Source: Candidatus Bipolaricaulia bacterium (lineage in GTDB: Bacteria; Bipolaricaulota; Bipolaricaulia; JBHIAT01). From it: a DNA stretch of 13,695 nt. Positions 1 through 13,695 of the stretch are shown piece after piece. The stretch spans positions 1 to 13,695 of the forward strand of contig JBHIAT010000095.1 in the NCBI GenBank assembly GCA_046758705.1, written 5' to 3'. Position 1 is the stretch's first letter; each line of letters starts with the position of its first letter. Below the pieces are notes generated by a model. The model ran no database searches. It saw nothing but the letters and a program-made list of their open reading frames with translations, and was not told the DNA's origin. A program made the translations under genes and the position numbers.

Positions 1-79
1 GCAGAGAGGTCGGCAGCGTCCTGGGAGGGCCCCGTAAAAAACGCGTAATGCACCCCAAAGCTATCCACTTACTGCGCAT
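1..79 (-). CDS. Possible 5' end of a gene running off the window (MRSKWIALGCITRFLRG...)
   Basis: ATG at 79 (minus) preceded by an SD-like AAGGGGGGG; frame open to the window edge; sits downstream of lacI where a regulated gene is expected. Only 26 codons are visible. Confidence 0.3.
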   Translation of the reverse strand, partial: MRSKWIALGCITRFLRGPPRTLPTSL

Positions 80-147
80 TTCAACCCCCCCTTATTCATT
101 TTGTACTGCTTGCCACAAGTCGATCTACCTGTAAAACCCTCACCAAA

Positions 148-1215
148 TCATCCATCACCTCCCTCGCTTCCGATTTTTCTGCTTTTGCTTCCACTTTCTT
201 CGGGTACGGATTTCGCTGTGCAGGATTGACCTTTTACCAACTTAGCCCTCAGGACCTTGGTTCGTGGTAAGCCAGGCTCTTCACCCAGGCCGCAAGCCAG
301 GAGGGACATCGCCTCCTGACCCATCTTGTAGGCGGGGATCTCGATCGTGGTCAGCCGGGGATGGACCCAGGAAGCCAGCGGGATGTTGTCGAAGCCAGCC
401 ACCCCAACCTCCTCAGGAACTCGCACACCTTGCTCCTTGAGTGTATATAGGGTCCCGATCGCCATCAGATCGTTGGCGGCGATGATCGCCTCCGGAGAAC
501 AGTAACGCAACAACCGCTGGGCGGCTTCATAGCCTCCCTCAAATGTGTAGTCCCCTTGCTCCACACAGCAGCGATGGCCCGGGGACAGTCCATGATCGGC
601 CAGAGCACCGAGGTACCCTTCAAACCGGTCCACGGCGGTGGAGACCTCCGGTGGCCCCTGAATAAACGCGATATTGCGGTAGCCCAAGCCCAACATGTGC
701 TGGGTCAGACGGTGGCCATCTCGGAAGCTGTCCACAACCACCGCGGGCACCTCAAGATGAGCCAGCCGCCGATCGGCGATGACCAGTGAGAAACCCTTGT
801 GAAGGAAGCTCTGCAGATGCGCGTTCTCCGCTGACACTGAGGTGACGATGACGCCGTCCACGCGTTCGCGGAGAAGCGTGTCGATGGCGTGATTCTCCCC
901 CTCAAGGGCGTTTTCGCTGTCGCAGATGATGACGGAGTAGTCCTGAGCCCGGGCCTCGCGCTCCACGCCGCGGATCAGCAGGGAGAAGAACGGGTTGGAG
1001 ATGTCGGGCATGATGACACCGATGATGCCCGTCTTCTGCTTGCGCAGCGTTTGAGCTCGCCTGTCAGGGGTGTAGTCTAGCTCCTCAACCGCCTGGAGGA
1101 CGCGCTGACGGGTTTCCTGGCGAATGTAATGCTGCTGACCGTTGAGCACCCGAGACACCGTCGCTGGGGAGACAGCAGCTCGCTGTGCAACATCCTTGAT
1201 AGTCACGTGTCCCAA
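148..1215 (-). CDS. LacI/GalR-family transcriptional regulator
   Basis: N-terminal HTH VTIKDVAQRAAVSPATVSRVLN, hinge LDYTPDRRAQTL, effector-domain motifs IIAANDLMAIG, VPEEVGVAGFDN and PRLTTI. Start placed at TTG 1215 (AGGGGG SD 7 nt upstream); GTG 1206 is an alternative. The ORF-track start at 1245 falls at the predicted transcription start. Confidence 0.95.
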   Translation of the reverse strand: MGHVTIKDVAQRAAVSPATVSRVLNGQQHYIRQETRQRVLQAVEELDYTPDRRAQTLRKQKTGIIGVIMPDISNPFFSLLIRGVEREARAQDYSVIICDSENALEGENHAIDTLLRERVDGVIVTSVSAENAHLQSFLHKGFSLVIADRRLAHLEVPAVVVDSFRDGHRLTQHMLGLGYRNIAFIQGPPEVSTAVDRFEGYLGALADHGLSPGHRCCVEQGDYTFEGGYEAAQRLLRYCSPEAIIAANDLMAIGTLYTLKEQGVRVPEEVGVAGFDNIPLASWVHPRLTTIEIPAYKMGQEAMSLLACGLGEEPGLPRTKVLRAKLVKGQSCTAKSVPEESGSKSRKIGSEGGDG

Positions 1216-1227
1216 GCCATTTCCCCC

Positions 1228-1254
1228 TGAAAACGTTTTCTGCAAACGTTTTAA
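1228..1254. promoter_or_regulatory. Two tandem LacI-family operators
   Basis: Perfect palindrome GAAAACGTTTTC at 1229-1240 and a second site TGCAAACGTTTTAA at 1241-1254 (core AAACGTTT). Both have the central CG typical of LacI-family operators and lie at or just downstream of the predicted lacI transcription start. Confidence 0.8.
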
Positions 1255-1282
1255 TTTTAAACCAACACCCGGTCGAAGTCAA
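1254..1282 (-). promoter_or_regulatory. sigma70-type promoter for lacI
   Basis: Minus strand: TTGACT (1282-1277), 17-bp spacer, TAAAAT (1259-1254). Confidence 0.75.
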
Positions 1283-1346
1283 CTCTGGGCAAAAATCACT
1301 GGCACTTCACAGGATAAGACCGATGGGTACACCTGAGTTCAACGAG

Positions 1347-1375
1347 TCGACAAGCCGTTTTGGTTGTGCTACCCT
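1347..1375 (+). promoter_or_regulatory. Candidate sigma70-type promoter for panB-panE
   Basis: TCGACA (1347-1352), 17-bp spacer, extended -10 TGcTACCCT (hexamer 1370-1375). Confidence 0.45.
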
Positions 1376-1441
1376 GAATTAGATTTCAAACTACCCATCG
1401 GGTGAATCTCCATCCGAAACAGAGGGAGGTGAGGGAATAAA

Positions 1442-2293
1442 ATGACTGAAAAAAGAGATGGAAACAAAATCACTGTCCCAGATCTGAGAGAAATGAAAGA
1501 GAACAGCGAGAAGATTAGCATGATCACCGCTTACGACTACCCCACCGCGCTTCTGGTCGATCGGGCCGGCATCGAGGTCATCCTGGTCGGGGATTCGGTC
1601 GGCAACACCGTCCTGGGATATCCCAACACCATCCCTGTCACGGTAGAGGAGATCTTGCACCATACCAAAGCGGTGATGCGCGGCGTCAACGATGCCCTGG
1701 TGATCGCCGATATGCCGTTCATGTCGTTCAACATCTCAACAGAACAGGCCGTCGAGAACGCCGGTCAGTTCATGAAGGAAGGTGGCGCGGATGCCGTCAA
1801 GCTTGAGGGCGGCCGAGGTGTCGCCGGTACCGTGAAAGCGCTGGCAAGAGCTGGGATTCCGGTCATGGGCCACATCGGATTGACTCCGCAACGGGTCTCC
1901 GAACTCGGCGGGTTCAAAGTCCAGGGTCGAGACCTGAAGCGGGCCCAAGAGTTGCTTGACGACGCGCTGATCCTGGAACAGGCCGGCGCATTCTCGATCG
2001 TCCTGGAGCTCGTTCCCTATCAACTGGCCCAGATCATCACTGACAAAGCCAAGATCCCGACCATCGGCATCGGAGCCGGTCCGTTCTGCGACGGCCAAGT
2101 CCTGGTCATTCATGACATTCTGGGCTTGTCCTTTCGTTTCTCGCCCAAGTTCGTCAAGCAGTATGTGAACCTGGCTGACGAGATCGAGACCGCTCTGACC
2201 ACGTTCAAACGGGAGATCAAAGCGGGCGAATTTCCCAGCGTTGAGACCCACAGCTTCTCGATGAGCGAGGAGGTATTGCAACGACTCCAATAA
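1442..2293 (+). CDS. panB: 3-methyl-2-oxobutanoate hydroxymethyltransferase (ketopantoate hydroxymethyltransferase)
   Basis: Motifs MITAYDYPTA, ILVGDSVGN, VIADMPFMSF, AVKLEGG, VMGHIGLTPQ, IPTIGIGAG, CDGQVLV; SD GGAGGTG upstream. Confidence 0.98.
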   Translation: MTEKRDGNKITVPDLREMKENSEKISMITAYDYPTALLVDRAGIEVILVGDSVGNTVLGYPNTIPVTVEEILHHTKAVMRGVNDALVIADMPFMSFNISTEQAVENAGQFMKEGGADAVKLEGGRGVAGTVKALARAGIPVMGHIGLTPQRVSELGGFKVQGRDLKRAQELLDDALILEQAGAFSIVLELVPYQLAQIITDKAKIPTIGIGAGPFCDGQVLVIHDILGLSFRFSPKFVKQYVNLADEIETALTTFKREIKAGEFPSVETHSFSMSEEVLQRLQ

Positions 2294-3213
2294 AGATCGC
2301 CATCATCGGAGCCGGGGCGATGGGCAGCCTGTTCGGTGGGCTGCTCGCCGAATCCGGGGAACGGGTGTGGCTCTTTGATCCGATCTTCGTGGAACATGTC
2401 GCGCACATCCGATCGGACGGGTTGGTGATCGAAGAGCAGGGTGAGCAGAGAACCGTTCGGGTGAACGCGACGGCCGAGATCGGTGGGGTCGGCGTGGCCG
2501 ATCTCCTGGTCATCTTCGTCAAGGCACCGGACACCGAGGCGGCAGTCCAGGGAGCGCTCCCCGCTATCGGGGATCGGACCCGGGTGTTGAGCCTGCAAAA
2601 CGGCTTGGGAATCGTCGAGACAATCGAAAAACAGATTGACAGAGATCGGATACTCCGCGGCACGACCGCCCATGGAGCCACCTTGCTCGGGCCCGGTCTC
2701 ATCAGACACGCGGGCCGCGGCCCGACAGCGATCGGGACGGCCACCGGCGACCGAGACGGACGTTTAGATAAGATCATTGACGTCTTCAACCGGGCTGATA
2801 TCGAAACCTATTATGTACAGGATACCCATCGGCTGGTCTGGGAGAAGCTGCTCATCAACCTGGCGATCAACCCGTTGACCGCCATCTTCGATGTGGCCAA
2901 TGGCAAGTTGATCTCCGACAACGAGCTGAATCGGATCATGCACCACGTCGTCCGTGAGGGCATCCAGGTGGCTCAGGCAGAGGGTCTAAACATATCTTTC
3001 CAGGAGACGATCGAACAGGTTGAGCAGGTGTGTCGCAACACCGCTGAGAATTTCTCCTCAATGTTGCAGGATGTCAGGCGCAAGGGGCAGACAGAGATCG
3101 AGTTCATCAACGGAGCGGTGGTCAACCGGGGCGATAGGTTGGAAATCGAGACCCCGCTCAACAGACTGCTGATCAAACTGGTGACCACTTCTTCACCGAA
3201 AAGAAGGTCGTGA
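2290..3213 (+). CDS. panE: 2-dehydropantoate 2-reductase (ketopantoate reductase); start codon non-canonical or uncertain
   Basis: Reading from 2290 gives IKIAIIGAGAMGSLFGG (Rossmann GxGxxG), then IFVKA, SLQNGLG, WEKLLINLAINPLTA, SSMLQDV, TEIEFINGAVV. The first ATG (2320) is inside the nucleotide-binding motif. Confidence 0.93.
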   Translation: MKIAIIGAGAMGSLFGGLLAESGERVWLFDPIFVEHVAHIRSDGLVIEEQGEQRTVRVNATAEIGGVGVADLLVIFVKAPDTEAAVQGALPAIGDRTRVLSLQNGLGIVETIEKQIDRDRILRGTTAHGATLLGPGLIRHAGRGPTAIGTATGDRDGRLDKIIDVFNRADIETYYVQDTHRLVWEKLLINLAINPLTAIFDVANGKLISDNELNRIMHHVVREGIQVAQAEGLNISFQETIEQVEQVCRNTAENFSSMLQDVRRKGQTEIEFINGAVVNRGDRLEIETPLNRLLIKLVTTSSPKRRS

Positions 3214-4533
3214 TCAGCCGATGGTTCTGAAACTAGCTGGCAGCCAGTCACCATGGGCTTCGATGAGATCGTCCACCAACGACTCAATCTGCTCTAGATC
3301 CAGTTCAGCCGCGGTGTGAGGATCCATCATCGCTGCGTGGTAGATGTGCTCGCGCTTGCCGGTCAAGGCAGCCTCCACCGTGAGTGCCTGCACGTTGATA
3401 TTAGTTTGCATCAGCGCGGCGAGTTGCGGTGGCAGGCTGCCGATACGCGTCGGCTGAATACCGTTCTTATCGACGAGGCAGGGCACCTCCACGCAGCAGT
3501 CCCCGGGCAGGTTGTCGATGATCTTGTGGTTGGGCACGTTGCCGTACACTACCCGAGGCACACCGGCCTCGAGGCTGTGAATAATCAGCGAGGCGTACTC
3601 ACCACTATGCCCGACCTCAATGGGTTCGTCACCCGTCTCGAGCTCGTCGCGCAGCGCGTCCCATTCGACAATCTGCGTCTGGCAACGACGTATGTATTCA
3701 TCCAGTGGAATGTGGTAACGTTCGATGAGATCGGGGCGGTCGCGCTTGATAAACCACGGTACGTACTCGCTGAAGTGCTCGCTGGACTCCGTGACGAAGT
3801 AGCCTAACCGCTTAAACACCTCATAACGAACGCGGTTCCATTCGGGCACACGGTCCTCGTCGATGACCTTCCGGACCAGCGGGTAGAGGTCTTCACCGTT
3901 ACGCTCGAGTTTGAGGAAAAACGCCAAATGGTTAATGCCGGCGACCACATAGTTGATCTCCTCACCCGGCACACCGATATCCTCCGCCAGTTCCCGAGCA
4001 GTGCCCGAAATGCTGTGGCACAGACCAACCGTCTCGATCTTGCTCGCCCGACTGACTGCCCAGCAGTTCATGGCCATCGGATTCACATGATTCAGATGCA
4101 CCACATCAGGGCAAAGTCGCTCCATATCTCGGCACATCTCAAGCAGCACGGGGATCGTGCGCAAGCCACGCATGATACCGCCGATACCTAACGTATCGGC
4201 GATCGTCTGACGCAGACTGTACTTTTTGGGAATCTCAAAATCGATGACCGTCCCGGGTTTATACCCCGCAACCTGAATCATATTGACGGCATAGTTGGCG
4301 CCATCTAAGGCCACTTTTCGATCGATGGTCACCTCGATCTTGGGCTTGGCACCCAGCGCATCGGCAACCTTGTGTGCCACGATTTCTGACGCCTTGAGAC
4401 GCTCCGCGTCAATGTCAAAAAGACACAGGGTAGACCCTGCCAGTTCGGGAAAGCCGAGGATGTCTCCCATCAGGTTTTTGGCGAAGATGGTGCTTCCTGC
4501 GCCAATAAAGGTGATCTTTACCATCTTTGCCAT
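3214..4533 (-). CDS. melA: Family 4 glycoside hydrolase (NAD+/Mn2+-dependent alpha-galactosidase/alpha-glucosidase, MelA-like)
   Basis: KITFIGAGSTIF, DFEIPKKY, QTIADTLGIGGIMRGLRTIP, NPMAMN, VGLCHS, AGINHL, VTESSEHFSEYVPWFI, CVEVPCLVD, HAAMMDPHT. The exact substrate is not determinable from sequence. Confidence 0.93.
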   Translation of the reverse strand: MAKMVKITFIGAGSTIFAKNLMGDILGFPELAGSTLCLFDIDAERLKASEIVAHKVADALGAKPKIEVTIDRKVALDGANYAVNMIQVAGYKPGTVIDFEIPKKYSLRQTIADTLGIGGIMRGLRTIPVLLEMCRDMERLCPDVVHLNHVNPMAMNCWAVSRASKIETVGLCHSISGTARELAEDIGVPGEEINYVVAGINHLAFFLKLERNGEDLYPLVRKVIDEDRVPEWNRVRYEVFKRLGYFVTESSEHFSEYVPWFIKRDRPDLIERYHIPLDEYIRRCQTQIVEWDALRDELETGDEPIEVGHSGEYASLIIHSLEAGVPRVVYGNVPNHKIIDNLPGDCCVEVPCLVDKNGIQPTRIGSLPPQLAALMQTNINVQALTVEAALTGKREHIYHAAMMDPHTAAELDLEQIESLVDDLIEAHGDWLPASFRTIG

Positions 4534-4542
4534 CGGGTGTCC

Positions 4543-5853
4543 CTAATCCAACTGAAAGATGATCTGCCGATCCCTCTCATCAAGCCGCACTTCGCCCTGC
4601 CAGGTGAAGACCGACGGGCCGGGCAGATAGTCCCGATCGAGCATGAACACGGGTGCAATCTCTGCCAAGAGCAGCTCAAATCGCTTGACCTGGGAGATCG
4701 GTCGCACCGCAAACCGCAGCTCGGCGATCTCCTCGGCCGTCCGTCCCGCAGGCACCTCGATCGTCGTGCGCGCCCAGCCCCCTTTGCGTATGCCACGGAG
4801 CCTGCCGTCATGGTCGTTGGTATGCCAGCGCTCTTCTCCGACGAACCGGATGGCCGCCTGGATCTCCAGGTCGCGGTGCACATAGTAGCCGGCGTAATAC
4901 TTCCTGGCCACCTCGGGAATGTTTGTCCGGTAACCCAGGTAGACGTAGTTCTTGAAGTCACTGACCGCGACCGTGTCCGGATCAGCCTCGGTCTCAACCT
5001 TTCCTTCCCGAGTGAGCTCCAACACCATGATCCGATAGGTCCAGGGGTGACGGTCCATGATGAGCTCCCGAGGGCGACCTTCCGCCGGGACGGTCGGGTC
5101 GGTGCCGGGGAGCGTCTCGGTCGGTGACATGAAGAACCGAAATTTCCCCGTGTCGTCTTCGCACAGGTTGTTATTTGGAGTGCAAACCCGCAGAATCGGA
5201 TGAGCGCCCTGCTTCTTGCCGCGGAACGGCCGATGGCGATGAAACGGAGCTTGAAATTGCTCGTCCACGATTCGGCCACCCTCATCGACGGTGATCCGAT
5301 AGACCCACTCGATATCGGTCGCCCGGCCCCAGCGGGCCATCAGGCCCGGCGTGTCCGTCCCGCCGTCCTCGTTGCTCCATACGACGCTGTACTGGATCAC
5401 CGTCCGGCCGACCTCATCCTGGCCCCGCTCGTGCCACATCACCAGCGGCACATCACTATAATTATTTTCTGGTCGCCCGTAGAGGATCGGGCTGTGTTGG
5501 TAAACGATAAAATCAGGATCGCCTGGCCGGTGAGGAATGAAGTCCACCTGCTCAACCGTGGCCCCCTGAGCTTGGGGACTCGATTTCTCCGAGGCGAAGA
5601 CGAACAGGACGGTGTGCGCTCCCGGCTCCAGACGGCCGAGCAGCGTTCGGTATTCGAAGGGCTGCTCTCCCATGAACAGAACGATGTCCTGGCTGTAGAG
5701 ATCGTCCACGTAGACGGTCAGGACCCCCGATTCGGCGTCTTGCCTGCCCCAATCGGCTCCCAACGCCTGAGCGGTCACCACCATCTCGACCTCAGCCACG
5801 GTCGCCACAGAGAACTCGGTCATATAGATCGGTGGTCCGTCAAGATCGATCAT
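4543..5853 (-). CDS. Hypothetical protein of unknown function (436 aa)
   Basis: Long ORF filling the gap between two recognisable genes (3-nt and 9-nt spacers). Protein-like, beta-rich composition with an acidic/aromatic block YSVVWSNEDGGTDTPGLMARWGRATDIEWVY. No obvious signal peptide. Confidence 0.85.
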   Translation of the reverse strand: MIDLDGPPIYMTEFSVATVAEVEMVVTAQALGADWGRQDAESGVLTVYVDDLYSQDIVLFMGEQPFEYRTLLGRLEPGAHTVLFVFASEKSSPQAQGATVEQVDFIPHRPGDPDFIVYQHSPILYGRPENNYSDVPLVMWHERGQDEVGRTVIQYSVVWSNEDGGTDTPGLMARWGRATDIEWVYRITVDEGGRIVDEQFQAPFHRHRPFRGKKQGAHPILRVCTPNNNLCEDDTGKFRFFMSPTETLPGTDPTVPAEGRPRELIMDRHPWTYRIMVLELTREGKVETEADPDTVAVSDFKNYVYLGYRTNIPEVARKYYAGYYVHRDLEIQAAIRFVGEERWHTNDHDGRLRGIRKGGWARTTIEVPAGRTAEEIAELRFAVRPISQVKRFELLLAEIAPVFMLDRDYLPGPSVFTWQGEVRLDERDRQIIFQLD

Positions 5854-5856
5854 GAT

Positions 5857-6687
5857 CTAAAGCTCAGGCCTCCCGGCATCGACCCAGGCGGTGTACCACA
5901 GGCTGGCAATGTCAGCAGCGGCTTGGTTGAATGCCCCCTGCATCGCATCGCCCGCACCCTCCTCCCACAGGGTTTGATAGTATCCCCATTCGGCTAACGA
6001 GTAGCGTGCCGCCGCCTTCGTGTCGGCCCGAAGCACCGGATCGAGCAGTCGATGGCTTTCAGCGATGATCCCGAACGCGTACTCGAGCGGGTCGTCAACG
6101 TACCAGGCCGGTTGAGGGACAAAGTAACCGTCCTTCCAGAAGAAGTCGACGAACGCCGTCTCGAAGCGTGCATGAATCCCGAAGTTCCCGGTTTGCTGAC
6201 CGTCATGGTTCTGAGTGGTGTGGAGTGGTTGGTTCGCATCGGCGACGTAGTGGCTCAGGTCGGCGGCTTTGTTCAGCAACATCTTAATATCTCCGGCCCG
6301 CATCGCCTCGGTTAACTCGTCAACCGTCACAGCGATCGCCCAGGGCAGAATCCCGATCCGGTAGACGGTCTGCTCACCGTACTTAGCGATCAAGGCGGCG
6401 AGGTCGCGGGAGACATGGGCGAACGGGTAGCTGTCATAATAGTCGATGTCGATGTAGTGCTTAGGAGCCTCGACCCCATCCTCCCCTTTGCGGCGGTCGG
6501 GGTCGAGGGCATGTTCGACAAGAAAGTCGCGATGGACAGCGAAGAAACCCTGTAACGGGGCCGGCAGGTTCTCCACCGCGTAGCGAGTCACCGCCTGGTG
6601 CGCCTTCGGCCCCCAGGGGTAGACGTGCACCGCCGGGGCGATGAGCAGTATGAGCAACGATAGCAAGCCGGCGACGAATCGGATCAC
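5857..6687 (-). CDS. Secreted S1/P1 nuclease / zinc-dependent phospholipase C superfamily protein
   Basis: Hydrophobic leader followed by WGPKAH (Zn-binding W-x4-H), DPD, HYIDID, GILPW, LSHYVADANQPLH, GIHARFE. Start placed at GTG 6687, which overlaps the upstream TGA stop (GTGA). Confidence 0.88.
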   Translation of the reverse strand: MIRFVAGLLSLLILLIAPAVHVYPWGPKAHQAVTRYAVENLPAPLQGFFAVHRDFLVEHALDPDRRKGEDGVEAPKHYIDIDYYDSYPFAHVSRDLAALIAKYGEQTVYRIGILPWAIAVTVDELTEAMRAGDIKMLLNKAADLSHYVADANQPLHTTQNHDGQQTGNFGIHARFETAFVDFFWKDGYFVPQPAWYVDDPLEYAFGIIAESHRLLDPVLRADTKAAARYSLAEWGYYQTLWEEGAGDAMQGAFNQAAADIASLWYTAWVDAGRPEL

Positions 6688-7322
6688 TGCTTTTGATAGA
6701 CCAGAGTCAACCATATCGGCGTGCGGTCCTCGTGGATCTTCTCGAACCCTTGAGCTCTGATCCAACCCTGGATCCGGTCTGAATCATGATAGAACGGATG
6801 GAACGAGAACCGCAATAACTTCATCACAAACACCTGAACTTTAAAGCCGAGCCAGACCCACCAGGTCGGCCTCGGATAGGTCACCGCGTAGATATCCCGG
6901 GTCTTCCCCAGCGATCGATTCACCAGACTCTCGGCATCCGGATAGCAGCAGATCACCTTGTCCAGGATCGTGATATCCGCTTCAGGAAGCTCCGGAGCGA
7001 TCTCGACGAAATCTCCCAGATGATAATCGACTCTGTCGCTGTAACTGAGCTCCTCAGCCAGCTTTTCGGCCTCTTTCGCCATGCCCTCCGAGATCTCGAC
7101 CCCCACAGCGCCACGCGCTCCTGTTTCCAACAAGCTCATGTGCAGGAATCCGACCCCAAATCCGATCTCAAGGATATCCTTGTCTTCGATCCCGCCTCGC
7201 TTGATCCCCTCGACCAGGGACATCTGACTCTTCCCGAGCCCCTTGTTGCGGAATCGCTGGCTCATGCGGCTCGCCTGTCTGGAAAAGAACCGGTTCGTCC
7301 CTTCAGTCTTGCAACAGGACAC
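6684..7322 (-). CDS. Class I SAM-dependent methyltransferase
   Basis: Motif I ILEIGFGVG, GVEISEG, GDFVE, ADITILDKVICCYPD. Start placed at GTG 7322 (MSCCKTEG...) behind a strong SD AAGGAGGGGG. Confidence 0.88.
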   Translation of the reverse strand: MSCCKTEGTNRFFSRQASRMSQRFRNKGLGKSQMSLVEGIKRGGIEDKDILEIGFGVGFLHMSLLETGARGAVGVEISEGMAKEAEKLAEELSYSDRVDYHLGDFVEIAPELPEADITILDKVICCYPDAESLVNRSLGKTRDIYAVTYPRPTWWVWLGFKVQVFVMKLLRFSFHPFYHDSDRIQGWIRAQGFEKIHEDRTPIWLTLVYQKQ

Positions 7323-7363
7323 CCTGACCCCCCCTCCTTGAATACACTGTTCTTGATGAGAAT

Positions 7364-7391
7364 AGTATACCGTTCTTGCTGGGAAAATCAA
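7364..7391 (-). promoter_or_regulatory. Candidate internal sigma70-type promoter upstream of the methyltransferase
   Basis: Minus strand: TTGATT (7391-7386), 16-bp spacer, TATACT (7369-7364), in an AT-rich 65-nt gap. Confidence 0.5.
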
Positions 7392-8191
7392 CCGTTCGGT
7401 TCGATGATCCGTATCTGCCACGGGCCGTTGAGTACGATCTCCGGACCGTTGAACCGCTTGAGCTCCCCGGTCACCTCCACCACCCGTCCCCGGTAACTGG
7501 CGATCGGATCGATCCCCACCTCTCGGAACGTCGGGACGTTCTCGGCGAAGATGACCGCGGTGAAGTCGGTCCGATGGTCTTCTCCGGCGTTAAGAAAGAT
7601 GACCCGGCCCGAATCGTATGCGTCCAGGACCCGGAACCGCACGGTCACCATCTGCCCCAGGTACTCTACCGTGTGGGCTTCTGCCTGTTCGACTGAGATG
7701 GTCCGGTGATCCTTCCACATCCCACGACGATCGGCGGCCGCTTCGATCTGCATCCGCTCAAAGTAGGCCCGGTACTTCGTGTTCGGGGGGATGGAGAGCA
7801 GATCCGCCACACCCTGGCGGACCAACTCCCCATTGACGAACACCCATTCCCCGTCGCGTTGGACGTAGACGTAGGCGAGCAACCGATCGTGGATATCCCG
7901 CCGATCGAGATCGTACTCGATCTTGACCTGCTGATACAGGACGAGTTCCTGATTGAGATCCGAGGCTTCCCCTGCATAGGGCTCGGGGGTCGGATGGACC
8001 TCGGGCGTATCGATCCCGATGTAACGGATCCGTTCCATGTTACTGAGCAGGATGGTGTCACCATCGAAGACCCGGACGACGAATGCCGTCTCGGTTGCCC
8101 AGGCGGGGTCCGGTTGCAGCGGCTGAGCGTGGACGACCGATACACAAAGCGTTAGCACCAGCCAGACGATAAGCGGTTGTTTCCTATGCAT
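7388..8191 (-). CDS. Secreted thermonuclease (staphylococcal nuclease family) with C-terminal OB-fold-like domain
   Basis: ATG 8191 with SD AGGAG; signal peptide MHRKQPLIVWLVLTLCVSVVHA; SNase motifs VRVFDGDT, RYIGIDTPE, DIHDRLLAYVY, NGELVRQG, RRGMW; C-terminal ~95 aa with YLGQMVTV, VIFLN, FTAVIF, VEVTGELKRFNGPEIVL. Confidence 0.92.
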   Translation of the reverse strand: MHRKQPLIVWLVLTLCVSVVHAQPLQPDPAWATETAFVVRVFDGDTILLSNMERIRYIGIDTPEVHPTPEPYAGEASDLNQELVLYQQVKIEYDLDRRDIHDRLLAYVYVQRDGEWVFVNGELVRQGVADLLSIPPNTKYRAYFERMQIEAAADRRGMWKDHRTISVEQAEAHTVEYLGQMVTVRFRVLDAYDSGRVIFLNAGEDHRTDFTAVIFAENVPTFREVGIDPIASYRGRVVEVTGELKRFNGPEIVLNGPWQIRIIEPNG

Positions 8192-8202
8192 TATATGTTC
8201 TC

Positions 8203-9120
8203 CTACTGGTAGTGAACCCGTCGCTGGAGCAACTTCATCTGGATGAGTGTGAGGATGAAGATGATGAAGAACAGCACATAGGCCGCCGCCGATGCATACC
8301 CCATGCGCCACTCGCCGAACGCTTTCTGGAACAGGTACACGACGATCGTCATCGAGCTGTTCAACGGACCGCCTCGACCACCCGGGAACAGGACGTAGAT
8401 CTCGTCGAACACCTTGAACGCGCCGATCGACGAGATGATCAACACGAAGAAGATCGTCGGCGACAACAGCGGCAGCGTGATGCGTCGAAACAGTTGCCAG
8501 CTGGAGGCGCCGTCGACCTTGGCCGCGTCGTAGAACTGCCGATCGATGTTCTGCAAGCCGGCCAGGAAGATGACGATCTGAAAGCCAATGTACTTCCAGA
8601 TGCTCAAGAGAATGACGGCAGGCATTGTGAACTCCGGACTGTTGAGCCAATCGATCGGTCCGATCCCCACCCGGCCGAGGAAGTAGTTCACCAGCCCGAA
8701 ATCTCGGTCGTAGATCCAGCGAAACACCAGCGTCGCCGCCACCGTCGGTGTGATATAGGCGATGAAGAACGACGTGCGAAATATCGAGCGGCCCTTGATC
8801 CGGGCGTTGAGCAGGACCGCCACCCCGAGCGCCAGCGCCATCGTCGGGACCACACTGCCGAGCACGTAATAGACGGTGTTCCACAGGGACTTCCAGAACA
8901 ACTCATCCTGGAGCAGTTCCCGGTAGTTGCCCAGGCCGATGAACCGCTTGATCGGGTTGATGAAGTCCCAGTCGAACAGACTCAACGCGAACGACCGGTA
9001 GACGGGGTAGAAGGTGAACGTTCCTAGGATGACGAATGCAGGCAGCAGGTAGAGGTAAGCGCGGGCGGTATCAGCCCAGAACCGCTTCGATCTCAACCGC
9101 TCTGATACCAATAACTTCAT
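8203..9120 (-). CDS. Carbohydrate (CUT1) ABC transporter permease, UgpA/MalF-like
   Basis: Multiple TM segments, FIGLGNY, EAA loop LAGLQNIDRQFYDAAKVDGAS, ITLPLLSPT, GYASAAA. Confidence 0.95.
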   Translation of the reverse strand: MKLLVSERLRSKRFWADTARAYLYLLPAFVILGTFTFYPVYRSFALSLFDWDFINPIKRFIGLGNYRELLQDELFWKSLWNTVYYVLGSVVPTMALALGVAVLLNARIKGRSIFRTSFFIAYITPTVAATLVFRWIYDRDFGLVNYFLGRVGIGPIDWLNSPEFTMPAVILLSIWKYIGFQIVIFLAGLQNIDRQFYDAAKVDGASSWQLFRRITLPLLSPTIFFVLIISSIGAFKVFDEIYVLFPGGRGGPLNSSMTIVVYLFQKAFGEWRMGYASAAAYVLFFIIFILTLIQMKLLQRRVHYQ

Positions 9121-9131
9121 TCAGATCAAGT

Positions 9132-9170
9132 GGGATGGAGGAGAGGAACCTGCCTCCTCTCCTCCATCCC
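9132..9170. other. 16-bp perfect inverted repeat (mRNA-stabilising hairpin or weak terminator)
   Basis: GGGATGGAGGAGAGGA (9132-9147), 7-nt loop, TCCTCTCCTCCATCCC (9155-9170), between the SBP and permease genes. No U-tract follows on the minus strand. Confidence 0.85.
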
Positions 9171-9180
9171 TGGACAATTT

Positions 9181-9220
9181 AACTTTTCAACTTTGTTAAC
9201 CTTCCAACTTTTCAACTGTT
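9181..9220. repeat. Degenerate 7-9-nt tandem repeat (AACTTTTC-like) x5
   Basis: aacttttc aactttgtt aaccttcc aacttttc aactgtt, abutting the SBP stop codon. Confidence 0.8.
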
Positions 9221-10465
9221 TTATCCACCCTTGGCGAGCAGCTCGTTGACCTTAGCAGCGGCGATGCTCAACGCCTCCTCCGGGGTGGCTCGATCGAGCA
9301 GCACCAGCTCCAGAGCGTTGCCGATGAGGTTTCTGATACCAAACCACTCCGCGTGATGGGGGTAGACGAACCCGTCGAGCAGTTCGTCGCTCGTTGCCCG
9401 CACCGCCGGGTTATTATCCAGATAGCCCTCCCACATCCCCGATCGGATCGCAGACACGGTCACCGGCAGGTACCCGGTCTCCTCAGCCCAGAAGACGGTG
9501 TTTTCCTCGCGGAGCAGGAACTCGATGTACCGGGCGGCAGCGCTGATCTGCTCAGGGGAAGCTTTCCGGAACACCCCGAGGTTCGTCCCCTGGATCATCG
9601 ATTGAGAGTTGACCGGTCCGGCGGGCAGCGGCGCGGCGCTCCAGCCGTGGTTGCCTTCGCTGGCCCGAGCCACGAACGGGATGCCGGCCGATGAGCCGAT
9701 GTACATGGCCACCTTGCCCCCACCGAACACGTCGGACAGATAGGCAGACTGGAACAGGCTGACATCCTTCATCTTCCTCAAAAACTGGAGTGCCGAGACT
9801 CCAGCCTCCGAGTTGAACCGCGCCTTCCCCATGTCCGGTGACAGGAACTGGCCACCGGCCTGGCGGAAGAAGACCGAGAACATCTCAGGATAGGCGCGGA
9901 GTCCGAAGCCGTATTGGTCAATGGTGCCGTCCCCGTCGAGGTCAACCGTCAGCTCCTGGGCTATCTCGTAGAGCTCGTCCCAGGTCGCCGGCGGTGTCTC
10001 GATCAGATCGGTGTTGTAGTACAACACCATCGCACTCTTGTTGAACGGCAGCGTGGTCAACACCAAGTCGTAGGTGTTCGATTCAAGCAACGACTCGGGC
10101 AGATCCCGGACGATCGTGTTACTGAAGTAGGGCTCGAGCGGCACCAACGCGTCCGCCCGCAGCAGCATCGCCGTCCAGTCCTCGTACATCTGAGACATGG
10201 TGGGAGGCTGGCCGGCGGCGGTCGATGCAATCAACTTCTGGTTCAGAGCACCGTAATTTCCCTGATAGACCAGCTCCACCTCGATATCCGGGTTCTCGGT
10301 CATGAACTTCTCAGTCAACGCCTTCAGTGCCTGTTGATGCGATTGGCTCATGGCGTGCCAGAAGGTGATCTTGACCTGGGCCAACACCACCGGTGTCACC
10401 CAGGTCACCAACGCCAACATCAGGAGGACAACTATCGCACTTCTCCAAGCAACTGTCTTATGCAT
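9221..10465 (-). CDS. ABC transporter extracellular solute-binding protein (family 1, UgpB/MalE-like)
   Basis: SD GAGGAGG; Sec-type signal peptide ending VLA with no lipobox Cys; KITFWHAM, VELVYQGNY, LPFNKSAMVLYYNTD, PPATWDEL, GKVAMYIGSSAG, QGTNL, TGYLPV. Confidence 0.95.
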   Translation of the reverse strand: MHKTVAWRSAIVVLLMLALVTWVTPVVLAQVKITFWHAMSQSHQQALKALTEKFMTENPDIEVELVYQGNYGALNQKLIASTAAGQPPTMSQMYEDWTAMLLRADALVPLEPYFSNTIVRDLPESLLESNTYDLVLTTLPFNKSAMVLYYNTDLIETPPATWDELYEIAQELTVDLDGDGTIDQYGFGLRAYPEMFSVFFRQAGGQFLSPDMGKARFNSEAGVSALQFLRKMKDVSLFQSAYLSDVFGGGKVAMYIGSSAGIPFVARASEGNHGWSAAPLPAGPVNSQSMIQGTNLGVFRKASPEQISAAARYIEFLLREENTVFWAEETGYLPVTVSAIRSGMWEGYLDNNPAVRATSDELLDGFVYPHHAEWFGIRNLIGNALELVLLDRATPEEALSIAAAKVNELLAKGG

Positions 10466-10566
10466 CGATCAACCTCCTCTTACTGGTACAGGGATTGGAG
10501 TTGAGTCTACCAGCTCACCTCTTCACGCTTCTTTCTCTGGTTATCCCCTCCTTTCTTTTTTTTTGC

Positions 10567-10588
10567 AACTTTCTAACTTTTAACTGTT
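10567..10588. repeat. Degenerate 7-8-nt tandem repeat (AACTTT-like) x3
   Basis: aactttct aactttt aactgtt, abutting the permease stop codon; same unit as 9181-9220. Confidence 0.7.
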
Positions 10589-11476
10589 TTATCGGATCCC
10601 ACTCCGGGCGATTCCCTGGATGAACTGCTTTTGGGCAATGAAGAACAGCAACAGGATCGGTAGGATCGCCACCGTCGAGGCAGCCATCAACTGCTCATAG
10701 AGCGTGCCTGCCTCAGTGCTGAACGTCGCCAGCCCCACCGGGAAGGTGCGCATCTTCGGTGTGTTCGTCACGATCAGCACCCACAGGAACGCGTTCCAAC
10801 TGCCGATGAACTTGAACAGGGCGACGGTGACCAGCGCCGGTCGCGCCAGCGGGACCATGATCCGCCACAGGAATCGCAGCCGGCTGCAGCCGTCTATCTG
10901 TGCCGCATCCCACAGCTCATTGGGTGTCGTCAGGAAAAACTGTCGCAACAGGAAGATCCCGAAGACCGAGACGATCCACGGGATGATGAGCGCGTAGTAG
11001 GTGTCGATCCATTTGAGCCGGGTCAGTGTGATGTAGTTCGGGATGAGCAGCATCTCCCCCGGGATCATCAACGTCCCCAGGAACAATATGAAGATGACGT
11101 TCTTGCCGAAGAAGTCCATCTTGGCAAACGCGTAGGCGGCGAAGATGGTGGTGATCAGCTCGGCAATGGTGACGGTGATCGCCACGAAGAAACTGTTGAA
11201 GAAGTAACGTCCGAACGGGGCGGCGTTCCAGGCAATCGAAAAATTCTCCCAGCGGAACACGCTTGGGATCCATTTCGGTGGCATCAGCGCGATCTCGGTC
11301 GGTGGCTTGAGCGATGTGGAGACCATCCACAGGAACGGGAGGATCATGATGAACGACCCTAAGATGAGCAGAAGATAGATGGTCAGTCGTGCCGGTGAGA
11401 GGTTCGAGATCCGTCCCATAAGCTTGCTTCGGACCGGTGTTGGACCGTTCAGCGTGCGCACTCCACCCCGCTGCAT
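10589..11476 (-). CDS. Carbohydrate (CUT1) ABC transporter permease, UgpE/MalG-like
   Basis: PFLWMVSTSLK, YFFNSF, AAYAFAK, FGIFLLRQFF, EAA loop ELWDAAQIDGCS, WNAFLW, AQKQFIQGI. Start uncertain (ATG 11476 or ATG 11419). Confidence 0.95.
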   Translation of the reverse strand: MQRGGVRTLNGPTPVRSKLMGRISNLSPARLTIYLLLILGSFIMILPFLWMVSTSLKPPTEIALMPPKWIPSVFRWENFSIAWNAAPFGRYFFNSFFVAITVTIAELITTIFAAYAFAKMDFFGKNVIFILFLGTLMIPGEMLLIPNYITLTRLKWIDTYYALIIPWIVSVFGIFLLRQFFLTTPNELWDAAQIDGCSRLRFLWRIMVPLARPALVTVALFKFIGSWNAFLWVLIVTNTPKMRTFPVGLATFSTEAGTLYEQLMAASTVAILPILLLFFIAQKQFIQGIARSGIR

Positions 11477-11486
11477 TATCAGGTTC

Positions 11487-11516
11487 AGCGTATCATAATG
11501 ACGTGGTGGTTGTCAA
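11487..11516 (-). promoter_or_regulatory. Candidate sigma70-type promoter for the ABC cluster
   Basis: Minus strand: consensus TTGACA (11516-11511), 18-bp spacer, extended -10 TGaTACGCT (hexamer 11492-11487). Confidence 0.55.
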
Positions 11517-11593
11517 TGATCAGTTTGAGCCGTACAGGGTGCGATTCGCGGAGCTTGACCCGCTGCAACCGGTAGATCGTGGTAGCCGTCCGC

Positions 11594-13695
11594 TTACGAA
11601 GTCCTCTCAGGCGTGACCAGAAATAGCAGCGACGGCAAGACCAACAGCGATGCCGCCAATGCCAAAAAGATCATGATCGCCGTCAGGATACCATATGCGG
11701 AGAACATCGGCATTGGCGCAAACCCCATGATGGCAAACCCAGCGATGCTCGACACCCCAGAGCTCAGTAACGCCACCCCCGTGCCTCGCGCCGCCTGACA
11801 CAGCGCCTGAACCCTGCCTCCCAATCTGGCCAACTCCTCGCGAAACCGTTCGGTCATGTGGATCGAATAGTCGACGCCTATGCCGATCGATATAGCGGCA
11901 ATCAGGGCGGTCACGAAGTTGAGTGCAAACCCGGCCAGGTACATCAACGCATACAACCAGGCCACCACCAGCCCAATGGGAATGATGGTGACGACGGCGA
12001 ACCTCACCGACCGCAGGGCCATCATGATGACCAGGAAGCAGGAAAACGCTGCGATGGGCAGGGCGATGTTTAAGGATCGAGTGACGGCGTTTAAGGTCGC
12101 CTCCCGGATGACAGGTGACCCCGTCAGACCGACCAGCGAGATCGAGGGGATTTCCTTTAAGACCTGAAAGTTCTCTTCCAAGGCGTTGCGGGCGGCGGTA
12201 ACCACCGACTGCTCTCGGGTGCCCGGGATCCCGACCACCAATGTGGTGGCATCCTCCTCAGCACCCGTGGGATCGTGAAACAGCGTCTCCCGGGCTCGTG
12301 CGGCTTCATAGGCCAGGGTGTCCTCATCGAGAGGCACACCATGTTGGACCATATAGTCGTAAGCTGCGTTGATCTGCTCGTTCGTATCGGGAATCCCATC
12401 ATGGTTGGCATCCTCGATCTTCACCCCGGTGACTCGGTTTACCTGGCTTCGCGCATACTCACTCTCGGTGAGGCGTCTCAACAGAGCGAATACCGTCGTG
12501 CCTTGCAAGTTCAGCTCGCCATCCGTGTCTTTTGCCAAGTAGGGGTTGCGCTCCATGGTGTCCAATAGTTCTTGCATAGTTTCTAAAGCTGCCGGATCGG
12601 TCAGGTCCCCCTGGATGTAGATGATGCCGGGTTCACCCCCGATTTCGCCCACGTGCTCGTCTACCTTATCCAAACTCACCACGAAGTCCGACTGGTTATC
12701 GAAGAAGTCTTTGACATCGAAGGTGGGTTCCAACTTCAACGCATAAAAGATAGCCGCAGCCGTGATAGCAGCCACCACGGGCAGCAACAAGGTCCGGTTG
12801 TTTGCCAGCTTGACGATCACAGACGCCAGGGCTCCCGACGACATGGGCTCCTTCACAGCCGGGGCACCCTGTGATGGGGATGGGTTTTCTTGGCCCGTCA
12901 CAGGCGTGAGTATAGTCCTCCGAGCATTCCGGCGTACCGTGACCATCACGGGCAGTCCAAGGCCCAGAATAACAGACAGGAAGATGACTCCAACACCTAT
13001 GAGCGGATTAATTGCCACCAGAGCGATCACGCCGAAGGCGGACAAGGAAGCCACACCGGCCATATTGATGGATCGCACCACGATCATTGCCCCAGACTTC
13101 TGGTGGCCAGCGATAGCTCCTTCCCTGAGGGCATCGATACGCATCATGGCCAGAGGGACCACAACGCCAAGAACGATAAACGAGGCGATGACCGCTATGC
13201 CGGCGGCGATGCCGAATTGGAACACGCCCTCTATATCCGACGACAGATTGGAGAGAAACGCGACCCCGTCGGTCATCATCGCCAGCGTCAGCGCGCCCAG
13301 GACGCCTGCAATGCCCAACAGAAACGCTCGACGAGGCACATACTCCTTCCGCCGCTCCTCCTGATAACGACGTAGGGCGTGGATGGCAAAGTCCACCCCC
13401 AGGGAGATCATGGCAATCGGCACGATCAAGTCGATAATCAGCCCAGACTTCAGTCCGATCAGATTGGAGATCCCCTTGAGCCAGATCATGAGGATCCCCA
13501 ACCCGGAACCCGTCAGCGCCACCGCCCAGTAAGAACGCAGGCTGATCCCGACCACCACCAGCACCGCGATCACCGTGAACATGATGAACGGACCGGCAGT
13601 CTCGCCCTCGTCCTCGCTCTCCAAGTTGACGTCAATGGCTATGCCCCAGAGACGGTAACTCTGCTGCTCTCCTCTCAGCATGCGCTGGACGTTCC
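11594..13695 (-). CDS. MMPL/RND-superfamily membrane transporter (5'-partial)
   Basis: Two TM bundles with paired motifs ISLGVDFAIH...RYQEE and IGIGVDYSIH...RFREE, a large soluble loop between them, C-terminal LLVLPSLL. The frame stays open from 13681 to the window edge. Confidence 0.92.
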   Translation of the reverse strand, partial: NVQRMLRGEQQSYRLWGIAIDVNLESEDEGETAGPFIMFTVIAVLVVVGISLRSYWAVALTGSGLGILMIWLKGISNLIGLKSGLIIDLIVPIAMISLGVDFAIHALRRYQEERRKEYVPRRAFLLGIAGVLGALTLAMMTDGVAFLSNLSSDIEGVFQFGIAAGIAVIASFIVLGVVVPLAMMRIDALREGAIAGHQKSGAMIVVRSINMAGVASLSAFGVIALVAINPLIGVGVIFLSVILGLGLPVMVTVRRNARRTILTPVTGQENPSPSQGAPAVKEPMSSGALASVIVKLANNRTLLLPVVAAITAAAIFYALKLEPTFDVKDFFDNQSDFVVSLDKVDEHVGEIGGEPGIIYIQGDLTDPAALETMQELLDTMERNPYLAKDTDGELNLQGTTVFALLRRLTESEYARSQVNRVTGVKIEDANHDGIPDTNEQINAAYDYMVQHGVPLDEDTLAYEAARARETLFHDPTGAEEDATTLVVGIPGTREQSVVTAARNALEENFQVLKEIPSISLVGLTGSPVIREATLNAVTRSLNIALPIAAFSCFLVIMMALRSVRFAVVTIIPIGLVVAWLYALMYLAGFALNFVTALIAAISIGIGVDYSIHMTERFREELARLGGRVQALCQAARGTGVALLSSGVSSIAGFAIMGFAPMPMFSAYGILTAIMIFLALAASLLVLPSLLFLVTPERTS

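Follow-up and report, generated by a model that had tools for sequence, protein, structure and literature searches.

A candidate nuclease-coupled ABC importer for extracellular nucleic acid in Bipolaricaulota, with three further genes behind it in one genome

Introduction

The idea of a nuclease-coupled importer is not new in kind, having been put forward earlier for mycoplasmas. In these bacteria a staphylococcal-type nuclease (SNase) gene stands next to a sugar-type ABC transporter and is co-transcribed with it, an arrangement interpreted as serving to bring in nucleic-acid precursors (PMC3585158, in the sections used here). The initial annotation of the locus described below knew of no described pathway with its combination of genes, a view that these mycoplasma SNase-ABC operons do not support (PMC3585158, same sections). 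On the side of uptake, the Thermus thermophilus protein 7C0F binds U3G (uridylyl-3'-5'-phosphoguanosine, the dinucleotide UpG; PMC12718374, as far as section 9 and SI Table S5 describe it), and the contacts listed for the two nucleosides and the phosphate are two Tyr and two Ser residues (PMC12718374, same parts). On the side of extracellular processing, the class I 3'-nucleotidase/nucleases of Leishmania serve purine salvage, acting before uptake of nucleic-acid breakdown products (PMC13232948, in the part consulted). Here we compare with these systems a row of genes on a Bipolaricaulota contig of 13,695 bp, the whole of which is the window referred to throughout.

Results

Eight open reading frames run in one direction, all on the minus strand, between positions 3214 and 11476 of the window. 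The frames confirm both the co-directional arrangement and the coordinates given in the initial annotation. From upstream to downstream, and with one promoter-like site added, the features are as follows.

10589..11476, minus strand: ABC permease, UgpE/MalG-like (CUT1 type); Pfam BPD_transp_1, 52.7 bits
9221..10465, minus strand: secreted substrate-binding protein (SBP) of the UgpB/GPC/U3G clade; Pfam SBP_bac_8 and SBP_bac_1
8203..9120, minus strand: ABC permease, UgpA/MalF-like; Pfam BPD_transp_1, 77.6 bits
7388..8191, minus strand: secreted staphylococcal-type nuclease (SNase); Pfam SNase, 67.2 bits against a cut-off of 21
7364..7391, minus strand: weak promoter-like hexamers, TTGATT-16-TATACT, in the 65-nt gap after the SNase gene
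6684..7322 (or to 7421), minus strand: class-I SAM-dependent methyltransferase, start uncertain; Pfam Methyltransf_25/31/11, 27-30 bits
5857..6687 (or to 6765), minus strand: putative secreted phosphoesterase with a trinuclear zinc site, S1/P1 nuclease-phospholipase C (PLC) superfamily; Pfam matches below cut-off, plus homologues
4543..5853, minus strand: 436-aa protein of a large uncharacterised family with CBM-like, NLP-like and PLAT-like domains; structure-based domain matches
3214..4533, minus strand: GH4 glycosidase of the alpha-galactosidase subfamily, cytoplasmic type; Pfam Glyco_hydro_4 and Glyco_hydro_4C, and NF011657

The SNase gene starts 11 nt past the second permease, in the same direction as the permeases and the SBP. 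That gap and the following ones of 65, -4, 3 and 9 nt, as first annotated, are reproduced when the methyltransferase is started at GTG 7322 and the zinc enzyme at GTG 6687; possible alternative starts are ATG 7265 and ATG 6714, respectively, and a 285-aa database entry (P0121) begins at the latter. Wider gaps, of 123 and 100 nt, separate the ABC genes. Signal peptides were assigned to the SNase, the zinc enzyme and the SBP by visual inspection of the translations. The ATPase of a CUT1 system is often shared and encoded elsewhere, and a Pfam scan of 12 window proteins revealed no ABC ATPase (ABC_tran). A LacI-family regulator (148-1245; Pfam, NCBIfam) also lies in the window, separated from the row by panB and panE on the opposite strand. 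The stretch, including the 5853-5859 junction, is reproduced in contigs of three public runs from one study; since the DNA may itself derive from these runs, their agreement adds no independent support. No RNA run is listed among those with the stretch.

We surveyed the surroundings of SBP orthologues at 93 loci, drawn from 92 genomes and 33 genera of the phylum (Bipolaricaulota/Acetothermia, a placement taken from the names that homologues of the SBP bear), with labels assigned by phmmer from a few queries on crude ORF calls and with related genomes that are not independent of one another. At E <= 1e-30, 108/184 genomes of the phylum have an SBP orthologue, and most of the 93 loci keep an orthologue of the 10589-11476 permease in its place. 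A gene downstream of the importer could be read in 83 loci, the contig ending first in the other 10. Downstream of the SBP, the first gene not belonging to the ABC importer was an SNase in 32 loci, a fusion of SNase with a purple-acid-phosphatase-like (PAP-like) metallophosphoesterase in 9, a PAP-like enzyme alone in 10, a TIM barrel of the endonuclease IV family (AP_endonuc_2) in 9 and an S1/P1-like enzyme in 2. One of these five phosphoesterase kinds thus came first in 62/83 informative loci, and SNase, fused or not, in 41/83; in the other 21 the position was held by an unrelated gene (SPFH/Band_7, for example). Within four genes upstream to five downstream of the SBP, the 93 loci held SNase 44 times, PAP-like enzymes 52 times, thymidine kinase 36 times and uracil phosphoribosyltransferase (UPRTase) 7 times. 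Counted per genus, SNase was present in 18/33, a PAP-like enzyme in 21/33 and any of four phosphoesterase types in 31/33; family f6 is one in which SNase lay beside the importer in none of nine loci. Pfam confirmed representatives of the PAP-like, thymidine kinase, UPRTase and AP_endonuc_2 groups, as well as one 638-aa SNase-PAP fusion. The neighborhood comparison therefore upholds part of the grouping first proposed, the adjacency of importer and phosphoesterase, which is kept across the phylum, and not the rest, since the methyltransferase, the 436-aa protein and the GH4 enzyme are each absent from all 93 loci. Where relatives carry homologues of these three, they lie on contigs other than the importer's.

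The closest PDB match of the SBP is 7C0F, aligned over the full length (residues 29-410 to 15-395; 149 bits, E 1.3e-42), with about one third of residues identical, a likeness measured as overall similarity only. Escherichia coli UgpB (4AQ4) follows at 114 bits, and in the PDB search the SBP groups with these phosphate-ester binders, well above its matches to maltose and sugar binders. The Ugp names themselves are not reached by any of the three proteins: the SBP scores 121.7 bits against the UgpB sn-glycerol-3-phosphate binding protein model NF008211 (equivalog cut-off 411), the 10589-11476 permease 148.7 against UgpE (cut-off 297) and the 8203-9120 permease 129 against UgpA, also below cut-off.

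Enzymes of the SNase family cut DNA and RNA to 3'-phosphorylated mono- and dinucleotides. In the window's SNase the Pfam domain (PF00565) spans residues 54-161, and an alignment to the Staphylococcus aureus nuclease preserves the DGDT, R, DTPE and R(LAY) motifs, whose residues presumably have the catalytic and Ca-binding roles. Its N-terminus is hydrophobic by eye. A C-terminal extension of about 105 aa is unassigned, and the last 107 aa have no Pfam match.

The zinc enzyme falls just short of two Pfam families, Zn_dep_PLPC (PF00882; 25.8 bits, cut-off 26.8) and, by a wider distance, S1-P1_nuclease (PF02265; 21.4 bits, cut-off 29.5). Its homologues in two relatives, G043 (52% identity) and G113 (45%), pass the S1-P1 cut-off of 29.5 with 34.7 and 51.0 bits and do not pass that for PLC. 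In both of these genomes the S1/P1-like gene directly follows the orthologous importer, and their SBPs share 42% and 39% identity with that of the window. S1/P1 nucleases have nine zinc ligands, the first being the N-terminal Trp of the mature protein. In our alignment of the family, W34, H39, H86, D159 and H165 are invariant, and D73 and H155 are kept in at least 90% of sequences; the consensus GIHxRxE has Glu where S1/P1 has Asp, and this Glu would be the last metal ligand, as in PLC. Elsewhere, the wider S1/P1-like family has an adenosine deaminase gene at +1 in 13 of 80 metagenome loci, and an ABC importer or SNase gene nearby in none of those 80. The zinc enzyme occupies the slot in which relatives carry a PAP-like gene, from which we infer that in this genome and the two relatives it may be a non-orthologous replacement.

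The three remaining genes are less easily tied to the importer. PDB matches of the methyltransferase cover its SAM-binding region only, and the homologues that 3/183 further genomes of the phylum possess show no linkage to the importer. The GH4 enzyme, one of three GH4 paralogues in the genome, contains both PF02056 and PF11975 and scores 677 bits against the alpha-galactosidase subfamily model NF011657 (cut-off 486), a model that leaves the substrate unfixed.

The 436-aa protein has no Pfam or NCBIfam match, although its family comprises 1308 homologue clusters at E <= 0.001. Most aligned members bear signal peptides, lipoboxes or T9SS tails; the copy in the window lacks the signal peptide normal for its family, and an in-frame TAG stands two codons before its ATG. 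An AF2 model (pLDDT 94.6) contains a CBM-like domain, a central NLP-like domain (Z 10.2 and 9.9; for the former, rmsd 2.5 over 122 aa; next unrelated match Z 4.5) and a C-terminal PLAT-like domain matching the PLAT domains of clostridial alpha-toxin and lipoxygenase (Z 8-9.6). The central likeness is one of fold alone: none of 37 central-domain sequences matches NPP1 (PF05630), even at E <= 10, and the domain has no sequence similarity to any PDB chain. Elsewhere the family is often found in GH130 mannoside operons, which it heads in Marinimicrobia, Calditrichia and KSB1, and in other phyla it adjoins GDPD or GH38 genes.

Purine synthesis genes vary between families of the phylum. In family f5, 0/50 genomes, including a 99%-complete single-contig genome, have a purM match better than E 1e-11, and 44/50 have the SBP; the pattern is inverted in families f4 and f7, with purM in 11/18 and 7/9 and the SBP in 1/18 and 0/9. 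The genome studied here has purM (387 bits), and purine salvage is therefore not essential to it.

Discussion

The genes from 10589-11476 to 7388, that is, permease, SBP, permease and SNase, are probably the local version of an operon that is shared across Bipolaricaulota and serves to harvest nucleic acid outside the cell. A secreted SNase-type nuclease would first cut DNA or RNA to 3'-phosphorylated mono- and dinucleotides, an activity assigned here by family. A second secreted phosphoesterase may then trim the 3'-phosphate or cut further; this enzyme would be PAP-like in most relatives, sometimes fused to the SNase, and the S1/P1-PLC zinc enzyme in this genome and two relatives. The SBP would bind the products, most plausibly dinucleoside monophosphates of the UpG type and perhaps nucleotides or nucleosides, and the two permeases, powered by an ATPase encoded elsewhere, would import them for salvage enzymes such as the thymidine kinase that flanks the operon in relatives. 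The initial annotation had proposed scavenging for all eight genes as one system. That proposal survives for five of them (importer, SNase and S1/P1-like enzyme), because the phosphoesterase adjacency is conserved, the nearest match of the SBP is a dinucleotide binder, thymidine kinase and UPRTase are neighbors, and the wider S1/P1-like family has adenosine deaminase beside it in 13 of 80 metagenome loci; it does not survive for the eight as a whole, three being found in 0/93 loci. The kept SNase motifs and the distribution of purM and SBP over families f5, f4 and f7 also speak for the harvesting reading. Against it stand the 21 informative loci with an unrelated gene, family f6 with no SNase beside the importer, the 80 metagenome loci of the wider S1/P1-like family with neither importer nor SNase nearby, the leaning of the zinc enzyme towards PLC in score and last metal ligand, the modest identity of the SBP to 7C0F and the purM gene of this genome. 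The methyltransferase, the 436-aa protein and the GH4 enzyme would be additions specific to this genome, for which a role on the same substrate is unsupported. For glycosylated phage DNA as a substrate, also raised at the outset, we found no evidence.

A different reading is that two transcription units met by chance, an importer-SNase operon and a recently acquired cassette (methyltransferase, zinc enzyme, 436-aa protein and GH4) whose function is unrelated or decaying. The 65-nt gap after the SNase, called the only sizeable one, holds the sole minus-strand promoter-like site of the region, relatives lack three of the four cassette genes at this locus, and the 436-aa copy lacks its usual signal peptide. 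Yet the promoter-like match is no better than chance (2 sites found in the region, 3.9 expected) and is a lead rather than evidence. The -4, 3 and 9 nt gaps, together with the absence of a terminator-like site from every gap in the row, fit read-through from upstream, and the tight packing of the methyltransferase, 436-aa and GH4 genes behind the core suggests co-expression. Moreover, two other genomes have the zinc enzyme gene directly after the orthologous importer, so this gene at least belongs to the core. We consider a chance meeting of two units unlikely, though it is the strongest of the competing accounts.

The row could instead scavenge phospholipid or glycolipid head groups as a whole, with the zinc enzyme acting as a PLC, the 436-aa protein binding glycolipid head groups and membranes, a Ugp-like importer taking phospho-alcohols or glycerophosphodiesters, and GH4 removing alpha-linked sugars in the cytoplasm. 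UgpB, UgpA and UgpE are indeed the best NCBIfam names for the importer, the zinc enzyme scores higher as Zn_dep_PLPC than as S1-P1 and has the H...E motif at its last metal site, and the 436-aa protein joins an NLP-like core to a PLAT-like domain and has homologues beside GDPD phosphodiesterases (L002, L003) and a weak PLC-like gene (L009). Against this, all Ugp scores lie far under their cut-offs, the SBP is nearer to the dinucleotide binder than to UgpB, and the importer keeps company with SNase, PAP-like enzymes and thymidine kinase as its conserved partners rather than with lipases. The zinc enzyme's nearest homologues side with S1/P1, and the 436-aa copy, without a signal peptide, accompanies the importer in no relative. 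Head-group scavenging by the whole row is thus improbable. We hold as equally doubtful the speculation that the zinc phosphoesterase, the NLP-fold/PLAT protein and GH4 might form a module of their own, collecting phospho-lipid or phospho-glycan head groups with sugars attached (GIPC, GPI or phosphomannan type) and sharing the phosphate-ester importer with the nuclease module, in which case the 436-aa family might be an unrecognised bacterial class with the NLP toxin fold that binds or cleaves glycans or glycolipids.

An ordinary alpha-galactoside operon, in which a CUT1 importer, a type that usually carries sugars, feeds GH4 under the LacI-family repressor with the nucleases as unrelated passengers, would suit the subfamily score of GH4, the regulator at 148-1245 and the name "multiple sugar transport system substrate-binding protein" given to some SBP homologues, but is very unlikely given GH4 in 0/93 importer loci, with relatives' copies on other contigs, panB and panE between regulator and row, and an SBP that sides with the phosphate-ester binders 7C0F and UgpB.

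The nucleic-acid-harvesting operon that we favor can be set beside several known systems. With E. coli Ugp it shares the transporter family and the best NCBIfam names, but its scores are far below the equivalog cut-offs, its partners are nucleases rather than GlpQ/UgpQ, and the row has no UgpC ATPase. The 436-aa protein resembles the NLP (Nep1-like) cytolysins of plant pathogens in the fold of its central domain; it differs in the CBM-like and PLAT-like domains that flank it and in a family drawn from sediment, soil and marine bacteria, with nothing indicating toxicity. The zinc enzyme shares its superfamily with the Leishmania class I (P1/S1) 3'-nucleotidase/nucleases, which are likewise zinc enzymes that are secreted or sit at the surface, although it is bacterial, falls below the S1-P1 Pfam cut-off and has a PLC-like residue at its last metal site. 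7C0F, the best solved match of the SBP, falls together with UgpB in one CUT1 sub-clade of phosphate-ester binders (PMC12718374, as set out in section 9). Closest in arrangement are the mycoplasma operons (Mycoplasma agalactiae MAG_5030-5070; Mycoplasma hyopneumoniae mhp379), in which an SNase-family surface nuclease, a lipoprotein, is co-directional with an SBP and sugar-type permeases and the adjacency of nuclease and importer is conserved across the lineage (PMC3585158, in the sections used here), as it is in Bipolaricaulota. They belong to another phylum, and the likeness is drawn from gene arrangement rather than from comparison of protein sequences. The nuclease follows the permeases here and precedes them there, and the row described here has neither an ATPase gene nor a lipobox. 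The lineage studied here typically has a second phosphoesterase (PAP-like or S1/P1-like) as well as thymidine kinase at the flank, and in this genome three further genes follow.

Organization of the gene row and its surroundings

The window constitutes one entire 13,695-bp contig of a host bin of 3.7 Mb that is 93.9% complete. Eight co-directional genes make up the row, and both this arrangement and the gaps of 11, 65, -4, 3, and 9 nt reported in the initial annotation were confirmed, the gaps being valid with plausible start codons. An ABC ATPase is absent from the 13,695 bp.

Features of the contig
148-3213: LacI-family regulator (minus strand), panB and panE (plus strand); the regulator lies beyond panE and panB, downstream of the row
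3214-11476, minus strand: permease, solute-binding protein (SBP), permease, SNase, methyltransferase, Zn enzyme of the S1/P1-PLC superfamily, 436-aa protein, and GH4
11594-13693, minus strand: RND/MMPL (HAE3-like) transporter, incomplete because it runs off the contig; a 117-nt gap separates it from the first permease downstream

The panE and GH4 genes are convergent with zero gap, such that their stop codons abut. Relatives usually carry a divergent thymidine kinase gene where the window has the RND/MMPL gene; in this genome the thymidine kinase gene opens a different contig, C148. Three public runs of a single study yielded contigs that match the window, also across the boundary of the Zn enzyme and 436-aa genes; these runs are possibly the DNA's own source. 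A look-up of sequencing runs returned no RNA run for the window. Promoter-like sites were not enriched and terminator-like sites were slightly above shuffled sequence (11 versus 7.1 +/- 3.0), with none found in any of the intergenic gaps of the row.

An importer-nuclease core is conserved across the phylum

Among 184 genomes of the phylum, all from a single class, 108 contained an SBP match at E <= 1e-30, and the sources of close SBP homologues name them Candidatus Bipolaricaulota, Acetothermia, or Bipolaricaulis, on which alone the phylum name used here is based. We fetched DNA at 94 places, 92 from the list of SBP matches and 2 located via the Zn enzyme, and labeled ORFs by phmmer using the window proteins and representatives of neighbor clusters as queries, the representatives being confirmed by Pfam. 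The SBP was labeled at 93 of the 94 places, corresponding to 92 genomes and 33 genera. The typical order in these relatives is thymidine kinase (divergent), permease, SBP, permease, SNase, and a purple-acid-phosphatase-like (PAP-like) metallophosphoesterase.

Genes near the importer at 93 SBP loci (because the genomes are related, locus counts overstate independence)
First non-ABC gene downstream of the SBP
SNase: 32/93
SNase+PAP-like fusion: 9/93
PAP-like: 10/93
AP_endonuc_2 (endonuclease IV family) TIM barrel: 9/93
S1/P1-like: 2/93
Other gene: 21/93
Contig ends before any non-ABC gene: 10/93
Within -4 to +5 genes
SNase: 44/93
PAP-like: 52/93
Thymidine kinase: 36/93
UPRTase: 7/93
Methyltransferase: 0/93
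436-aa protein: 0/93
GH4: 0/93

Counted by genus, 18 of 33 have an SNase next to the importer and 21 of 33 have a PAP-like enzyme there. The "other" category includes clearly unrelated genes, such as SPFH/Band_7 and a subtilase. Family f6 carries the TIM-barrel gene and a UPRTase, with an SNase at none of its 9 loci.

The initial annotation had cast all eight genes as a candidate scavenging system, for nucleic acid or alternatively for phospholipid or glycolipid head groups. The nucleic acid proposal held for the importer, SNase, and Zn enzyme, for which it is well supported by the conserved neighbors, by an SBP nearest to a solved dinucleotide binder (PDB 7C0F), and by Zn enzyme homologues positioned after the importer. 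It is unsupported for the methyltransferase, 436-aa protein, and GH4, which were found at 0/93 loci.

Several relatives carry variants of this neighborhood. SNase and the PAP-like metallophosphoesterase are joined in one protein of ~640 aa directly after the importer at locus L212:4844-6760 (minus strand), at L206, and at 7 further loci. In genus g5 (L210, L211, L212, L217, L269, L275, and L277), a GH57 protein of 961 aa whose C-terminal module is of the glucodextranase type adjoins the nuclease-importer operon, and a second CUT1 binding protein adjoins the GH57 gene in 6 of these 7 loci. Upstream of the importer in relative G113 is a divergent gene for a small DHH/DHHA1-type phosphoesterase (L087:5787-6611, minus strand; weak Pfam matches). 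DHH/DHHA1-type enzymes take part in dinucleotide degradation in other bacteria.

The binding protein is closest to a dinucleotide binder

The top NCBIfam names for the importer were UgpB, UgpA, and UgpE, every one scoring far below its cut-off. Compared against solved structures, the SBP matched 7C0F best and over its full length (E 1.3e-42, 149 bits), followed by Escherichia coli UgpB (114 bits) and by maltose and sugar binders (<= 76 bits). An SBP homologue from Anoxybacter fermentans shares 42% identity with the window protein, whose mature form is predicted to begin near residue 30. Section 9 and SI Table S5 of a 2025 PNAS paper (PMC12718374) list 7C0F as a Thermus thermophilus binder of uridylyl-3'-5'-phosphoguanosine. 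The same paper (PMC12718374) places 7C0F, UgpB, and a mycobacterial glycerophosphocholine binder in one CUT1 sub-clade with common phosphate-coordinating Tyr and Ser residues.

Two secreted enzymes accompany the importer

The SNase, a predicted nuclease, retains motifs that align with the Staphylococcus aureus active site. Its C-terminal extension of ~105 residues (window 7388-7711) has no Pfam match, and the extension seems to be conserved because the SNases of relatives are similar in total length (251 to 277 aa).

The family of the Zn enzyme numbers at least 493 clusters, and its alignment shows an invariant WG..H at the mature N terminus. It also has H, D, H, D, and H in places typical of the trinuclear-zinc S1/P1-PLC superfamily, which we take to be ligands. 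The window protein falls under the Pfam cut-offs of both the S1-P1 and PLC families, and a PDB search gave no meaningful match. Homologues in two relatives, G043 (52% identity) and G113 (45%), score above the S1-P1 cut-off, and their genes come immediately behind the importer orthologue. In the wider family, neither importer nor SNase was found nearby at any of 80 metagenome loci (48 of them >= 8 kb), and an adenosine deaminase is the next gene after the S1/P1-like member in 13 of the 80. Because the G043 and G113 homologues pass the S1-P1 cut-off and follow the importer, and because family members elsewhere neighbor adenosine deaminase, we read the Zn enzyme as a probable nuclease/3'-nucleotidase in the slot that the PAP-like enzyme holds in most relatives. 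The adenosine deaminase loci are L094, L095, L097, and 10 to 11 further loci within L088-L167, several of them from similarly named records and possibly non-independent.

Three genes of the row are additions specific to this genome

Of 183 other genomes of the phylum, 3 have methyltransferase homologues, unlinked to the importer. GH4 homologues are mostly from family f6 and do not share a contig with the importer; this genome has three GH4 paralogues. Relatives of the 436-aa protein were found in 0 of 60 genomes searched from the class; the family comprises at least 1308 homologue clusters from other phyla.

Nearly all aligned 436-aa homologues carry signal peptides, lipoboxes, or T9SS tails. 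The window protein begins 5 residues before the conserved domain, right behind an in-frame TAG: at window 5851-5862, the TAG that ends the Zn enzyme is followed in the same frame by a single ATC codon and then by the start ATG of the 436-aa protein, and the protein therefore lacks the signal peptide of its relatives. A read-through fusion of the two genes, with TAG decoded as Gln, was rejected, as none of the best 150 matches among 1.84 billion representatives spanned both halves. Searches by phmmer of ORFs (E <= 1e-3) at 80 genome loci tied the 436-aa protein to the window SNase, Zn enzyme, methyltransferase, or GH4 at none of them.

A possible glycan or glycolipid role of the 436-aa family

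The 436-aa protein was modeled with confidence (pLDDT 94.6). Within it, residues 4 to 109 resemble CBM6/35/36 modules (Z up to 9.6) and the C-terminal third resembles PLAT domains (Z 8 to 9.6); Foldseek with the entire model returned partial CBM-type matches only. The central domain, which has no sequence match in PDB or Pfam, was modeled alone (pLDDT 85.6). Its best structural matches were two NLP structures, one at Z 10.2 with an rmsd of 2.5 over 122 aa and one at Z 9.9, with the score falling to Z 4.5 for the following match.

At nine loci from Marinimicrobia, Calditrichia, and KSB1, the 436-aa homologue is followed by GH130 genes, usually two, and then in 6/9 by a CUT1 importer, whose SBP shares 20% identity with the window SBP. 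Other homologues adjoin GDPD (L002 and L003), GH38 (L061 and L072), or a weak PLC-like gene (L009). These GH130, GDPD, GH38, and PLC-like neighbors suggest, for this family, a role connected with glycans or glycolipids rather than with nucleic acid. In Marinimicrobia, Calditrichia, and KSB1, T9SS tails occur on the homologues that head tight operons containing a pair of GH130 genes plus an ABC importer (L016:299-7421, L008, L010, L011, L017, L025, and L005). Secreted members are also known from cultured Neobacillus, Paenibacillus, and Streptomyces species. Large, confidently modeled, and unnamed, this family of secreted proteins, in which an NLP-like core is flanked by CBM-like and PLAT-like domains, is a promising place to look for a new activity directed at carbohydrates or lipids.

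The importer is commonest where purM is not found

We scored purM, a purine synthesis marker, as present at a best E <= 1e-40. Family f5 had purM in 0/50 genomes, including a 99%-complete single-contig genome, and the SBP in 44/50. The corresponding counts were 11/18 and 1/18 in family f4, 7/9 and 0/9 in f7, and 4/4 and 3/4 in f9. Both genes are present in several f3 genomes and in this genome (purM, 387 bits), exceptions that make the pattern a trend rather than a rule. Judged by this single marker, the data suggest that family f5 may be auxotrophic for purines.

A proposed uptake chain and its relation to known systems

Transport of nucleic acid fragments by "sugar-type" ABC importers beside surface nucleases has long been proposed and, to our knowledge, never demonstrated. 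Three observations add support to that proposal: the phylum-wide pairing, an SBP nearest to the only solved dinucleotide-binding SBP, and an operon that is commonest where purM is not found. Together they yield a concrete, testable chain. SNase would digest nucleic acid to NpNp, leaving 3'-phosphates on its products; a 3'-phosphoesterase would trim NpNp to NpN, the kind of molecule bound in 7C0F; and the importer would take up NpN. These results suggest that many small-genome Bipolaricaulota live on the DNA and RNA of other cells.

At the level of titles and abstracts, literature on Bipolaricaulota, Acetothermia, or Bipolaricaulis, nucleases, and salvage yielded no description of the operon, which is a lineage-specific variant of a known, yet unproven, type of system. 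A report on Mycoplasma agalactiae (PMC3585158) describes an SNase gene that shares its transcript with genes for a solute-binding lipoprotein and a sugar-type ABC transporter, for which its authors proposed import of nucleic acid precursors. As described there, the M. agalactiae system pairs an SNase with a solute-binding protein and a sugar-type ABC importer, as in the window.
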